DNA from: Crocinitomicaceae bacterium
GTDB lineage: Bacteria; Bacteroidota; Bacteroidia; Flavobacteriales_D; Crocinitomicaceae
NCBI GenBank assembly: GCA_042094515.1
Contig: JBELDA010000005.1
Coordinates: 22,077 to 86,076, forward strand
DNA: 64,000 nucleotides
Direction: 5' to 3'
Part shown: positions 1 to 64,000 of the stretch, in pieces
Position numbering within the stretch: the stretch's first letter is position 1
How the letters are laid out: each line of letters begins with the position of its first letter
Notes under the pieces: generated by a model
What the model was told of the DNA's origin: nothing
The model's database searches: none
Seen by the model: only the letters and a program-made list of their open reading frames with translations
Position numbers and translations under genes: made by a program

Positions 1-2
1 TT

Positions 3-554
3 TACAGAAGTGAAGAAGAGCTTTCAGCTATATCTAAGCGTATGTTGGAGCTGAAAAAAGCATTTAAGGAAAGAGGTATTTCATTTAAATATGATGATGA
101 CGACAATCGAAGACCTGGATGGAAGTTTTCTGAGTACGAAACGAAGGGTGTTCCCGTAAGATTGGCTATGGGGCCTAGGGATTTGGCAAATGGTAAAATT
201 GAAATCGCTAGAAGAGATACAAAAGAGAAAAAGATAGTTGATTTTGATGGGGTTGATACATATGTTGATCGATTGTTAAAAGAAATGCAGAGTAGTCTTT
301 TTCAAAAAGCTTTAGACTTTAAAAATAATTCAACCAAAGAAGTAGAAGATTTTGAATCTTTCAAAAAGGCAATAAAAGCTGGAGGTTTTGTCTCTGCTCA
401 TTGGGATGGTTCTTCGGAAACTGAAGATAAAATTAAAGAGCTAACTCAAGCCACTATACGTTGTATTCCTCTTGATCAAGTTAAGGAAGATGGAAAATGC
501 GTCTTTTCAGGCAATTCATCTAAGGGTCGCGTTCTTTTCGCTAAAGCCTATTAG
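3..554 (+). CDS. proS: proline--tRNA ligase, C-terminal part (5' end outside window)
   Basis: The reading frame is open from the window edge, with no stop before the ATG at 42. RRPGWKFSEYETKGVPVRLAMGPRDL and the C-terminal ...GKCVFSG...VLFAKAY are typical of the anticodon-binding and C-terminal domains of archaeal/eukaryote-type class II ProRS. Confidence 0.85.
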   Translation, partial: YRSEEELSAISKRMLELKKAFKERGISFKYDDDDNRRPGWKFSEYETKGVPVRLAMGPRDLANGKIEIARRDTKEKKIVDFDGVDTYVDRLLKEMQSSLFQKALDFKNNSTKEVEDFESFKKAIKAGGFVSAHWDGSSETEDKIKELTQATIRCIPLDQVKEDGKCVFSGNSSKGRVLFAKAY

Positions 555-1261
555 TGTCATCTGTATTTAAATTTAAAGAGTTTGATGTCCTTCAAAAGGA
601 TTCTGTCCTTAAGGTGGGTACGGATAGTATGCTCTTAGGGGCTATGATTGATTCTGGTCATTCCCGGTCTGGCTTGGATTTAGGAGCAGGAACGGGTGTT
701 CTTTCCCTTATGGTAGCTCAAAAAAATAAAGACATTTACATTGATGCTATTGAAAATGATATTCCCACCTATAAAGAATGCGATTTTAATTTTAAATCAT
801 CTCAATACTCAAATAGGTTAGAGGCAATTTCGGATAGTTATTTTGAATATTCTTTTGAAAAGAAATATGATCTAATTTTTTCGAATCCCCCTTTTTATAT
901 TGAAGAAGGAGTGAACATGAAGCCTTCAAATCGCTTATCCAAGCATGGGAGTGTAATGAAATTTAAAAAACTAGCTTCTTTGGTCGTTGATGTATTGGCT
1001 GTGCAGGGCTGCTTTTGGATTGTTCTTCCATACAAATTATATAATCTATTAATAGAGATGAATGTTTTTAATGACTTATTTGTTAATGAGTTATATAATA
1101 TACATTCAAAGGAAAGAAAATTGAATTCCCGTGTAATTGTAAAGTTTTCATTTACAAAAAAAAAGAGAGTTGTAAAAGATCTTGTCCTTAGAAAATCAGA
1201 CAATACCTATACCTCGGAATACATCGAATTAACAAAGGATTTTCATTTTAACAAACTCTAG
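554..1261 (+). CDS. SAM-dependent methyltransferase, tRNA (adenine-N6)-methyltransferase (YfiC/TrmN6)-like
   Basis: Motif I is LDLGAGTGVLSLM and motif IV is FSNPPFY (NPPY/F amino-methyltransferase signature). The N-terminus FKFKEFDVLQ...LKVGTDSMLLGA resembles YfiC. GTG start overlaps the proS stop by 1 nt (TAGTG). Confidence 0.7.
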   Translation: MSSVFKFKEFDVLQKDSVLKVGTDSMLLGAMIDSGHSRSGLDLGAGTGVLSLMVAQKNKDIYIDAIENDIPTYKECDFNFKSSQYSNRLEAISDSYFEYSFEKKYDLIFSNPPFYIEEGVNMKPSNRLSKHGSVMKFKKLASLVVDVLAVQGCFWIVLPYKLYNLLIEMNVFNDLFVNELYNIHSKERKLNSRVIVKFSFTKKKRVVKDLVLRKSDNTYTSEYIELTKDFHFNKL

Positions 1262-1379
1262 ATTTTAACACATTTAAACCTCTTGCCATATTTTTGAATT
1301 TTTGAAATTCATTATAGTGCGAATTTCATAACAATAAATAAAAATCGTTCGCGTTTTTAATCTTATATTGTTCGCATAT

Positions 1380-2036
1380 ATGAGGATTAAGCTTATTACT
1401 ATTTTTGCATTCATTTTATTCTCCAACTATGGAAAGTCACAGTCCATTGATCCTGATGATTCCTTTACTATAGAATTGGGACTTCCGAATTCTTTTACAA
1501 ATCAACCGTTTAAAGATATAATGCAGGGTTTAGTTTGTGTTAGTCCTTATTATCAATACGCTTTTAAAAGTGGTTTCGCTCTGGGAGCGGGGGGGCATTA
1601 TTCTTATTTCGCAGTAAATGAATTTAGCTTACCTTCTGCTGTTTATGGAGGGATGCATACGCTTGCGGGGTTTTTAAAGCTTTCACATGAGAAGTTTTGG
1701 GGAGAACGTTTTGGAACTGATTTGGGAGTAAAATTTGGTTATGCGCACACTATGGTTAAAACAGATGTTCTAAGTGCTCAAGGAACGCTACTCCATGTCA
1801 TTCAGTCGACGTATATCGAGCCTGTTGTAGGATTGATTTTATCGTCTGATGAGTCGAACTCATACAGATTAACAATTGGCTACCCTTTTTATGGATTTGG
1901 TTTCAAGCCTTGGACTATTGGTCTGGATAGTGAATTGGGTTATGAATCTACTGAATTCGGCCGGATATCTTCATTCTTAACAATTGGTTTTGGTTATACC
2001 CATTATTTTAATGGGAAGAGCTCGAGCGAAGAATAA
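1380..2036 (+). CDS. hypothetical secreted / outer-membrane beta-barrel-like protein
   Basis: ATG at 1380 gives the signal peptide MRIKLITIFAFILFSNYGKSQS. The body is rich in alternating G/Y/F strands and ends aromatic-rich. Function unknown. Confidence 0.5.
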   Translation: MRIKLITIFAFILFSNYGKSQSIDPDDSFTIELGLPNSFTNQPFKDIMQGLVCVSPYYQYAFKSGFALGAGGHYSYFAVNEFSLPSAVYGGMHTLAGFLKLSHEKFWGERFGTDLGVKFGYAHTMVKTDVLSAQGTLLHVIQSTYIEPVVGLILSSDESNSYRLTIGYPFYGFGFKPWTIGLDSELGYESTEFGRISSFLTIGFGYTHYFNGKSSSEE

Positions 2037-3680
2037 CTAGGTTTGAATGACACCAACATTATATTTTTCGTCAATCTTATTGTGATTTGCCATTTCTATA
2101 CCCATGGAAATTACTTTTCTAGTCTCTACAGGGTTGATAATGGCATCAATCCATAATCGACTGGCTGCATAATATGGAGATATCTGCTTATCGTATTTAT
2201 TTTTGATTTTATTAAATAATTCGTCCTCTTTTTCCTTTGTGATTTTTTCACCCTTAGACTTGAGGGAAGATATTTCTATTTGAAGCAATGTTTTGGCCGC
2301 AGCAGCTCCACTCATTACTGCAATTTCGGCTGTAGGCCATCCGACTATAAGTCTTGGGTCATAAGCTTTTCCACACATGGCATAATTCCCGGCCCCATAA
2401 GAGTTTCCAATAACGATTGAAAACTTTGGTACTATTGAATTGGACATTGCATTTACCATTTTTGCCCCATCTTTAATAATCCCACCATGTTCACTTTTAG
2501 AACCTACCATGAACCCTGTTACATCATGTATAAACACTAATGGAATTTTCTTTTGATTACAATTCATAATGAAACGAGAGGCTTTGTCTGCTGAATCTGA
2601 ATAAATGACCCCTCCGAACTGCATTTCACCTTTGGCATTTTTAACGATTTCTCTGTTGTTCATTACGATGCCAACACTCCATCCGTCAATCCTTGCATAA
2701 GCGGTTATTAGGGTTTTTCCAAAGCCCGCTTTGTATTCAGTGTATTTTGAATCGTCAACTAAGCATTCCAGTATTTTTTTACTTGCATAAGGCTTTGATC
2801 TTTCTGCAGGAAGAATTCCATATACTTTTTCAAGCTTATGTTTAGGTAATGCTGATTCTTCACGATTGAAGCCAGCTTTCTCAGAATCACCTATACGACT
2901 AATAATATCTTGTATGGTTTTGAGACATTCTTTGTCATTTTCAACTTTGTAATCGCAAACCCCTGAAATTTCTGTTTGAGTATGAGCTCCACCAAGTTTT
3001 TCATTATCGATTGATTCTCCTATAGCTGCTTTGACCAAATAAGATCCAGCAAGAAAAATTGTTCCGGTTTTGTTTACAATCAATGACTCATCGGACATAA
3101 TGGGGAGATAAGCTCCACCCGCTACACAGCTTCCCATTACCGCTGCAATCTGAACAATTCCCTTAGAGCTCATAATGGCATTGTTTCTAAATATACGCCC
3201 AAAATGTTCCTTATCAGGAAAAATTTCGTCCTGCATGGGGAGAAAAACACCAGCTGAATCTACAAGATAAATAATAGGCAAGTTATTTTCCATGGCGATT
3301 TCCTGTGCTCTCAAATTCTTTTTACCTGTTATCGGGAACCATGCACCTGCTTTAACTGTGGCATCATTGGCTACTACAATGCATTGTTTTTTACTCACGT
3401 ATCCAATAACAATTACAACACCACCTGAAGGACATCCTCCGTATTCCTCATACATGCCGTCGCCAGCAAAGGCCCCAATTTCAAGGCTTTCAGTATTGGG
3501 ATCTAAAAGATGCTCTATTCTTTCTCGAGCGGTTAGCTTACCTGCTTTGTGAAGCTTATCTATACGTTTCTTTCCTCCACCAAGATAGATTTCATCAAGA
3601 GCCCTTTCCATTGCTCTAATTTTAAGTCGCATTTGATCTTCATTGTAATTGAAATCAATATCTTTTGATGATACAGCCAT
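2037..3680 (-). CDS. acyl-CoA carboxylase carboxyltransferase (beta) subunit, methylcrotonyl-/propionyl-CoA carboxylase type
   Basis: 547 aa. GKLTARERIEHLLD, VVANDATVKAGAWFP, LPIIYLVDSAGVFLPMQDEIFPDKEHFGRIF and VMGSCVAGGAYLPIMSDE are the conserved carboxyltransferase blocks. Confidence 0.85.
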   Translation of the reverse strand: MAVSSKDIDFNYNEDQMRLKIRAMERALDEIYLGGGKKRIDKLHKAGKLTARERIEHLLDPNTESLEIGAFAGDGMYEEYGGCPSGGVVIVIGYVSKKQCIVVANDATVKAGAWFPITGKKNLRAQEIAMENNLPIIYLVDSAGVFLPMQDEIFPDKEHFGRIFRNNAIMSSKGIVQIAAVMGSCVAGGAYLPIMSDESLIVNKTGTIFLAGSYLVKAAIGESIDNEKLGGAHTQTEISGVCDYKVENDKECLKTIQDIISRIGDSEKAGFNREESALPKHKLEKVYGILPAERSKPYASKKILECLVDDSKYTEYKAGFGKTLITAYARIDGWSVGIVMNNREIVKNAKGEMQFGGVIYSDSADKASRFIMNCNQKKIPLVFIHDVTGFMVGSKSEHGGIIKDGAKMVNAMSNSIVPKFSIVIGNSYGAGNYAMCGKAYDPRLIVGWPTAEIAVMSGAAAAKTLLQIEISSLKSKGEKITKEKEDELFNKIKNKYDKQISPYYAASRLWIDAIINPVETRKVISMGIEMANHNKIDEKYNVGVIQT

Positions 3681-3728
3681 AGGAATAATTTGAATCCAAA
3701 TATACGAAACTCAAGTTTTTCGCTCGTA

Positions 3729-3756
3729 TAGATTTGCACCTTTAATTGTACATTTG
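3729..3756 (+). promoter_or_regulatory. candidate Bacteroidota -7 promoter boxes upstream of the DAACS transporter
   Basis: Two exact matches to the Bacteroidetes sigmaA -7 consensus TAnnTTTG: TAGATTTG (3729-3736) and TACATTTG (3749-3756). They lie 37 and 17 nt upstream of the ATG at 3773. Confidence 0.35.
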
Positions 3757-3772
3757 TTTAAAATTTTGAATT

Positions 3773-5161
3773 ATGAAGAATTTGGCATTGCATTGGAAAA
3801 TCATGATAGGTATGGTTTTAGGTGTAGTTTGGGCCTTAATTTCTGGTTATGCAGGCTGGAATGAGTTTACGATTGATTGGATTGATCCATTTGGTGTAAT
3901 ATTCATTAATTGTCTGAAGTTTATCGCTATTCCCTTGGTTTTATTTTCAATTGTAGGTGGTGTAGCGAGTCTTGGGAATGTACGTCAGCTGGGTAGGATA
4001 GGAGCTAAAACGTTGGGTTTATACCTTCTTACCACGGTAACCTCGGTTACATTAGGATTAAGCTTGGTGAATTTTATTAAACCTGGGAATAATTCAATGG
4101 AGAATACAAATCGCCTTCGTTATGAGATTTGGGCGCATTCTGAAGGCCAAGAAATCAAAGATGGAAAAAATGTACTCCAAAATGCAGACCCTGTTTTAAT
4201 AAGAAAAATTGAGAAATCTTTATCAGAAGAAAAGAGCTCTTCCGACTATCAAAAAATGATGTCAAAGAATGAAGAAGCCAAAAAAAGAGATCCAGGCCCA
4301 CTTCAGCCATTTGTTGATATGGTACCTGAAAATCTCGTAAAATCATTTTCTAGTAGTAAGCTGATGCTTCAGGTTATCTTTTTTGCCTTGTTTTTTGGGG
4401 TTGCACTTTCGATGCTTCAAAATGAGAAATCGAAAAAGGTTCATGAGTTTTTTGACGGTATGGGAGAGGTATTTATTAAAATGGTAAACATGATTATGGC
4501 CATTTCACCTTTTTTTGTTTTTTGTCTAATGGCAGGTGTTTTGGCAAAAATTGCAAATTCACCTTCAGAATTATTTTCATTATTTAGTACACTTGGGTTA
4601 TATTCCTTGGTTGTATTGCTTGGTCTAAGCTTATTGCTTTTTGGTTTTTATCCTTTATTGCAAAGAATTTTTGGTGTTCGTTATGGGTATATGGATTTCT
4701 TTAGAAAAATGAGTCCTGCCCAGTTTCTTGCCTTTTCAACGAGCTCAAGTGCTGCGACCCTTCCTGTTACTATTAGATGTGTTGAAAAAGAGCTAAAGGT
4801 TCCTAAAAAAGTTAGTGATTTTGTTTTGCCCATAGGTGCGACTGTTAATATGGATGGCACCTCTTTATATCAAGCTGTGGCAGTGATTTTTTTAGCACAG
4901 TTTCATGGTGTGGATTTGACTATTTCACAACAGATTGGTATAGTTGCAACTACTACTTTAGCTTCAATCGGTTCTGCTGCTGTTCCAAGTGCTGGTTTAA
5001 TTATGCTGATGTTTGTATTGTCTTCCGTAGGATTGAATCCAATGTGGATTATAATCATTTATCCAATTGATCGTATTCTTGATATGTGCAGAACCGTAAT
5101 TAACGTTACTAGTGATGCAACGGTGGCTGCTATTGTTGCCAAATCAGAAGAGGGGAAATAA
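3773..5161 (+). CDS. dicarboxylate/amino acid:cation symporter (DAACS/GltP family) with enlarged hydrophilic loop
   Basis: 462 aa, multi-TM. Family blocks SSSAATLPVT and GATVNMDGTSLYQAVAVIFLAQ, plus the C-terminal DRILDMCRTVINVTSDA. Confidence 0.85.
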   Translation: MKNLALHWKIMIGMVLGVVWALISGYAGWNEFTIDWIDPFGVIFINCLKFIAIPLVLFSIVGGVASLGNVRQLGRIGAKTLGLYLLTTVTSVTLGLSLVNFIKPGNNSMENTNRLRYEIWAHSEGQEIKDGKNVLQNADPVLIRKIEKSLSEEKSSSDYQKMMSKNEEAKKRDPGPLQPFVDMVPENLVKSFSSSKLMLQVIFFALFFGVALSMLQNEKSKKVHEFFDGMGEVFIKMVNMIMAISPFFVFCLMAGVLAKIANSPSELFSLFSTLGLYSLVVLLGLSLLLFGFYPLLQRIFGVRYGYMDFFRKMSPAQFLAFSTSSSAATLPVTIRCVEKELKVPKKVSDFVLPIGATVNMDGTSLYQAVAVIFLAQFHGVDLTISQQIGIVATTTLASIGSAAVPSAGLIMLMFVLSSVGLNPMWIIIIYPIDRILDMCRTVINVTSDATVAAIVAKSEEGK

Positions 5162-5164
5162 GCT

Positions 5165-5779
5165 TCAGCTCAGTATCTCTATCAACATGGATGAGTCAAT
5201 ATCGTGATTTCCGTCATAAACATGTGTCTTAAATCCGATATTCTGATAAAACTCAATTTCTTTTTGACGCATTTTATCGTTAATAAATTCGTCTTTGCTA
5301 CCAACTACATAAAAATTAGCTTTTGACATCTTAAGATTTGGTTTTGTAATATCTGGTGGAAACACGGAGGACCATAGAATTAGCTTATCAAATTTATTTG
5401 GATCATCATAATACCATCGAGCAGCTGTCGCACCTCCTTGGGAAAACCCGAGAAGAGAAACCTCTTCAAAAGATTTTTCTGACTTAACTTCATGGAGCAA
5501 GGCATTGAGCCAATTTAAGTTGTCTTTAATGTCATCTGCTCGTGCTTCTTTTGTCATCCAAGAAGCACCAACCCGGCCTGAATATCCCTGTTTATAAAAT
5601 CTGTGAGGCCCTTCAGGCGCTATAATAAAATAAGAGCTAGGGGAAGAATGAAATTTCCTTAAAAAATATTCAGCAAGATGTCCATATCCATGCATGACGA
5701 TTAATAATTTTTTAGATTTCATTTTGTCGCCATGAGTGAAATATCTATAGGTCTTTGAATAAGAAAAACTATGGTCCAT
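5165..5779 (-). CDS. alpha/beta hydrolase (phospholipase/carboxylesterase family)
   Basis: 204 aa. LLIVMHGYG, the nucleophile elbow GFSQGG, and a late GNHDI catalytic His region. Confidence 0.7.
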   Translation of the reverse strand: MDHSFSYSKTYRYFTHGDKMKSKKLLIVMHGYGHLAEYFLRKFHSSPSSYFIIAPEGPHRFYKQGYSGRVGASWMTKEARADDIKDNLNWLNALLHEVKSEKSFEEVSLLGFSQGGATAARWYYDDPNKFDKLILWSSVFPPDITKPNLKMSKANFYVVGSKDEFINDKMRQKEIEFYQNIGFKTHVYDGNHDIDSSMLIEILS

Positions 5780-5819
5780 ATTTTGTAGGTAAGCCTAATA
5801 AAAATAATAAATTTGCAGG

Positions 5820-8336
5820 GTGATTAGTACTCCATTTCATAATTTTATTTTCATGGCTTGTCTATTTTGTTCCCAATCGTTATTGGGGCAGCAAAAAATC
5901 ACAGTTTATGATGATGTATCCTCTTTACCTATTCATGATGTGAATATACTTATCTACGGAAAAGATATTGTTCCGGATGGAGATGGATGGAGAACAGAAA
6001 AAACTTTTGGAGGTTTTACTCTTGTTGAAGAACATTTTACAAATAAAAAGGGAAGAGTTCAAACTAATATTTTTGACCTTGCAGATTCGTTATGGCGGAT
6101 TTCATTTTATCATAAAAATTACATTTCAGCTACACTAACATTAGGTGCTTTAGAGAGATTGAATTTCAAAGTAAACCTTCAATCTAGTGCAAATACTCTG
6201 GAAGAGACTGTGGTATCTGCAAATCGCATATCAGAAAAGAAAAAAGATGTTATCCAAAAAATACGGGTGATTCGGAGTCGCGAAATGGAATCGCAAAATC
6301 AGTCATCAATGGCCGATTTGATTGATAATTCAGGTAATGTTTTTGTTCAAAAAAGTCAACTCGGTGGTGGAAGTCCAATAATTAGGGGGTTTGAGACTAA
6401 TAAGGTATTAATGGTAGTAGATGGAGTAAGAATGAATAATGCCATATACAGGGGGGGGCACCTTCAGAATATCATCACCTTGGACAATTCAATTATGGAT
6501 AGAGTAGAGGTCGTATTTGGCCCAGGATCTGTTATTTATGGTTCTGATGCCATTGGTGGCGTAATGACCTTTAAAACAAAAGACCCAGTATTAAGTAGAA
6601 AGGATAAAGTGATGGTTATTGGTAATGCTTATTCTAGATATTTCTCAGCTGCAAGTGGTTTTGCAAGTAATGCACATGTATCGGTAGGGAATAAGAAGCT
6701 CGGTTCTTTGACATCTTTCACTTATTCTTCATTTGGAGATCTGAGACAAGGGTCAAAAAGATTAAGTATTGCTGATGGTTTTGGTGAAAGAAATTGGTAT
6801 GTTTCTCGTGTGAATGGAGTAGATTCGATGCTCGAAAACTCGGATTCTAACCTTCAAATTGGCTCTGGGTATTCTCAATATGACATTTTACAAAAATTCA
6901 TATATAAGCCTAAGAAACATGTTTTACACAAACTTAATTTTCAATTGTCAAATTCTGGAAATGTCGATCGTTATGATCGTTTAACTCAATTAGAGAATGA
7001 ACAGGCAAAATATGCGGAATGGTATTATGGACCACAATTTCGGTTTATGTCCTCATATACTCTTGAACTTACAAAGTCGAATGATTTATTTGATTTTTCA
7101 AAGTTCGTATTGGCATATCAATCGATTGAAGAAAGTCGAGTAGTAAGAAAGTATCAGGAGGATGAACAGAATTCAAGAAGCGAGAAATTGAACATTCTTA
7201 CCTTGAATTGTGATTTTTCTAAAGTAGCGTATCATACAAATGCTGCCAAAAGAACTTTTAAGCACGAAGTAAGGTATGGTTTGGATATGTTCTTCAACGA
7301 TGTACAGTCTAATGCATTTTCAATGAATATCAATACTATGGATGTATCTAGCTTGGATACGCGTTATCCTGATGGTGGATCTGATATGTTTTCTTTTGCA
7401 GTTTATATTACGGACAATCTTGAGTTGAGTGAAAAGATGATTCTAAATGCAGGGGTAAGATCCTCTCAGGTGAGACTTAATGCAAAATTTTTAGATAAAA
7501 CTTTTTTCCCTTTTCCATTTAGCTCAATCAAACTTGAAAACGCCTCTCTGAATGGGAATATGGGTTTAATTTATATGCCTAATGAGTCATTTCGGTATAC
7601 TGTATCAGCAGCTACTGGATTTAGAGCACCCAATGTAGATGATGTTTCAAAAGTTTTTGAGTCTGTCCCAGGTAAAGTAATCGTTCCAAATCCAGATTTA
7701 AAACCAGAATACTCGTATAACCTTGAATTGGGTTCTGAAATAAAGCTTTTTAAAAAGCTAACGATTTCAGCAAATGTCTTTGGTACATTCTTAACGAATG
7801 CTTTAACCGTTCAAAATTCGAATTTTAATGGTGAAGACTCGATTTTGTACGAAGGAACATACAGCCAAGTGATCACTACCACGAATGCCAATAGGGCCTA
7901 TGTATTTGGTGTTGAAGGTGTTTTGAATGGCAATATCGGTAAATACTTCAATATTTATTCTACCATTAATTACACACGCGGAAGGATACTAACTGATAGT
8001 ATTCCATATCCATTAGATCATATACCTCCAATTTTTGGTAAGCTCAGCTTAAAGTACCAAAGAAAGAAAATATCATCAGAATTCTTTGTGAATTATTCTG
8101 GGTGGAAACGTTTAGATGATTACAATTTAGTCGGTGAAGATAATTATGCATTTGCTTTACCTCAAGGAATGCCAAGTTGGTATACTATAAACTTGCGATG
8201 TAGTTATTCATTCAGTAAAAATTTATCTTTTCAGCTTTCTTGTGAAAATATACTAGATCAGAATTACAGAAAATTCGCTTCTAACATTTCGTCTCCAGGA
8301 AGAAATTTTATTATAACACTCAGAGGAAAATTCTAA
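5820..8336 (+). CDS. TonB-dependent receptor with N-terminal carboxypeptidase-regulatory-like domain
   Basis: 838 aa with a signal peptide. Plug-domain block IIRGFETNKVLMVVDGVRMNNAIYRGGHLQN...GPGSVIYGSDAIGGV, a long beta-barrel, and a terminal aromatic (...TLRGKF). The start is uncertain (GTG 5820 or ATG 5853). Confidence 0.85.
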   Translation: MISTPFHNFIFMACLFCSQSLLGQQKITVYDDVSSLPIHDVNILIYGKDIVPDGDGWRTEKTFGGFTLVEEHFTNKKGRVQTNIFDLADSLWRISFYHKNYISATLTLGALERLNFKVNLQSSANTLEETVVSANRISEKKKDVIQKIRVIRSREMESQNQSSMADLIDNSGNVFVQKSQLGGGSPIIRGFETNKVLMVVDGVRMNNAIYRGGHLQNIITLDNSIMDRVEVVFGPGSVIYGSDAIGGVMTFKTKDPVLSRKDKVMVIGNAYSRYFSAASGFASNAHVSVGNKKLGSLTSFTYSSFGDLRQGSKRLSIADGFGERNWYVSRVNGVDSMLENSDSNLQIGSGYSQYDILQKFIYKPKKHVLHKLNFQLSNSGNVDRYDRLTQLENEQAKYAEWYYGPQFRFMSSYTLELTKSNDLFDFSKFVLAYQSIEESRVVRKYQEDEQNSRSEKLNILTLNCDFSKVAYHTNAAKRTFKHEVRYGLDMFFNDVQSNAFSMNINTMDVSSLDTRYPDGGSDMFSFAVYITDNLELSEKMILNAGVRSSQVRLNAKFLDKTFFPFPFSSIKLENASLNGNMGLIYMPNESFRYTVSAATGFRAPNVDDVSKVFESVPGKVIVPNPDLKPEYSYNLELGSEIKLFKKLTISANVFGTFLTNALTVQNSNFNGEDSILYEGTYSQVITTTNANRAYVFGVEGVLNGNIGKYFNIYSTINYTRGRILTDSIPYPLDHIPPIFGKLSLKYQRKKISSEFFVNYSGWKRLDDYNLVGEDNYAFALPQGMPSWYTINLRCSYSFSKNLSFQLSCENILDQNYRKFASNISSPGRNFIITLRGKF

Positions 8337-9145
8337 GGTGTTTTTGAGGTGAAATACTTTCCTTCAGATTCAAGGAAGAAAAATTCTTTTATTTTTTTAT
8401 TTTTTTTCATTATTACTGGTTCGTATGTAAATGGATCAACATTATTGGGTATCGAAGAGATTTTGCCTTCATAAATAATAATATCTTTCACATTATTTTC
8501 GTTTACATTGTTGAAGCTGAAAACATAAGCTTCTACTTCTGTTGAGCCAAGTCCATCAAAATTGGTCCATTCAAAAACAAGTTGGGGAAATTTATTGATT
8601 AGGAAATAAACTTCTTTATAGCTTGAATTTCTAATTCTGAAGTCAATTAATATATCTTTAAAATCTATAGATCTAATATTCTCAAAGGAAACTCGAAGAG
8701 GTAGGAGAGGAGATGAGGGAACTATTAATGGTGAAGACAACGTGTTTGAAATACCATCATAATAAAAGAAAACATTAAAAGGCCCCATGTATCCAATTTC
8801 TTTGGCTTTATATGGTTTTCCTGACTCATCAGCTTTTAATTTTGCATACTCTAGACGATTTAAAGTAATAATAGCATCGGTAATGGTATCAGCATTTAAA
8901 TGTTCCTTGAAAATGTTATATGAATATTGTTCATCATCTTTTATAAATAATGTTCTTTTGAAATGGTCATGTAAAACTCCCTGAATAAAAACCTCAGAGC
9001 TATCGAGTAAATAAATACTTGATTTAGAATCATCATTTAGCTCATTTCCAAATATATCTGTATTTGGTTTAGCATTCTCAGTTTCAGATTCTAAGTTACA
9101 GCTCAGCAACAAGGTTAATGTGATGACGAAATAAACAGATTTCAT
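8333..9145 (-). CDS. hypothetical lipoprotein
   Basis: The internal ATG at 9145 gives the lipobox-like MKSVYFVITLTLLLSCN. No recognisable domain. Confidence 0.5.
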   Translation of the reverse strand: MKSVYFVITLTLLLSCNLESETENAKPNTDIFGNELNDDSKSSIYLLDSSEVFIQGVLHDHFKRTLFIKDDEQYSYNIFKEHLNADTITDAIITLNRLEYAKLKADESGKPYKAKEIGYMGPFNVFFYYDGISNTLSSPLIVPSSPLLPLRVSFENIRSIDFKDILIDFRIRNSSYKEVYFLINKFPQLVFEWTNFDGLGSTEVEAYVFSFNNVNENNVKDIIIYEGKISSIPNNVDPFTYEPVIMKKNKKIKEFFFLESEGKYFTSKTP

Positions 9146-9209
9146 CTGACAAATATACGGACTATTCATATTTATTTTTAATCATGCATGTTGAGTTACG
9201 ATAGTAACA

Positions 9210-9235
9210 AATTCAATAAGTATACTTATTGAATT
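9210..9235. repeat. perfect 26-bp palindrome AATTCAATAAGTATACTTATTGAATT
   Basis: Verified by reverse-complementing the sequence. It lies between the mnmA 3' end and the start of the 8333-9145 lipoprotein gene. The stem is AT-rich and has no flanking T-tract, so it fits an operator better than a terminator. Confidence 0.6.
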
Positions 9236-9499
9236 AAAATAAAGAGTGAGGATTATCAATGAATTGAAACCTTGGAATGATTCTTGCGTTATACATAGCA
9301 TTAAAACTTTTGTTATGAAAAGGAACATACAAACATTGCGAACAAATAAAGTAAAAAAGGCTCAGCTTAAATTATCTAAGCACAGAGAATTGGGGACTGA
9401 TAGTCCGATAGATATTCATGAAGTGGCCACTCTAATGGACTTGGTTAAAAACAGGACTAATATTGAAAACGATTCTCTTATGTTTTCAATAAACATGAA

Positions 9500-10669
9500 T
9501 TAGTGATCGATTACTCCAGAACCTACTAGTACATCTTTAGTGTACCATGCGGCAAACTGTCCAGGACTGATAGCTGTTTGCTTATTATCAAACAATATAT
9601 ACCAATCTTTACCTTTATGTATTAGAATTCCTTTTTGGAGCTCTTGTCTGTACCTGATTCTGAATAAATATTCTTTTTGATTTAAATCAAATTTTTCATT
9701 GACCCAATTCATGGATTCCCTTTTAAGCTTTAGGGCATACCTATTTAATCCCGGATGACCTTTTGTCTGACCAGTATACACATAGTTTTCTTTTGTGTCA
9801 ATCCCGATAATAAAGCTGGGTTCAGGTCTTCCACCTACATGTAATCCTTTTCTTTGCCCAATCGTATAGAAGTGAGCGCCATTGTGATCTGCAACTTTTA
9901 GTCCGTCATTAGGGGTGTATTCAAAAGGCAGTGATAATTCTTCAATATTTTCAGCACTATTTCCAATGGATCGATATTTACTATACTGCTCATGATCAAT
10001 TGGAATTTCAATTACTTCACCAGGTTTATTCTGCAGTTGCTGCTGAAGAAATTCTGGGAGTTTAATTTTACCGACAAAACACAAGCCTTGTGAATCTTTT
10101 TTATCCGCGGTTACCAATTCTATTTGTTTTGCAATCTTTCGCACCTCTTTTTTTTCGAGATGTCCAATAGGGAAAAGTACTTTAGAAAGCTGGTCTTGAG
10201 TAATTTGACATAAAAAGTAAGATTGATCTTTTGATTTATCAGCACCAGAAACCAGTTCAAAACCTGTACTTTCTATTTGTCTTTTTTGACAGTAATGACC
10301 TGTAGCAACATAGTCTGCACCGATATCCATTGCAGCCTTCATAAAAACGTCAAATTTTATTTCTCTATTACAAAGTACATCGGGGTTTGGTGTACGACCG
10401 GCTTCATATTCCGCAAACATATAGTTTACAATTCGCTCTTTATATTCTTTACTTAAGTCAATAACCTGGAACGGAATCCCGAGGCTCTCCGCAACCATTA
10501 ATGCATCATTTGAATCGTCAATCCAAGGGCATTCATCAGATATTGTTACTGACTCATCATGCCAGTTTTTCATAAACATTCCAATAACCTCATAACCTTG
10601 CTCAATGAGCAAATAAGCAGCAACACTAGAGTCAACACCTCCTGATAGACCAACTACAACCCGTTTCAT
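9500..10669 (-). CDS. mnmA: tRNA 2-thiouridine(34) synthase
   Basis: 389 aa. PP-loop VVGLSGGVDSSVAA, plus the conserved GADYVATGHY and DQSYFL blocks. Confidence 0.9.
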   Translation of the reverse strand: MKRVVVGLSGGVDSSVAAYLLIEQGYEVIGMFMKNWHDESVTISDECPWIDDSNDALMVAESLGIPFQVIDLSKEYKERIVNYMFAEYEAGRTPNPDVLCNREIKFDVFMKAAMDIGADYVATGHYCQKRQIESTGFELVSGADKSKDQSYFLCQITQDQLSKVLFPIGHLEKKEVRKIAKQIELVTADKKDSQGLCFVGKIKLPEFLQQQLQNKPGEVIEIPIDHEQYSKYRSIGNSAENIEELSLPFEYTPNDGLKVADHNGAHFYTIGQRKGLHVGGRPEPSFIIGIDTKENYVYTGQTKGHPGLNRYALKLKRESMNWVNEKFDLNQKEYLFRIRYRQELQKGILIHKGKDWYILFDNKQTAISPGQFAAWYTKDVLVGSGVIDH

Positions 10670-10730
10670 GGTACAAAAATAGGAGTATTTTACTTATGAT
10701 AAAGAATTGATTCTTTATCGTTTAGACTCT

Positions 10731-11771
10731 TTAATATTGATAGGATACAGCGGTATGCCCATTATTCCATACTTCAAGAATCATACCTTTGTATTCTGAG
10801 TCTATATCTTGTCCAATTAGGTTTGTTTTTCTGATGATAAATTCATCACTATTTGTAAATTGAATGGGTATTATATTGAAATATTCTGTGGTTCCATCAT
10901 AATCGGTCTGTGACAGTTTATAGTATACAACACCATGTTTTACAGTGGATTGTGGAAGTGTTCTGTCGATGTGATTGTAGTTAATTTGTTCAATGGAATT
11001 TACTGATCCAGGTATTTGTGTTATGGGTAACCAATTCAAACCGTCTTCGGACCGCCATATTGTAAAATGTGAATTGTCTTTTTCTGAAGATGTAGACCAA
11101 TTTAATTCTACTTCAGGTGTACTCGTATTTTCTCTTAATTCAGCTGAAAAATGATTTAGAGTTATAGGTAGAGGGTTGAAGTCAAAATGTCCAAATTTCA
11201 CATTTGGGATAAATTTATCTCTTGTTCCGGTGCCAGTTGGGTAAAAATTATCAGCATATTTGTACCAACTTACATATTCATTTTTGTATTCACAATAAGA
11301 AGATCCAAACCCTGAATCCCATTCACCATCATGGTTTTCAATAATCACAAGTAAGTTATCTACTCCATTATAATAAAATGTAGAGGAAAATGGAATCTCA
11401 ACCCAGCCATTTGATGATATAGTTAAGTCATATAGTTCAATACAAGTGGTTAAATCTGTATAATTAATATTGCTTAAATCAACACTTGCATTACTAGCAA
11501 ATATATCATCTGTAGTATGTGCAAGTTTAATAGTTATTCCATTGAACTCGTAGTTATCGGCATATCCGAATAATTCAAATGATATTTCGAAAATTTCTTT
11601 TCCATTAGATCCCAGATCGTTCTGCTTATAGATAAACATGTTATGGGAATAGTCATACAATCCATAAAAGGGATACCAATTGTAACTAGAAGAACCGTTT
11701 CCAATGGTATGATAGCTTTGACCAAAAGCAAATTGCGGAAGAAATAATAATAGTAGAAGCCATTTTTTCAT
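10731..11771 (-). CDS. secreted hypothetical protein with Ig/Fn3-like domain and short C-terminal tail
   Basis: Signal peptide MKKWLLLLLFLPQFAFGQ. The block LNWSTSSEKDNSHFTIWRSEDGLNW...YYKLSQTDYDGTTEY is typical of Bacteroidota surface-protein Ig-like modules. Confidence 0.55.
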   Translation of the reverse strand: MKKWLLLLLFLPQFAFGQSYHTIGNGSSSYNWYPFYGLYDYSHNMFIYKQNDLGSNGKEIFEISFELFGYADNYEFNGITIKLAHTTDDIFASNASVDLSNINYTDLTTCIELYDLTISSNGWVEIPFSSTFYYNGVDNLLVIIENHDGEWDSGFGSSYCEYKNEYVSWYKYADNFYPTGTGTRDKFIPNVKFGHFDFNPLPITLNHFSAELRENTSTPEVELNWSTSSEKDNSHFTIWRSEDGLNWLPITQIPGSVNSIEQINYNHIDRTLPQSTVKHGVVYYKLSQTDYDGTTEYFNIIPIQFTNSDEFIIRKTNLIGQDIDSEYKGMILEVWNNGHTAVSYQY

Positions 11772-11851
11772 GGCGCAAAGCTAATGTCAGAAAATTCTGA
11801 AAAATATGACTTTTGTCAGTTATTTAATTTGATTTTCAAAAAAAAGAAGAT

Positions 11852-13399
11852 TTAGTTCGTTTTACCTTCTTTATGAGCCAATTTAAGCATACAGTTCATA
11901 CCATCTATTGCAGCGGAAACAATGCCGCCTGCGTATCCAGCACCTTCAGCACAGGGGTATAGATTCTTCAATTCAAGATGATGTAATTGCTCTTTGTCTC
12001 TCGGTATAAGAATAGGAGAAGATGTTCGTGATTCAGGAGCGTGTATGACGGCATCATTTGATATGAAACCTGGGATCTTTTTATTAAATTCAATAAAGCC
12101 CTTTCTCAGTCGATTACAAATGAATTCTGGAAAAAGGTCATCCATTTTTACGCTTTCAATTCCAGGTTGATATGATGACCTCGGAAAATGTATACTTTTT
12201 TCGTCTTGTATAAAATCTAATAAGCATTGTGCTGGTACTTTTTGATTTTTTCCAGCTAAGGTCCATGCTCGATGTTCTATTTCTTTTTGAAAATCTAGAC
12301 AAGTAAAAGGAGATTCAGAATCGCTTACATCTTGAGGAGTCACAGAGACCACGATTCCAGCATTTGAATAAGGATTGTTTCTCTTACTAGGTGACCATCC
12401 ATTTGTAACAACCTCATCTTGAGCCGTTGCACAAGGAGCAATAATACCTCCAGGACACATACAAAATGAATAGACTCCTTTGTCGTCAATTTGGGTGGCA
12501 AGTTTATAAGACGCAGGTGGTAAAAATTCATCATTTAGTCTTCCGTACTGAGCTTGGTCTATAAAATCTTGGGTGTGTTCAATCCTAACACCTAGTGCAA
12601 ATGGTTTTGCTAATAGTTTGACTCCTTTTTTATGTAAAAGTTCATATATATCTCTTGCAGAATGACCAGTAGCCAGAATAATATTTGAAACATTAACTTT
12701 TAGCTCTTCATTGATAGTAATTTCTTTAATTTTTTCATTTTGAATATGAATATCCGTAAGTCTACAGTTAAAATGAATTTCTCCACCACAGGAAATAATT
12801 TTTTCATTTATGGCACTTATAATATGAGGCAACTTATTTGTACCAATGTGTGGATGTGCGTCAATTAGAATATCTTTTTCAGCACCGAATTGAACAAGAA
12901 GTTTAAGGACTTCTCTTACATCACCTCTTTTTTTGGAACGTGTATAAAGTTTACCATCCGAATATGTTCCAGCTCCTCCTTCGCCAAAGCAATAATTACT
13001 CTCAGGATTTACAAGGCCTTCCTTATTTAGCTTAGCCAAATCACGTCTACGGTCACGAACATTCTTTCCTCGCTCATATATAATGGGTTTAATGCCGCTT
13101 TTAATCGCATGTAAAGCCGCAAACATCCCTGCAGGACCCATTCCTATAATGTGAACAGTTTTTGATGTGTTTAAAGGTTTAAAACAAATTTGGTTTTCTT
13201 CCTTTATAGGATCTACCGTCGATACCTTGAATACACAATTGATTTTTATATTTTTCTTTCTAGCATCGATACTTCGTTTGTGCCATGTGTAATATACCTC
13301 AGCATCTGTATTTAGCTTGAGCAATGATTTTATTTTGGTGGAAATAAATTCATCATCTTTGGCTTGTTCTGGAGAGCATTGAAATTGTAATTCTTCCAT
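11852..13399 (-). CDS. NAD(P)/FAD-dependent oxidoreductase (COG2509-like FAD-dependent dehydrogenase)
   Basis: 515 aa. Dinucleotide fold VHIIGMGPAGMFAA, GAGTYSDGKLYT, and the C-terminal AEGAGYAGGIVSAAIDG. Confidence 0.75.
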   Translation of the reverse strand: MEELQFQCSPEQAKDDEFISTKIKSLLKLNTDAEVYYTWHKRSIDARKKNIKINCVFKVSTVDPIKEENQICFKPLNTSKTVHIIGMGPAGMFAALHAIKSGIKPIIYERGKNVRDRRRDLAKLNKEGLVNPESNYCFGEGGAGTYSDGKLYTRSKKRGDVREVLKLLVQFGAEKDILIDAHPHIGTNKLPHIISAINEKIISCGGEIHFNCRLTDIHIQNEKIKEITINEELKVNVSNIILATGHSARDIYELLHKKGVKLLAKPFALGVRIEHTQDFIDQAQYGRLNDEFLPPASYKLATQIDDKGVYSFCMCPGGIIAPCATAQDEVVTNGWSPSKRNNPYSNAGIVVSVTPQDVSDSESPFTCLDFQKEIEHRAWTLAGKNQKVPAQCLLDFIQDEKSIHFPRSSYQPGIESVKMDDLFPEFICNRLRKGFIEFNKKIPGFISNDAVIHAPESRTSSPILIPRDKEQLHHLELKNLYPCAEGAGYAGGIVSAAIDGMNCMLKLAHKEGKTN

Positions 13400-14109
13400 T
13401 AGGATTCAAAAATAATTGAAAACCACCAGCCTTTATTATATAGCTGATCAATGGGTTTGGCAACAGGTGAAAAATCTTGAATAAAACTACTTTGGATACC
13501 GTGCGAATATTTTAGCTCTAGGGCAAACTTAAAAAAGGGGGCGAAGAACTCTACACCTCCACCGATATGTCCTTGTATGTCATAACGATTTAGTTTGATG
13601 AATGGGTCAATATAGTTTTGTGAGGCATCCTGCTGAGACTGAAGGTCAATAGAGTACTGAGCTCCAAATAGGGCATAGGCTGTAAAGTTGTTGAATCTTT
13701 TTGTTTTAAATAAAAATGTCAAAGGAATGTCAAGGCTCGTTGAGTTGATACGTTCCTCACTAAAGCCATTTTTGAAATTAACACTGTCAATACTTCTATA
13801 TTCTAAGACTCTTTCTTGAAATGAGAGACAGGGCATTAGCCGCAAACGAAGTACTGGCGTACCTAATTTTAAGGAGGTTAAAATTCCAAGCTGTCCGCCA
13901 GGTTGTGATTTGTTTGTAATTGAGACTAAACCGTAGCTGTCATAGGCATCTTGAAGCTGAAAAACTGTAAAGTCAGTGGAGTTAATTCCTAAAGTAAATC
14001 CAAATGAAAATGCTTTTTTGTCAAAATTTTTAAATCTCGGTTGCTTCATTTTCTGTGCGAAAGAAAAAGAAATGGTTAGAATAAAAAGAAATGACAGTAT
14101 GGGCCTCAT
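13399..14109 (-). CDS. PorT-family / porin-family small outer-membrane beta-barrel protein
   Basis: 236 aa with signal peptide MRPILSFLFILTISFSFAQ and alternating beta-strand pattern. It sits directly downstream of ubiE, an arrangement I recall as common for porT in Flavobacteriia. Its stop overlaps the start of the next gene by 1 nt. Confidence 0.55.
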   Translation of the reverse strand: MRPILSFLFILTISFSFAQKMKQPRFKNFDKKAFSFGFTLGINSTDFTVFQLQDAYDSYGLVSITNKSQPGGQLGILTSLKLGTPVLRLRLMPCLSFQERVLEYRSIDSVNFKNGFSEERINSTSLDIPLTFLFKTKRFNNFTAYALFGAQYSIDLQSQQDASQNYIDPFIKLNRYDIQGHIGGGVEFFAPFFKFALELKYSHGIQSSFIQDFSPVAKPIDQLYNKGWWFSIIFES

Positions 14110-14147
14110 TGGTACAATAACGCGAAGTGTTCTTCTATGTTGTATGT

Positions 14148-14876
14148 TTATTTAATTCCGGTGTAAATTGTTGCAATACCTCCAGACACTGTGGATGATT
14201 TTACGTCCTTGTATTTCAATTCCTTCAATATAGCTTCAAATTCTTTTCCCTCAGGAAAAGCTTCTACACTTTCAGGTAAATAAGCATATGCCTGTTCATC
14301 TTTTGAAATGCGCTTACCCAATACTGGAATGATATATTTTGAATAAAAAGTAAAGCTTTGTTTAACCGGAAACTTTTTTGGTTTTGAGAATTCTAAAATG
14401 ACTGCTTTTCCTCCAGGCTTGAGTACCCTGAGCATTTCCGACAAGCCCTTGTTTAAATTCTCGAAATTTCGAACACCAAATCCAACAGTTAATCCATCAA
14501 AATAATTGGTTTCAAATGGCAAATCTTCGGAATCTGCCTGTGTCATTGTTATAACATGATCGAGCTTCTTTTTACGCATTTTTTCTCTTCCAACCTCAAG
14601 CATTCCATTTGAAATATCAATTCCAATGATTTCTTCAGGGTTCAGCTTCATATTTGCTATCGCAAAATCACCTGTACCCGTGGCAATATCCAATATTCTT
14701 TTTGGCTTAAGTGGTTGAAGCTCTTTGACTGCTTTTTTTCTCCATATGCGATCGATTCCGAGCGATAGAAAGTGATTTAAAAAATCATATCTCGCCGAAA
14801 TATTATCGAACATTTGTTCAACTTCTTCTTTTTTAGATTTATCCGAGTTGTATGGTTTAACAGGTTTTTTTGACAT
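14148..14876 (-). CDS. ubiE: demethylmenaquinone / ubiquinone-menaquinone biosynthesis C-methyltransferase
   Basis: 242 aa. [36 protein letters not shown], and [11 protein letters not shown]...[10 protein letters not shown]. Confidence 0.9.
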
Positions 14877-14896
14877 AATTGTATAACAAAATTGAT

Positions 14897-15880
14897 CTAC
14901 AGGAGTTCGCTCACTTCTTTAATTAATTCATTTAGTTGAACGCTCACTACACCTGGTTTTTCACATACCATTCCTCCGGCTATATTGGAGATTTGAGCAA
15001 TTTGTTCTACCGTAGCTCCACAGATTAAGCACAGTGTTGCCGTAGCGATTACGGTATCACCAGCTCCTGATACATCGGTTATATCTCTAGGATGAGCCTT
15101 GGCATAAGCTGAGCTTGAATGGTCCATTACGTATATACCATGTTCAGAAAGGGTAACGAGGGATATTTCATGAGGTATTTTTCTTCTCAGCTGTTGTACG
15201 GTATTTTCAAAAGCCGCTTTATCTTTTGAAAATTCAAAATCAATGTTCAACCCTTCCTTAAGTTCTTTGAGATTGGGTTTAAATATGCTTAGTCCTGAAA
15301 ACTGGTTGAAATTTTCTTTTTTCGGGTCAGCGGTGATGGGTATGTTTTTTTGATTAGCTAGTTCAATAAAGAATCGAATCGTCTTATTTGAAAAAATACC
15401 TTTATTATAATCTTCCAAAATAATGGCATCAACACCTTCGTCTATGATTTTTTCAACCGTGGAGTAAAGTTTTCTTACAATCTCATCTGAAATGGGATGG
15501 GTGTCCTCAGAATCAATTCTGAGCATTTGTTGTTTTGATGAAATAACTCTGGTTTTCACCGTAGTTTTCCTATTATTACTCACAATAACACCTTGAGTAG
15601 ATATTCCTCTTTTTTCAAATAAATCAATCAATTTTTGACCTTCTGAATCAGCCCCTACAATTGAAGCTACAATTGGCTTAGCTCCAAGGTTCAGTATATT
15701 TAATGCCACGTTTCCAGCGCCACCAATTCTACTTTCCTTTTTTTCTAGTGAGATTATGGGTACTGGTGCCTCCGGGCTAATTCGAGTTACCTTTCCCAAA
15801 ACATAGGCGTCAAGCATCACATCTCCAATGATGAGAACTTTTTTTTGTTTGAAATGACTAAATAATTCTTGGTAGTTCAC
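14897..15880 (-). CDS. PfkB-family carbohydrate kinase, RfaE domain I-like (heptose-7-phosphate kinase-like)
   Basis: 327 aa. N-terminal [12 protein letters not shown]...RISPEAPVP and C-terminal DVSGAGDTV...[13 protein letters not shown]. Confidence 0.75.
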
Positions 15881-17074
15881 TTAATTCAATTTAGACAATG
15901 CGTCTTTTATTCTACGCATAGCTTCGTTTAGGGTTTCTTCCGACGCTGCATATGAAATTCTAAAGCAATTAGCATCTCCAAATGCATCTCCCGTAACAAC
16001 GGCAACGAGGCTTTCCTCTAAAAGATATAAGCAGAGGTCGCTGGAGCTGTTAATGGTTGTTTTTCCATTGGTCTTTCCGAAATAATAAGAACAGTCAGGA
16101 AAAACATAAAATGCACCACCTGGATGATTTGTTTTTATTCCAGGAATTTGATTCAGCCAATCCAAAACCAATGAACGTCGACTTTTAAACGCAGAAATCA
16201 TGTCCTTTAGTATAATTGGATCCGCATTCATTGCAGCAATTGCAGCTTTTTGAGAAATAGAGCACGTCCCTGATGTAAATTGCCCCTGAACCTTACTACA
16301 AGCACTTGCAATCTTTAGTGGTGCTCCAATATAGCCTAATCTCCATCCAGTCATGGCCCAAGATTTAGATACACCATTGACAGTAACTACTTGCTCATAA
16401 ATGTCATCGAATTGCGCCAAACTTTCGTGTTTGCTTTCGAAATTAATATGTTCATATATTTCGTCGCAAAGAGCAATTACATTCGGATTAGATTGTAATA
16501 CATCAGCCAAGCTTCTTAATTCTTCCTTTGAGTATACTGAGCCTGTTGGATTGCATGGTGTAGAAAAAATCATCAGCTTGGTTTTCGGAGTAATTGCTTT
16601 TGATAAATCATCACCTGATATTTTAAAATCCTTTTCAATACCAGCATTTACGATGACAGGAATTCCTCCTGAAACCTTTACTATTTCAATATATGATACC
16701 CAATATGGAGCGGGAATAATAACCTCGTCACCTGGATTGATTAAAGTCATTACAACATTGGCAATCGATTGTTTTGCTCCCGTAGATACAACAATTTGCT
16801 CTTTTGAATATCTCAAGTCATTATCTCTTTGAAATTTATGAGAGATACTTTCTCTTAAATCGTCATATCCAGGAACTGGCATATATTTTGTGAAATTATT
16901 GTTCATGGCCTCTTTGGCAGCATCTTTAATAAAATCAGGAGTATTAAAGTCTGGTTCTCCGAGGGATAATGAAATCACATCTTTGCCTAAAGCTTTTAAT
17001 TCTCGGCTTTTACGGGACATTGCAATTGTTGCAGATTCCTCCATTGAAAGAAGACGGTCAGATAATTGAATCAT
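15881..17074 (-). CDS. pyridoxal phosphate-dependent aminotransferase (aspartate aminotransferase class I)
   Basis: LSLGEPDFNTP and the PLP-Lys block NGVSKSWAMTGWRLGY. I prefer the ATG at 17074 (MIQLSDRLLSMEES...) over the upstream TTG at 17095. Confidence 0.85.
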   Translation of the reverse strand: MIQLSDRLLSMEESATIAMSRKSRELKALGKDVISLSLGEPDFNTPDFIKDAAKEAMNNNFTKYMPVPGYDDLRESISHKFQRDNDLRYSKEQIVVSTGAKQSIANVVMTLINPGDEVIIPAPYWVSYIEIVKVSGGIPVIVNAGIEKDFKISGDDLSKAITPKTKLMIFSTPCNPTGSVYSKEELRSLADVLQSNPNVIALCDEIYEHINFESKHESLAQFDDIYEQVVTVNGVSKSWAMTGWRLGYIGAPLKIASACSKVQGQFTSGTCSISQKAAIAAMNADPIILKDMISAFKSRRSLVLDWLNQIPGIKTNHPGGAFYVFPDCSYYFGKTNGKTTINSSSDLCLYLLEESLVAVVTGDAFGDANCFRISYAASEETLNEAMRRIKDALSKLN

Positions 17075-17147
17075 TGAAATAATATTTTGGCGCAAATTTA
17101 GTCAAAAAGCATGGTAAAAAGCCAATCGTTAATACGCTTGTGATATA

Positions 17148-17843
17148 TTAATCATCTAATAAATCTGGACGCCTTATTTTTGTTCGTTTGAGTGCTTCAT
17201 CTTCTCTCCATTTTTCAATTTTTGGAAAGTTACCTGATAACAATATATCCGGAACTTTCCATCCTCTAAATTCTGGAGGTCTTGTATATACAGGGGGTGA
17301 AAGTAAATTATCCTGAAAGCTATCAGTTAAGGCTGAAGTTTCATCGTTAAGAACACCGGGCAACAACCTTATAAGAGCATCAGCCAAGACTGCAGCAGCG
17401 AGCTCTCCACCTGAAAGAACGTATGAACCAATAGATATTTCTTTTGTAATAAAGTGCTCCCTTATCCGTTCATCAACACCCTTATAGTGACCGCATAGAA
17501 TCATAATGTTATTTTTCAAAGAAAGCTCGTTACAAGTAGCTTGTTCTAAAAGCGTTCCGTCAGGAGTCATGTAAATAATCTCATCGTATTCTCTTTGGGC
17601 TAGAAGTTTCTCAATTAAGCTTACAATAGGCTCAATGCTCATGACCATTCCTGCACCTCCACCGTATTGGTAGTCATCAACATTTTTGTGCTTATCAGTG
17701 GAATAGTCTCGAATATTATGTAGCTGTATTTCAACAAGACCTTTGTCTTGTGCTCTTTTTAAAATTGAAGCAGAAAATGGACCGCTTAAAAGTTCAGGTA
17801 AAACAGTAAGTATATCAATTCGCACGTTCAAATTTAAGAACAA
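17148..17843 (-). CDS. trmD: tRNA (guanine37-N1)-methyltransferase
   Basis: [12 protein letters not shown]..., [13 protein letters not shown], and [14 protein letters not shown]. The start is ambiguous (TTG 17843 or GTG 17825). Confidence 0.9.
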
Positions 17844-17960
17844 TTTACACCATAGTAATTTTTTAACAATGAATTGTATTTTTTGGAAATTAGATTTATC
17901 ATTGAATATCTTTCATGTGAATTCATAATTATCTTGTATTTTTAGTTTTAAACATTTACA

Positions 17961-19061
17961 ATGAAACCGCTGATTAGTATAATATTATTCATTTTCTTAG
18001 GTCAATTTTCTTTTTCTCAGTGTGATGGGGTTACCATTGAATCCATAACTGATCCTGGTCCATATTCCGTTGCAACATTAAAAGAAGGGGTTGACGATAT
18101 CCGAAATGGACCAGATTATGATGGTGCGACCATTTTTTATCCTACAAATGGGACACCTCCATATGCAGGAATTGCTATAATACCTGGCTATTGCGGAGTA
18201 GAAACAGACATTCAGGACTGGGGGGCTTTTTATGCTTCTCATGGAATTATAGCCATAACTCTGGGAACAAATGATCCATGCGCAGATTGGCCATCGGCTA
18301 GAGCAACTGCTTTACTAGATGCTATAATCACCGTAAAAGAGGAGAATTCCCGGTCAAGTTCTCCTTTACAGGGAAAAGTGGATGTAAATAGCTTCGCTGT
18401 TTCTGGTTGGTCTATGGGTGGAGGAGGCTCCCAACTTGCAGCTTCTATAGACCCCTCATTAAAGGCGGTGATTGGATTGTGTCCTTGGCTGGATTTAAAT
18501 GGTTTTCAACCCTCTGATCTCATACATGATGTTCCTGTTTTAATATTTACGGGACAAAATGATGATATTGCCAATTCTGCAGAGTATGGTTATATGCATT
18601 ATCAAGGAACTCCTTCAAATACTGATAAGCTTTATTTTGAAATTGAAAACGGTGACCATGGTGCTGCAAATTCGCCAGGCTTAGCCGCTGGAGAGGTCGG
18701 GATTTATGCGCTTTCTTGGTTGAAAACGTATTTACAAGATGATCCTTGTTATTGTGGGTTTCTATTGGAGACTCCATCAAATTCTTCAGATTATGAAACA
18801 AATATTGAATGCTTGAATACTGCTGTTGAAGGAATAAATGAAACCATTCATTTTATCCATCCGAATCCGGTAATAGACTATATTGAATTAAATAATTCAG
18901 GAATAGAAAAAGAATATTCCCTAAATAGCTCTGATGGCAGAACGGTTAAGTCTGGTATTCTATCTCCTGGCTATAATAAGATCATATATAAATTCAATTC
19001 CTCACAGATCTATTTTCTTATCTCAGGTGGTCAGTCGTATAAATTGATAAGCTTAAAATAG
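17961..19061 (+). CDS. secreted PETase/cutinase-like polyester hydrolase (dienelactone-hydrolase fold) with T9SS C-terminal sorting domain
   Basis: Signal peptide. Blocks matching IsPETase as I remember it: FYPTN, IAIIPGY, ASHGIIAITLGTN, SSSPLQGKVD...GWSMGGGGS (Ser151 at 18411-18413), PSLKAVIGLCPW, VPVLIFTGQNDDIA, FEIENGDHGAANS. The C-terminal ~70 aa (HPNPVIDYIELNN...YFLISGG.SYKLISLK) looks like a type-A T9SS CTD. Confidence 0.8.
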   Translation: MKPLISIILFIFLGQFSFSQCDGVTIESITDPGPYSVATLKEGVDDIRNGPDYDGATIFYPTNGTPPYAGIAIIPGYCGVETDIQDWGAFYASHGIIAITLGTNDPCADWPSARATALLDAIITVKEENSRSSSPLQGKVDVNSFAVSGWSMGGGGSQLAASIDPSLKAVIGLCPWLDLNGFQPSDLIHDVPVLIFTGQNDDIANSAEYGYMHYQGTPSNTDKLYFEIENGDHGAANSPGLAAGEVGIYALSWLKTYLQDDPCYCGFLLETPSNSSDYETNIECLNTAVEGINETIHFIHPNPVIDYIELNNSGIEKEYSLNSSDGRTVKSGILSPGYNKIIYKFNSSQIYFLISGGQSYKLISLK

Positions 19062-19076
19062 CTGTGTTTTGAACTT

Positions 19077-20786
19077 ATGAAAGCATTTATTTCTTCAATT
19101 TTCCTATTACTTTCAGTCATTTCTTATGCTCAATATGAAATGAGTTCAAATGAAAGTCCTACATATACAGAGCTTATAGGTATTTTGAAAGATTTAGCTG
19201 ATTCTTCAAATGTCATTGAGCTGTATTCAATGGGCTCTTCAGACTATGGTCTTCCTATTTATCTATGTATGGTTAATGGTGGAGAAGATTCATTGGTTGC
19301 CTTTAAAAGAGCAAGAAATGAAACTACTATTTTATTCAACAATGCGATTCATCCAGGTGAACCAGATGGAATAAATGCTATGCTCATTTGGTTGAAAAAG
19401 GTGTCTCAAAACCCTCAATTGTTAACTGATCTGCCAATAATTACATTTATCCCGGCTTATAATGTGGGGGGCATGATGAATCGATCAGGAGTGAGTAGAG
19501 CTAATCAAAATGGTCCCATAGAATATGGATTTAGAGGAAATGCACAAAATTTAGATTTAAACCGGGATTTCATCAAGATGGATTCTAAGAATTCGTTTAC
19601 TTTCACTAAGATATTTCATGCGTTAGATCCTGATGTATTTGTTGATAACCATGTATCTAATGGAGCAGATTATCAATATACCCTAACATATATTTCCAGT
19701 CTCAAGAATCGTATGGCTCCGAGTATAAGAAAAATATCGCAAGAGAGCTTATTACCGGTCATAAAGGACGCTATAAAGAAAAACTATTCATTGGACCTTT
19801 TTCCCTATGTAGATTTGGTGGGGCAAACACCGGAGCAAGGCATTGTATCTTTTAATGATTTGCCAAGGTATTCAATGGGATATACAGCACTGTTTCAGTC
19901 CATTTCGTTTACAGTTGAAACTCATATGCTTAAGCCTTTTCCCGAAAGGGTTAGAGCTACTTATGCGTTCATGGATGAAATCATAAAATGGACAGCAAAT
20001 CATAAGGAGCTCATTGAAGAATCACGTCAAAAGGCAAAGGAATATACATCATCTAATCCCCATCTTTTAGTTGATTTTAAAAAAGTTGAGAGTTCACACG
20101 ATTCTATTTTATTTAAGGGTTATGAGCATAGCTTTCCAAAGCATCGAATAACGGGGCTGAATAGGCTAAAATATGATGCGTCTGTTCCGTATGAAAAATT
20201 TATTCCACACTATCATCACTTTGAGCCTATGGATACCATAAAAGTTCCAGCATATTATTTTGTAGGGAGGCAAGAAAAGGATGTTGTTAAAAGATTGAAG
20301 GCAAATAAGATCAAAATGTCTAAAATTTTAAATGATACCATCATTAGTTTAGGTGTTTTTCGTATTGCTGATTTTGATGTGTCAAAAAGGCCATACGAAG
20401 GCCATTTTTTCTTACGTAATCCTCAAGTAAAACGAGAGAATCAGCGTATACGCCTTAAACGTGGAGACTGGAAAATATCATCTAGTCAAGAGAATGCCTT
20501 ATTTCTTCATTCAGTATTGCAACCAGAAGCAGAGGATTCATATCTAAGCTGGAATTTTTTTGACAGCTATCTTCAGCAAAAAGAATATTTTTCGAGCTAT
20601 GTCTTTGTGGATAAAATAGGGGAGATTTTAAAACAAGATCCTGAATTAAAGAAGAAATACAAAGCAAAGCTCAAAGAGGATGACGCGTTTCGCGATTCAG
20701 AATGGGACCAGCTGTATTATATATATACAAACAGCCCGTATTTTGAAAAAACCTACGGTGTTCTTCCTGTCTATTATCAGTATTGA
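19077..20786 (+). CDS. M14-family zinc metallopeptidase (carboxypeptidase-like)
   Basis: 569 aa with signal peptide MKAFISSIFLLLSVISYAQ and the HxxE zinc motif in NNAIHPGEPDGINAM. It starts 15 nt after the esterase gene on the same strand. Confidence 0.75.
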   Translation: MKAFISSIFLLLSVISYAQYEMSSNESPTYTELIGILKDLADSSNVIELYSMGSSDYGLPIYLCMVNGGEDSLVAFKRARNETTILFNNAIHPGEPDGINAMLIWLKKVSQNPQLLTDLPIITFIPAYNVGGMMNRSGVSRANQNGPIEYGFRGNAQNLDLNRDFIKMDSKNSFTFTKIFHALDPDVFVDNHVSNGADYQYTLTYISSLKNRMAPSIRKISQESLLPVIKDAIKKNYSLDLFPYVDLVGQTPEQGIVSFNDLPRYSMGYTALFQSISFTVETHMLKPFPERVRATYAFMDEIIKWTANHKELIEESRQKAKEYTSSNPHLLVDFKKVESSHDSILFKGYEHSFPKHRITGLNRLKYDASVPYEKFIPHYHHFEPMDTIKVPAYYFVGRQEKDVVKRLKANKIKMSKILNDTIISLGVFRIADFDVSKRPYEGHFFLRNPQVKRENQRIRLKRGDWKISSSQENALFLHSVLQPEAEDSYLSWNFFDSYLQQKEYFSSYVFVDKIGEILKQDPELKKKYKAKLKEDDAFRDSEWDQLYYIYTNSPYFEKTYGVLPVYYQY

Positions 20787-20787
20787 A

Positions 20788-21750
20788 TTAGAACGAAGGA
20801 CAAGAAATCTTTCTAAATACTTTTGGTTTTCTTCTACACTTGAGATTGAATCCCATTGAAACTTCATGTGACCCACCAGAAATACCATTTCCTAATTTAG
20901 AAACGGTAATATCATAGCTATAACCGAGCTTAAACTTATCAGTAGTAATACCAAAGCAAAGAATAAAGGCGTCTCTATTTCTATACCATGCACCTACGGT
21001 AAAGTTTCCATACTTTACATAAGTACCAATATTTAATTCCTGAAATCCATTTTGATATTGATAGATGATGTTAGGCATGATACTCGTCGTATTGTAATAT
21101 TTACCTCTATTGCCAAGTTTAATATTGGCACCGACATGACCGGTAAGACGCATTGGTAAACGAGATTCACCAAGAATCATCGATTCATCTGGTCTGTTAA
21201 TATGATGAGCGGCAAATCCAAAATAGAAGTTTTTACCAAAACCTACCAATCCTGCTGAGGCATCAAAAAAACCTCTTCTACCGTTTCCACGCGGTACATC
21301 CCCTGTTTGATAGATAAATCCTCTACGTGGATCTATCATGTCGCCAAAAGTGAGCTTGTCCCAGTCCAGGAATTTTTGAAACCAAGCAGCTCGAGCACCA
21401 AACATGATAGAGAATTTACGATTGACTTTCAGATTATACGAATATATGGCGCCAAGCATAGATGTGGTAATGGTGCCTTGTCCTTGCTGATCGTGCATGG
21501 CAATAATACCAATACCTCCTTGAATTCCTTTTGAATATGTGTCAAAAGCAGCAGAGTAGGTTACATAATTACCAGTAAGCTGTGGCCATTCGTTTCTGTA
21601 ATTCAATGAAACTCTTGGACAACCAGAGGAACCTGCCAATGCTGGATTCAAATAAATTGGATTTGAGAAAAATTGAGTAAAAGTTGGATCCTGAGCATTA
21701 AGCTGTGGGCTTATACAAACTATTGCTATAATAAAGAGTAATTTTTTCAT
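20788..21750 (-). CDS. PorP/SprF-family type IX secretion system membrane protein
   Basis: 320 aa. The signal peptide is followed by the family-typical QDPTFTQFFSNPIYLNPALAGS, then YRNEWPQL. The C-terminus is ...SHEVSMGFNL...ISCPSF. Confidence 0.8.
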   Translation of the reverse strand: MKKLLFIIAIVCISPQLNAQDPTFTQFFSNPIYLNPALAGSSGCPRVSLNYRNEWPQLTGNYVTYSAAFDTYSKGIQGGIGIIAMHDQQGQGTITTSMLGAIYSYNLKVNRKFSIMFGARAAWFQKFLDWDKLTFGDMIDPRRGFIYQTGDVPRGNGRRGFFDASAGLVGFGKNFYFGFAAHHINRPDESMILGESRLPMRLTGHVGANIKLGNRGKYYNTTSIMPNIIYQYQNGFQELNIGTYVKYGNFTVGAWYRNRDAFILCFGITTDKFKLGYSYDITVSKLGNGISGGSHEVSMGFNLKCRRKPKVFRKISCPSF

Positions 21751-21753
21751 ACG

Positions 21754-23388
21754 TTAAAATGTTATGTACCTTCTTGTTTTCTTACTGATGTCAGAGTTTA
21801 TTCTTATTGTTAATTGATGAGTATAAAGATGTTGATTCAAAGTTGGAATATATGATTTTGTCGATTGAAGAATAAGTGCAAATCGATCCAGTGACAAACC
21901 AATTGAGCCAGAGTATTGGTCATTGAAATCTGCAGCTGCTCCTATATAAAGTTTATCCAAGTCAAGTGAAAAACCTCCGAAGTATTGATTGTTTTTATTT
22001 GCGGATCGCATGTAAAAATAAGGATGAAAGCTCAACTTTTCATTCCTAGAAACGTATTGTGTTCCTGCAAAAATGCTATACACGGTTGGTGTTCTGAAGT
22101 TTGTTGATTCAGTATTTTGATAAATGTTCTCTGAGTGATTCAAGATGTTAGAGGCTTGAGCTCCAATATAAAATATGTTGGTATTTAAAGTGAAGCCAAT
22201 ATCTAGATCCCTATACCATAGTTTTCGTCCTACATTTTGAGAACTGTCATAAGAGAATAGCTGAGGTGAATCTGAATTAAAAACGGCCAATGAATTGTTT
22301 TCTACTTTATCTCGATCTAATAATTTATTACCTATTTTTAGTTTGGCTACGGGTTCAATTAAAATATTTCTGCTAATAGCTATTTTTGGTGATACGATAA
22401 GCGCCCCGTTCCAATCTTTAATACTTCCATCTGCATAGTAATCATAGTTTACTTGAGCTCCAACACCAGAACGAATGCCCCTTGCATAAGTATCAAATGT
22501 GATTTGCTGAGATAGTTTACGTTGATCTGATTCCATCCATCTTATACGTGAAATAGATTGGAATCTTGTTTGGGAAACCGAGCCAATAGAACTAAGATTC
22601 GCATCTATAGAGGAAGTTTGAGGAATTAAGTAATGGTGGTCTCTATAATTGCTCAAAGCCACATTTTTTGATAGGGCATGATCAATTTTATTAATCACTT
22701 CTTTTGTCTTGTCTTTGATGCGAAACGAATTGGATTCACTATTTCTTGATTCCTTTGCATCAGATGATAAATCAGAATTTTCACCAATTGAGATATTCGT
22801 TTTATGTTTTGCCAACTCAAGATCTTGGTTAACGAATAATCTTTCGACTAATAAATTATTTACATTAAAAGATTCTGATACCTGAAAAATTTCTTGATCC
22901 ATCAAGCCAATTGATTTCTTCGGTTTTTTATAGAAGCTTGGAGGCAATTCAGTAGCAAGGTAATCCGAGCTTGATGATTTCACATCTTTTTTTATTGAAC
23001 TCTTATTGTCATTTATTCGTTCAGGCTGTTGAATGTCGATTGAGAGTTCTTTTGAGTTTTTGATTCTATTTTCGCTCAAAACGGGAGAGACCGAGTTTAA
23101 CGGATCATTAAAATGAATTTGTCTACCAATGAGCAGAATAATAATGATTCCAATTGTGTTTATTATGGCAAAAACCCTTCTGTTTACCGTTTTCTTTTGA
23201 ATTTGAATATCGTTTACAAAAGAATTGGACATTTTAATATTGGACATTTTCCACATGTCTAAATCAACCTCAAGTTCTGGGTGATTTAGGATATAATTCT
23301 CCAGTAATGACTCTTGTTCAGAACTCAAATTGCCTTCGACATAGTCAAAAAGCCAACGGTCTATGTTGTCAAAATTTGGGGTTATCAT
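21754..23388 (-). CDS. putative anti-sigma factor fused to a PorP/SprF-like C-terminal domain
   Basis: The N-terminus DRWLFDYVEGNLSSEQESLLENYILNHPELEVDLDMW is anti-sigma-like. There is one TM helix at aa 71-88 and a low-complexity linker. Residues ~250-544 align by eye with the adjacent PorP/SprF protein (FDTYARGIRSGVG vs FDTYSKGIQGGIG, among others). Overlaps the ECF sigma gene by ATGA. Confidence 0.6.
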   Translation of the reverse strand: MITPNFDNIDRWLFDYVEGNLSSEQESLLENYILNHPELEVDLDMWKMSNIKMSNSFVNDIQIQKKTVNRRVFAIINTIGIIIILLIGRQIHFNDPLNSVSPVLSENRIKNSKELSIDIQQPERINDNKSSIKKDVKSSSSDYLATELPPSFYKKPKKSIGLMDQEIFQVSESFNVNNLLVERLFVNQDLELAKHKTNISIGENSDLSSDAKESRNSESNSFRIKDKTKEVINKIDHALSKNVALSNYRDHHYLIPQTSSIDANLSSIGSVSQTRFQSISRIRWMESDQRKLSQQITFDTYARGIRSGVGAQVNYDYYADGSIKDWNGALIVSPKIAISRNILIEPVAKLKIGNKLLDRDKVENNSLAVFNSDSPQLFSYDSSQNVGRKLWYRDLDIGFTLNTNIFYIGAQASNILNHSENIYQNTESTNFRTPTVYSIFAGTQYVSRNEKLSFHPYFYMRSANKNNQYFGGFSLDLDKLYIGAAADFNDQYSGSIGLSLDRFALILQSTKSYIPTLNQHLYTHQLTIRINSDISKKTRRYITF

Positions 23389-23882
23389 GCGAGCTTATTC
23401 AATCCTTTTAACTGTTTTTTAATTTTCATTCTTGCACGGAAGAGATATACCTTTACTTGCGACGGAGACAAATCAAGAATTTGTCCAATATCATCGTAAG
23501 AGTAGCCCTCTATGTCTCTTAACAGAATAATACTTTTTTGAATTGGAGGTAAAATGTTCACTAGCCTTTCAACCATTTGCATAGATTCAAAAGTCGAATC
23601 TGGCATGCTTGCTTTTTCAGGAAGTGATTGGCTATCCATGTAGCGCGTACGTGACTTTTTGTTTAAAAAGTTAATCATCGCGTTGTGCGTACATTTATAT
23701 AACCAAGATTTTACTCTTTCCAAATCAATTTTTTTTCTGTTGATCCATAATTTTTCAAAAACATCTTGAACAATGTCCTTTGCATCCTCTTCGTTTCTCA
23801 TAAAGTGAAACGCATAACGATACAGTGGAGCACTAAGCTCATCAATCACATTGTTATATTCATGTCTTTTCAAAACTTGCAA
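23385..23882 (-). CDS. RNA polymerase ECF-type sigma-70 factor
   Basis: 165 aa. Region 2 is LYRYAFHFMRNEEDAKDIVQDVFEKLW. Region 4 is SIILLRDIEGYSYDDIGQILDLSPSQVKVYLFRARMKIK. TTG start. Confidence 0.85.
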   Translation of the reverse strand: MQVLKRHEYNNVIDELSAPLYRYAFHFMRNEEDAKDIVQDVFEKLWINRKKIDLERVKSWLYKCTHNAMINFLNKKSRTRYMDSQSLPEKASMPDSTFESMQMVERLVNILPPIQKSIILLRDIEGYSYDDIGQILDLSPSQVKVYLFRARMKIKKQLKGLNKLA

Positions 23883-23911
23883 TTACAGTTAATACAAATT
23901 GAATAGGTCAA

Positions 23912-23946
23912 AAGTTACAGGTCTTGTAACTTCTTAAACAAATATA
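23912..23946 (-). promoter_or_regulatory. candidate -7 box (TATATTTG) plus 8-bp-stem hairpin upstream of the ECF sigma operon
   Basis: On the minus strand, TATATTTG (23939-23946) matches TAnnTTTG. The hairpin AAGTTACA-ggtct-TGTAACTT (23912-23932) lies between it and the TTG start at 23882. The hairpin could instead be a weak terminator of the upstream Nudix-regulator gene. Confidence 0.3.
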
Positions 23947-23963
23947 GTGAAATAGTTGGTGAA

Positions 23964-24719
23964 TTAAAATCCAAAATTATCAAATCCCTCGCTTGAAAGA
24001 TTTTGATAATTTTCTTCATTAAATTCGAAAAGTTGTGAGGGTTTATGTGGTACACCCACCTGCTTTTCGTTAAGAGGGGTAAGGATTTGTAGATTTAAAA
24101 TCTTTCTTCTAAAATTCCTTTTGTCTAAGGGTTTATTTAAAATGCTCTCGTATAATTTATGGAGCTGGCTCAACGTAAACTTTTGGGGGAGAAGATTAAA
24201 TCCAATAGGTTGAATTTTAATTTTTCTTTTTAATTGACTGAGTGCACATTGCAAAATTTCATAATGATCAAAAGCAAGCTCGTGAATTTCATTAATTGGG
24301 GCCCAGCCTGCACTTTCAGCGAATGAAGACGCTTCAGGGTTAAAGTCATGCATTTTCACTAAAGAAAAATAAGCTACAGTTATAACTCTTGCGTCCGGTT
24401 CTGCTCTCAATGATCTTAGCCATTCCTTATCAGATTCTTTTCCCATTCTTTTTGGGTCTCCAAACGCACCAATTTGTTCCAAGTATATATTGTCAATACC
24501 GGTAAGTTCGTTCAAAACTCTATAGGCTGCTTCGTCAAGAGTCTCAATATCATATATCAAATCTCCAGGAACCGCAAGTCTTGGTCGTCCTGTAGATTTT
24601 GATAAACCACTGTCTATTAGCAAACAATGAAGTTGATCAAAGTCAAAACCAAAAATCACACAATCCACAGATACATTCGGATTTAGTTCTAAAGCTTTAT
24701 TTTTGTTTTTAGATTTCAA
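23964..24719 (-). CDS. NrtR-like transcriptional regulator (degenerate Nudix domain + C-terminal winged-helix)
   Basis: 251 aa. Nudix-fold N-terminus with a degenerate Nudix box GDLIYDIETLDEAAYRVLNELTGI (24495-24566). The C-terminal LPQKFTLSQLHKLYESILNKPLDKRNFRRK is typical of the NrtR wHTH. Confidence 0.65.
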   Translation of the reverse strand: MKSKNKNKALELNPNVSVDCVIFGFDFDQLHCLLIDSGLSKSTGRPRLAVPGDLIYDIETLDEAAYRVLNELTGIDNIYLEQIGAFGDPKRMGKESDKEWLRSLRAEPDARVITVAYFSLVKMHDFNPEASSFAESAGWAPINEIHELAFDHYEILQCALSQLKRKIKIQPIGFNLLPQKFTLSQLHKLYESILNKPLDKRNFRRKILNLQILTPLNEKQVGVPHKPSQLFEFNEENYQNLSSEGFDNFGF

Positions 24720-24783
24720 TATTGTTTAATTTATTATATCTTTGAAAGTGTGGAAATGACACACAGCTAAAAATATTAATTGT

Positions 24784-25650
24784 ATGATTTTTATCATTGA
24801 AAGTGGATCAACCAAAAGTGATTGGGTATTGATCGATGACAAAAATAACCAAAGTTTTTATAAAACAATAGGGTTTAATCCTTATTTCCATTCGGTTCAG
24901 GATATAGCTTCCGAAATTCGTCAAAACGAGAAACTAATTTCACTTTCTGACAAAATTCAGGGTATTTATTTTTATGGAGCAGGTTGTTCAAGTAAGGAAT
25001 TAAATAAGATTGTTGAAAAAGGGCTTTCAAGTGTGTTTTCTACTGCAAAAATCACTGTTGAGCATGATTTATTAGCCTGTGCTTATGCCACTTATGATGG
25101 AGCTCCAGGGATATCTTGTATTCTTGGAACTGGTTCTAATTCTTGCTATTTTGATGGTAAGAATTTAGTAGAAGAAGTTCCTGCTTTGGGTTATGTTTTG
25201 GGTGATGAAGGAAGTGGAAGCTATTTTGGTAAATTTTTACTTTCAAGCTATTTATATAAAAAGCTACCGAAAGAAATCAATAAAGAATTTGAAAAAAGAT
25301 TTGAGGTAACCAATGGTACAATTGTCGATAGGGTATATAAACAAGCGAATCCAAATGTCTATATTGCCTCATTTATGCCCTTTATCATAGAGCATAAGAA
25401 TCACCCATTTTTTAATCAATTTATCATTAAAGGATTGAAGCATTTTCTTGAGATTCATGTTTGTTGTTATGACAATTATGAAAAGACATCTATTCATTTT
25501 GTTGGATCTCTTTCCGCCTTATTAGAAAATGAGCTTAATGCTGCTGCGCAAGAGGTCGGTATTGATATTAAATCAATTGTTCAAAAGCCAGTTGGACCAT
25601 TAGTGAATTATCATATTAATTATATTTTGAAAGATCAATTGGTAGATTAG
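24784..25650 (+). CDS. BadF/BadG/BcrA/BcrD-type ATPase, N-acetylglucosamine kinase-like
   Basis: 288 aa. Motifs IIESGSTKSDW, ILGTGSNSC and LGDEGSGSYFG of the ASKHA sugar-kinase fold. Confidence 0.75.
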   Translation: MIFIIESGSTKSDWVLIDDKNNQSFYKTIGFNPYFHSVQDIASEIRQNEKLISLSDKIQGIYFYGAGCSSKELNKIVEKGLSSVFSTAKITVEHDLLACAYATYDGAPGISCILGTGSNSCYFDGKNLVEEVPALGYVLGDEGSGSYFGKFLLSSYLYKKLPKEINKEFEKRFEVTNGTIVDRVYKQANPNVYIASFMPFIIEHKNHPFFNQFIIKGLKHFLEIHVCCYDNYEKTSIHFVGSLSALLENELNAAAQEVGIDIKSIVQKPVGPLVNYHINYILKDQLVD

Positions 25651-25651
25651 C

Positions 25652-26221
25652 TTATTTTTGACAAGCTATGGTAACCTCATTTCCCATTCTGGGAGGAATT
25701 GAATGAATCGAGTCCATTATTCGAACGGCTGAAAAGAACTTTTCAAAAAGGGATTGGTATTCTTTCTTATTGCCTCCAAAAGGAGGTCCGTCAACAAACT
25801 CTCGGTTAAATAACACGCCTAATAATCTTCCGTTTTTTTTCAATAAGTCATAACACTTGCTCACATAAATGGGTCTAAGCTCCGGATGAATGGCGCAGAA
25901 AAATGTTTGCTCTATTATAACGTTATAGCTTCCCTTGTGTTTAAAAAAGTCACCTAATAAAATTTGATTTTTTGGGAAATTTGGATTTCGGTTTTTGAAA
26001 GCCAAAATGGGTTCTTCAGCTATATCAATAATGTAAATATTTTTATAACCGGAGTCAAATAAATATTCTGCTTCATAGGCATTGCCGCAGCCAGGAATTA
26101 AAATTTTATCATCCTTGTTTTCGATTTGGTTAAATAGTTTTAGTAACGGTTTTGACGCTTCACCGATATCCCATCCTGTTTGTTTGTTTTGATAACGCAG
26201 ACTCCAATAAGCTGAATTCAT
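25652..26221 (-). CDS. class I SAM-dependent methyltransferase, TPMT-like
   Basis: 189 aa. N-terminal W..RY....TGWDIG signature, motif I ILIPGCGNAYEAEYL, and a later GRLLGVLF. It lies 22 nt downstream of bioA on the same strand. Confidence 0.65.
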   Translation of the reverse strand: MNSAYWSLRYQNKQTGWDIGEASKPLLKLFNQIENKDDKILIPGCGNAYEAEYLFDSGYKNIYIIDIAEEPILAFKNRNPNFPKNQILLGDFFKHKGSYNVIIEQTFFCAIHPELRPIYVSKCYDLLKKNGRLLGVLFNREFVDGPPFGGNKKEYQSLFEKFFSAVRIMDSIHSIPPRMGNEVTIACQK

Positions 26222-26243
26222 GATTTAGGTTTGGTAATTCTGA

Positions 26244-27506
26244 TTATATAATGTCAAAGCTTTGTTCAATAGTATTATAAATCTTTGAGAGCTGCTCATT
26301 TGATATGATATAAGGGGCAAGTATATAAACGGTATTGCCCAATGGTCTTAAGTATACTCCCTTATTCATATAGAAATCAAATAACTTGTACCTCAAATCT
26401 CCGTACCTATCCGTTTCAATATTAAAGTCAATCGCTAAAATGATTCCTTGTTGGCGAGTATCTTTTACTTTTGGATGATCATTTATTTTCTCAATAAACG
26501 ATTTATGAGAAGCTTTAATCCTGTCAATGCTGTTTTGTATTTCTTCTGACATTAATAATTCAATGCTCGCTATTGCGGCTGTACAAGAAGTTGGATTGGC
26601 AGAGTAGGTATGGCCATGAAAAAAGCCATTTTCCATTTTTGAGCTTAAAAAAGCATTATAAATTTTTTCAGTGCAAGATGTTATTGCCATTGGTACTAAT
26701 CCTCCGGTTAGGGATTTTGAAAGACAAATGATATCAGGCATGGTTGGCATGAATTCCGAAGCGAAATTCTTGCCTGTTTTACCAAAACCTGTCATTACTT
26801 CATCGGCAATGTTAATTACCTCGTGATTATTAGCAATTTTTAGAAGTTCATCTAAATGTATTGATTTGTGCATTTTCATTGCTGCGGCCCCTTGAACCAA
26901 AGGTTCATAAATAAAAGCAGCTACATTATTTTCACTTAAGAGCTTTGTGAATAGCATCTTTACTGATTCTATGTTGTTTTCATTCGGAACGGGGATTCTT
27001 TCGACATCTAGAAAATAATCTTCAAAAGGACCATTATAGATGGAAAGGCCTGAAACAGACATGGCACCAAAAGTATCTCCATGAAATCCATCTTGAAATG
27101 CAATTATTTTATTCCTTTTATTTCCTTTGTTGAAATGATATTGCAGAGCCATTTTTAAAGCAACATCCACAGAAGTCGATCCATTGTCAGAAAAAAATAT
27201 CTTTTGTTGATTTTGAGGTAGTATGTTCATCAAGGATTTTGCTAAACGAGTAGCAGGCTTATGTGTAAAACCCGTAAATACTACATGGTCAAGATTTTTC
27301 ATTTGGGCTGATACGGCCCTGGTAATATAAGGATTGCAATGTCCATACATACAAGTATACCATGATGCAATACCGTCTATGTATTCATTGTCACTATCGT
27401 CATAAAGAACAGCATCCTTAGCTTTTTTAATAACGATATGCCCTGGATGCAGCTGGTGCTGTGTCAGAGGATGCCATATAAACTCCTTGTCATCTTTTAG
27501 ACTCAT
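26244..27506 (-). CDS. bioA: adenosylmethionine-8-amino-7-oxononanoate aminotransferase
   Basis: 420 aa. IWHPLTQH, FFSDNGSTSVDVALKMA, ADEVMTGFGKTG, and the PLP Lys in CLSKSLTGG. Confidence 0.9.
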   Translation of the reverse strand: MSLKDDKEFIWHPLTQHQLHPGHIVIKKAKDAVLYDDSDNEYIDGIASWYTCMYGHCNPYITRAVSAQMKNLDHVVFTGFTHKPATRLAKSLMNILPQNQQKIFFSDNGSTSVDVALKMALQYHFNKGNKRNKIIAFQDGFHGDTFGAMSVSGLSIYNGPFEDYFLDVERIPVPNENNIESVKMLFTKLLSENNVAAFIYEPLVQGAAAMKMHKSIHLDELLKIANNHEVINIADEVMTGFGKTGKNFASEFMPTMPDIICLSKSLTGGLVPMAITSCTEKIYNAFLSSKMENGFFHGHTYSANPTSCTAAIASIELLMSEEIQNSIDRIKASHKSFIEKINDHPKVKDTRQQGIILAIDFNIETDRYGDLRYKLFDFYMNKGVYLRPLGNTVYILAPYIISNEQLSKIYNTIEQSFDII

Positions 27507-27519
27507 TACTTCATCAATT

Positions 27520-28140
27520 CTATTTGATTTCTTTTACAAATTTACGGATAGTATCTTTGTTTATCAATGAAAACAAAGGAACTCTGAATAGTGTTTCAAC
27601 TCCTGTCATTTCCTCAATTATTGTTGCTGTTTCTGGGAGTTCATCACCAACATATACAATTCCATAAACTGGAATACGTCGGTGTTTTAGGTGTGCTAAT
27701 GTGAGAAGTGTATGATTGATATTCCCTAAATATTCCTTGACGACAAGAACTACAGGATAATTAAACTTAGCAACGATATCGCAAATGGTATGGTTATTAT
27801 AATTTAAAGGGACTAAAAGGCCTCCAGCTCCTTCAATTATCAATTTTGAATTTGATGTAGGAAGTTTAATTTCATCTAATACAATACTATTGTTTTCAAT
27901 TTTGGCAGCGGCATGAGGAGATAAAGGGTTGTCCAGTAAATAGGATTCAGGATGTACTTTGAAATTAGAACGACTTACCAGGTTTTGTAATAATTCCGAG
28001 TCCGTACCCAGATCTCTTCCTGTTTGAATCGGTTTCCAATAATCATATCCTAGAAATTCACAAAGTATTGCTGAAACAATAGTTTTGCCAACATCAGTGC
28101 TAATGCCTGTGACAAATAATGGAGTATCTGGGGTCTTCAT
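27520..28140 (-). CDS. bioD: dethiobiotin synthase
   Basis: 206 aa. P-loop FVTGISTDVGKT and IIEGAGGLLVPL. Confidence 0.85.
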   Translation of the reverse strand: MKTPDTPLFVTGISTDVGKTIVSAILCEFLGYDYWKPIQTGRDLGTDSELLQNLVSRSNFKVHPESYLLDNPLSPHAAAKIENNSIVLDEIKLPTSNSKLIIEGAGGLLVPLNYNNHTICDIVAKFNYPVVLVVKEYLGNINHTLLTLAHLKHRRIPVYGIVYVGDELPETATIIEEMTGVETLFRVPLFSLINKDTIRKFVKEIK

Positions 28141-28175
28141 TAGTTTAATTCTTTAAAATAGAAAGTCCTACATTT

Positions 28176-28643
28176 TTAATCTTTATGAGGGATATATACA
28201 TAAGTCATTTTTGTTCTCCAACCACCTACGTTTAATATCACCTCTGCATCTCTCTGCTCAACACTCGTTAAAGGTCTTAGATCAATAATCATAGTTTCAT
28301 CTGTAAGAGAGCAGGTCTCACCAGATCCCTTGATGTGTAACCTTGCCTCACGTGCCTCTCTGTTTTGTTCATCATAGAAGAGAGGTCCGCCAATAAATTC
28401 AAATGAATCATTCCCCGAGCAAGAAACTTTATATTCAATCTGCATGTACAAGAGGTTGGCATCTATATATGCATCAATCACTCTAAATGGTTTTCCATTC
28501 GATTTGAAAGCACCTAGTTTTGCCTTCATGTCAATTTCTTCCATTCCATTTTGAAAGAAATAGGGGTCAATTACAGTGGTTTTTCTGCATCCCAAAATGG
28601 ACACAATAATGCAAATTATAAAAGTAATTTTCTTAAACATCAT
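28176..28643 (-). CDS. hypothetical lipoprotein
   Basis: The internal start MMFKKITFIICIIVSILGCRK (lipobox LGC) removes the ORF-track overlap with divergent rimO. No known domain. Confidence 0.5.
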   Translation of the reverse strand: MMFKKITFIICIIVSILGCRKTTVIDPYFFQNGMEEIDMKAKLGAFKSNGKPFRVIDAYIDANLLYMQIEYKVSCSGNDSFEFIGGPLFYDEQNREAREARLHIKGSGETCSLTDETMIIDLRPLTSVEQRDAEVILNVGGWRTKMTYVYIPHKD

Positions 28644-28681
28644 ACTTATATGCGAAAGTAGCTTAATTTTGCAACACAACG

Positions 28682-29998
28682 ATGAAGACAAAAACCTTAA
28701 AGAAAAATAAAATTAACGTAGTTACTCTCGGTTGCTCAAAGAATACATTTGATTCTGAAGTAATGATGGCACAGCTCAAAGCCAATCGATTTGACGTTAC
28801 TCACGAAGCATTGGAAGATGATGCTGAAGTGGTGATTATAAATACATGCGGATTTATAGACAATGCCAAACAAGAATCAATTGACACCATTATTCGTTAT
28901 GCAGAAGCTAAAAAGGATGGTGATGTTGAAAAAGTGTATGTTACAGGTTGCTTATCTGAGCGCTACAAATCTGATCTAGAATCTGAGATTCCAGAGGTTG
29001 ATGCTTTTTTCGGAACGCGTGAGCTTCCAAGGTTATTGAAAACTTTAAAAGCAGATTACAAGCATGAATTGGTAGGTGAGAGGTTGCTGACTACTCCAAG
29101 TCATTATGCCTATTTTAAAATTGCAGAGGGCTGTGATCGTCCTTGTTCCTTTTGTGCGATTCCTTTGATGCGAGGAAAGCATATTTCCACTCCAATCGAG
29201 GAGTTGGTTCATCAAGCAAAAATATTGGCAGCAAAGGGAGTGAAAGAGCTAATGCTTATTGCACAAGATTTAACCTACTATGGTTTAGATTTATATAAGA
29301 AGAGGGCTTTAGCCGATTTACTCGAGAAATTATGCTTGGTTGAAGGTATTGAATGGATTCGTCTTCATTATGCATTTCCTTCAGGTTTTCCCATGGACGT
29401 GCTGAGTGTAATGAAAGATAACCCAAAGATTTGTAATTATCTTGACATGCCTCTTCAGCATGGTTCAACTAAAATGCTAAAGGCAATGAGGAGAGGGATT
29501 ACAAGAGAAAAAACAGAAGAGCTTATTGCCAATATTAGAGAAGAAGTGCCAGGAATTGCATTGAGAACAACTTTAATTGCCGGTTATCCCGGAGAAACAG
29601 AGGCAGACTTTAAAGAGATGTATGACTGGGTTGAGCGCAGTCGATTTGATCGTTTGGGAATTTTTGCCTATTCACATGAAGAAAACACCCACGCTTATAA
29701 TTTTACAGATGATGTTCCTCAGCAGCTTAAAAAGGAACGGTCAGATATTATCATGGATCTGCAATCAGGAATTAGTCATGACCTAAACCAACAAAGGGTT
29801 GGTCAAACCTTGAAGGTGCTATTTGATAGGGTTGAGGGAGGATATTTTATTGGAAGGACCGAATTTGATTCTCCCGATGTGGATAATGAAGTATTGCTTC
29901 GAAAAGAAGGTAATTATGTCCGAATAGGAGATTTTGAAAATATACGTATTACAAGTGCAGATCATTATGACTTATACGGTGACGTACATTCCCAATAA
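28682..29998 (+). CDS. rimO: ribosomal protein S12 methylthiotransferase
   Basis: 438 aa. N-terminal UPF0004 block VVTLGCSKN...INTCGFI, radical-SAM CDRPCSFC (Cx3Cx2C), and a C-terminal TRAM-like domain. Confidence 0.9.
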   Translation: MKTKTLKKNKINVVTLGCSKNTFDSEVMMAQLKANRFDVTHEALEDDAEVVIINTCGFIDNAKQESIDTIIRYAEAKKDGDVEKVYVTGCLSERYKSDLESEIPEVDAFFGTRELPRLLKTLKADYKHELVGERLLTTPSHYAYFKIAEGCDRPCSFCAIPLMRGKHISTPIEELVHQAKILAAKGVKELMLIAQDLTYYGLDLYKKRALADLLEKLCLVEGIEWIRLHYAFPSGFPMDVLSVMKDNPKICNYLDMPLQHGSTKMLKAMRRGITREKTEELIANIREEVPGIALRTTLIAGYPGETEADFKEMYDWVERSRFDRLGIFAYSHEENTHAYNFTDDVPQQLKKERSDIIMDLQSGISHDLNQQRVGQTLKVLFDRVEGGYFIGRTEFDSPDVDNEVLLRKEGNYVRIGDFENIRITSADHYDLYGDVHSQ

Positions 29999-30000
29999 AC

Positions 30001-30732
30001 CTACCACGTAAACATTAAGGTTCTTCTACCACAATTCGTGCGAGAAAGAAATCCAAGTGAGATGTTTAACTCAAAATTCACTTGAAATTCAAGGGCATTA
30101 AGCGGGCTAGGATTAGCGATTTCGGGATAGTTTTGAAATGGAAACGAAATCTCTTTTCCATAACTGCTTCGCAATTCGGTAAAGTCATACATCATTCTTA
30201 AACCAACAATAAGTGTCACTCTTTCATTTCCAATAAAATAGCCGCCTATCCCTAAAACTCCACGAATGTAGTCATCAAAAATAAATATATCTGGTAATGG
30301 AGTAATGTCAGTAACGTATTGTGAAGAGGCTCTCCCAAATTCTGGACCAGCCTCAATAAACGAACCGCCATTTGTGTATCTATATAAGGGTGTAAACCTA
30401 AAACCAGACATTCCAAAATCCATTCTAAAAGTTTCGCTTATTCCCATTCCAGGAACTTCGTTTTGATCAATTGAGAAATTTCGATTATTTACTCCGAGGT
30501 CAATTACAACAGAATGCTTTTCGGAGAAATTAACTCCGATTTTTCCACTAAATGTAGTATTCAATCGAGGTAAGTAGTTTACTTGATTGACTTGATAAAA
30601 TTCTTTTTGAGTGATGAAGCTGGTTCCTATTCCAGCATTAAAACCAAGATCAAACCATAATTGAGCCCTACCATTTGAGTTAAATGTCAGCAACAACAGA
30701 GTGAGTAGTAATGCTTTCTTTTTTAGAATCAT
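30001..30732 (-). CDS. porin-family outer-membrane beta-barrel protein (hypothetical)
   Basis: 243 aa with a signal peptide, alternating amphipathic strands, and a terminal aromatic residue (...LMFTW). Confidence 0.55.
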   Translation of the reverse strand: MILKKKALLLTLLLLTFNSNGRAQLWFDLGFNAGIGTSFITQKEFYQVNQVNYLPRLNTTFSGKIGVNFSEKHSVVIDLGVNNRNFSIDQNEVPGMGISETFRMDFGMSGFRFTPLYRYTNGGSFIEAGPEFGRASSQYVTDITPLPDIFIFDDYIRGVLGIGGYFIGNERVTLIVGLRMMYDFTELRSSYGKEISFPFQNYPEIANPSPLNALEFQVNFELNISLGFLSRTNCGRRTLMFTW

Positions 30733-30850
30733 TTTGCAATTTAATCAATAGTCTATTCTTTACCAACAGTTCAGACAATTGTGATATAATGATCTTTTCT
30801 ATTCACTTTAATCTTTAGGATATTTCTTATCTTCGCCGAAAGATTTTAGA

Positions 30851-31990
30851 ATGAAGGTATATCTTGATAATGCGGCAACGACTCCTTTAGCTCCAGAAGT
30901 ATATGAAGCGATGGCACCTGTAATTAAAAATAATTTTGGAAATCCTTCATCTAGTCATTTCTTTGGTCGTAACGCGAAAGCGTTAATTGAAAATTCAAGA
31001 AGGAATATTGCAAAACATTTGAATTGCAATCCCGCTGAGATCATTTTTACCTCGGGAGGAACAGAGGCAGACAATATGGCTTTACTTTCCTCAGTTACGG
31101 AGCTAGGTGTAAAGAGAATAATTACTTCCAAAATTGAGCATCATGCCGTGGGGCATACTGCAGAGCATCTTTGTCAAGAATATGGAGTTCAAGTCGAATA
31201 TGTGGATTTATGTAAAAAAGGAAATGTCGATTTAAAACATCTTGAATCTTTACTTGATAACTCCATTCCTACGTTGGTTTCGCTAATGCATGCAAATAAT
31301 GAAATAGGAACGCTTTTACCTCTAAAGGAAGTTTCTTTGATGTGTAGAAAGTTTGGCGCATTGTTTCATTCTGATACGGTTCAGACCATGGCACACTATG
31401 ATTTTGACCTTAAAGACCTAGATATAGATTTCTTGACTTGTGCAGCTCATAAATTTCATGGTCCGAAAGGTATTGGGTTTTTATATTGTAATTTAAAAAC
31501 AAAATTGGTTCCAATGATCCATGGAGGAGCTCAAGAGAGAGGTTACCGAGGAGGAACTGAAAATATTTATGGTATTGTTGGTTTGTCAAAAGCTATGGAT
31601 TTGGCTTATTTAGATTTAAAGGAACACCAAGAGCATGTTTGGAGTCTAAAAAACCACATGATTAATGAATTCAAAAAACATTTTAAGGAAATTGAATTTC
31701 ACGGAGAGATAGATCGAGAAAAGTCACTTTTTACAGTTCTAAATGTTTGTTTTCCTGCTACCGAAAAGGCTTCAATGCTATTATTTACTTTGGATTTAAA
31801 AGGAATTGCGGCAAGTGGGGGTAGTGCTTGTTCTTCGGGTTCAAATAAAGGCTCTCATGTATTGGTAGGCATAGAAGCTAATATGAATCGACCAAATGTT
31901 CGTTTCTCTTTTTCAAGGTATACCACAATGCAAGATATCGATTATGCAATTACGGAGATAGTCAATATATTTAAGAACAATATAGTATAG
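30851..31990 (+). CDS. cysteine desulfurase (NifS/IscS family, class V aminotransferase)
   Basis: 379 aa. YLDNAATTP, PLP Lys in AHKFHGPKGIG, and active-site Cys in SGGSACSSG. Confidence 0.85.
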   Translation: MKVYLDNAATTPLAPEVYEAMAPVIKNNFGNPSSSHFFGRNAKALIENSRRNIAKHLNCNPAEIIFTSGGTEADNMALLSSVTELGVKRIITSKIEHHAVGHTAEHLCQEYGVQVEYVDLCKKGNVDLKHLESLLDNSIPTLVSLMHANNEIGTLLPLKEVSLMCRKFGALFHSDTVQTMAHYDFDLKDLDIDFLTCAAHKFHGPKGIGFLYCNLKTKLVPMIHGGAQERGYRGGTENIYGIVGLSKAMDLAYLDLKEHQEHVWSLKNHMINEFKKHFKEIEFHGEIDREKSLFTVLNVCFPATEKASMLLFTLDLKGIAASGGSACSSGSNKGSHVLVGIEANMNRPNVRFSFSRYTTMQDIDYAITEIVNIFKNNIV

Positions 31991-32025
31991 TCTTTATTGA
32001 AAATTTTAGTTTTCAATAGTGTAGA

Positions 32026-33135
32026 ATGAAAATATTACATCTGCCTTTATGGGTTCCAAATAAAAATGATATTCAGCTCGGGAATTTTATTCAGGAGCAT
32101 ATTGCCCTGTCCGCAATAAATAATGAGGTGCATTCTTTGGTGTTTTTATCAGATGAAAATATTGAAAAAATAAAAATTGAATCTAGTTCTAATGCCACTC
32201 GTATATATTATCCTAAAAGCAGAAATAGGATCATTAATTTTTTTCGCTATTTAAAAGCGGCAAAAATGGGTGTAGAAGCAGTGAAAAAGAAAGGTTTTGA
32301 ACCCGAATTAGTGCATTGCCACGTCGCAGGACGAAATTTATGGATAGCACAGAAATATTACCTCAATAAACCTATTGTTTTATCTGAGCATTGGTCTGGG
32401 TATTTAAATGGCAATTTCGAGAGTCAATCATATTTGGTGAAAAAATACCTGATTCGAAAAATTAACCGTTGTGATATTGTTACTAGTGTTTCGGCTCATT
32501 TAGCAGAAGGGATGAGACTCCAAGGCGTAACTAACAATATTGTACTCTTACAGAACGTGATAAGATGTAGAAAGAAGCTCGAGCTAAATAAGTCTGAAGG
32601 CATGAACTTTTTAATTGTTGCCGATTTGTTAGATGAGGTTAAAAATATCAGTGGAGTAATCACAGCAATGCATCATCTTCATTCGAAGTATACTGAAATT
32701 AAGCTTTATATCATAGGGGATGGCCCAGATTCAGATGATTTAAAAAATACAGTTAAAGCACTTGGTTTGGGAGCGAAGATTTCTTTTCTCGGTAGGCTTG
32801 TTCAAACTGAGGTTCAGAATCATTTATTAGTATCAGACTGTGTCATAGTAAACAGCAATTATGAAACATATTCAATGGTCACAATTGAGTCTATTTTAAC
32901 TGGAGTGCCAGTAATTGCGACAAGATGTGGGGGGCCTGAGCAATTTGTGAATACACAAAATGGTATTCTAATTCCAAAATCAGATTCCGCAAGTTTGGAA
33001 AAAGCCATGGAAGAGATGATTCAAAATAGAATGGGTTTTAACCCAAAAACAGTTAGAGAGTCACTCAGTGAAGACTATTCTGTCAATAAAGTAGAAAAAG
33101 ATTTAACTAAAATTTATTTAGGATTGACCCAATAA
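32026..33135 (+). CDS. glycosyltransferase family 4
   Basis: 369 aa. C-terminal GT-B block NSNYETYSMVTIESILTGVPVIATRCGGPEQFV (EX7E-type motif). Confidence 0.75.
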   Translation: MKILHLPLWVPNKNDIQLGNFIQEHIALSAINNEVHSLVFLSDENIEKIKIESSSNATRIYYPKSRNRIINFFRYLKAAKMGVEAVKKKGFEPELVHCHVAGRNLWIAQKYYLNKPIVLSEHWSGYLNGNFESQSYLVKKYLIRKINRCDIVTSVSAHLAEGMRLQGVTNNIVLLQNVIRCRKKLELNKSEGMNFLIVADLLDEVKNISGVITAMHHLHSKYTEIKLYIIGDGPDSDDLKNTVKALGLGAKISFLGRLVQTEVQNHLLVSDCVIVNSNYETYSMVTIESILTGVPVIATRCGGPEQFVNTQNGILIPKSDSASLEKAMEEMIQNRMGFNPKTVRESLSEDYSVNKVEKDLTKIYLGLTQ

Positions 33136-33138
33136 TAA

Positions 33139-33609
33139 CTATTTAAATGTAAAATTCTTTTGTATTAAGTAGCTTATGATTACAACAATACAAGAAGAAA
33201 TTATATTCGCTATACTTGGATAAACTTGAAGCATTTCAATGAATAGCTTTAGGATCAACCAGTTTGCAACCCATGTAATCAAGCTGCTTAGTCCGTAACG
33301 GAATAATTGTATCCTTCCTTTAAGTTCACTCTTAATGAACACTACATATTTCATTAAAAGAAATCCAATCGTAAAAGCAATTAAAAAACATATAAAGGAG
33401 CTGAGAGTGTAGGCGCTAATTGAATAATCAATGTAGGAGATGTAAAAGACTTTTTTTTGAAATACAAATTGAAAAAATAAAAAAAATAGAAACCAGCTCA
33501 AAACAAGGTTCCCTGTTCCACATGCCGCATAATAATATGTGGTTTTGTCAAAAACACGACTTACCAAGGGGTAAAATAAATCCAAAACATGTCTAATAAA
33601 CTTAACCAT
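33139..33609 (-). CDS. GtrA-family membrane protein
   Basis: 156 aa with four hydrophobic helices; size and pattern fit GtrA-like polysaccharide-synthesis proteins. Its start overlaps the preceding gene by 8 nt. Confidence 0.65.
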   Translation of the reverse strand: MVKFIRHVLDLFYPLVSRVFDKTTYYYAACGTGNLVLSWFLFFLFFQFVFQKKVFYISYIDYSISAYTLSSFICFLIAFTIGFLLMKYVVFIKSELKGRIQLFRYGLSSLITWVANWLILKLFIEMLQVYPSIANIISSCIVVIISYLIQKNFTFK

Positions 33610-34399
33610 TCAATGTCAATTGTATTTCAAAACTAGTGTGTCTCCTGACGTTAAAAACATATTGCTCATCAAAGATTAAATATTGTCCTTTGATACCGGT
33701 CAATATTCCTGATATGTTTTCTTGTTTTTCTAGACTTAGTGAGGTTATTTTTTCAGGAAACTTGTTCACTGGATAATTCAATTCGAGAATATCATCATTT
33801 TCGGTAAAGTATTGCTGGAGGTCCTGAGGTAAAAGGTCATGGCATTTCCATTTTTCCTCAACTAGATCAATGCTCTCATCTTGAAGATTTTTGAGCATAC
33901 TTCTCCAATTTGTTTTATCAGAATAAAAAGATTTTAGTGCAACTTCTGTGACGCCGGCGAGATATCTGTTTGGTGTTTGTGCCAAAACAATGGCTTTATT
34001 TGCACCTTGATCGATCCATCTGGTTGGTACTTGTGTATCTCGTGTAACACCTACTTTCGCTTTGTCTGTAGCCGCTAAATAAACGATGTGTGGTTTATTA
34101 TGGTGTTTCTCTTCAAATTCAATATCTCTTCCAATTCCTAAATGTGCTTGGCATAATTCCGGTTTAATAATACATGGGCTTGCCTCAGGCGCAGAAATGA
34201 AACAGGGGTAACAGAAACCTTCTCCAAATGATCTTTTGGTTTTTTTTGAGCATTTTGAACAAAAGATATTTCCTGTCCAATTTATTTCAATCTGTTTATG
34301 AAGAAAGTCATTCATTAAGACAGATTTAGACTCAGAAAATAATCTATACTCTATGGGGGTGCCAATAGAGGTGCTCATTTTGTGTAGTGTTAATTTCAT
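33602..34399 (-). CDS. conserved hypothetical zinc-ribbon protein (possibly DUF2797 family)
   Basis: The preferred start MKLTLHKM at 34399 forms an ATGA overlap with the gldC stop. Cx2C-x13-Cx2C (FCSKCSKKTKRSFGEGFCYPCF) indicates a zinc ribbon. The family assignment is from memory only. Confidence 0.55.
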   Translation of the reverse strand: MKLTLHKMSTSIGTPIEYRLFSESKSVLMNDFLHKQIEINWTGNIFCSKCSKKTKRSFGEGFCYPCFISAPEASPCIIKPELCQAHLGIGRDIEFEEKHHNKPHIVYLAATDKAKVGVTRDTQVPTRWIDQGANKAIVLAQTPNRYLAGVTEVALKSFYSDKTNWRSMLKNLQDESIDLVEEKWKCHDLLPQDLQQYFTENDDILELNYPVNKFPEKITSLSLEKQENISGILTGIKGQYLIFDEQYVFNVRRHTSFEIQLTLNG

Positions 34400-34734
34400 T
34401 CTGGAAGGATCTTCATTTTTTCTGCAAAATGATAACAATAGTCTCTCAAGTCTTCACAAATGTTATTCTCTCCGGTAGCTTTTTCAAATGTGTCTGCCAT
34501 AGATAATAGAGATTGATGAAAAAATTGTTTCATTTCTTCTATGGACATGTCTTTGGTCCATAAGTCTATTTTCATGGTGTTTTTTTCTTTCGGATCCCAG
34601 AGCGATAATAAAAAAGCAGAGGTGAGGGCTTTATTCGTTTCACTACCTTCAGCATCCCATCTCATTTCAATAGGTAGGTTGTTTTCATTTAAATCAACCT
34701 GTATTTTAATTTCGGATGTTTTTGTTTTTGCCAT
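34396..34734 (-). CDS. gldC: gliding motility protein GldC
   Basis: 112 aa. IKIQVDLNENNLPIEMRW...LWDPKEKNTMKIDLWTKDMSIEEMKQFFHQSLLSMADTFEKAT matches the GldC pattern as I recall it. It sits immediately downstream of a gldB-like gene, as in Flavobacterium johnsoniae. Confidence 0.8.
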   Translation of the reverse strand: MAKTKTSEIKIQVDLNENNLPIEMRWDAEGSETNKALTSAFLLSLWDPKEKNTMKIDLWTKDMSIEEMKQFFHQSLLSMADTFEKATGENNICEDLRDYCYHFAEKMKILPE

Positions 34735-34735
34735 G

Positions 34736-35779
34736 TTAAGGATTGTATTTCTTTAAAATTGTTTTGTAGTCCAATTTGACTATTTCGGATAGAGATATTT
34801 CTTCTTCAAAGATATAGTTTCTTACCATCTTCCACCCTAAGTATTGACCAAGTCGATCAGGACTTTGCTCCGAAAACCCAATGGTGTAGGGGCCGTTGTT
34901 CAAAATAAAGGCATGGTCTTTTTCATTCCTTGAAAAAAGGAGCTTGTTTGTTTTTAGATATTTCCACAACGCCTTTTCATTTTTTTCGGCCCAATTATAT
35001 TGATCAACGCTCCAGCGAAGCAATATTTCAGGTTTAATGTCTTCATTTCCCAACCTAAGTGCCATCTCAGTAATTACACAAATCTTACCCCATTCGATAA
35101 TTTTACTAATGAGGAACTCTTGTTCACTATCTGGAATGGTATTATTGTAGATCAAGGTAGACATCAAAAGGTCTCTTAGTAAATATTTTTTTTCAAATCC
35201 AGACTTGAGCCACTGTGGAAATGCGTCTGGAGGCAAAGAGTTTTGAATTACTTTTTTATTGCCTCCAATATATCTTTCAGTGCCAACTATGATTGTTCCA
35301 TTTTCAAGATATACGTTTCCTCCAAAGTTCGTATTTGTCAAGATTATTTTTTTGGGGTATTCTTTTTCTGGAAAATGATGTTTTAGACGCTTAAATGCTT
35401 CTACAATCTCACTGGACTCTTGGACATAACTCTTAAATACATTGCGAATTTCTTTTTCTGTTTCCTTAACATAATCTTGAGCAAAATAAGATTTCCAAAC
35501 TTGAATGATTGAGGTGTCAAGCGAATTGTATGTTTTGTAATTGTTGGTCAATAGCTCCAAAACTTCTGATTCTTCACTAAGATATTGGTTAAATAAAGCT
35601 GTATCGGATATTAAATCAGTTCCTTTGAGGTTGTTTATCTCTAGCTTTAGTTGTACTTCTTTGGTGTTGGAGTCAAGTGGGCTTTTTGAACCAAAAGGGT
35701 CTAGAATCCATATTAAACAAAGCATAAACATTGTTGCTGCTAAGCTGATAATAATCCATTTTTTGGGCCGACGATTCAC
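34736..35779 (-). CDS. gldB: gliding motility lipoprotein GldB
   Basis: 347 aa. Hydrophobic N-terminus with Cys, and the C-terminal SPDRLGQYLGWKMVRNY...ILKKYNP typical of GldB. GTG start. There is a 1-nt spacer to gldC. Confidence 0.75.
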   Translation of the reverse strand: MNRRPKKWIIISLAATMFMLCLIWILDPFGSKSPLDSNTKEVQLKLEINNLKGTDLISDTALFNQYLSEESEVLELLTNNYKTYNSLDTSIIQVWKSYFAQDYVKETEKEIRNVFKSYVQESSEIVEAFKRLKHHFPEKEYPKKIILTNTNFGGNVYLENGTIIVGTERYIGGNKKVIQNSLPPDAFPQWLKSGFEKKYLLRDLLMSTLIYNNTIPDSEQEFLISKIIEWGKICVITEMALRLGNEDIKPEILLRWSVDQYNWAEKNEKALWKYLKTNKLLFSRNEKDHAFILNNGPYTIGFSEQSPDRLGQYLGWKMVRNYIFEEEISLSEIVKLDYKTILKKYNP

Positions 35780-35798
35780 GAGAATTCTTATTTTTGTT

Positions 35799-35806
35799 CA
35801 AAAGTA
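35799..35806 (-). promoter_or_regulatory. candidate -7 promoter box for gldB operon
   Basis: The minus-strand sequence TACTTTTG matches TAnnTTTG, about 20 nt upstream of the gldB GTG at 35779. Confidence 0.35.
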
Positions 35807-35838
35807 ACAATACTCTTAAATCTAAATGTTTTATTGAT

Positions 35839-36639
35839 ATGAAAAAGATAATTTACATTCCATTAACTCTTTTGTTCTGCATACAAGTTGGTTCTTTGTT
35901 TTCGCAGGAAGCAGGAAGTAAAAATATTCAGGCAGGTCTTACCTTTAATGCTGGTGCTAACTTTTTATCTCCAGGTTCAACTAAAATAACAACTGATGGT
36001 GCAGGTTCCTTATTAAGTATTGGTGTTGCCATTCACAGTAGCTTTAAGTCTTCCGAGAACCTTGGGTTAGCGACTGGAATAGATTTCGATTTCGGTAAAA
36101 ATAATTACAGTCCAAGTAACATTACTTATGTAGATTATGTCGAGGGTGAGGTATTGACTCAAGAAAATTCTGGTGATGCAACAGGCGTGATGAGATTGGA
36201 AAAAAGAGATCTTAAAACAATCAAGCTATCCATACCTTTAATGCTTCTTTTTAGAACTAATTTTATTGGTGATTTTAGGTATTTTGGAAAGTTTGGTCTG
36301 AGAAATAGCTTTTTATTGTCTCAAAAATTTACAGATATAGGAACGGATGCTTTGGGTGTTGAAAATATCACCAATGAGCTAATGAGCTCTCCAGGAGAGT
36401 TCTTCATATATAATGGGAGTGTAGGTTTGAGTGCAGGTGCAGAATGGAATTTTGTGGGTTCCACATGTCTCGTTTTAGAAGCCGGATACTATTACGGAAT
36501 CACACCGTATTTTTTAAATCGGAAGGATGCAAATAAGACTATGTACAACGTAACATCGCTTGTGCCTTTTGAAACCGATTATTACTCGGCATCTGCTAGG
36601 CAGAATCAATTAATCTTCAAATTATCAGTATTGTTCTAA
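35839..36639 (+). CDS. outer-membrane beta-barrel protein (hypothetical)
   Basis: The ATG at 35839 gives the signal peptide MKKIIYIPLTLLFCIQVGSLFSQ. It has a beta-strand-rich body and ends ...FKLSVLF. Confidence 0.55.
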   Translation: MKKIIYIPLTLLFCIQVGSLFSQEAGSKNIQAGLTFNAGANFLSPGSTKITTDGAGSLLSIGVAIHSSFKSSENLGLATGIDFDFGKNNYSPSNITYVDYVEGEVLTQENSGDATGVMRLEKRDLKTIKLSIPLMLLFRTNFIGDFRYFGKFGLRNSFLLSQKFTDIGTDALGVENITNELMSSPGEFFIYNGSVGLSAGAEWNFVGSTCLVLEAGYYYGITPYFLNRKDANKTMYNVTSLVPFETDYYSASARQNQLIFKLSVLF

Positions 36640-36645
36640 TCTATT

Positions 36646-37416
36646 TTGGAAAGGGTCAGCAAGCATATCGTTGATTGGTTAAATTCTTATTGTGAAGGGT
36701 CAGCTTTAAATGGTTTTATCGTCGGAGTATCAGGAGGTATTGATTCAGCCGTAACCTCAATTCTTTGTGCCAAAACGGAAAAAAGGGTCATCTTATTAAA
36801 TATGCCTATTCGACAAAACGAAACAGAATATTCTTTAGCTCAAAAACATATAGACAACATTAAGAATAGGTACTCAAATGTTGAGTCAAATGAAATTAAT
36901 TTGACAAAGGTTTTTGAATCTTTTGAAGGGAAAATGCCTTTTTCTATCGAAAACAATCAATTGTCAATGGCAAACAGTCGTGCACGGCTGCGTATGATGA
37001 CACTTTACGCGGTAGGGCAGTCTCATGGACTTCTCGTTGCTGGAACGGGTAATAAAATTGAAGATTTCGGGATTGGTTTTTATACGAAGTATGGAGATGG
37101 CGGTGTCGATCTGAGTCCAATAGCAGACCTCACAAAGTCAGAGGTTTTTGCAATGGCCAAGAATCTAAATGTGATTGATGAAATCCAACAAGCGGCACCG
37201 ACAGATGGGCTTTGGGGTGACGGGCGCAAAGATGAAGATCAAATCGGAGCAAGCTATGCTGAACTCGAATGGGCTATGGATTATTCTGGAGAAATGAGCG
37301 ATTTAACAAAGAGGCAGATTGAGGTCTTGAATATCTACAATCGGCTCCACAAAATAAATCAGCATAAAATGATTCCTATACCTGTTTGTAAAATTCCTGA
37401 AAACTTAAAGAACTAG
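36646..37416 (+). CDS. nadE: ammonia-dependent NAD+ synthetase
   Basis: 256 aa. PP-loop GVSGGIDSAVTS, MANSRARLRMMTLY, and GTGNKIEDFGIGFYTKYGDGGVDLSPI. TTG start with no nearby ATG. Confidence 0.85.
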   Translation: MERVSKHIVDWLNSYCEGSALNGFIVGVSGGIDSAVTSILCAKTEKRVILLNMPIRQNETEYSLAQKHIDNIKNRYSNVESNEINLTKVFESFEGKMPFSIENNQLSMANSRARLRMMTLYAVGQSHGLLVAGTGNKIEDFGIGFYTKYGDGGVDLSPIADLTKSEVFAMAKNLNVIDEIQQAAPTDGLWGDGRKDEDQIGASYAELEWAMDYSGEMSDLTKRQIEVLNIYNRLHKINQHKMIPIPVCKIPENLKN

Positions 37417-37437
37417 TCAAATCCTACGGTATAATTA

Positions 37438-39555
37438 TTGCTACTTTTGATTGTGCGTAAGTTATATATACTTTTATTTTTAAGCGGGATGTTGCTTTCT
37501 GCGATATCTTGTGCCACAATTGAGAAATCATTTGTTTCGTTGAGTGATCATGATTATTACAGTGCTTTTAATGGATTTAATGATGGACTTAAAAGAGATT
37601 CCTCAGCTTGCGCATATGGCTTATCATTGTATTATGATTCTCCTGTAACTAAGGATATAGATTCATCTATAAAGTATATTTTAATTGCTGAAAAACACTG
37701 GAGTAATGTTACGCAAAAGAGTCGTCTAAGTTTAGTGGCTTATGGTTTTGATTCAATAGCAATCGAACATCACAAACAAAAAATAGGTGATGAATTGTTC
37801 GTGAATTGCAAGAGTGAGAATTCATACATTGATCTTGATTTGTTCATTGAACAGTATCAATGGAGTAGAAAATTGGAGGAGGCATTTAAATTGCGCGATT
37901 CACTTGTCCTTGAACAGGTTTTTTTAAATGAGTCGGTATGGTTTGCTATGGATATGGCTCAAAAATATCCAAATTCAATTTATATGTCCGAGCTCAAAAG
38001 TGCAATTGATTTATATGAATATCAAAACTTTGTCAAGGTTTTTATTGAAGCAGATTTGGCCAGATTTATTGAGACTTATCCAAATAATTCTCACGTAGGT
38101 ATAGTTGAGGATAGTATTTATGCGATTTACGAGCGTGATTCAGGATACAAAATATTTGAAAAGTTTATTGAGGTTCATTCTTCGAATAGAAACATTGAAA
38201 AGGCATGGAAAGAACTGTACAGGAGATATACAGAAAACTTCAAGCCTGAGCTAATTGTTAAATTTGAGCAATCGTACCCAGACTATCCGTTCAAAGAGGA
38301 AATAATCCTGGATTCTGAGCTCTTAGAAATAGAATATTATCCGTTTTCGGATTCATTAGGAATAATGGGGTATACTGATTCAGCAGGTATTTGGCTTATT
38401 GAACCTGAGTATGATGATGCCAGTTTTTTTTATGATGGAATCGCGGCTGTGGAAAGGAATCAAAAGATCGGTTTGATTAACAAGAAAAATGAAATAATTG
38501 TTGATTTTATTTTCGATGATATTGAAACGGATACAGAACTCTTCGTGGTTTCGGCAGGTGATTTATTTGGAATAATAAATCGAAATGGAGATTTTGTTCT
38601 TGATACTGTTTATCAAGATATTTCAATATTGGATGACGGATTCATATGTGCTCAAAAAGACTCTCTTTATGCGTTCTATAATCGCAATGGACTTCAGTTA
38701 ACAACAGAACTGTATGATTTCGTTTTAAATTTTAAAAATGGATTGTGCCCAGTGTCAATTGCTGGTCAAAGAGGCTTGCTAGATAAAAACATGAGTCTCG
38801 TTATCCCTTGTGATTATGAGGCCATTTACACTTTTTCTGACAGCTTATATATTTTAGTTAATAGTGATAATTACAAGCAGCTTTCAGATCGCAACGGTAC
38901 CATAGTAAATGATTCACTTTACCAAGAGATACATCAAGTGGTGAACGGATATTCCAATTGTGTTAAAGGGGATAAGATTGGTTATCTAAACGAGCAAGGC
39001 AGTCAAATCATCGAGAATAAGTTTGACGGGTTTGTTGATTATGATTTATTGGGGAATTTTGTCAATGGAAGTGCGGTTGTTTTAAAGAACAAAAAGTTTG
39101 GAATCATAAATTCCAATGGTGAATTTGTAGTTAAGCCAAAATACGAGAACATTAGAAATTTAGGGCTAAATTTTGGGGTTTCTAAGAATGGTAAATGGGC
39201 GTTGATGGATTCTTCTTACAGCATCATGTCTAAATATGACTATGAGAGTATTGAGTTAATTAATAGTGAATATATACTGTTTGGAAAGGATGGAAAGTTT
39301 GGTTTAATGGACTTTAAACTGAACGTAATTCTAGATGCATTGTATATCTCTATATATATACAAGGAGATTTCCTTATTTTGGAAAATGATATGGGGAATG
39401 CATTGTTTGATCTAGAAGGAAATGAAATACTGTCCTTTAATCAATGGTTGTTTTACAATGCGGACATGAATTTTTTGAAAGTAATTGATATGGAATCAGG
39501 AATAATTCAAAAATATATTGATAAACAAAATGGTAACGTTATAGGTCATCCATGA
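37438..39555 (+). CDS. WG-repeat-containing lipoprotein
   Basis: 705 aa with lipobox LLSAISC. The C-terminal ~400 aa contain about 10 repeats of the pattern G.a.V..n.K.G.IN.nGe.vv...Yd.I (e.g. KKFGIINSNGEFVVKPKYENI, GKFGLMDFKLNVIL). Confidence 0.7.
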   Translation: MLLLIVRKLYILLFLSGMLLSAISCATIEKSFVSLSDHDYYSAFNGFNDGLKRDSSACAYGLSLYYDSPVTKDIDSSIKYILIAEKHWSNVTQKSRLSLVAYGFDSIAIEHHKQKIGDELFVNCKSENSYIDLDLFIEQYQWSRKLEEAFKLRDSLVLEQVFLNESVWFAMDMAQKYPNSIYMSELKSAIDLYEYQNFVKVFIEADLARFIETYPNNSHVGIVEDSIYAIYERDSGYKIFEKFIEVHSSNRNIEKAWKELYRRYTENFKPELIVKFEQSYPDYPFKEEIILDSELLEIEYYPFSDSLGIMGYTDSAGIWLIEPEYDDASFFYDGIAAVERNQKIGLINKKNEIIVDFIFDDIETDTELFVVSAGDLFGIINRNGDFVLDTVYQDISILDDGFICAQKDSLYAFYNRNGLQLTTELYDFVLNFKNGLCPVSIAGQRGLLDKNMSLVIPCDYEAIYTFSDSLYILVNSDNYKQLSDRNGTIVNDSLYQEIHQVVNGYSNCVKGDKIGYLNEQGSQIIENKFDGFVDYDLLGNFVNGSAVVLKNKKFGIINSNGEFVVKPKYENIRNLGLNFGVSKNGKWALMDSSYSIMSKYDYESIELINSEYILFGKDGKFGLMDFKLNVILDALYISIYIQGDFLILENDMGNALFDLEGNEILSFNQWLFYNADMNFLKVIDMESGIIQKYIDKQNGNVIGHP

Positions 39556-40304
39556 AGAAGATTTCAGAACATACAATAATGGGAATTGCGGCATGTGCTG
39601 GGGTATATCTTTTTGTATTCGTATATCTTCAGGTATCTTCATTTACAGGGTTTGGTAAGAAAACTCAATTCAATACCTATTCCAAACTTGAGGATGATGA
39701 GATAAGGTTAAATGCTGATAATATTGAAGCTGGAGATTTTATGGGAGGTGATGTTTCCAATATTTCAAGAGATAGAAGTGATACGAGAAGTGGATCGTCA
39801 GAAGAATGGTCTGAAAATGAATATGAAGGCAATCCTGAGGAGGTGGCTAAGGATGTAGAGCAACAATTTGTAGATGAAACAGGAGGAGATGAAAAGAGAG
39901 AGGAGATGCTGAAAGAGCATCAGGCTAGATTGGAGGAATTGAAGCGAGAAAAGAATCAGTCAAATCCGCTAAAAAACAATAGCTCCGAAAATAAATTCTC
40001 AGGTGAAGTCATGGTTGAATGGGAGCTTCAGGGTAGGACAGCTTATAAAAATGACAATTGGTATGTAAGAAACCCTGGATATACCTGTGGGTATAATTCT
40101 ATGGGAACGGTTTTGATTCGGATAAAAGTAAATAAGAACGGAAATGTTATTGATGCCCAAATTGATAGCTCCTCATCTTCGTCGATATCCTCGTGTATGA
40201 AATCTAAAGCTCTTGAGTATGCGCTTAAATCGCGTTTTAATTACAAAGCTTCGGTTAATGGTACTCAGACTGGATTTATCACATACAAATTCGTTTCTCA
40301 ATAA
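39552..40304 (+). CDS. membrane-anchored protein with acidic linker and TonB-C-like C-terminal domain
   Basis: ATGA overlap with the WG-repeat gene. One N-terminal TM helix, an E/D/S-rich linker, and the C-terminal GEVMVEWELQGR...GTVLIRIKVNKNGNVIDAQI...QTGFITYKFVSQ, which resembles a TonB C-terminal fold. Confidence 0.5.
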   Translation: MKKISEHTIMGIAACAGVYLFVFVYLQVSSFTGFGKKTQFNTYSKLEDDEIRLNADNIEAGDFMGGDVSNISRDRSDTRSGSSEEWSENEYEGNPEEVAKDVEQQFVDETGGDEKREEMLKEHQARLEELKREKNQSNPLKNNSSENKFSGEVMVEWELQGRTAYKNDNWYVRNPGYTCGYNSMGTVLIRIKVNKNGNVIDAQIDSSSSSSISSCMKSKALEYALKSRFNYKASVNGTQTGFITYKFVSQ

Positions 40305-40374
40305 GATTAAATACTAATCAAAATAATTGTTTAGTTATTGATTAATTTCATATATTTAACCAAATTTTAAATGT

Positions 40375-41169
40375 ATGGTGGTTGGAAACAATTTAAAGCT
40401 TCTTAGAAAACATTTTGGTAAATCTCAAGACGAGGTGTCAAAAAGTCTTGGGTTGAATCGATCTACCTACAGTGGTTATGAAAATGCTGTAGCTCAACCC
40501 AGTCTTGAAATTATCTCCTTAATCTCAGAGTTTTATAATATTTCTGTGGATTCAATATTAAAAAATGATTTTTCAGCATTTAATTCGAATCAATGGACAC
40601 GAATCACTAATGGATGGAAGTCTTCCGCTACAGGATCAAAACTTAGAATTCTTACAGCTCAGGTTTCAGAAAGTAATGAAGAGCTAATCGAAATGATTCC
40701 GGTAAAGGCAAAGGCTGGTTATGCTTTAGGATATTCTGACCCTGAATTTATAAAAGAATTACCAACTATTCGTTTGCCATTTTTATCTAAAAATCGAAAA
40801 TACAGAACATTTCCTATCTCCGGTGACTCTATGCCTCCTGTATCAGATGGTTCCTTTGTAGTGGGCGAATTTGTCCAAGATTGGACCTTAATTACATCAG
40901 ATACACCATGCGTTTTGGTGACTAAAGATGAGGGTATTGTATTTAAAATCATTGAAAATCAAATTTCTAAGGATAAAAAAATCCTGCTTTCATCGACGAA
41001 TCCTTTATATAAAACCTATTCGGTAGATCTTAAAGATCTTTTAGAAATCTGGGTGTTTAGATGTTATATTTCAATGGAGCTTCCAGAAACGATACTAGGA
41101 GAAGATGATATTTCTAGCTCAATAAGGGCAATACAGAAATCATTATTCCGCATTGAAAACAAAAGTTAA
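40375..41169 (+). CDS. XRE-family HTH / S24 peptidase (LexA/CI-like) self-cleaving repressor
   Basis: 264 aa. N-terminal HTH LKLLRKHFGKSQDEVSKSLGLNRSTYSGYE. S24 nucleophile motif ISGDSMPP (Ser152) and Lys191 in GIVFKII, about 39 aa downstream, which is LexA-like Ser-Lys spacing. Confidence 0.75.
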   Translation: MVVGNNLKLLRKHFGKSQDEVSKSLGLNRSTYSGYENAVAQPSLEIISLISEFYNISVDSILKNDFSAFNSNQWTRITNGWKSSATGSKLRILTAQVSESNEELIEMIPVKAKAGYALGYSDPEFIKELPTIRLPFLSKNRKYRTFPISGDSMPPVSDGSFVVGEFVQDWTLITSDTPCVLVTKDEGIVFKIIENQISKDKKILLSSTNPLYKTYSVDLKDLLEIWVFRCYISMELPETILGEDDISSSIRAIQKSLFRIENKS

Positions 41170-41200
41170 TCTGTTTTTAACTAATTAGCTCCTCTTTCCT

Positions 41201-41208
41201 TATCTTTG
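41201..41208 (+). promoter_or_regulatory. candidate -7 promoter box for thrS operon
   Basis: TATCTTTG matches TAnnTTTG, 14 nt upstream of the thrS ATG (41222). Confidence 0.4.
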
Positions 41209-41221
41209 CACAAAAATTTTT

Positions 41222-43165
41222 ATGATTGACATTACTCTTCCCGACGGTTCGGTTCGAAATGTTGAGGTAAACACGACCTCAATGGATGTGGCTTTATCAA
41301 TTTCTGAGGGCTTAGCGCGTAATGTGTTGGCTGCAGTTGTTAATGGGGAAGTTGTTGATGCGAGTTTGCCGATAGAGGAAAACGCATCGCTTCAGCTTTT
41401 GACATGGAGAGATAAAGAGGGTCAGTCAACCATGTGGCATTCTTCTGCACACCTGATGGCAGAAGCTATTCAATTTTATTATCCAGATGTGAAGTTTGCT
41501 ATAGGACCTCCAATTGCAAAAGGCTTCTATTATGATATTGATTTCTTAGACCACAGCTTTTCCGAAAACGATCTTGTAAAGATTGAGACTAAAATGAAGG
41601 AGCTTGCAAAGCAAAAAAATGTATTTGAGAAAAAAGAGGTATCTAAAGTAGATGCCATTGAATATTTTAAGAAAAAACAAGACCCTTATAAGCTCGAATT
41701 ATTGGAGGATCTTGAAGATGGCACTATTACTTTTTATACTCAGGGTGAATTCACTGATTTATGCAGAGGACCACATATTCCTCATACTGGATTCATAAAA
41801 GCTATTAAGCTAACTGCAGTTGCAGGTGCCTATTGGAGAGGTGATGAAAAAAACAAACAGCTTACACGTATTTATGGGATTACATTTCCAAAAAATTCAG
41901 AGCTAAAAGAGCATTTGGAGCTTATAGAAGAGGCTAAAAAGAGAGATCATAGAAAGCTAGGGAAGGAATTAGACTTGTTTACTTTTTCTCAAAAAGTAGG
42001 GCAGGGTTTACCATTATGGCTTCCAAATGGAACTGCTTTAAGAGAACGATTGGAAAACTTTTTAAAGCGAGCGCAGCGATCTGCAGGTTATGATCAGGTG
42101 ATAACCCCACATATAGGAAACAAAGAGTTATATGTATGTTCAGGTCATTATGAAAAATATGGAGAGGATTCATTCCAACCTATTAGAACACCGGATCCCA
42201 ATGAGGAATTTTATTTAAAACCAATGAATTGTCCTCATCATTGTGAGATTTATAAATCTCGACCTCGGTCTTACAGAGATTTGCCTCTTAGATTTGCTGA
42301 ATTCGGAACGGTTTATAGATATGAACAGTCAGGTGAGCTTCATGGTTTAACTAGAGTTCGAGGGTTCACACAGGATGATGCGCATATATTTTGTACACAG
42401 GATCAGGTGAAAACTGAATTCATGAATGTCATAGACATTGTTTTATATGTTCTAAAAACCTTGGATTTCAAAAATTTCAAAGCTCAAATTTCCTTAAGAG
42501 ACAAAGAAAAGTCCGATAAGTATATCGGTTCTGATGATAATTGGGAAAAGGCAGAAGCATCTATAATGGAAGCTGCCAAGGAGAAAGGTCTGGATACTGT
42601 TGTTGAATATGGCGAAGCTGCCTTTTATGGTCCTAAGCTGGACTTTATGGTTCAGGATGCCTTGGGTAGAGAATGGCAGCTAGGAACCATACAGGTAGAT
42701 TATAATTTACCAGAACGATTTGAGCTCGAGTATGTAGGTAGTAATAATGATAAATTGCGTCCTGTTATGATACATCGCGCGCCATTTGGTTCGATGGAAC
42801 GCTTTGTAGCGGTTTTACTAGAGCATTGTGGTGGGGACTTCCCTTTGTGGCTTACTACGAATCAATTTGTGGTTTTACCAATATCAGAGAAATTTAATGA
42901 GTATGCCAAAAAAGTTTCAGATGTCCTAAATAATTACGATATTCGCGGTCTTGTTGACGACCGAAATGAAAAGATTGGTAAGAAAATAAGAGATGCAGAA
43001 TTGGCGAAACGCCCATTCATGCTTATTGTAGGTGAGAAAGAGTTCAGCTCTGAGCAGGTTTCTGTTCGTCAAAGAGGTGAGGGAGATCAAGGAACAATGG
43101 GCATAAAGGAGTTCGCATCTGTAGTGAATAATTTAGTAGAAAAAGAATTGGTTATTAACGATTAA
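41222..43165 (+). CDS. thrS: threonine--tRNA ligase
   Basis: 647 aa. TGS domain, editing-domain [10 protein letters not shown], class II catalytic blocks [11 protein letters not shown]-like ([14 protein letters not shown]), [11 protein letters not shown] and [12 protein letters not shown], and an anticodon-binding C-terminus. Confidence 0.95.
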
Positions 43166-43172
43166 AATTTGA

Positions 43173-43721
43173 ATGAGAAGAACTCCAAGACGTCCTTTTG
43201 TTAGAAGAGAAGAGGCAGCCCAACATAAGATTAACCAGAAAATCCTTGCCCCAGAGGTGAGATTGGTTGTTGAAGGAAGGGAGCCAATGGTAATAGCAAC
43301 GATAAAGGCGATTGATATGGCAATGGAGGAAGGACTTGATTTGGTAGAGATATCACCGAAAGCAGTCCCTCCAGTATGCAAAATCATGGATTACAAGAAG
43401 TTTCTTTACAATCAAAAGAGAAAACAAAAAGAGTTAAAAGCCAAGCAGAGTAAAGTAGTTGTAAAGGAAATTAGATTTGGTCCCAATACGGACGACCACG
43501 ATTTTAATTTTAAATTGGCACATGCAAAAAAGTTCCTTAGCGAAGGGAGTAAGGTAAAGGCCTTTGTATTCTTTCGTGGTCGAACGATTGTGTTCAAGGA
43601 TAGAGGAGAGATATTACTGCTGCGTTTTGCGCAGGAATTAGCGGATTATGGTGTGATTGAGCAGCTTCCTAAAATGGAAGGTAAAAAAATGAATCTCATG
43701 ATTAATCCTAAAAAGAAATAA
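43173..43721 (+). CDS. infC: translation initiation factor IF-3
   Basis: 182 aa. [14 protein letters not shown]..., [26 protein letters not shown], and [18 protein letters not shown]. It sits in the canonical thrS-infC-rpmI-rplT order. Confidence 0.9.
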
Positions 43722-43759
43722 AAAAACTGATATAGTGTTCATCTTTAAAAAACAAAAAA

Positions 43760-43957
43760 ATGCCTAAAATGAAGACAAAATCCAGTGCAAAGAAGAGATT
43801 CACAATCACTGGAAGTGGTAAAATTAAACGTAAACATGCGTTTAAAAGCCACATTTTAACGAAGAAGGCCAAAAAGCGTAAGCGTAACTTGACGCATTCC
43901 GGATTAGTTCATGATGCGGATTTGTCGAATATCAAGTTGCAATTGTGCATGAAATAA
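43760..43957 (+). CDS. rpmI: 50S ribosomal protein L35
   Basis: 65 aa, highly basic. [34 protein letters not shown]. Confidence 0.9.
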
Positions 43958-44041
43958 AAGGTTCTTTATTATTAACCAAATAACGAGTAGCTAAGACATC
44001 TGAAATATGGATGCACTTCTTATTAAAAACAAATAGAAAAT

Positions 44042-44389
44042 ATGCCAAGATCAGTAAATCACGTTGCTTCAAGAGCAAAGAGAAAAAACATGATGAAGCT
44101 TGCCAAAGGATACTTTGGTAGAAGAAAGAATGTATGGACTGTAGCGAAAAACGCCATTGAAAAAGGCTTGCTATATGCTTATACAGGGAGAAAACAAAAG
44201 AAAAGAAATTTTCGATCCTTATGGATAACAAGAATTAACGCTGGAGCGAGAGCACATGGATTGAGTTATTCTCAATTTATGGGTGGTGTTAAGAAAAATG
44301 GAATTGAGTTAAATAGAAAAGTTCTAGCTGATTTAGCCATGAACCATCCAGATGCTTTTAAAGCTGTTGTTGATTCAATCAAAAAATAA
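44042..44389 (+). CDS. rplT: 50S ribosomal protein L20
   Basis: 115 aa. [15 protein letters not shown]...[10 protein letters not shown]...[21 protein letters not shown]. Confidence 0.95.
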
Positions 44390-44410
44390 ATAACAATACT
44401 ATATCAGTAA

Positions 44411-44441
44411 AGCCATTAGGAGTTCTAATGGCTTTTTTTTT
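44411..44441 (+). terminator. rho-independent terminator after rplT
   Basis: 9-bp stem AGCCATTAG / CTAATGGCT with the 5-nt loop GAGTT, followed by a run of 9 T. It lies 22 nt after the rplT stop. Confidence 0.65.
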
Positions 44442-44477
44442 AATTAAATAAGTGATATATCGTTTGAAACATAAGAT

Positions 44478-45464
44478 ATGAAGCTAAAAATAGGAGTAGC
44501 CGGGGCTGGACATCTTGGGAAGATACATATTCGAATAATCAAAGAGCTCAATGAAGTCTTTGAATTAATTGGGTTTTATGATCCGAATCAGGCAATAGCA
44601 GCTGAGGTCTCTAAAGAATATGGTGTTAAGTCCTACGATACTATAGAGGAACTTATAGAAAAGGTTGATTGTTTAGATGTAGTTACGGCAACGTTGTCTC
44701 ATTTTGCAGTAGCTAAGCTGGCTATTCAGTCTAGAAAACATGTTTTTATTGAGAAACCTTTATCTGAAACGATAGACGAGGCTTATAAGCTTCAATCATT
44801 GGTGCACGAGGCAGATGTTGTGGCTCAGGTAGGACATGTTGAGCGATTTAATCCGGCATTTGTTGCGGCTAAACAACATTTGGATAGACCGATGTTTATT
44901 GAAACCCATCGCTTGGCTCAATTTAATCCAAGAGGTACTGATGTGCCGGTTGTATTGGATTTAATGATTCATGACATTGACATTATTTTAAGCATCGTTC
45001 GATCTGGAGTTAAAAAAGTATCTGCTTCAGGTGTTTCTGTGATAAGTGAAACTCATGATATTGCCAATGCAAGAATAGAATTTGACAATGGCTGTGTAGC
45101 GAATTTAACATCTTCAAGAATTTCTTTGAAAAACATGCGTAAGACAAGATTCTTTCAAAAGGATGCTTACATCAGCGTAGATTTCTTAGATAAAAATCTA
45201 GAAGTTTTCAAAATGGAGGAGCTTGAAGGTGAAGCCGACCCATTTGACATCATATTAGACCTTGGTACAGACAAACCCAAAAAGAAAATATTAATAGACA
45301 AGCCAGATATCATTGAGTCCAATGCCATTAAAGAAGAATTACGTGCATTTTATAATAGTATCGAAAATGATTCTGAAACACCTGTTACCATCGAGGATGG
45401 ATTAAATGCCATGCTGGTAGCACATCAAATAATGGATGAAATGTCTAAAATATACCTTCAGTAA
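44478..45464 (+). CDS. Gfo/Idh/MocA-family NAD(P)-dependent oxidoreductase
   Basis: 328 aa. Rossmann N-terminus KIGVAGAGHLGKIH, the EKPL motif (VFIEKPLSET), and HVERFNPAF. Confidence 0.8.
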   Translation: MKLKIGVAGAGHLGKIHIRIIKELNEVFELIGFYDPNQAIAAEVSKEYGVKSYDTIEELIEKVDCLDVVTATLSHFAVAKLAIQSRKHVFIEKPLSETIDEAYKLQSLVHEADVVAQVGHVERFNPAFVAAKQHLDRPMFIETHRLAQFNPRGTDVPVVLDLMIHDIDIILSIVRSGVKKVSASGVSVISETHDIANARIEFDNGCVANLTSSRISLKNMRKTRFFQKDAYISVDFLDKNLEVFKMEELEGEADPFDIILDLGTDKPKKKILIDKPDIIESNAIKEELRAFYNSIENDSETPVTIEDGLNAMLVAHQIMDEMSKIYLQ

Positions 45465-45500
45465 TTACAATATTTATCTTTTCAAATCGTTCCATCTATA

Positions 45501-46364
45501 GTGCGTTCATTAGTCCAAGTTTTAGTTGTATTTATTCTTTTGTCTTCCTGTGTGAAGAACAATCCTGATCCGTCATGGCTTGAGGTGAATGAATGGCAGC
45601 TAAATAGCAATATTCAGCTTTCTGGTCTAGAGGGAGAGCTCACTGAAAGCCTTACCAATGCGAAGGTTTGGGTAAATGATGATTTGCTTGGGATATTTGA
45701 AGTACCTTTTCGCATTCCAGTACTGAAATTAGGACCGTGTAATGTGCGGATAGCTCCAGTAGTTATTAATAATGGAATCTCAGCGACTAAAAAAGTATAT
45801 CCATTCTTAAATGTTTATGAAATTGATGCTGAGTTAGTTCAAAACGAGGTCTTGACCATTAATCCCGTTACAAGCTATAAAAGCATAACCAATTTTTGGG
45901 TTGAAGATTTTGAGGATATAAATAATTCAATTGAAAATGATGCCAATACGTCATTGGCTACTTTGCAATTATCGAATGAAAATTTAACAGGGTTTAATGG
46001 TAATTTCTGTGGGAAAGTGGTTTTAAATGAAAATGATACTACTTGGGTTGCCAATACAACAGATCAATTGGCTATTCCTAAAGGATCAGAATGTTACCTA
46101 GAAATTGATTATTATATAACGAATGACTTGTATACCGGCCTATTGTATGTAACACCTGATGCCACTACAAACAATGTGAATATTCGATTGAACGGACAGG
46201 AACCCGATGTTGCTGTTTGGAAGAAAATTTATATTGAGCTTAAGGAACTTGTAACAGCTTCTCCAAATCAAACTTTATTTCTACAAACATTTTCTGCTTT
46301 TCTGGACGAAGGTGATACAGAAGGGTTGATATACATAGATAATATTAAAGTATTGTGGTATTAG
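45501..46364 (+). CDS. hypothetical lipoprotein
   Basis: GTG start and lipobox LLSSC. No recognised domain. It lies between an oxidoreductase and a sugar transferase, so it may belong to a polysaccharide locus. Confidence 0.5.
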   Translation: MRSLVQVLVVFILLSSCVKNNPDPSWLEVNEWQLNSNIQLSGLEGELTESLTNAKVWVNDDLLGIFEVPFRIPVLKLGPCNVRIAPVVINNGISATKKVYPFLNVYEIDAELVQNEVLTINPVTSYKSITNFWVEDFEDINNSIENDANTSLATLQLSNENLTGFNGNFCGKVVLNENDTTWVANTTDQLAIPKGSECYLEIDYYITNDLYTGLLYVTPDATTNNVNIRLNGQEPDVAVWKKIYIELKELVTASPNQTLFLQTFSAFLDEGDTEGLIYIDNIKVLWY

Positions 46365-46366
46365 GC

Positions 46367-47758
46367 ATGAAGAATGGACCTTGGATATTTTTATTTTTAA
46401 TTTCTGATTATTTATCGTCTGTAGTTTCGTGGTCTTTATTCTTTTTTCTCCGAAAAACTTGGATTGAAAATGAACCGTTTCGTACGGATGATAATTTTTG
46501 GTTAGGCCTTTTTTTAATTCCTATATTTTGGATGTTTCTTTATTTTATTCAAGGCACCTACCTTGAAATGCGTAGAATGTTTAGATTAAAAATGCTCAAC
46601 CTAACAATATCCGGAAGCATTATAGGTTCATTAATTATCTTCTTTGCTATTATATTGGATGATCAGGTGCGTGGATATGAGGGCTATTATTGGAATCTTC
46701 TTATTCTTTTTTGTGTTCATTTTCTTTCAGCATCGGTTCCTCGTTTATTTTTAAACACGCTCCTTATTCATTCCATTCGTCGCCCGAATAATGGATTTAA
46801 AACGGTAATTATTGGAGGGACGGAAAAGGCCATAGATATTTTTGAAGAAATTAAAAAGAATTCAAAAAATGTAAACACATTTATTGGGTATGTGAATATG
46901 AATGGTAATGACAGAAAGTTGGATGATACCATTCCTTATCTCGGGCATTTTGAAGATCTTGATGAGATTAAAAAACGTTTGGACATAGATGAGTACATTA
47001 TTGCTATTGAAAGCTCTGAACACAATAAACTCATGAATATTTTGTTGAAAATTGATGATGGTAAGGCTCGTATTAAATCATTACCTGACACCTATGTGAT
47101 TCTTTCAGGAACAGTAAAGATGACGAATATTTACGGTGCTCTTTTATTGGAGGTTATCACAGATGTGATGCCTTTTTGGCAAAGGGTAATTAAGCGTTCA
47201 ATGGACTTTGTGTTGTCATTGATGGCCGTTTTGATTTTGTTGCCTTTTTATCTTTTTTCTGCTGTAGCTGTAAAATTATCTTCTAAGGGTCCTATATTTT
47301 TTCTACAGGACAGGGTAGGAAAGAATGGAAAAGTATTTAAGATTATTAAATTCAGGACCATGGTGATGAATGCAGAGAAGAATGGACCTCAGCTTTCCTC
47401 AAAAGATGATCCTAGAATTACTAGAGTCGGGAAGTTTATGCGTAAAACACGTTTGGACGAGTTCCCTCAATTTATTAATGTACTTATTGGGGACATGTCA
47501 ATAGTTGGTCCCAGGCCGGAGCGTCAATTTTACATTGATCAGATTGCAAAAATTCAGCCTCAATACAATCAACTCACAAAGGTTAGGCCTGGAATTACTT
47601 CATGGGGGCAGGTTAAGTTTGGTTATGCGGAAAACGTAGATCAGATGCTCCAAAGAATGAAGTTCGATTTATTATATCTTAAAAATAGAAGTCTATCTCT
47701 AGACATAAAGATTATGTTCTATACGCTAATTATTGTGATAAAAGCCGAAGGGAAATAA
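46367..47758 (+). CDS. polyprenyl-phosphate glycosyl-1-phosphate transferase (WbaP/WcaJ-type bacterial sugar transferase)
   Basis: N-terminal TM helices, a central Rossmann-like region, and the C-terminal KRSMDFVLS...KFRTM...DPRITRVGKFMRKTRLDEFPQFINVLIGDMSIVGPRPE catalytic domain. I prefer the ATG at 46367, just after the upstream stop. Confidence 0.85.
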   Translation: MKNGPWIFLFLISDYLSSVVSWSLFFFLRKTWIENEPFRTDDNFWLGLFLIPIFWMFLYFIQGTYLEMRRMFRLKMLNLTISGSIIGSLIIFFAIILDDQVRGYEGYYWNLLILFCVHFLSASVPRLFLNTLLIHSIRRPNNGFKTVIIGGTEKAIDIFEEIKKNSKNVNTFIGYVNMNGNDRKLDDTIPYLGHFEDLDEIKKRLDIDEYIIAIESSEHNKLMNILLKIDDGKARIKSLPDTYVILSGTVKMTNIYGALLLEVITDVMPFWQRVIKRSMDFVLSLMAVLILLPFYLFSAVAVKLSSKGPIFFLQDRVGKNGKVFKIIKFRTMVMNAEKNGPQLSSKDDPRITRVGKFMRKTRLDEFPQFINVLIGDMSIVGPRPERQFYIDQIAKIQPQYNQLTKVRPGITSWGQVKFGYAENVDQMLQRMKFDLLYLKNRSLSLDIKIMFYTLIIVIKAEGK

Positions 47759-47917
47759 TACCACAGACTTATCCTTTCCTGATTTTTTTCTATTGTTATC
47801 TGCTGTTTTCTTGAAGTAGTTGATTTAATCAGTTCATGAACATGTTACGCGCGAAGCTGTTTTCCGAAATTATAAATTTACTTTATCTAAGCGAACCGAT
47901 TTTTATCGGAGCTCCTG

Positions 47918-50329
47918 TTAAATGAGTGCAATATTCAACACCTCAGACATTGTATTTACGTAATGAAATGATAACCCTTTAAGATAACTGTCTTTAATTT
48001 CATCGACGTCTTGCTTGTTTTTAGAGCAGAGTATAATTTCTTTAACACCACAACGTTTCGCAGCGAGGATTTTTTCTTTAATACCTCCTACAGGAAGTAC
48101 ATCACCTCGAAGTGTAATTTCACCTGTCATTGCAAGGTTTTTCTTTACTTTTTGCTTTGTAAAAATTGATGCTAAAGAGGTTAGCATGGTTATTCCTGCA
48201 CTTGGTCCATCTTTAGGAGTGGCTCCTTCTGGAACATGAATGTGAACATTGTGGTTGTCAAATTCAGTTTGTGTTAAGCCAATACTATCAGCATGTGCTT
48301 TAAGATATTCAAGCGCAATAATAGCAGATTCCTTCATTACCTCACCTAAATTTCCTGTTAGTGTAAGCTTTCCTTTTCCTTTAGTAATACTTGACTCAAT
48401 GAATAGTACATCTCCACCAATACTCGTCCAGGCAAGACCAGTGACGACGCCAAGAGTTTTATGATCAATGTTTTTGATTTTAGAACGCCCGGCTCCGAGA
48501 ACATCAAATAAATCTTTTGCACTAATGTTTTTGTCAAAAGATTCCTCCATGGCTATTTGTCTTGTTCGATTTCTAACAAGCTTTGCGATAACCTTGTCTA
48601 AACCACGAACACCAGATTCATTAGTGTATTCTTCTATAATTTTTTTAAGAGTTGGTCTACCAATGTTTATTTGGTTTTTTTCTATGCCATGTTCTTTAAT
48701 TTGTTTTGGAATCAAGTGTCTGATTGCAATTTCAACCTTTTCTTCAAGAGTGTAGCCATTTACTTCTATAATTTCCATTCGGTCCCTTAATGGTCCTTGT
48801 ATGGTTGAAAGCGAGTTCGCAGTTGCTATAAAGAGCACCTTTGATAAGTCAAATTCGGTTTCAATATAGTTGTCATGAAAAGCATTGTTTTGCTCAGGGT
48901 CTAGTACTTCCAATAGAGCAGAGGAGGGGTCTCCGTGATTGCTTCTTCCTAGCTTGTCAATTTCATCTAGAACAAAAACAGGATTTGCCGTTTCAGCTTT
49001 CTTTAGATTTTGAATAATTCTTCCTGGCATGGCCCCGATGTATGTTTTACGGTGTCCTCTTATTTCCGATTCGTCATGAAGCCCACCTAAAGACATTCGA
49101 ACATATTTTCGTCCAAGTGCTTCTGCTATTGATTTTCCTAATGATGTTTTACCCACTCCAGGAGGTCCGTAAAAACACAATATCGGAGATTTCATATTCC
49201 CTTTAATTTTTAACACGGCCAGGTATTCTAATATTCTGTCTTTCACTTTTTCTAGCCCAAAATGATCCTTTTCAAGAACCTTTCTCGATCTATTGAGGTT
49301 AAGGTTGTCTTTTGAATAATCATTCCAAGGTAGATCCAGCATCGTATCGATATAATTCATCTGTACTGTATATTCAGCACCTTGAGGATTCATTCTTTGT
49401 AGCTTTTCAAGCTCTTTAAAGAATAATTTTTTTACATCTTTATTCCATTTTTTACTTTCCGCCCTTTCACGAAACTCTTTTACATCTTGATCTTGAGGGT
49501 TGTCTCCAAGCTCATCCTGAATGGTTCTCATTTGCTGATGAAGGAAGTATTCACGCTGTTGCTGATCCAAGTCTTTTCTGACCTTGTTTTGGATTTCATT
49601 TTTCATCTCAAGCATTTGTGCTTCAGCTGAAAGGTGCTCCAATACCTTCATTACTCTTGTCTTAAGAATCATTTCCTCAAGCATTTCCTGTTTTTTAGAA
49701 ACATCTGCATTCATATTTGACGAGATGAAGTTTACAAGAAATGTTGGGCTATCAATATTTTTGATGGCAAATTGTGCCTCTGAAGGAATATTAGGACTGT
49801 CTTTAATGATTTGAAGTGCAAGATCTTTTATGGTCTTAAACATCACATTTAATTCCTTATTCTTTTTGTCAAAAGGCTGCTCATCTAAAATTTTAACAGA
49901 TGCTGTTAAAAACGGCTCTGTTTGAATAGCATCGATCATTTCAAATCGACGCTTTCCCTGTATAATAACGGTTGAGCTTCCATCAGGCATCTTTAATAAG
50001 CGTACTATTTGTGCTACCGTTCCAGTTTTGTGAAGATCTTTAAATTCAGGAGTTTCTTCCTCTTGATCTTTTTGAGAGACAACACCAATAATTTTATTTC
50101 CTTTATTAGCTACCTGAATTAGCTTGATAGACTTATCTCTTCCTACGGTAATGGGAATTACAACGCCAGGAAAGAGAACATTATTTCTAAGTGGAAGAAT
50201 AGGGAGGTTTTCGGGAAAGGTCTGTTTGTTTACATTCTCTTCCTCTTCGGCAGTGGTTAATGGAATAAATTCTGCATCAGATTCAAATCCGGAGAAATCT
50301 AATAAGGAGGGTTCAAAAAAGTCGTTCAT
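47918..50329 (-). CDS. lon: ATP-dependent endopeptidase La (Lon protease)
   Basis: 803 aa. Lon N-domain, Walker [10 protein letters not shown], Walker [10 protein letters not shown], and protease Ser in [11 protein letters not shown] with a downstream Lys. Confidence 0.95.
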
Positions 50330-50454
50330 ATATATCTATTATGACAATCTGTCATTTTTATCGTAATTATTGAGTAAATAACGTTGAATATGTTACTCGT
50401 TGCATATACGTCAATACCTGTGCCAAGAATAAAATCAAGAAAAAATGTCCTAAA

Positions 50455-51591
50455 TTATGTCTTGTTTTTCGCAAGGTGTGAAAAAACATCTTCATCAATG
50501 TTACTTAATTTTAGGTCCCTTCTCACCATCATGTTGTTTGCTGCGGTAATTGCTTTATTTAAATTGAAATCTTCAATTTCCAAAGAATTCACCCAGGAAA
50601 AGCTAGGAATATATTTTGCCGGAAACCCACCTCCAAATACATTGCAAGAAACGCCAACTGTAGTAGCTGTATTAAACATGGTATTGATTCCTGATTTAGA
50701 GAAGTCTCCCATGCATAGACCCATAAATTGGACGTCAGTTTGCACTTCAGCTTGATTTGTGTAGGAATAGGTTTTTACATTTGAGTAATTGTTTTTAAGA
50801 TTGGAGGTATTGGTATCTGCTCCTAAATTGCACCAATCGCCAATAATAGAGTTTCCAAGAAACCCATCATGTCCCTTATTTGAATAGGAATGGAAGATTA
50901 CATTATTAATCTCTCCACCAACTTTACAATGAGGTCCCACTGTGCAAGCACCATATACTTTGGTGCCTAATTTGAGAATGGCCTTTTCACAAAGTGCCAA
51001 TCCGCCCCTTACGAGGCTTCCTTCCATAATTTCCGCTTCTCTACCAACGTAAATAGGTCCTTCACTTGTATTTAGTATTACTCCTTCAATTGATGCTCCT
51101 TCCTCAATAAATAAATTCGAAGGATCTCCAATAAGTGTATTTGTATTAGAAAGCTTTTGGCTTGTTTTATTGGTAGTATATGCTTTGAAGTCTTGGTTCA
51201 AAACAATATCGTTGAGCTGATAGATGTTCCATCTCTCTTGAATAATTACCGGTTCTTCTCCGACGAAGGTTACTTCTTCCTTTCCTGCTCCATGTCTCGC
51301 TACAACTTGGCCATGAAGTAGGAGAGACTGATTTTCTTCTAGATTGCATATTGCAGCAATAAAATCCTCATTAGGGATCACGTTCGAATTTACAGCAAGA
51401 CCCGTATCAATCGCCTTGAATTTTTTTGATAAATAATCTTCCGTAAGAAAACCTATTTCAGCATCTGGAAGGTACATTTCATATCTTTCCTTATTGGTGA
51501 ATAGACCCATTCTTATCTGCCCAATAGGTCTTGTAAGACTTATTGGAGCAAAAGTCAAATGTAATCCGTTGTCGCTTAAATTAAATTTCAT
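50455..51591 (-). CDS. GlmU-family / putative sugar nucleotidyltransferase-like protein with left-handed beta-helix
   Basis: 378 aa. The C-terminal half has hexapeptide repeats (e.g. IGDWCNLGADTNTSN, VGPHCKVGGEINNV). The N-terminal domain lacks the canonical GxGTR loop. Confidence 0.6.
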   Translation of the reverse strand: MKFNLSDNGLHLTFAPISLTRPIGQIRMGLFTNKERYEMYLPDAEIGFLTEDYLSKKFKAIDTGLAVNSNVIPNEDFIAAICNLEENQSLLLHGQVVARHGAGKEEVTFVGEEPVIIQERWNIYQLNDIVLNQDFKAYTTNKTSQKLSNTNTLIGDPSNLFIEEGASIEGVILNTSEGPIYVGREAEIMEGSLVRGGLALCEKAILKLGTKVYGACTVGPHCKVGGEINNVIFHSYSNKGHDGFLGNSIIGDWCNLGADTNTSNLKNNYSNVKTYSYTNQAEVQTDVQFMGLCMGDFSKSGINTMFNTATTVGVSCNVFGGGFPAKYIPSFSWVNSLEIEDFNLNKAITAANNMMVRRDLKLSNIDEDVFSHLAKNKT

Positions 51592-53084
51592 GTTTTTACT
51601 TGTGTCTTTTTATTTGAAGCTAGACTTAATAATATAAAGGTAAGAAAGGCATTTAAAATAATGATTTCAAAACCAAAGCTATATTCTCCTAGGATTCCTG
51701 ATTCTCCTTCTGGGACTCCTGGAGCACCCTTGGAGAAATACCAAATAAAAAACGTAGCTATAACTGATAAAATACTAAATAGCGGTACAGCACGGTCATC
51801 TATATTTCTTTTAACAAGAATGCCAAAGAAAAATATACCGATTAGTGGACCATAGGTGAATGCCGCGAATTTCATAAGTAGGCTGATTGCAGATTCATTT
51901 GTGAAGTGATGGAGCATGATTACGGAAATAATTATCACTAAAGAAACCAATACATGAATCGTTTTTCTTGTTTTTAGTGCTTTATCTTTCGTTTTGTGTC
52001 TTTCTGGAAGCAAGTCAACATATATTGAAGTGGTTAGAGATGTGAGAGCGGAATCCGCACTTGAGTATGCAGCTGCAATAAGACCAAGTATGAAAATAAC
52101 TCCCACTACAGGTGCCATTCCATTGTCCATTGCTACAGCAGAAAAAAGTAAATCTGCTTTTTCTGGGTTTATTTGATGCTGTCCAGCATATAAATAGAGT
52201 AGAGCCCCAAGAAAAAGGAATAGAAGATTTACAAACACCAAGACAGTTGCCATAGAAACCATGTTTTTTTGCCCTTCACGAAGGTTTTTGCAGCTCAAGT
52301 TTTTCTGCATCATGTCTTGGTCTAAACCAGTCATTCCAATGGCTATAAATATTCCACCCAAAAAGTGTTTAATAAAGTGGTTGCTGCTATTAATGTCATC
52401 AAAAAAGAATATCTTAGAATAAGAGCTATCAGCTACTGTTTCAATCATACCTTTGCCACTTTCAAGAGCTAGAGCATCTTTGATAAAATAAACAGTTAAC
52501 GCAACTGAAAGCAACATAAAAGCAGTTTGAAGTGTATCTGTCCATACAATGGTTTTTATGCCTCCTCGATTCGTATACACCCAAATCAGTGCAATACAGA
52601 CGACTACAGTAAACTCGAAAGGAACACCCCAATTGTCAAAGAGAATGAACTGAAGAACCTCTGCGACAAGCATGAGTCGTACTGAAGCACCAATTACTCT
52701 AGATAATAAAAAGAAAATGGCTCCTGTTTTGTGACTATAGAAACCAAATCGTTGAAGAAGGTATTCATAAATTGAAATTACCTTCATTCTGTAATAGATG
52801 GGCATTAGAACATAGGCTATAATGAGATATCCAATGAAATAACCTAATACAGCTTGCATGTAGCTGAATTGATTCGCATCATTTCCCACCCATCCAGGAA
52901 CGGAAATAAAGGTCACTCCGCTTAAAGATGCACCAATCATTCCAAATGCCACTAAATACCAAGGGGATTGTCTGTCTCCAACAAAAAAAGTTTCGTTTCC
53001 GGCATTTTTACTTGTAATATTCGATATTACATAAAGAATCCCAAAGTATATAACCAGAACCGTGATGATGATTGTTGAATTCAT
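51588..53084 (-). CDS. sodium:solute symporter (SSS family)
   Basis: 498 aa with about 13 hydrophobic helices. N-terminal FFVGDRQSPWYLVAFGMIGASLSG is typical of SSS transporters. Its stop overlaps the downstream gene start (ATGA). Confidence 0.8.
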   Translation of the reverse strand: MNSTIIITVLVIYFGILYVISNITSKNAGNETFFVGDRQSPWYLVAFGMIGASLSGVTFISVPGWVGNDANQFSYMQAVLGYFIGYLIIAYVLMPIYYRMKVISIYEYLLQRFGFYSHKTGAIFFLLSRVIGASVRLMLVAEVLQFILFDNWGVPFEFTVVVCIALIWVYTNRGGIKTIVWTDTLQTAFMLLSVALTVYFIKDALALESGKGMIETVADSSYSKIFFFDDINSSNHFIKHFLGGIFIAIGMTGLDQDMMQKNLSCKNLREGQKNMVSMATVLVFVNLLFLFLGALLYLYAGQHQINPEKADLLFSAVAMDNGMAPVVGVIFILGLIAAAYSSADSALTSLTTSIYVDLLPERHKTKDKALKTRKTIHVLVSLVIIISVIMLHHFTNESAISLLMKFAAFTYGPLIGIFFFGILVKRNIDDRAVPLFSILSVIATFFIWYFSKGAPGVPEGESGILGEYSFGFEIIILNAFLTFILLSLASNKKTQVKT

Positions 53085-53184
53085 ATAAGGAAATTGCTTG
53101 TGTAAATTTAAGGATTCAAATGTATCCTTATCCTTGTTTTATCGTTAATCTTTATGAACTAAGTATATATTTGTAAAAAACAGC

Positions 53185-53709
53185 ATGATGAAAGCCATAA
53201 TATTCCTGTCTTTGATATTGATCACTTGTGGGTCTATCGTTTTAATTGTATTTCGTTTTCTTAAGAAGCAAACCTCAAGGGAGGTTTTGAATCTTCGTTC
53301 AGAACTGAGAAAGCAAAGACAAGAGTTCTTTTTGCCAAGTAGATTAGATGCTTATCAACGATCTGTGCTATTAATGGAAAGAATACACCCCAATAGTTTA
53401 ATTATGAGAACCCATAATCCAGGGTTGAATGCAAAGCTTTATCAGGCCGAGCTTGCTAAGTCTGTACGAAATGAATTTGAGCATAATGTTGCACAACAAA
53501 TCTTTATTACCCCTATAACTTGGGGGATTATGAAGTCTTCCAAAGAAGAGGTTATTAAGCTGATTCATATGGCAGGAAGTCAAATGGATGAAAATTCAAC
53601 CAGCATTGATCTTTGTGAAAAGATAATGGAAATCGTAGCACAGCTAGATCAGTTTCCTACTGAAATTGCTGTTGATGCACTCAAAAAAGAGTTTCAGGAA
53701 TTAATTTAA
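53185..53709 (+). CDS. hypothetical membrane-anchored protein
   Basis: 174 aa. One N-terminal TM helix followed by a helical soluble domain. No recognised motif. Confidence 0.45.
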   Translation: MMKAIIFLSLILITCGSIVLIVFRFLKKQTSREVLNLRSELRKQRQEFFLPSRLDAYQRSVLLMERIHPNSLIMRTHNPGLNAKLYQAELAKSVRNEFEHNVAQQIFITPITWGIMKSSKEEVIKLIHMAGSQMDENSTSIDLCEKIMEIVAQLDQFPTEIAVDALKKEFQELI

Positions 53710-54882
53710 AAGCTCGATTACGCCTGCAGCGCCTTGACCAGTACCGACACACATCGTAACCATACCGTATTTACCATTTCTTCTACGCATTTCATTGATG
53801 AGCTGAACAGAAAGTTTTCCTCCAGTACATCCCAGCGGATGCCCAAGGGCAATAGCGCCACCATTTACATTCACAATATCAGGATTTAATCCGGTTTCTC
53901 TTAATACGGCTACTGATTGAGAAGCAAATGCTTCATTAAGCTCGACCAAAGAAAGATCATTCATTTTTAATCCAGCCATATCCAATGCTTTTGGAATTGC
54001 ATTTACAGGACCAATGCCCATTATTCTAGGCTCGACTCCTACTGTTGCATAAGAAACCAATCGAGCTATGGGTTCAATATTTAGCTCTTTCATCATCTTT
54101 TCAGACATAACCATTACAAAAGCAGCACCATCTGAAGTTTGAGATGAGTTTCCTGCAGTCACTGATCCTCCTTGTGCAAATACAGGTTTTAAAGAATTAA
54201 GCTTTTCAATTTTACTCGGTCTAGGGCCTTCATCTGTATCTACAGTGTATTTATTTACTTGTCTCTGTTCGTTTTCATCTAAAAAGATATGTTCTACCTC
54301 AATTGGTACAATCTCATCTTTAAATCGACCCTCTTTAATAGCTTTGAGTGCTTTTTCGTGAGAATTAAGAGCAAATTTATCCTGATCCTCTCGACTCACA
54401 TTAAAATCCTTGGCAACAGCTTCTGCTGTGAGCCCCATTCCCCAATACCAGTTGGGATTTTCTTTACCTACCTTAGCGTTTGGTACAATTCTCCAGCCAC
54501 CCATAGCCATTACGGACATAGATTCGGCTCCACCAGCAATAATACAGTCTGCCATTCCTGCCTCAATTTTAGCTTTTGCAATAGCAATGGTTTCAAGACC
54601 AGAAGCACAGTAACGATTCACGGTCATTCCGGGCACTTTGTCAGTATCTAGACCCATGAGAGATAACATTCTTCCCATGTTTAGTCCTTGTTCTGCCTCT
54701 GGAGTAGCGTTCCCAACAATGACATCATCAATTCTGTCTTTATCTAGATTAGGCAGGCTTTTAACAAGATGCTTGATAACAGATGCTCCAATATCATCAG
54801 GTCTGTAAAAACGGAAACCGCCTCGTCCGGCTTTACCAACTGCAGATCTAAAACCTGCTACTATATATGCTGTATTGCTCAT
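53701..54882 (-). CDS. acetyl-CoA C-acyltransferase (thiolase)
   Basis: 393 aa. Active-site Cys in VNRYCASGLE, NEAFASQ, and GGAIALGHPLGCTG. Confidence 0.9.
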   Translation of the reverse strand: MSNTAYIVAGFRSAVGKAGRGGFRFYRPDDIGASVIKHLVKSLPNLDKDRIDDVIVGNATPEAEQGLNMGRMLSLMGLDTDKVPGMTVNRYCASGLETIAIAKAKIEAGMADCIIAGGAESMSVMAMGGWRIVPNAKVGKENPNWYWGMGLTAEAVAKDFNVSREDQDKFALNSHEKALKAIKEGRFKDEIVPIEVEHIFLDENEQRQVNKYTVDTDEGPRPSKIEKLNSLKPVFAQGGSVTAGNSSQTSDGAAFVMVMSEKMMKELNIEPIARLVSYATVGVEPRIMGIGPVNAIPKALDMAGLKMNDLSLVELNEAFASQSVAVLRETGLNPDIVNVNGGAIALGHPLGCTGGKLSVQLINEMRRRNGKYGMVTMCVGTGQGAAGVIELLN

Positions 54883-54967
54883 GATTCGTGTATTCTAAAA
54901 TTCTGTTTTTTTATTAGAGTCTAAAATTAGTAAAAAAATATTATGCATGCATAATTATTTTCATAAT

Positions 54968-55642
54968 TTATTGTCTTCGACTCTTCATCTTGGCTCTAAT
55001 AAATTCAATTAGCATAGGGAGTAAGGATAATCCAATAATACCGAAGATTACCACTTCAAAATTCTCTTGAACGATAGGAAGAGCACCAAAAAAATAACCT
55101 AATAAGGTTAAAGCAAATACCCAGGTAATGGCTCCTATAATACTGAATTTAAGAAAGTTATAATACTTCATTCTTCCAACTCCGGCAACAAATGGCGCGA
55201 AGGTTCTGACGATGGGTACATACCTGGCTATAATAATTGTTTTAGGGCCATGCTTGTCGTAAAATGACTGTGTTTTATCAATATAAGCCTGCTTTACAAT
55301 TTGACGACCTTTGATTTTCCACTTCATTACTTTTAAGCCGATGTTTTTACCTATGTAATAATTTAAATTGTCTCCAATGAGTGCGGCGCAAATTAAAAGT
55401 GGGATGACGATTAAAATATTGAGCTCAGCAGTTTGACCATTTTGTACAACTCCGGCACAAAAAGTACCAGCAGCAAATAAAAGAGAATCTCCCGGTAAAA
55501 GAGGCATTACGACCAATCCCGTCTCCACAAAAACGATTAAAAAAAGAATGAGATAGATCCAGTTGCCATAGTCCAGAATCATCGTGTACAGATAGGAATC
55601 AAGGTGTAAAATGAAGTCAATAAGCTGATTTATAATATCCAT
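54968..55642 (-). CDS. DedA-family (VTT domain) membrane protein
   Basis: 224 aa. LPGDSLLFAAG and IIARYVPIVRTFAPFVAGVGRM. Confidence 0.8.
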   Translation of the reverse strand: MDIINQLIDFILHLDSYLYTMILDYGNWIYLILFLIVFVETGLVVMPLLPGDSLLFAAGTFCAGVVQNGQTAELNILIVIPLLICAALIGDNLNYYIGKNIGLKVMKWKIKGRQIVKQAYIDKTQSFYDKHGPKTIIIARYVPIVRTFAPFVAGVGRMKYYNFLKFSIIGAITWVFALTLLGYFFGALPIVQENFEVVIFGIIGLSLLPMLIEFIRAKMKSRRQ

Positions 55643-55960
55643 TTATTCCAAATTTAGGGAGGCGTCTACTTTTTCTTTCCAACCAGTGATGCCGCCTTCC
55701 ATAATCCAGACGTCCTGAAGCTGTGTTTCACATTCCAGCAGATTAGCAACTGCTGCTGCACGTTTACCTGTTCGACACATAATTACTAAATGACCAGCAG
55801 AGCTTAGCTCATTGTTACGTTCTATGATTTCGGACATAGGTATATGAATGGAGCCAATATTGCATTGTTCGTATTCATAATTTTCACGCACGTCAATGAT
55901 TTCAATGCTTTCGCCTTGTGACATTCGCTCTTTACATTCTTTAGGACAAATGATTTTCAT
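55643..55960 (-). CDS. rhodanese-like sulfurtransferase domain protein
   Basis: 105 aa. IIDVRENYEY and the active-site loop MCRTGKRA (CRxGxR). Confidence 0.8.
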   Translation of the reverse strand: MKIICPKECKERMSQGESIEIIDVRENYEYEQCNIGSIHIPMSEIIERNNELSSAGHLVIMCRTGKRAAAVANLLECETQLQDVWIMEGGITGWKEKVDASLNLE

Positions 55961-56045
55961 TTACATTTTTTTGTAAAGATAAAACTATGAAAGAAATCTC
56001 TACATTCAATATGTAAAAACAATAGGAGAAAATTATTTCAGGTGT

Positions 56046-56711
56046 TTATTCTATTGTGAAAACCTTTTTTGTGCTTCCGTCACTGTATACATAAATAAGT
56101 GCAGTGTTTGGTTTGTAAGAGGTTTCTCTTCCTAGCTGATCTACAATTTTGACTAATTTTTTTTCAGAACTTACATTTTCTTCAATTCCAAGCTGTGGAA
56201 CCCAAACATCATTTAAGATTTGATTTACCTCTTCAATGTTATGTCCGTTGTAGGCGAGGTAATCTTCAGTATGCTCAGTGTTTTCTGGCAAGAAAAGTAA
56301 TAACCAAGGAAAACCAACTGAACCATTATCAGAATACGCATCTACATATTCAAATAATACATCTTCGATATCTATAAATTCCGGATAGGAGAGGCCGTGT
56401 GCCGTGGTCCAAACGAATTCATCGTGACAATCTGAAGTGTTAAAAGAATTGTCCTGATATAAAAACCCAAATACCATTAAGTTGTCATTCCCAGAATCAA
56501 AGTTTTGCCAAATATCTTCAGTCGCAGGAGCTATAGTGTTGCACGGTGTACACCACATTGCAGAAAAATCTATGAGTACGGCATTTCCTTTATTAAGCTC
56601 GTTTTGCATATTGTATTCAGTTCCGTCACAGGTAGTTTCAGTCCAGTCTGGAACTTGAGCAATACTTATTAAAGAAATAGATAATAAAACTAAAGTGATT
56701 GTTATTTTCAT
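56046..56711 (-). CDS. secreted thioredoxin-fold protein with intact CxxC and conserved C-terminal tail
   Basis: The ATG at 56711 gives the signal peptide MKITITLVLLSISLISIAQ. The WCTPC motif was verified at 56541-56552 (TGT ACA CCG TGC). The tail is KIVDQLGRETSYKPNTALIYVYSDGSTKKVFTIE. Confidence 0.65.
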   Translation of the reverse strand: MKITITLVLLSISLISIAQVPDWTETTCDGTEYNMQNELNKGNAVLIDFSAMWCTPCNTIAPATEDIWQNFDSGNDNLMVFGFLYQDNSFNTSDCHDEFVWTTAHGLSYPEFIDIEDVLFEYVDAYSDNGSVGFPWLLLFLPENTEHTEDYLAYNGHNIEEVNQILNDVWVPQLGIEENVSSEKKLVKIVDQLGRETSYKPNTALIYVYSDGSTKKVFTIE

Positions 56712-56787
56712 GGTCTTACTTTTTAATAGACTCCCTTGTATTTGACTTCTCAATGGAATCAGGTGTATCGTTTTTGTTGAATTATTA

Positions 56788-57447
56788 TTATTCTGCTACA
56801 ACTATTTTCTTTGTGCTTCCGTCACTGTACACATAAATTAAAGGTGTATTTGGCTTAAAGCTCGTTTCCCGTCCAAGCTGATCCAAGATTTTTACCAAGG
56901 ATACATCAAGCTGATGGCTTCCATTTAATCCAGCACTTTGAAGCCATTGGTCATGTAAAATGTGATTAACCTCGTTTATGTTGTTTCCACTGTATACCAA
57001 CATACTGTTTCCTGGGTTTTCGGCATCTGGAAAAAACAAGAGTAACCAAGGAAGGTTAACTGCACCGTTTGTTGTGTATTTATTAATATAATTTTCCAAT
57101 ACATTCTCAATGTTAATAAAGGTAGGGTAGGTAATACCATTTACGGTAGCCCAAACATCTGCATCATCACAATCTGCCGTGTTAAAGTCTTGATCCTCGT
57201 TTAGAAATCCAAAAACCTTTACGTTTTCGCTCATCATGTTCTGCCAAAGATCTTCAGTTTTGCCTGCGGTTTCAGCACTTGCAGGACTCCATTGATTTGA
57301 GAAGCTAAGCAATACGGCTTTTCCTTTGGAAAGCTCCGTGTACATGCTATATCCATTGGCATCACAAGTATATTGGGTCCAATCAGGAACCTGTGCAGTA
57401 ATTGTAAAAGTTAAGCTGGTAAGTAGGGCAAAAATTGTACTTTTCAT
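56788..57447 (-). CDS. secreted thioredoxin-fold paralog with degenerate active site (WSPAS) and conserved C-terminal tail
   Basis: Collinear with the neighbouring paralog (QVPDWT..CD...Y.M..EL.KG.AVL..FS..W...). The CxxC position reads SPAS (57277-57288, AGT CCT GCA AGT). The tail is KILDQLGRETSFKPNTPLIYVYSDGSTKKIVVAE. Confidence 0.6.
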   Translation of the reverse strand: MKSTIFALLTSLTFTITAQVPDWTQYTCDANGYSMYTELSKGKAVLLSFSNQWSPASAETAGKTEDLWQNMMSENVKVFGFLNEDQDFNTADCDDADVWATVNGITYPTFINIENVLENYINKYTTNGAVNLPWLLLFFPDAENPGNSMLVYSGNNINEVNHILHDQWLQSAGLNGSHQLDVSLVKILDQLGRETSFKPNTPLIYVYSDGSTKKIVVAE

Positions 57448-57566
57448 ATCCGTTTATTTAATTTTCAAGGCGCAAAAGTACTTATTCTTTTAGATTGAAT
57501 AGCAAGTATTTTAAAATACTTAACATTAAAATAACATTGCAGTAGTTTTTATTGGTTACACAGATC

Positions 57567-59474
57567 TTACAAAGGAATGATAATGGCCTTGTTGAGTGTT
57601 GTTTTTAATCCTTGAACCCAGGGCATGCCGATTTGATTTGCTTCCTTGGAATCGTAATTAGAATTATCATATACGATTTGATATTTGGTGTCATTTAAAA
57701 TCAAGTATTTTTTATGATCAATTGTCTGAAGCGATATTTTGTTGTTCTTAAAAGATGATGTTACGTTCTTTTCCTTAATTGAAATGGCTGAAATATTTCC
57801 TGGATAGCACTTTTCATAAGACTCCATTAACCTCTGATATTTGTATTCATTTATTACTAAATCATCGTAAAAGAAGTATATATGGTTCTTGGTGTGTATT
57901 GCAAAACATAACTTGTTTTCGTTGAATAGAATCAAATGATTGGTATTTAAATGTTTGTAACGATGACAAGATAGAGTAAGAAGTATTCCTAGAGTCAAAA
58001 AGTATTTCAGCAAAGGAAAAGATCTGTAAATGGCTGAGAACACTAATACAATTATTAGGAAATAGATACTTATTAGCTCAAATTCACTGAGCTCAAACCC
58101 CTTTGATACGGAACCCGGCAGTTGTTCAATTAAGTCAATAAAATTGACCAATAGATAAAGTAATGAGGAAAGGGCAAACCCTATTCCAATGGAAAGTAAT
58201 GGGGACCATGAAAATAAAAATAGACCCGCTCCAAGTGAAATTAAAATGCCCGATATCAAAATGATTCCAAGATTTGTTAAAGCGAAATAATTAGGAAATT
58301 GATGAAAATAATACAGGCATAGTGGAACTGTGAATATTTGGGCAGATAATCCCAGAGCCGTCCCATTCCATAAGAAACGAATGATTTTATTTTTAAAATA
58401 ATAAAATCGTTGTATTCGTGTGTAGGTAATAAGTATACCAAACATAGCTAAATAAGACAACTGAAACCCGATATCGAATAGATACCAGGGATTCAATAGC
58501 AACAATGCTACCGCAGAAAAACAAAGAAGATTTAGCTGATTGTTTTGAGCGCTGAATAGTGAGCCTAGGGTAATTAGACTGAACATAAATACTGACCTGA
58601 CTACGCTGGGCGGAAACCCGATCAAATAAGCATAAAACCATATGAATAGAATGACAATGCAGGTCGATTGGTATTTATTAATAAATCTTGAAAAGACTCG
58701 AAATACATTCATTAAAACTAGAATCATGAGTCCAATGTGTAAACCCGATATGGCTAACAAGTGCATGGCGCCAGCTGCGCTAAACGAATTTGTTATTTCT
58801 GTGGATAATGCGGATTTATCACCAAGAAACAAGGCTTTTGCAAGTCCTGTTTGAGATTTTGGTAAATTATTATCAATTATTTCGTTTAGTGCATTTTCCA
58901 TAGCTTTTTTATGGGTGATCGGTTCGTTTTTAAGTATTGAGAAATCTGTGTAATCAAAAAAGCTCAATAAATGGGTCTTTTTAGATTTCCAATAGAGCAT
59001 GGCGTCAAACTCTCCTGGATTACCCTTGTTCTTAATTTGGGATATTTTACATGAAAGAAGTAGAATATCCCCTTCACTAATTAGTTTTATAGAGTTGCTA
59101 TCTGTGTAAAATAGTAGCTTTTCAGAAACCGCTTTAAGCTGATTTTGATCCTTGTATTCATATTGAATTTCCGCCAGTCCTTTGTTCCATGTTTTTCGGG
59201 TATTTCCTGTTTCTAATATTTTAATCTGATAATATGATACTTCATTTGATAGCTCGACTTCATGGCTTGAATGATTCAAGTACATGGCAAAGTAACCGAG
59301 CTGCAAAAAAAATAGAAATTTCAATGGATAAAACCATAGAATCTTAAAATAATACAAACAAAAAGAAAGTAGGAATAGTGATCCAAGAATGCTGTGCCAA
59401 AAGAAGTCATCATTTATATTTAGGTGTAAAAATATTCCTAAGCCAATTGGAACGAGTATATGCAAAAAAGGCAC
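57567..59474 (-). CDS. comEC: ComEC/Rec2-family DNA internalization channel protein (no metallo-beta-lactamase domain)
   Basis: 635 aa, polytopic. The competence-domain block is FSAAGAMHLLAISGLHIGL. GTG start. Confidence 0.8.
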   Translation of the reverse strand: MPFLHILVPIGLGIFLHLNINDDFFWHSILGSLFLLSFCLYYFKILWFYPLKFLFFLQLGYFAMYLNHSSHEVELSNEVSYYQIKILETGNTRKTWNKGLAEIQYEYKDQNQLKAVSEKLLFYTDSNSIKLISEGDILLLSCKISQIKNKGNPGEFDAMLYWKSKKTHLLSFFDYTDFSILKNEPITHKKAMENALNEIIDNNLPKSQTGLAKALFLGDKSALSTEITNSFSAAGAMHLLAISGLHIGLMILVLMNVFRVFSRFINKYQSTCIVILFIWFYAYLIGFPPSVVRSVFMFSLITLGSLFSAQNNQLNLLCFSAVALLLLNPWYLFDIGFQLSYLAMFGILITYTRIQRFYYFKNKIIRFLWNGTALGLSAQIFTVPLCLYYFHQFPNYFALTNLGIILISGILISLGAGLFLFSWSPLLSIGIGFALSSLLYLLVNFIDLIEQLPGSVSKGFELSEFELISIYFLIIVLVFSAIYRSFPLLKYFLTLGILLTLSCHRYKHLNTNHLILFNENKLCFAIHTKNHIYFFYDDLVINEYKYQRLMESYEKCYPGNISAISIKEKNVTSSFKNNKISLQTIDHKKYLILNDTKYQIVYDNSNYDSKEANQIGMPWVQGLKTTLNKAIIIPL

Positions 59475-59677
59475 TTGGTAAAAGGCGAAGGGAGCTGAGC
59501 GAATATCGATAGGCTTGTTTTCGATTTGGTTTTTCTTTTAATTTACTAAAATCTATCTTAGGTTGTGATTTGATATTGCCGTTAAATAGGCAAATGGACC
59601 GTTAACTAATCATTTTGTATTTTTCTGATAGTTTTCACCTATATTTAATTTATAGTAAACCCTTTACCTTTAAATCA

Positions 59678-60895
59678 ATGAAAACAGCAGTCCTCTTATT
59701 TTTAGTTTTTTTATCGACTACTCTTATGGGACAACAAAAGACCTTTATTCCAGATGATAATTTTGAGCAGATATTCATTATGAATGGTTTTGATGATGTA
59801 TTAGATGATTCTATAGTCACCGCAAATGTTAGTGGAATGACACACTTAAATGTACAAGGTCAAGGAATTCAAGATATGACAGGTGTAGAGGGTTTTGTTT
59901 CTTTAACACATTTGTTTTGTTCCAATAATAATTTCTCTACTCTGAATCTTAGTCAAAACACTAATTTGGTGTTTTTGGATTGTGGCGTTAATGATTTTCT
60001 CACTAGTATTGATATCAGTGCTGCTCATCAATTAGTATCTCTCAAGTGTTATTCGAATCTTATGCTCACAAGTCTTGATGTAAGTCATAATCAAAATTTA
60101 GTTGAGTTAGAATGTCCTTATAATCAAATTTCTAGTCTCGACTTAAGTCAAAACCCTGCTTTAGTTTTTTTGAATTGTAGTGGAAACAATTTAACAAGTA
60201 TAGATGTAAGTGATAACATTGCTTTAAATTATTTAGATTGTAGTACCAATCAATTGACAAATTTAGATGTAAGTCAGAATGTTGCTTTAGAATGGTTAGG
60301 CTGTAGTGATAATCAAATTATAGGATTAGATTTGAGTCATAATATTGATTTAACTCATCTGTTTTGTGGTTATAATCAAATTGAAAGTCTTGATTTAAGT
60401 CATAATAATTTATTCTTTTTAAGGGTGCCACATACCAATATTACAGAACTAGATGTAAGTCAGAGTGCTGCTTTAAATTATTTAAGGTGTAGTTTCAATC
60501 AATTAACAAGTTTGGATGTTAGTCAGAATACGAATTTAGAAACTCTACACTGTTTTAACAATAACCTTAGCTGCCTAAATACTTCAAATGGAAATAACAT
60601 CAACTTACAACTCAAAGCATATAATAATCCAATTCTTAATTGTATAGAGGTTGATGATGCTTCTTGGTCAACGGCTAATTGGACAGATATTGACCCTCAA
60701 ACCTCATTTAGCGAATATTGTAATAATGCGTGTTCTTCTGAAACCGCAAGTAACAGTGCCCATGATACCCAGGTCAAAACTCTTATCAAAATCCTTGACC
60801 CTATGGGTCGTGAGACTACTTTTAAGCCCAATACACCTTTAATCTACGTCTATGATGATGGAAGTACAGAGAAGGTGTTTAGTGTGGAGTATTAG
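59678..60895 (+). CDS. secreted leucine-rich-repeat protein with conserved C-terminal tail
   Basis: The ATG at 59678 gives the signal peptide MKTAVLLFLVFLSTTLMGQ. About 11 LRR units of 21-22 aa follow (LDVSQN.AL..L.CS.NQLTS). The tail is KILDPMGRETTFKPNTPLIYVYDDGSTEKVFSVEY. Confidence 0.75.
   Translation: MKTAVLLFLVFLSTTLMGQQKTFIPDDNFEQIFIMNGFDDVLDDSIVTANVSGMTHLNVQGQGIQDMTGVEGFVSLTHLFCSNNNFSTLNLSQNTNLVFLDCGVNDFLTSIDISAAHQLVSLKCYSNLMLTSLDVSHNQNLVELECPYNQISSLDLSQNPALVFLNCSGNNLTSIDVSDNIALNYLDCSTNQLTNLDVSQNVALEWLGCSDNQIIGLDLSHNIDLTHLFCGYNQIESLDLSHNNLFFLRVPHTNITELDVSQSAALNYLRCSFNQLTSLDVSQNTNLETLHCFNNNLSCLNTSNGNNINLQLKAYNNPILNCIEVDDASWSTANWTDIDPQTSFSEYCNNACSSETASNSAHDTQVKTLIKILDPMGRETTFKPNTPLIYVYDDGSTEKVFSVEY
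59840..60620 (+). repeat. in-frame tandem array of ~63-66-nt LRR-coding units
   Basis: Repeated ...ttagatgtaagtcagaa(t/c)... / ...gatttaagtca(t/a)aa... units encode LD(V/L)S(Q/H)N repeats. The boundaries are approximate. Confidence 0.7.
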
Positions 60896-60995
60896 TCTTC
60901 GTGTTCATCTAAAATCTGAACCTTTTCCGTTATCGGTTTATCCGTGTTTTTCTATCTTTAAGTCCATTTATTTTTATTAAATCTTAAATGCAGTT

Positions 60996-61763
60996 ATGAA
61001 AGTTCTTTTAACATTGACATCCTTTATTTTGCTTTTCTCTTGTGGAAATGATAATGCATCGGTACAAGCCTCAGAAGAAAAAAACCCACCACTTGTTCCC
61101 ATCGACTCGATTGTTGGGCTAAAGCCTTACGATTGTGATTCATATTCCTCTTCATTTTATATGAGAGACACTTGTAAGGTATACTTTGAGCGTTCCCTGG
61201 CTCGAGAGCTCTCCATAATTATTGACCTTGAGAATTTGGCAATCAGGCCTAATTGGAAAAGTAATCATTTAGTGAAGCAGCACAATGTTGAGGGTTTTTC
61301 AGGTGTAGCATTTCGTGAATCTAATATGATCATTATGGTTCAAATGGATAGCGTAGGTAGGATGATTGAAACTAGGGGTACTTATGCAGAATTTACTTAC
61401 AAAAAGGGAAAGCTCGTCAAAGAACAATATTGGAAGAATAAAGGAGGTCAATTGCTTAAGGAGGTCATTACCTATAATGGGATGTTGGTAGGACCAGATA
61501 AAACCTGGTATGAATCGGGACAGCAAAAAAGTGAGCTTATTTATGGAATGAAAGAAATACAAGTTGATTCCATACGAACAGAGCTGAAAATGGTCAGGAT
61601 TGAGAATAAAGGAAAATACTGGTACGAGTCAGGTCAGCTTGAGAATGAATTTGATAAAGAAAGAAACTATGATAAGGCATGGGATGAAAACGGAAACCCT
61701 ATAGTTCACAGATCTAAAGTTGGTGTTCTTTATTCCGAGGAAGGAAAACCCATTGAAAGGTAG
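60996..61763 (+). CDS. MORN-variant repeat (YwqK-family-like) lipoprotein
   Basis: Lipobox LLFSCGN. Repeated K.WYESGQ...E motif (KTWYESGQQKSELIYG, KYWYESGQLENEF). Confidence 0.6.
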   Translation: MKVLLTLTSFILLFSCGNDNASVQASEEKNPPLVPIDSIVGLKPYDCDSYSSSFYMRDTCKVYFERSLARELSIIIDLENLAIRPNWKSNHLVKQHNVEGFSGVAFRESNMIIMVQMDSVGRMIETRGTYAEFTYKKGKLVKEQYWKNKGGQLLKEVITYNGMLVGPDKTWYESGQQKSELIYGMKEIQVDSIRTELKMVRIENKGKYWYESGQLENEFDKERNYDKAWDENGNPIVHRSKVGVLYSEEGKPIER

Positions 61764-61770
61764 ATACGTT

Positions 61771-62427
61771 TTATTTTTCTTTCATTTTCATTAATGCTTC
61801 TAGGGCTGCGCTTACATGTTCTTCTTTTATGATTATCGTAAGCTCATGAGTGGTTGAGATTACCTCAATGATGTTAATGCCTCTCCAGGTAATAATTCCT
61901 AATAAATGATGATACAAGCCGGTGACCTCAGTATTTAGCTTCGGGAGCTGTATGGTAATACTTGCCAAATTTTCCATTCGTGATTGATAGGGGATTGCCC
62001 CAAGAGCTTTCTCAAATATATTTTTGAGATTTTCACTAATAATTACTGTAGTTTCGTGAATACCTTTACATAAAGTGTGAAATCCTTTGGTGTTGGTCAG
62101 TTGTTTCAAGCTGAATTTAGAAGACATTTTTTCAAATTCAAGAGTGTTTTGAAAGCTGTAATCAATCAATCCAGATTTGACAGTAAAATCACCAATATTT
62201 TTGAGCTGTTTTTTTAACGGACGTGCTTTATTTAGCTGATCGATTTCCATGCGCTTAATCGTCATAATAATGGCATTTACGTTGAGCTTTTTTCCAACTT
62301 TATTGGATAGCTCAGGTTCAATCTGTCGCGCTAAGGCGGAGATGTTGATTAAACCATTCTTTATGTTTTCCAGGATAAATGGTTCTTTTTTTAAAATTTC
62401 ATCAATATGGTTCTTTATCGTAATCAC
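61771..62427 (-). CDS. hypothetical protein with C-terminal ACT-like domain
   Basis: 218 aa. The C-terminal LASITIQLP...TGLYHHLLGIITWRGINIIEVISTTHELTIIIKEEHVSAALEAL resembles aspartokinase-type ACT modules. The domain call is by eye only. Confidence 0.45.
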   Translation of the reverse strand: MITIKNHIDEILKKEPFILENIKNGLINISALARQIEPELSNKVGKKLNVNAIIMTIKRMEIDQLNKARPLKKQLKNIGDFTVKSGLIDYSFQNTLEFEKMSSKFSLKQLTNTKGFHTLCKGIHETTVIISENLKNIFEKALGAIPYQSRMENLASITIQLPKLNTEVTGLYHHLLGIITWRGINIIEVISTTHELTIIIKEEHVSAALEALMKMKEK

Positions 62428-62520
62428 GTTAAAAATTTAACAAATAGTTAAAAAATTGACAAATTTATCATAATTATTTCATTTGGCTGATTGCCGAAGT
62501 AGTTTCGCCAAAAAAAAGCG

Positions 62521-63678
62521 ATGAAGACACCTTATTATTTTTATGATCTCGATTTATTGGAGCGAACTCTAAAAAAGCTACTTACGGTGGCTGGAAATAA
62601 TCACATTCATTATGCCATTAAGGCAAATACCGATAAACGCATGTGTAGAATGATTTCTAATTATGGATTTGGTGCAGACTGTGTGAGCGGTAATGAAATC
62701 TTGCATGCTTTAAGATGCGGGTTTCATCCATCAAAAATTGTGTTTGCAGGAGTCGGTAAAACCAATGAGGAAATAGAAATTGGGCTTAAACACAATATTG
62801 CTTGCTTTAATATTGAATCAGCTGAGGAAGTTCAGGTCATCAATAGGCTGGCAAAACAAATGAATAGAGTGGCCAATGTTGCCATTCGGGTAAATCCAAA
62901 TATCAGTGCTGAAACCCACGAATACATTACGACAGGCACCCACGAAAACAAATTCGGAATTTCCTGTGAACATCTCATGGGTGTTATTCATTTAATCGAA
63001 GACAGTAAATATATCAAATTGACAGGGCTCCATTTCCATATTGGAAGTCAGATTTTGAATATGGATAATTTTAAGGACCTCGCCCAAAAGGTCAATATTA
63101 TTCTTTCAGAACTTTATAATGAAGGTATTGAAATTGAACACATCAATGTAGGAGGAGGGCTCGGTATTAATTATGACAATCCAATTGATGAACCGATTCC
63201 AGATTTTCAATCCTATTTTGAGGTATTCAATCAGCATCTAAACAATTCACTTTTTAAGTATCTGCATTTTGAGCTTGGAAGATCTATTGTTGGCCAATGC
63301 GGAGAGCTTCACACTAAAGTACTCTTCGTAAAGCAAGGTGTTGCAAAACAATTTGCGATTGTGGATGCGGGTATGACAGATCTTTTAAGACCAGCTTTAT
63401 ATCAGGCGCAGCATCGAATCGTTAAAAAGAATCCTTCAGGTGAAAAGAAATACCGTTATGACATTGTAGGGCCTATATGTGAATCAAGTGATGTGTTTCA
63501 AAATGATTACCCTTTGGAAAAGCTTAAAAGAGGAGAGGAGCTTATCATTAAATCTGCAGGAGCATATGGTGAAGTGATGGTCAGTGAATACAATCTGAGA
63601 GCAAAGCCTAATGTATATTACAGAGAGGCAAGGTCATCATTAGAATTTGCAATAGATCCACATTACATCATGAATTGA
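62521..63678 (+). CDS. lysA: diaminopimelate decarboxylase
   Basis: 385 aa. PLP Lys in HYAIKANTD, HFHIGSQI, GGGLGI, ELGRSIVG, and GPICESSD. Confidence 0.9.
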   Translation: MKTPYYFYDLDLLERTLKKLLTVAGNNHIHYAIKANTDKRMCRMISNYGFGADCVSGNEILHALRCGFHPSKIVFAGVGKTNEEIEIGLKHNIACFNIESAEEVQVINRLAKQMNRVANVAIRVNPNISAETHEYITTGTHENKFGISCEHLMGVIHLIEDSKYIKLTGLHFHIGSQILNMDNFKDLAQKVNIILSELYNEGIEIEHINVGGGLGINYDNPIDEPIPDFQSYFEVFNQHLNNSLFKYLHFELGRSIVGQCGELHTKVLFVKQGVAKQFAIVDAGMTDLLRPALYQAQHRIVKKNPSGEKKYRYDIVGPICESSDVFQNDYPLEKLKRGEELIIKSAGAYGEVMVSEYNLRAKPNVYYREARSSLEFAIDPHYIMN

Positions 63679-63713
63679 TTTTTTAATTTTCTATATTTAT
63701 TCAAAATTCGTTT

Positions 63714-64000
63714 ATGAAAATGCTTTTAATATTTCTAATGATTGGTTTTTGTTCATTTGGCCAAAATGACCTCAAGGTTCTCCGTAATGCAAATCAAAGT
63801 ATTGTCGAGTTTCCTGATGAGGAAGCTACTTTTCCATGTCATACCTTTTACAGCTACGATACTTTAGGTAATGTAGTGGGGCAAGAAGTACTTTGCGGTG
63901 CAAGTGGTATGATGAAATTTATCAGTCAAAATGTGGTCTATCCTCAGATTTCTATTGAAATGAATCAGCAGGGAAGAGTTTTTTTATCTTTTGTTGTGGA
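63714..64000 (+). CDS. secreted TonB-C-like domain protein (3' end outside window)
   Basis: The ATG at 63714 is open to the window edge. Signal peptide MKMLLIFLMIGFCSFGQ. FISQNVVYPQISIEMNQQGRVFLSFVV resembles the start of a TonB C-terminal domain. It is absent from the ORF track because no stop lies in the window. Confidence 0.5.
   Translation, partial: MKMLLIFLMIGFCSFGQNDLKVLRNANQSIVEFPDEEATFPCHTFYSYDTLGNVVGQEVLCGASGMMKFISQNVVYPQISIEMNQQGRVFLSFVV

Follow-up and report, generated by a model that had tools for sequence, protein, structure and literature searches.

A probable T9SS-exported, PETase-like serine carboxylesterase of the PET27/PET30 branch in a marine Crocinitomicaceae/Flavobacteriales lineage

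Introduction

PETase-like esterases with T9SS tails have already been described in Bacteroidota, so the kind of enzyme considered here is known. The nearest characterised relatives are the PET-active esterases of this phylum PET30, a lipase of Kaistella jeonii (PDB 7PZJ), and PET27 of Aequorivita sp. CIP111184, both studied by Zhang et al. 2022 (PMC8767016). Both are cold-active, hydrolyse pNP esters, PCL, BHET and Impranil, and attack PET foil weakly, PET27 yielding 174 nmol TPA in 120 h and PET30 38 times less. Their tail, a T9SS/PorC sorting domain, spans about 62-64 aa, and its removal left the activity unchanged. In PET30 the disulfide C262-C285 was verified in the crystal, and SignalP places the cleavage of the signal peptide at A23|Q24. 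The same authors report a Phe-Met-(Trp/Tyr/Ala) motif as typical of bacteroidetal enzymes, found that PET28 and PET29 hydrolyse PCL and BHET and not PET, and observed that the PET30 mutants F80Y and Y178W lost their BHET and PET activity (PMC8767016). Both mutations shift PET30 toward the Tyr-Met-Trp motif of the enzyme described below. For the published PETase HMM (Danso et al. 2018), the search in that study set a bit-score threshold of 298.7 (PMC8767016).

Outside the Bacteroidota, IsPETase of Ideonella/Piscinibacter sakaiensis is a type IIb enzyme in the scheme of Joo et al. 2018 (PMC5785972), which also defines its subsites I and II. Type II PET hydrolases have a β8-α6 loop extended by three residues compared to type I and the disulfide C203-C239, reported as crucial to IsPETase activity (PMC8767016); they carry Trp at 159, and at 238 type IIb has Ser and type IIa Phe or Tyr (PMC5785972). 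Type III PETases, from Halopseudomonas and Stutzerimonas, are marked by GHSQG, Thr at Y87 and Tyr at W185 (PMC13396203). T9SS C-terminal domains (CTDs) fold as compact Ig-like β-sandwiches of about seven strands; a Lys of the last strand and a Gly in a loop are conserved, and such features are relevant to function (PMC11285876).

Here we analyse a gene of this kind in a contig of a Crocinitomicaceae bacterium; the window is the whole 64-kb stretch of DNA that was analysed.

Results

The ORF for 366 aa proposed in the earlier note is present as described (Table 1), and its translation was verified by an ORF and translation check. The protein matched PF12740 (PETase) at 178.9 bits against a cutoff of 28 (E=1.6e-52, aa 32-277). 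By sequence the closest solved structure was PDB 7pzj (E=4.9e-102), aligned over aa 16-364 with the tail included, and IsPETase entries of the PDB were matched at about 1e-42. The similarity to PETase-like enzymes is thus far above chance. An assignment to the BHET hydrolase BdeA (NCBIfam equivalog NF051441) was rejected, the score being 132.3 bits against a cutoff of 520.

The AF2 model (pLDDT 89.8, the catalytic domain mostly above 90) has a two-domain layout. Searched with Foldseek, it matched 7pzj with E=1.4e-35, a TM of 0.91 and an rmsd of 1.5 Å, followed by TM values of about 0.90 for IsPETase and about 0.88 for LCC, and the top structural matches were polyesterases or cutinases throughout.

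Table 1. Positions in the window of the esterase gene, its parts and its downstream neighbours
Feature	Position	Strand	Remarks
Complete ORF, PETase-like esterase with T9SS C-terminal domain	17961..19061	+	366 aa plus stop
Predicted Sec/SPI signal peptide, aa 1-19 (MKPLISIILFIFLGQFSFS)	17961..18017	+	AF2 helix, conservation, Q-rule
α/β-hydrolase catalytic domain	18054..18791	+	aa 32-277 (Pfam); structural domain about aa 20-285
Tyr77 (oxyanion hole/aromatic clamp, = IsPETase Y87) and Cys78 (= T88, subsite II)	18189..18194	+	alignment
Cys107 (one-residue insertion), then Ala108-Asp109-Trp110; loop after β4	18279..18290	+	subclade-specific; alignment
Trp150-Ser151-Met152 of GWSMG; nucleophile Ser151 at 18411-18413, oxyanion Met152	18408..18416	+	alignment, conservation
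Trp176 (= IsPETase W185), then loop aa 177-182 LDLNGF	18486..18506	+	subclade-specific; alignment
Catalytic Asp201	18561..18563	+	alignment, conservation
Catalytic His233, Gly234 (= IsPETase S238), Ala235 (= IsPETase C239)	18657..18665	+	alignment
C-terminal Cys263, Cys265, Cys284	18747..18812	+	invariant or nearly so in 106 homologues
Flexible interdomain linker, aa 288-294	18822..18842	+	pLDDT below 50 (AF2)
Diverged T9SS type A C-terminal sorting domain, aa 299-366	18855..19058	+	profile homology and modelled fold
M14-like peptidase gene, downstream	19077..20786	+	15 nt past the esterase stop
PorP/SprF family T9SS membrane protein gene	20788..21750	-	PF11751 E=2.8e-57; TIGR03519 236.7 bits, cutoff 90.55

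The active site was mapped by aligning the protein with LCC, PET30, PET27 and IsPETase, the IsPETase sequence used being identical to 6qgc_A at 290 of 290 residues. The triad named in the earlier note fell at the same positions in this alignment, Ser151/Asp201/His233 corresponding to S160/D206/H237 of IsPETase and S165/D210/H242 of LCC. Likewise Tyr77, Met152, Trp176 and Trp150, for which equivalents had been suggested before, map to Y87, M161, W185 and W159, the last a position at which LCC has His. The triad, oxyanion and clamp residues, Ser151 and Met152 among them, are invariant in 106 homologues. The claimed loss of the C203-C239 disulfide was borne out, Gly198 taking the place of C203 and Ala235 that of C239, and Gly234 stands at S238. 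IsPETase S214, which we take to be linked to the mobility of W185, is replaced by Tyr209, and I218 by His213. In the extended β8-α6 loop the protein aligns with IsPETase ungapped, and LCC shows a gap of three residues.

As the C203-C239 disulfide is missing, the enzyme is not to be classed as type IIa or IIb; it has Trp at the 159 position and, at 238, a Gly that is neither the Ser of the one nor the Phe/Tyr of the other. Type I (LCC/TfCut2-like) does not fit Trp150, Gly234 and the extended loop, and type III was rejected on the motifs GWSMG, Tyr77 and Trp176. The Tyr77-Met152-Trp176 clamp departs from the bacteroidetal Phe-Met-(Trp/Tyr/Ala) motif, which is a described trait and not a strict criterion. 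The "unusual mix of type II features" remarked on earlier, that is, Trp before the nucleophile, an extended loop and no C203-C239, does exist; it is not unusual, being the norm across the whole PET27/PET30 family.

Cysteines occur at positions 21, 78, 107, 174, 263, 265 and 284. Cys265 and Cys284 align with PET30 C262 and C285, so that the predicted Cys265-Cys284 bond would correspond to the PET30 disulfide, in line with the earlier suggestion that a C-terminal pair keeps the conserved disulfide position. Cys78 and Cys107 belong to a subclade with at least 58% identity inside it and at most 54% to everything outside. The subclade is told apart by Tyr77 instead of Phe, by the Cys78/Cys107 pair, by Trp110 (at the position of IsPETase Q119), by Tyr209 and by the LDLNGF insertion, which makes the loop after Trp176 five residues longer than in PET27/PET30. 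Of these distinctive traits the earlier note had only Tyr77. Among the 120 homologues listed, every one of the 35 further subclade sequences carries the Cys pair, down to 58% identity. It occurs in no other homologue that was examined, among them the best 150 cluster representatives at 50% identity. Tyr at the position of Tyr77 occurs in 28 of those 150. A sequence of 52% identity with C78/C107 (P0036) was rejected as an independent lineage of the pair and left out of the count; it is taken to be a chimera or recombinant because it agrees almost fully with P0014 over its N-terminal half. Cys78 adjoins the oxyanion-hole Tyr77, and Cys107 lies close to Trp110.

At the N-terminus the AF2 model has a helix at aa 2-18, and in the 106 homologues Gln20 is nearly invariant and Cys21 invariant. 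We infer that signal peptidase I cuts before Gln20, which fits the Q-rule of Bacteroidetes (PMC5837995) and is the equivalent of the PET30 site.

The C-terminal tail had been read as a T9SS domain and a search with TIGR04183 suggested as a check. This search remained below threshold, at 13.2-13.3 bits (E=0.064-0.066) against a curated cutoff of 23, PF18962 gave no match to the isolated tail even at E<=10, and only five of the 12 closest tails reached E<=1 to TIGR04183. As the tail is below the curated thresholds, profile-profile and structural tests were used. All 11 PET27/PET30-type tails are TIGR04183-positive, and the profile of the close-relative tails aligned by hhalign with the profile of TIGR04183-positive tails at 98.0% (E=1.8e-13, 77 columns). 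An HMM built from the TIGR04183-positive tails alone scored the tail of our protein at 25.9 bits (E=3.1e-8). The tail contains a PNP motif, the conserved Gly326 and Gly332 and a C-terminal strand YKLISLK with a conserved Lys; each of these glycines is retained by at least 90% of tails, and all of the 12 closest have the Lys of KLIS. The close-relative tails have a mean column identity of 62% and align nearly gap-free to bona fide CTDs, with the PNP, both glycines and the last-strand Lys kept and the Gly of the GxY motif replaced by Gln. In the AF2 model the tail is all-β, with six strands of at least three residues and short bridges. Its best match by TM is the T9SS-bound CTD of FspA (8glj_D; TM 0.71/0.77, rmsd 1.9 Å, E only 0.04); Foldseek E-values for the isolated tail are weak and glycosidase β-sandwich domains of a generic kind come first, the CTD standing out by TM and rmsd only, so that this likeness of the modelled fold is supportive, not decisive. 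Taken transitively, through profile-profile homology and the modelled fold, the tail is clearly homologous to T9SS type A CTDs. The earlier reading of the tail thus failed the search it named and held through its homology to tails that pass it. Together with the full-length alignment to 7pzj, this profile homology bears out the proposed PET27/PET30 architecture of a catalytic domain followed by a T9SS tail.

No terminator-like site was found between the esterase gene and the M14-like peptidase gene downstream, and the pairing of the two is conserved in the subclade; they are probably co-transcribed. The PorP/SprF genes in the window are T9SS components in the same genome. Synteny is kept in relatives at 59-77% identity, and the matching loci of a scan of species-representative genomes were all, 12 of 12, in Crocinitomicaceae or Flavobacteriales MAGs. 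The exact protein occurs on many metagenome contigs and is indexed in 68 blocks of a metagenome-assembly collection. A recent horizontal acquisition was rejected on an unremarkable GC and on the synteny conserved across relatives. The esterase gene is a vertically inherited core gene, conserved in synteny, of a marine Crocinitomicaceae/Flavobacteriales lineage that is uncultured and apparently widespread. Rfam gave no match in the window, and a sigma-70 promoter scan was uninformative, finding fewer matches than in shuffles with a model that lacks Bacteroidota promoter coverage.

Discussion

We consider the gene product likely to be a secreted serine carboxylesterase, one of the PETase-like (cutinase/polyesterase) α/β-hydrolases, that belongs to the PET27/PET30 branch of Bacteroidota and is exported by the T9SS. 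It is a fairly ordinary new member of this family, from an uncharacterised subclade; our literature searches found no characterised PETase of Crocinitomicaceae or UBA952, nor any characterised member of the subclade.

We propose that the preprotein is exported by Sec and cut before Gln20, and that the β-sandwich domain at aa ~299-366 would then target the folded enzyme of about 29 kDa to the T9SS and across the outer membrane. The CTD of T9SS cargo is normally removed at the outer membrane, and the CTD of this enzyme would presumably be lost after the passage. Ser151, Asp201 and His233 would perform the catalysis, and the oxyanion hole would be made up of the backbone amides of Tyr77 and Met152. 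The aromatic clamp of subsite I would consist of Tyr77 and Trp176, and subsite II would be shaped by Trp150 together with the extended β8-α6 loop. The native role is probably the scavenging of natural esters or polyesters in seawater.

The enzyme is expected to be a promiscuous esterase, mesophilic or cold-active, with short- and medium-chain esters and PCL-like aliphatic polyesters as its substrates. BHET hydrolysis is likely and PET activity plausible but probably weak, on PET film weak at best. PET activity is not predictable from sequence, given that PET is not hydrolysed by PET28 and PET29 and that bringing PET30 closer to Tyr-Met-Trp by mutation cost it its BHET and PET activity.

A subsite I Tyr-Met-Trp identical to that of IsPETase and LCC, Trp150 at W159, a Gly234 as small as S238 and the extended loop would suit an efficient PET hydrolase, comparable to IsPETase at ambient temperature. 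We find such an enzyme very unlikely at an identity to IsPETase of only 37%, without the C203-C239 disulfide and with Tyr209 and His213 in place of S214 and I218; moreover PET27 and PET30 are very weak on PET, and the activity of PET30 was abolished by the very changes that lead toward this clamp. At the other end, a lipoprotein-type or cell-bound lipase or dienelactone hydrolase, serving an intracellular or periplasmic metabolic role in which polymers are not involved, would agree with the source annotations of relatives ("lipase" or "dienelactone hydrolase"), with a weak Pfam match to DLH (E=0.0048) and with the Cys that follows the signal peptide (FSFSQC). DLH and the other α/β-hydrolase families, however, all remain below their own cutoffs, compared to 179 bits for PF12740, and the best structural matches consist entirely of polyesterases or cutinases. 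As the Gln at -1 is unfit for a lipobox and the conserved Gln20 agrees with SPI cleavage by the Q-rule, the lipoprotein reading was rejected, and we regard this whole explanation as extremely unlikely.

The tail calls for a similar judgement, as it could be a decayed or repurposed β-sandwich, a binding domain or spacer that has lost the T9SS signal, on an enzyme that is periplasmic or otherwise released. A TIGR04183 score of 13 bits and the silence of PF18962 point that way, as do the few close tails within reach of TIGR04183, the weak Foldseek E-values and the matches to generic Ig/FN3-like domains. Against it, the close-relative tails are well conserved, indicating that the domain is under selection, and they align to CTDs nearly gap-free with the PNP, glycines and Lys retained; the tail forms the very end of the protein, which is also its place in PET27 and PET30, and PorP/SprF genes of the T9SS are close by. 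We therefore think a decayed tail unlikely and prefer a functional T9SS sorting domain, the efficiency of export being uncertain in view of the sub-threshold tail and the change of Gly to Gln in GxY.

It is conceivable, but doubtful, that Cys78 and Cys107 form a new disulfide next to the active site that stiffens the substrate-binding loops, and that the enzyme clearly surpasses PET27 and PET30 in hydrolysing polyester or PET at ambient temperature. The idea of a better hydrolase draws on the Cys pair combined with the IsPETase-like Tyr-Met-Trp clamp. Such a Cys78-Cys107 bond would be an independent counterpart to the role of C203-C239 in IsPETase. The subclade unites the clamp of the best PET hydrolases, a unique Cys pair and a longer loop after the Trp, and it bears on whether pelagic bacteria contribute to marine polyester turnover. 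Should the Cys pair be an alternative disulfide stabilising the active site, it would be of use in enzyme engineering; should the enzyme behave like PET30, it would be merely another weak, promiscuous esterase.

Compared to the known systems, LCC and the type I enzymes share the fold, the triad, the Tyr-Met-Trp clamp and a single conserved C-terminal disulfide position with our protein, whereas LCC (35.5% identity) lacks a T9SS tail and has His before the nucleophile and Phe at 238, and its β8-α6 loop is shorter by three residues. IsPETase resembles it (TM about 0.90) in the triad, the Tyr-Met-Trp subsite I, the Trp before the nucleophile, an extended loop of equal length and C289, the equivalent of C284. 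It differs in having C203-C239, Ser at 238 where our protein has Gly, and S214/I218 where our protein has Tyr/His, in lacking the T9SS tail, and in coming from Burkholderiales and not Bacteroidota. The label "IsPETase-like" given in the earlier note therefore stands for the family and not for closeness, identity being 37% to IsPETase, and to PET30/PET27 46/45% for the whole protein and about 56% for the catalytic domain.

The tail, of about 70 aa, is like the type A CTD of FspA in the Flavobacterium johnsoniae translocon (8GLJ chain D) a C-terminal all-β sandwich, and resembles type A CTDs in its PNP motif, conserved glycines, last-strand Lys and profile homology. From the CTDs of TIGR04183 and PF18962 it has diverged below the thresholds, with the Gln for Gly in the GxY of close relatives.

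The overall plan is that of PET27 and PET30: a similar length (366/364 aa), an SPI signal, Gln-Cys at the N-terminus, then a PETase-like domain and lastly a T9SS/PorC tail, together with GWSMGGGG, the Asp-His-Ser triad, the extended β8-α6 loop and the position of the C-terminal disulfide. They too lack the C203-C239 disulfide and have Gly and Val/Ala there instead. Unlike PET27/PET30-type tails, that of our protein is below the TIGR04183 cutoff, and its gene neighbourhood differs from theirs. Within this shared plan, the clamp is Tyr-Met-Trp in our protein, Phe-Met-Trp in PET27 and Phe-Met-Tyr in PET30, and the enzyme is set apart by the additional Cys78/Cys107, Trp110, Tyr209 for His, Gly234 for Ser and the five-residue LDLNGF insertion.

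Fold, nearest structures and active site

The open reading frame of 366 aa read in the earlier note is borne out in the window, and its product matches the PETase family Pfam PF12740 with 178.9 bits (E=1.6e-52), while scoring under the cutoffs of the other α/β-hydrolase Pfam models and far under that of the NCBIfam BHET-hydrolase equivalog. In the PDB the best match by a wide margin was 7pzj_A (E=4.9e-102, residues 16-364 aligned), which is PET30ΔPorC of Kaistella jeonii (PMC8767016), followed by IsPETase, LCC and other polyesterases at ~1e-40 to 1e-48. The AlphaFold2 model, computed with 106 homologues as input (mean pLDDT 89.8), has an α/β domain joined through a disordered linker (288-294) to an all-β domain at the C-terminus; Foldseek matched it to 7PZJ with E=1.4e-35, TM 0.91 and rmsd 1.5 Å, and to IsPETase and LCC structures with TM 0.87-0.91.

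Residue positions were mapped from an alignment of the query with IsPETase (reference identical to PDB 6qgc_A, 290/290), LCC (reference in agreement with LCC entries), PET30 (P0063, numbered exactly as in PMC8767016), PET27 (P0068) and four closer homologues. Catalytic-domain identity is 56.5% to PET30, 56.1% to PET27, 37% to IsPETase and 35.5% to LCC. The earlier call was correct and careful, as all its residue assignments hold: Ser151, Asp201 and His233 form the triad in alignment with all four enzymes, Tyr77, Met152 and Trp176 correspond to IsPETase Y87, M161 and W185, Trp150 corresponds to W159 (His in LCC), and the positions of C203, C239 and S238 are filled by Gly198, Ala235 and Gly234. 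The β8-α6 loop equals that of IsPETase in length, whereas that of LCC is three residues shorter.

Class and probable disulfides

Judged from its sequence, the query would fit neither type I nor type II as defined by Joo et al. (PMC5785972). Type I is ruled out because Trp150 and the extended loop are present, and type II because the additional C203-C239 disulfide is missing; comparison with the family definition led us to reject type III as well. PET27 and PET30 show exactly the same combination (Trp before the nucleophile, extended loop, no C203-C239), and therefore what had been taken for an unusual mix of type II features is a trait common to the family.

Near the C-terminus, the disulfide conserved in the family most likely joins Cys265 to Cys284, the counterparts of C262 and C285 in PET30 (PMC8767016). 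Cys21 (in the Gln-Cys of the mature N-terminus), Cys174 (two residues ahead of the clamp Trp) and Cys263 (the first Cys of a CYC motif) are invariant or nearly so in all Bacteroidota homologues. Just one disulfide is reported for PET30 (PMC8767016), and it is possible that a putative Cys21-Cys263 bond tethers the N-terminus.

A subclade marked by Cys78 and Cys107

Of the 120 best homologues, 35 form a subclade with the query. Within its 34 full-length members, counting the query, no identity falls below 58%, and none to sequences outside exceeds 54%; the 26 positions that separate the subclade from the remaining homologues cluster at active-site loops. Its marks are Cys78-Gly79-Val80, immediately after Tyr77 of the oxyanion hole and clamp; Cys107, an extra residue, with Ala108 and Trp110 behind it (Trp110 is Q119 in IsPETase); a loop lengthened by five residues (LDLNGF) behind Trp176; Tyr209, which is His in other Bacteroidota members and Ser214 in IsPETase; and Ala235. 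Every member carries both Cys78 and Cys107, and 83/83 other full-length homologues carry neither; the pair is thus of single origin and strictly retained. In the 150 best cluster representatives (clustered at 50% identity), Cys never occupies position 78, whereas nine of them have both Cys of the IsPETase-type C203/C239 pair.

The homologue P0036 (ENA contig, 4245 nt) was discounted as an extra lineage with the pair, being a chimera of P0014, another homologue, and a second type. Its first ~160 residues are nearly identical to P0014 and its later part is a different PET27/PET30-like type lacking Cys174, Cys265 and Cys284, either through assembly or through natural recombination.

A Cys78-Cys107 disulfide is plausible, since the two loops follow neighbouring strands and Cys78 takes the place of IsPETase T88, which belongs to subsite II (PMC5785972). 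The reported bacteroidetal motif is Phe-Met-(Trp/Tyr/Ala) (PMC8767016), whereas the query has Tyr-Met-Trp, which is also found in some other uncharacterised Bacteroidota homologues; 28 of the 150 best representatives carry Tyr at the equivalent of position 77.

Signal peptide and sorting domain

The N-terminus is a typical signal peptide (residues 1-19; helix 2-18 in the AlphaFold2 model), and across 106 homologues Cys21 is invariant and Gln20 nearly so. Cleavage by signal peptidase I ahead of Gln20 would fit the Bacteroidetes Q-rule, by which the enzyme cuts ahead of Gln (PMC5837995), and the predicted site of PET30 is equivalent (PMC8767016). A lipobox reading does not fit Gln20-Cys21.

The tail, proposed to be a T9SS C-terminal domain (CTD), remained sub-threshold when its last 81-82 residues were searched with TIGR04183 (E=0.064-0.066, 13.2-13.3 bits, cutoff 23), and Pfam PF18962 did not match it; CTD homology is nevertheless upheld by other evidence. 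The phmmer alignment with PET30 continues through the tail, and TIGR04183 is positive for the tails of 11/11 PET27/PET30-type relatives, with E-values as low as 5e-13. Profile-profile comparison of the 12 closest tails with those positive tails gave 98.0% probability (E=1.8e-13, 77 columns), and an HMM made from the positive tails alone matched the query at 25.9 bits (E=3e-8) and no other ORF of the window. A 30-tail alignment is nearly gapless, with a PNP motif, Gly326 and Gly332 kept in at least 90% of tails, and the last-strand Lys is invariant in the 12 closest; tail glycines and a last-strand Lys of this kind have been described as relevant to CTD function (PMC11285876). Modelled in isolation, the tail is a small β-sandwich (pLDDT 80) whose best Foldseek match by TM-score and rmsd is 8GLJ chain D, a substrate CTD in complex with the T9SS translocon of Flavobacterium (TM 0.71/0.77, rmsd 1.9 Å, 74 columns), at an E-value of just 0.04 and with generic β-sandwiches matched too. 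We conclude that the tail represents a type A CTD of diverged sequence, which would work as a T9SS signal. The PDB alignment over 16-364, profile homology and the two-domain model confirm the claimed PET27/PET30-like architecture of catalytic domain plus T9SS tail.

Neighbourhood and origin

Features of the esterase locus, in window coordinates
Feature	Position	Strand	Remark
trmD		opposite to esterase	upstream of esterase
Esterase (query)	17961..19061	+	366 aa
Cys21 codon	18021..18023	+
Ser151 codon	18411-18413	+	nucleophile
Cys174 codon	18480..18482	+
Cys263 codon	18747..18749	+
M14-like zinc carboxypeptidase homologue	19077..20786	+	secreted, 569 aa; weak Pfam match
Apparent operon	20788..23882	-	the next three genes
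Canonical PorP/SprF protein	20788..21750	-
544-aa protein	21754..23388	-	anti-sigma-like N-terminus, hydrophobic segment, C-terminal half PorP/SprF
ECF sigma factor	23385..23882	-
NrtR-type Nudix-related transcriptional regulator	23964..24719	-	NUDIX and NrtR winged-helix domains; adjoins ECF sigma operon

The M14-like gene starts 15 nt 3' of the esterase stop with no terminator-like site in the gap. Its product matches Pfam in the N-terminal part only (E=1.9e-5), has no NCBIfam match and contains an HxxE-like 'HPGE'. The pairing is kept in the subclade loci L001, L007 and L008 and is missing beside PET30 and PET27. Two PorP/SprF-family genes come next, one above the TIGR03519 cutoff at 236.7 bits, and then the ECF sigma factor gene, an arrangement also kept in L007 and L008. 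The C-terminal half of the 544-aa protein resembles PorP/SprF (E=1.5e-14, under the TIGR03519 cutoff); an anti-sigma-like protein joined to such an outer-membrane domain is topologically odd. An Rfam scan (cmscan) of the whole 64-kb window gave no family at gathering score, and no rRNA, tRNA-like RNA, riboswitch or other known RNA.

The exact protein occurs, with no name attached, in 68 blocks of metagenome assemblies, and its neighbourhood is the same among the places listed. Gene order is also the same in relatives at 59-65% identity, one a Crocinitomicaceae MAG, whereas the neighbourhoods of the PET30 and PET27 genes are unrelated. In species-representative genomes, 12/12 loci with close relatives (best 77% identity) lie in Crocinitomicaceae or Flavobacteriales MAGs, whose isolate names (MED-G58, UBA952, FRAM18, SI073, Tara runs) suggest marine water columns. 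GC content is uniform along the locus. From the kept gene order, the lineage of these MAGs and the uniform GC, we conclude that the esterase gene belongs to the core genes of an uncultured marine lineage and has been inherited vertically; a recent acquisition is rejected on the same grounds.

Proposed function and comparison with known enzymes

The family and its architecture were already published in 2022, and homologues are numerous (a first search gave 751, and the representative library 1035 with E<=1e-3), publicly labelled T9SS type A sorting domain protein, lipase or PET-hydrolase family protein. Our literature search found no characterised member of the subclade. Only two features, the insertion in the loop and the Cys78/Cys107 pair, could lift the query above routine.

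Homology and fold are established, the catalytic apparatus is complete, the protein has two domains, and T9SS genes adjoin its gene. We propose that the preprotein is exported by Sec and cleaved ahead of Gln20, and that the CTD directs T9SS translocation and is then removed. The Ser151-His233-Asp201 triad would hydrolyse esters and polyesters, with the backbone amides of Tyr77 and Met152 as the probable oxyanion hole. A native role in scavenging is suggested by the M14-like peptidase, itself secreted, whose gene is conserved beside that of the esterase.

We judged the substrate range from PET27-PET30, all four of which hydrolyse PCL, BHET and Impranil, whereas PET foil is acted on by PET27 and PET30 only, and weakly; activity is lost in the PET30 mutants F80Y and Y178W, and PorC domain deletion leaves catalysis unaffected (PMC8767016). 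Since PET activity is this uneven and is lost in those mutants, it is not predictable from sequence, and by analogy with these enzymes the query is expected to be a promiscuous esterase or polyesterase with PET activity weak at best.

Follow-up and report, generated by a model that had tools for sequence, protein, structure and literature searches.

An anti-sigma domain, an inner-membrane helix, a disordered tether and an outer-membrane barrel were noted in a single polypeptide in 2022, in M0N98_03760 of Phocaeicola vulgatus (PMC9308784), and the same design was shown experimentally in 2024 for Dma1 of Bacteroides thetaiotaomicron (PMC10927553). The Dma family includes Dma1 (BT_4721)/Das1 of B. 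thetaiotaomicron, Reo/EcfO of B. fragilis and M0N98_03760 of P. vulgatus (PMC10927553, PMC9308784). Residues 1-40 of Dma1 bind its sigma factor; the full-length protein is present in membranes, where it was detected with both tags, and outer-membrane vesicles hold C-terminal fragments only (PMC10927553). The processing depends on growth phase, the full-length form being gone in stationary phase, and the Dma1 system has a regulon that includes NigD proteins and controls vesiculation (PMC10927553). All Dma-type anti-sigma factors known so far come from gut Bacteroidales and carry small barrels of 8 strands.

PorP/SprF proteins are shuttles that limit the secretion of type-B cargo (PMC12618676), and orphan shuttles, with no type-B cargo gene before them, also exist, for example Fjoh_1677 (PMC12618676, PMC9143113).

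Here, we describe an operon for an ECF sigma factor, a 544-aa fusion protein and a PorP/SprF protein in a 64,000-nucleotide stretch of DNA from a Crocinitomicaceae bacterium, referred to as the window. Our preferred reading, to which we assign a probability of roughly 62%, is that the 544-aa protein is a dual-membrane anti-sigma factor with a PorP/SprF-like outer-membrane module of about 14 strands instead of the 8-stranded OMP_b-brl_2 barrel of Dma1. A preliminary description of this DNA, made from the sequence, had considered the architecture undescribed, which the reports on M0N98_03760 (PMC9308784) and Dma1 (PMC10927553) contradict.

Organization and conservation of the operon

The 3 open reading frames that had been described as tightly packed on the minus strand, overlapping by ATGA at one junction and lying 3 nt apart at the other, were all recovered (Table 1). 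Read from the window DNA, the junction between the sigma gene and the fusion gene is ...GCATGATAAC..., and that between the fusion gene and the gene for the 320-aa protein is ...TTTTAAcgtATGAAA....

Table 1. Positions of the operon, its genes and the predicted protein segments in the window
Feature	Position	Strand	Evidence or remark
Operon, three co-directional genes	20788-23882	(-)	Order: ECF sigma, 544-aa fusion, 320-aa PorP/SprF
Conserved ECF-type promoter-like motif, TGTAACTTTT-N7-tcAAaTTGTtTTAACTG, 5' of the sigma gene	23879-23924	(-)	69/69 loci
ECF sigma factor, PG0214/SigCH, GFO_1088 family	23385-23882	(-)	Pfam Sigma70_r2 and Sigma70_r4_2; NF058625
544-aa fusion gene, whole	21754-23388	(-)	Open reading frame
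N-terminal anti-sigma-like module, aa 1-50, three helices, predicted cytoplasmic	23239-23388	(-)	Fold and conservation
Single transmembrane helix, aa 71-88	23125-23178	(-)	Family hydropathy scan; AlphaFold2 helix, residues 70-90
Disordered S/N/K-rich tether of hypervariable sequence, aa 89-221, predicted to span the periplasm	22726-23124	(-)	AlphaFold2, conservation
Conserved pre-barrel helix and motif NKIDxxLSKxxAxSNYRDHxYxIP, aa 222-256	22621-22725	(-)	Conservation; AlphaFold2 helix 222-239
PorP/SprF-type beta-barrel of divergent sequence, aa 257-531, with about 14 strands, basic tail SKKTRRYITF and stop	21754-22620	(-)	PF11751, DSSP
Stand-alone canonical PorP/SprF, 320 aa, signal peptide	20788-21750	(-)	PF11751 194.8 bits, TIGR03519 236.7 bits

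The survey of other genomes for the same triad that had been suggested with the preliminary description showed it to be conserved. The ECF sigma gene was located immediately 5' of the fusion gene in 70/70 testable loci, with an overlap of 4 nt in 57 and of 1 nt in 13 of them, and the PorP gene was located immediately 3' of the fusion gene in 54/54 testable loci. No fewer than 193 species-level genomes carried the operon. The 80 loci that were retrieved came almost entirely from assemblies of Crocinitomicaceae or other Flavobacteriales, many of them from marine and freshwater samples. The gene for the stand-alone PorP protein was the most conserved in the operon, with a median identity of 73%, compared to 40% for the fused barrel.

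The concern that the 544-aa reading frame could be an assembly or frameshift artefact joining 2 genes, raised in the preliminary description, was refuted, and its probability is close to nil. Identical 544-aa proteins were encoded on 7 and 6 contigs that had been assembled independently (13 in total), the fusion was uninterrupted in 77 of 84 related loci from different species, full-length homologs reached down to 26% identity, and the same architecture was found in about 70 of the best 150 clusters (clustered at 50% identity).

The sigma factor scored 139 bits against the NCBIfam model NF058625, for which the cutoff is 130 bits. Its assignment as an ECF sigma factor was thus upheld by the family models, but the length of 165 aa was not, since every homolog starts at a conserved TTG that yields a protein of 162 aa, and the probable start in the window is thus position 23873, a second TTG, rather than 23882. 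The gene is preceded by an ECF-like motif, which can be written as TGTAAC-N19-TTTTAACTG and recurred, always with the same spacing, in all 69 of the distinct homologous loci. With a position weight matrix score of 57 bits, the site at the operon was the sole match of 12 bits or more in the window, and no additional sites were found in 726 kb of related loci. All 61 exact matches to the motif in a metagenome collection preceded a homologous sigma gene. A CGT -10 box, as present in the flavobacterial ECF motif SM6, is missing from it. We take the motif as a putative promoter with a presumed transcription start.

A scan of the operon with simple consensus sequences for sigma-70 promoters and terminators gave nothing that exceeded chance, and no second pair of sigma and anti-sigma genes was seen in the window. 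The N-terminus of the 320-aa protein reads MKKLLFIIAIVCISPQLNA/QD, a cleavable signal peptide. As had been stated for the operon itself, no type-B cargo was present in it, and no CHU_C or type-B CTD cargo gene was found adjacent to the operon, in the window or in the syntenic loci; nor did PorE-like or other T9SS genes adjoin the operon. The wiring to type IX secretion that the preliminary description went on to propose was an extrapolation from the barrel family only, and we regard such a link as no more than plausible.

Domains of the 544-aa protein

The present annotation names the 544-aa protein only as a PorP/SprF membrane protein, which hides the design of the operon. The N-terminal module is the most conserved portion of the protein according to the conservation profile of the family. 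It was modelled separately, as the barrel had prevailed in a fold search with the full-length model and the scores were weak, and AlphaFold2 then returned a pLDDT of 89. A search of the PDB with this fold gave 8 matches, 7 of which were ECF anti-sigma domains in complexes with sigma factors (3hug, 2q1z, 2z2s, 5wuq), essentially only RslA, ChrR and RsiW, with TM-scores of 0.70 to 0.77 and rmsd values of 1.1 to 2.8 A, at Foldseek E-values of 3 to 9. The anti-sigma-type N-terminus that had been recognized in the preliminary description is thus borne out by its fold and by its strict coupling to the sigma gene. The module always follows the same type of sigma factor with translational coupling, also in proteins of unrelated architecture.

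Profile searches of the N-terminus, also suggested earlier with zf-HC2-type models, gave no direct hit: the first 100 aa of the window protein had no Pfam match at E <= 10 and no NCBIfam match, and a PDB sequence search with narrow and broad profiles of the module gave no meaningful match. Among 60 instances of the module, zf-HC2 was the top Pfam family, matched by 12 at weak E-values, and DUF4880 was touched weakly by 2. One relative (P0152), named an anti-sigma factor by NCBI, exceeded the zf-HC2 cutoff. In the window protein, however, the position of the zf-HC2 zinc motif is occupied by NHPELEVD, in which the H-x3-C-x2-C ligands are missing. Because of this and the missing zf-HC2 match, we conclude that the module is not a zinc-binding member, but has a zf-HC2-class fold and, judging from the models, would work like an anti-sigma domain.

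The single hydrophobic helix and the long linker seen in the preliminary description were recovered by hydropathy and AlphaFold2, and the helix is conserved across the family. A basic stretch, KKTVNRR, lies on its N-terminal side, and the helix is therefore predicted to be oriented with the N-terminus in the cytoplasm. Cleavage by signal peptidase after the helix was considered and rejected, since no small-x-small site could be read in the sequence there. The tether had pLDDT values below 35 over residues 91-221 and, with conservation values of 0.33 and 0.20, was the least conserved part of the protein. It varied among 194 relatives, in which the distance from the end of the helix to the pre-barrel motif was 144 to 244 aa with a median of 163 aa, and in none was it shorter than 144 aa. 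Conservation returns at the pre-barrel motif.

Residues 269-528 matched the Pfam family PorP_SprF (PF11751) with 54.6 bits at a cutoff of 22.3 bits, but the 70.6 bits obtained against TIGR03519 were below the cutoff of 90.55 bits, so that the family assignment expected earlier holds for one model and falls short for the other. No match to PorP_SprF was obtained at E = 0.01 for the 2 relatives P0135 and P0141. The alignment to the neighboring 320-aa protein, first made by eye, was reproduced with BLASTP at 23% identity over 261 aa (E = 3e-4). The full-length AlphaFold2 model was of modest quality, with a mean pLDDT of 51; DSSP identified 14 long strands in the barrel, and all fold matches were to outer-membrane barrels, the best being the T9SS protein PorV, at weak TM-scores, in agreement with the predicted barrel. 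The basic C-terminal tail, SKKTRRYITF, is conserved, and the last residue of the fusion proteins is aromatic or Leu. In the fused copy, the anti-sigma module, the transmembrane helix and the tether stand in place of a signal peptide.

A proposed switch and its alternatives

Given an anti-sigma-type N-terminus, a transmembrane helix, a linker and a PorP/SprF-like barrel, the single trans-envelope polypeptide put forward in the preliminary description is the best reading of these predictions. The cytoplasmic three-helix module would sequester the co-translated sigma factor, the helix would fix the protein in the inner membrane, and the tether of at least 144 aa would span the periplasm and reach the barrel in the outer membrane. 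On the model of Dma1, an event at the barrel would lead to proteolysis of the tether and the anti-sigma part, and the released sigma factor would use the TGTAAC...TTGTTTTAACTG promoter to transcribe the operon that encodes it. Induction of the operon would raise the level of the co-transcribed, conserved PorP/SprF shuttle, and the fresh sigma and anti-sigma factors would reset the switch. The signal could be the state of the T9SS type-B cargo and shuttle pathway, a suggestion to which we give somewhat less than even odds, or general stress on the outer membrane or on barrel assembly, which we consider possible if rather doubtful.

It could be argued that the 2 parts are fused for co-expression only, and that the tether is cut after export, which would leave a short membrane-bound anti-sigma factor and a free PorP-like barrel but no signalling species across both membranes. 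Dma1 does yield C-terminal fragments and loses its full-length form in stationary phase, a hypervariable disordered tether is an easy protease substrate, and in other lineages the barrel is encoded by its own gene after the anti-sigma gene. We consider this explanation improbable, as the fusion is intact in nearly all loci and down to 26% identity, the lower limit on tether length would be hard to explain were the link discarded at once, full-length Dma1 was seen with both tags, and the sequence past the helix contains no signal-peptidase-like site. It is far less probable still that the N-terminal module is something other than an anti-sigma domain, so that the protein would be a PorP/SprF paralog tethered to the inner membrane and the sigma factor would be controlled otherwise. 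The lack of Pfam and PDB sequence matches and the high Foldseek E-values would agree with this, but 7 of the 8 fold matches are anti-sigma domains, the module is the best conserved part of the protein, and its coupling to this type of sigma gene is invariable.

The remaining alternatives accept a dual-membrane anti-sigma factor and concern what the barrel senses. It may only monitor outer-membrane integrity or barrel assembly in a generic way, the role proposed for Dma1 and its Phocaeicola ortholog, with a PorP/SprF fold recruited from the neighboring gene and no tie to the T9SS. Known Dma systems answer to stress on the envelope and act on vesiculation or LPS rather than on secretion, the fused barrel is a fast-evolving and marginal PorP/SprF member, cargo and T9SS genes are unlinked to the operon, and the C-terminal aromatic residue or Leu resembles a barrel-assembly signal. 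However, the only target of the motif that was detected is an operon with a conserved PorP/SprF shuttle rather than a stress regulon, and the PorP gene accompanies the fusion gene in all 54 testable loci; we regard this explanation as rather unlikely. We are similarly doubtful of, but find worth stating, a further reading, in which the fused barrel is a tethered decoy shuttle that reports the load on the T9SS type-B cargo and shuttle route, and the freed sigma factor essentially only adjusts the supply of PorP/SprF from the operon. If true, it would be the first case of a transcriptional feedback loop with a direct connection to the outer-membrane part of the T9SS, and it would make Dma-type anti-sigma factors modular and able to recruit various barrels as sensors. 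The barrel family of this variant has a defined job, the handling of T9SS type-B cargo, and together with the constant canonical PorP partner and the operon-only motif this provides a concrete and testable guess at the input and output of the sensor.

Comparison with known systems

The NCBIfam equivalog model that bears the name of SigCH of P. gingivalis (PG0214/PGN_0319) is matched by the window sigma factor above its cutoff (139 vs 130 bits), and we know of no link between SigCH and PorP. SigCH has been reported to regulate cdhR and hmuYR, which take part in hemin use (PMC5607195), and the gene downstream of it has merely been presumed to encode an anti-sigma factor (PMC7712824). In Chitinophaga and another lineage, the sigma factor, an anti-sigma factor with this type of module and an outer-membrane barrel are encoded by separate genes. 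Chitinophaga japonensis WP_145711024 and its relatives have a homologous N-terminal module and the same type of sigma factor (best NCBIfam model NF058625), and the third gene codes for an outer-membrane barrel. Their anti-sigma factors differ in that the module is repeated 3 to 5 times and is followed by a periplasmic low-complexity tail without a barrel, and the separate barrel belongs to OMP_b-brl_2 (PF13568), a family unlike PorP/SprF.

The logic of the FecA/FecR/FecI systems, and of the Bacteroides systems with a SusC-like transducer, an anti-sigma factor and an ECF sigma factor, is shared insofar as an outer-membrane barrel informs an anti-sigma factor in the inner membrane, which in turn controls an ECF sigma factor. 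The Fec-like logic invoked in the preliminary description is an analogy and does not extend to the components: receptor and anti-sigma factor are 1 polypeptide here, and a TonB-dependent transducer, a plug or signalling domain and a FecR or DUF4974 domain are all absent. Membership in the FecR type was rejected, as the protein had no Pfam match to FecR, DUF4880 or DUF4974 and the operon no transducer gene. We would not expect the system to be coupled to TonB energy.

Compared to the shuttles and anchors PorP, SprF, Fjoh_1677 and Fjoh_3951 (PMC9143113, PMC12618676), the 320-aa protein is a typical member, and its gene is an orphan like that for Fjoh_1677, in that no type-B cargo gene precedes it. 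The C-terminal domain of the fusion also matches the family HMM, but this copy is divergent, has no free N-terminus and is tethered to a putative inner-membrane anti-sigma module.

The closest likeness is to the Dma family. The parts in common, all of them predicted in the present case, are an N-terminal domain of the putative sigma-binding type, a helix in the inner membrane, a long disordered tether through the periplasm and, at the C-terminus, a barrel in the outer membrane. In both, the fusion gene is located directly 3' of an ECF sigma gene, the occurrence is confined to Bacteroidota, the anti-sigma factor evolves faster than the sigma factor, and the sigma factor is probably autoregulated. 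The barrels differ, being OMP_b-brl_2 with 8 strands in Dma1 and PorP/SprF-like (PF11751) with about 14 strands here, and none of the best 150 relatives of the N-terminal module carried an OMP_b-brl_2 barrel. The sigma factors may also differ, the partners of Dma belonging to group ECF21 and that in the window matching the PG0214/GFO_1088 model. Furthermore, the Dma1 regulon extends to NigD proteins, whereas the operon itself was the sole target of the motif found here, and a canonical PorP/SprF gene in third position is obligate here, unlike in the Dma family. In the literature on PorP/SprF and anti-sigma or ECF factors, we found no description of a version with a PorP/SprF barrel, of an obligate PorP partner gene or of an operon-restricted promoter. 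Thus, the design as 1 polypeptide was already known, and the PorP/SprF barrel, the obligate PorP partner and the operon-restricted promoter motif appear to be new relative to the Dma family; with a barrel family different from that of Dma1, the variant presents the combination of anti-sigma factor and barrel as a modular design.

Organization and conservation of the operon

The preliminary description had placed 3 genes on the minus strand, encoding an ECF sigma factor, a 544-aa fusion protein and a 320-aa PorP/SprF protein, and all 3 ORFs were confirmed at these positions (see table). The stop codon of the sigma gene overlapped the start of the fusion gene in the sequence ATGA, and the second and third genes were separated by a TAA stop codon, the bases CGT and an ATG. 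In consensus scans, no match to a sigma-70-type promoter or to a terminator within the operon exceeded chance. The stop codons of the PorP gene and a convergent M14-like peptidase gene were located 1 nt apart, leaving no intergenic space for terminators on either strand. It was also noted that the sigma ORF contained 2 in-frame TTG start codons separated by 9 nt, of which the one at 23873 is the more likely, since the TTG that gives a protein of 162 aa was used by all homologs.

Features of the operon, its surroundings and related loci (positions in the window unless a locus fetched from another genome, L, is named)
Feature	Position	Strand	Median identity to window
ECF sigma factor, ORF	23385-23882	-	62%
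Two in-frame TTG starts of sigma ORF	23873-23882	-
544-aa fusion protein, ORF	21754-23388	-
N-terminal module of fusion			48%
Pre-barrel segment of fusion (aa 222-256)	22621-22725	-
Fused barrel			40%
320-aa PorP/SprF protein, ORF	20788-21750	-	73%
Stops of PorP and peptidase genes	20786-20788
Promoter-like motif, single site	23879-23924	-
Inverted repeat	~23900-23930	-
Esterase	17961-19061	+
CHU_C protein	L001 12879-13683	opposite to operon
Tandem-module loci	L146/L147 4001-5323; L149 3715-5124

The sigma factor contained the Pfam domains Sigma70_r2 and r4_2 and scored above the cutoff of the NCBIfam equivalog NF058625, which represents the PG0214/GFO_1088 family (139 versus 130 bits). A named relative, SigCH of P. 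gingivalis, controls hemin-related genes (PMC5607195), and the gene downstream of SigCH is merely presumed to encode an anti-sigma factor (PMC7712824).

Full-length homologs of the fusion protein reached below 30% identity. In a scan of species-representative genomes, relatives were identified in 193 genomes, and 80 loci were retained, nearly all from Crocinitomicaceae or Flavobacteriales assemblies. Based on our own ORF calling and HMM searches, the fusion ORF was intact in 77 of 84 loci. The sigma gene was located directly upstream in all 70 testable loci, overlapping by 4 nt in 57 and by 1 nt in 13, and a PorP gene of about 320 codons directly downstream in all 54 testable loci, with a gap of at most 8 nt in nearly all of them. 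The fusion is genuine and of ancient origin, and it is maintained by selection. Seven metagenome-assembled genomes labelled Chryseobacterium gleum, Akkermansia sp. or Chitinophaga pinensis (L028, L036, L040, L045, L058, L061, L075) also carried this Crocinitomicaceae-type operon, and these taxonomic labels are probably wrong.

Within the fusion protein, conservation was highest in the anti-sigma module and lowest in the tether, which ranged from 144 to 244 aa in 194 distinct relatives. The sequence of the tether is free to vary but its minimum length is not, which is the pattern that a periplasm-spanning spacer would predict.

Domains of the fusion protein

The N-terminus had been described as anti-sigma-like. 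Direct profile searches did not bear this out, as there was no match to Pfam at E ≤ 10 and none to PDB sequences. Modelled alone, the module formed 3 helices (pLDDT 89), and only 8 PDB chains were retrieved by a fold search at E ≤ 10, of which 7 were ECF anti-sigma domains co-crystallised with their sigma factors, namely RslA, ChrR and RsiW (TM-scores 0.70-0.77, rmsd 1.1-2.8 Å). When the N-terminal profile was searched exhaustively with HMMER, 1180 representative clusters were retrieved. Among the best 150 of these, about 70 shared the architecture of the fusion protein, with a module, a TM helix, a spacer and a barrel in 526-629 aa, and about 45 contained 2-5 tandem modules ahead of a single TM helix. 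The most common Pfam match among 60 module instances was zf-HC2 (12/60), with weak E-values, and a multi-copy protein of Chitinophaga japonensis, named an anti-sigma factor by NCBI, scored above the zf-HC2 cutoff. The zinc ligands of zf-HC2 were missing from the module, which has NHPELEVD at their position. We interpret the module as an anti-sigma-like domain of class I without zinc binding, and we infer that it binds the sigma factor.

In the tandem-module proteins (the module relatives P0146, P0152, P0155, P0168 and about 40 more clusters), 2-5 modules preceded one TM helix and a periplasmic tail of low complexity. In the 2 such proteins with readable flanks, from Chitinophaga and a second lineage, the gene was located directly after an ECF sigma gene (161-162 aa) and was followed by a separate gene for an outer-membrane barrel of the PF13568 (OMP_b-brl_2) family. 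The Chitinophaga sigma factor, which was the one scanned, had its best NCBIfam match to NF058625, the model whose cutoff the sigma factor in the window exceeds. The theme of a sigma factor, a module-type anti-sigma factor and an outer-membrane barrel thus occurs both as separate genes and in fused form.

The 320-aa protein was a canonical PorP/SprF protein with a signal peptide (194.8 bits in Pfam, 236.7 bits for TIGR03519). The assignment of the C-terminal half of the fusion to the same family held for Pfam PorP_SprF, which matched residues 269-528 (54.6 bits, cutoff 22.3), but not for TIGR03519, for which the score was below the cutoff (70.6 versus 90.55 bits). Sequence alignment recovered the blocks previously matched by eye between the 2 barrels (23% identity, E = 3e-4). 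A full-length AlphaFold2 model, built from an alignment of 20 sequences and of modest confidence (mean pLDDT 51), contained 3 short N-terminal helices, a helix at residues 70-90, disorder at 91-221, another helix (222-239) and 14 long strands. All PDB fold matches of the model were outer-membrane barrels with weak TM-scores, the first being the T9SS translocon protein PorV. The segment that joins the tether to the barrel comprised an amphipathic helix, which is conserved, together with the motif NKIDxxLSKxxAxSNYRDHxYxIP, and had no aligned counterpart in the neighboring PorP protein; docking or cleavage may occur at this segment.

A promoter-like motif upstream of the sigma gene

The motif TGTAACTTTT-N7-tcAAaTTGTtTTAACTG, with constant spacing, was present in all 69 distinct regions upstream of the sigma gene and ended about 10-20 nt ahead of the conserved TTG start. 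We take the TGTAAC box and the following T-tract to resemble the -35 element of ECF promoters, such as the Bacillus sigma-X and sigma-M sites. The flavobacterial SM6 motif has a CGT -10 box, whereas the motif described here does not. There was no second match in the window at 12 bits or more, there were no sites other than the sigma promoters in 726 kb of related loci, and all 61 exact matches in a metagenome collection preceded a homologous sigma gene. Across these sequences the motif is thus operon-specific, and further, weaker sites may occur elsewhere in the genome. Positive autoregulation is the simplest explanation, and the PorP gene would then be the chief cargo of the transcript; freed sigma factor is predicted to induce the operon, with transcription beginning immediately downstream of TTTTAACTG.

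An inverted repeat, GTTAC-N7-GTAAC, overlapped the -35-like box and was kept in the closest relatives only; another regulator may use it as an operator. An NrtR-type regulator is encoded by the gene upstream of the operon.

Proposed function and comparison with the Dma family

By analogy of architecture with the Dma family, known dual-membrane anti-sigma factors of gut Bacteroides, we read the 544-aa protein as a Dma-type anti-sigma factor that would carry a PorP/SprF-like sensor barrel. Early cleavage of the fusion into 2 independent proteins is less likely, because the minimum length of the tether is conserved.

As to the signal, PorP/SprF proteins shuttle or anchor cargo that carries a type-B CTD (PMC9143113, PMC12618676), orphan shuttles occur, and secretion is limited by the shuttle supply (PMC12618676). 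This makes attractive a loop in which the tethered shuttle paralog would control the expression of the real shuttle, an idea that draws solely on the family of the barrel, the obligate partner gene and the restriction of the motif to the operon. A signal from the envelope in general or from barrel assembly, like that proposed for Dma1, would fit nearly as well.

The window also encoded a PETase-like or dienelactone-hydrolase-type esterase with a signal peptide (PF12740, 179 bits), the last ~80 aa of which resembled by eye a T9SS type-A C-terminal sorting domain and matched no Pfam model at E = 1e-3. In one related genome, a 1393-aa CHU_C (type-B CTD) protein was encoded downstream of the operon at a distance of about 4 kb, with no counterpart at the corresponding window position.

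The suggestion that the architecture was undescribed did not survive the literature search. In 2022, a report on Phocaeicola presented an anti-sigma factor that is predicted to cross the periplasm and has an outer-membrane barrel at its C-terminus (PMC9308784), and the Dma family, which is confined to Bacteroidota, was defined by Pardue et al. in PNAS in 2024 (PMC10927553). Residues 1-40 of Dma1 pull down the ECF21 sigma factor Das1, and full-length Dma1 is found in total membranes, whereas outer-membrane vesicles hold C-terminal fragments only, the processing being growth-phase dependent (PMC10927553). Neither PorP/SprF nor T9SS is mentioned in this anti-sigma context in PMC10927553, the Dma2 preprint or any paper found. 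The Dma barrels are 8-stranded and belong to OMP_b-brl_2, whereas the fusion has a PorP/SprF-like barrel with 14 predicted long strands. The architectural class is known, and the combination of a PorP/SprF barrel, a three-gene operon and this putative promoter is a new variant of it.
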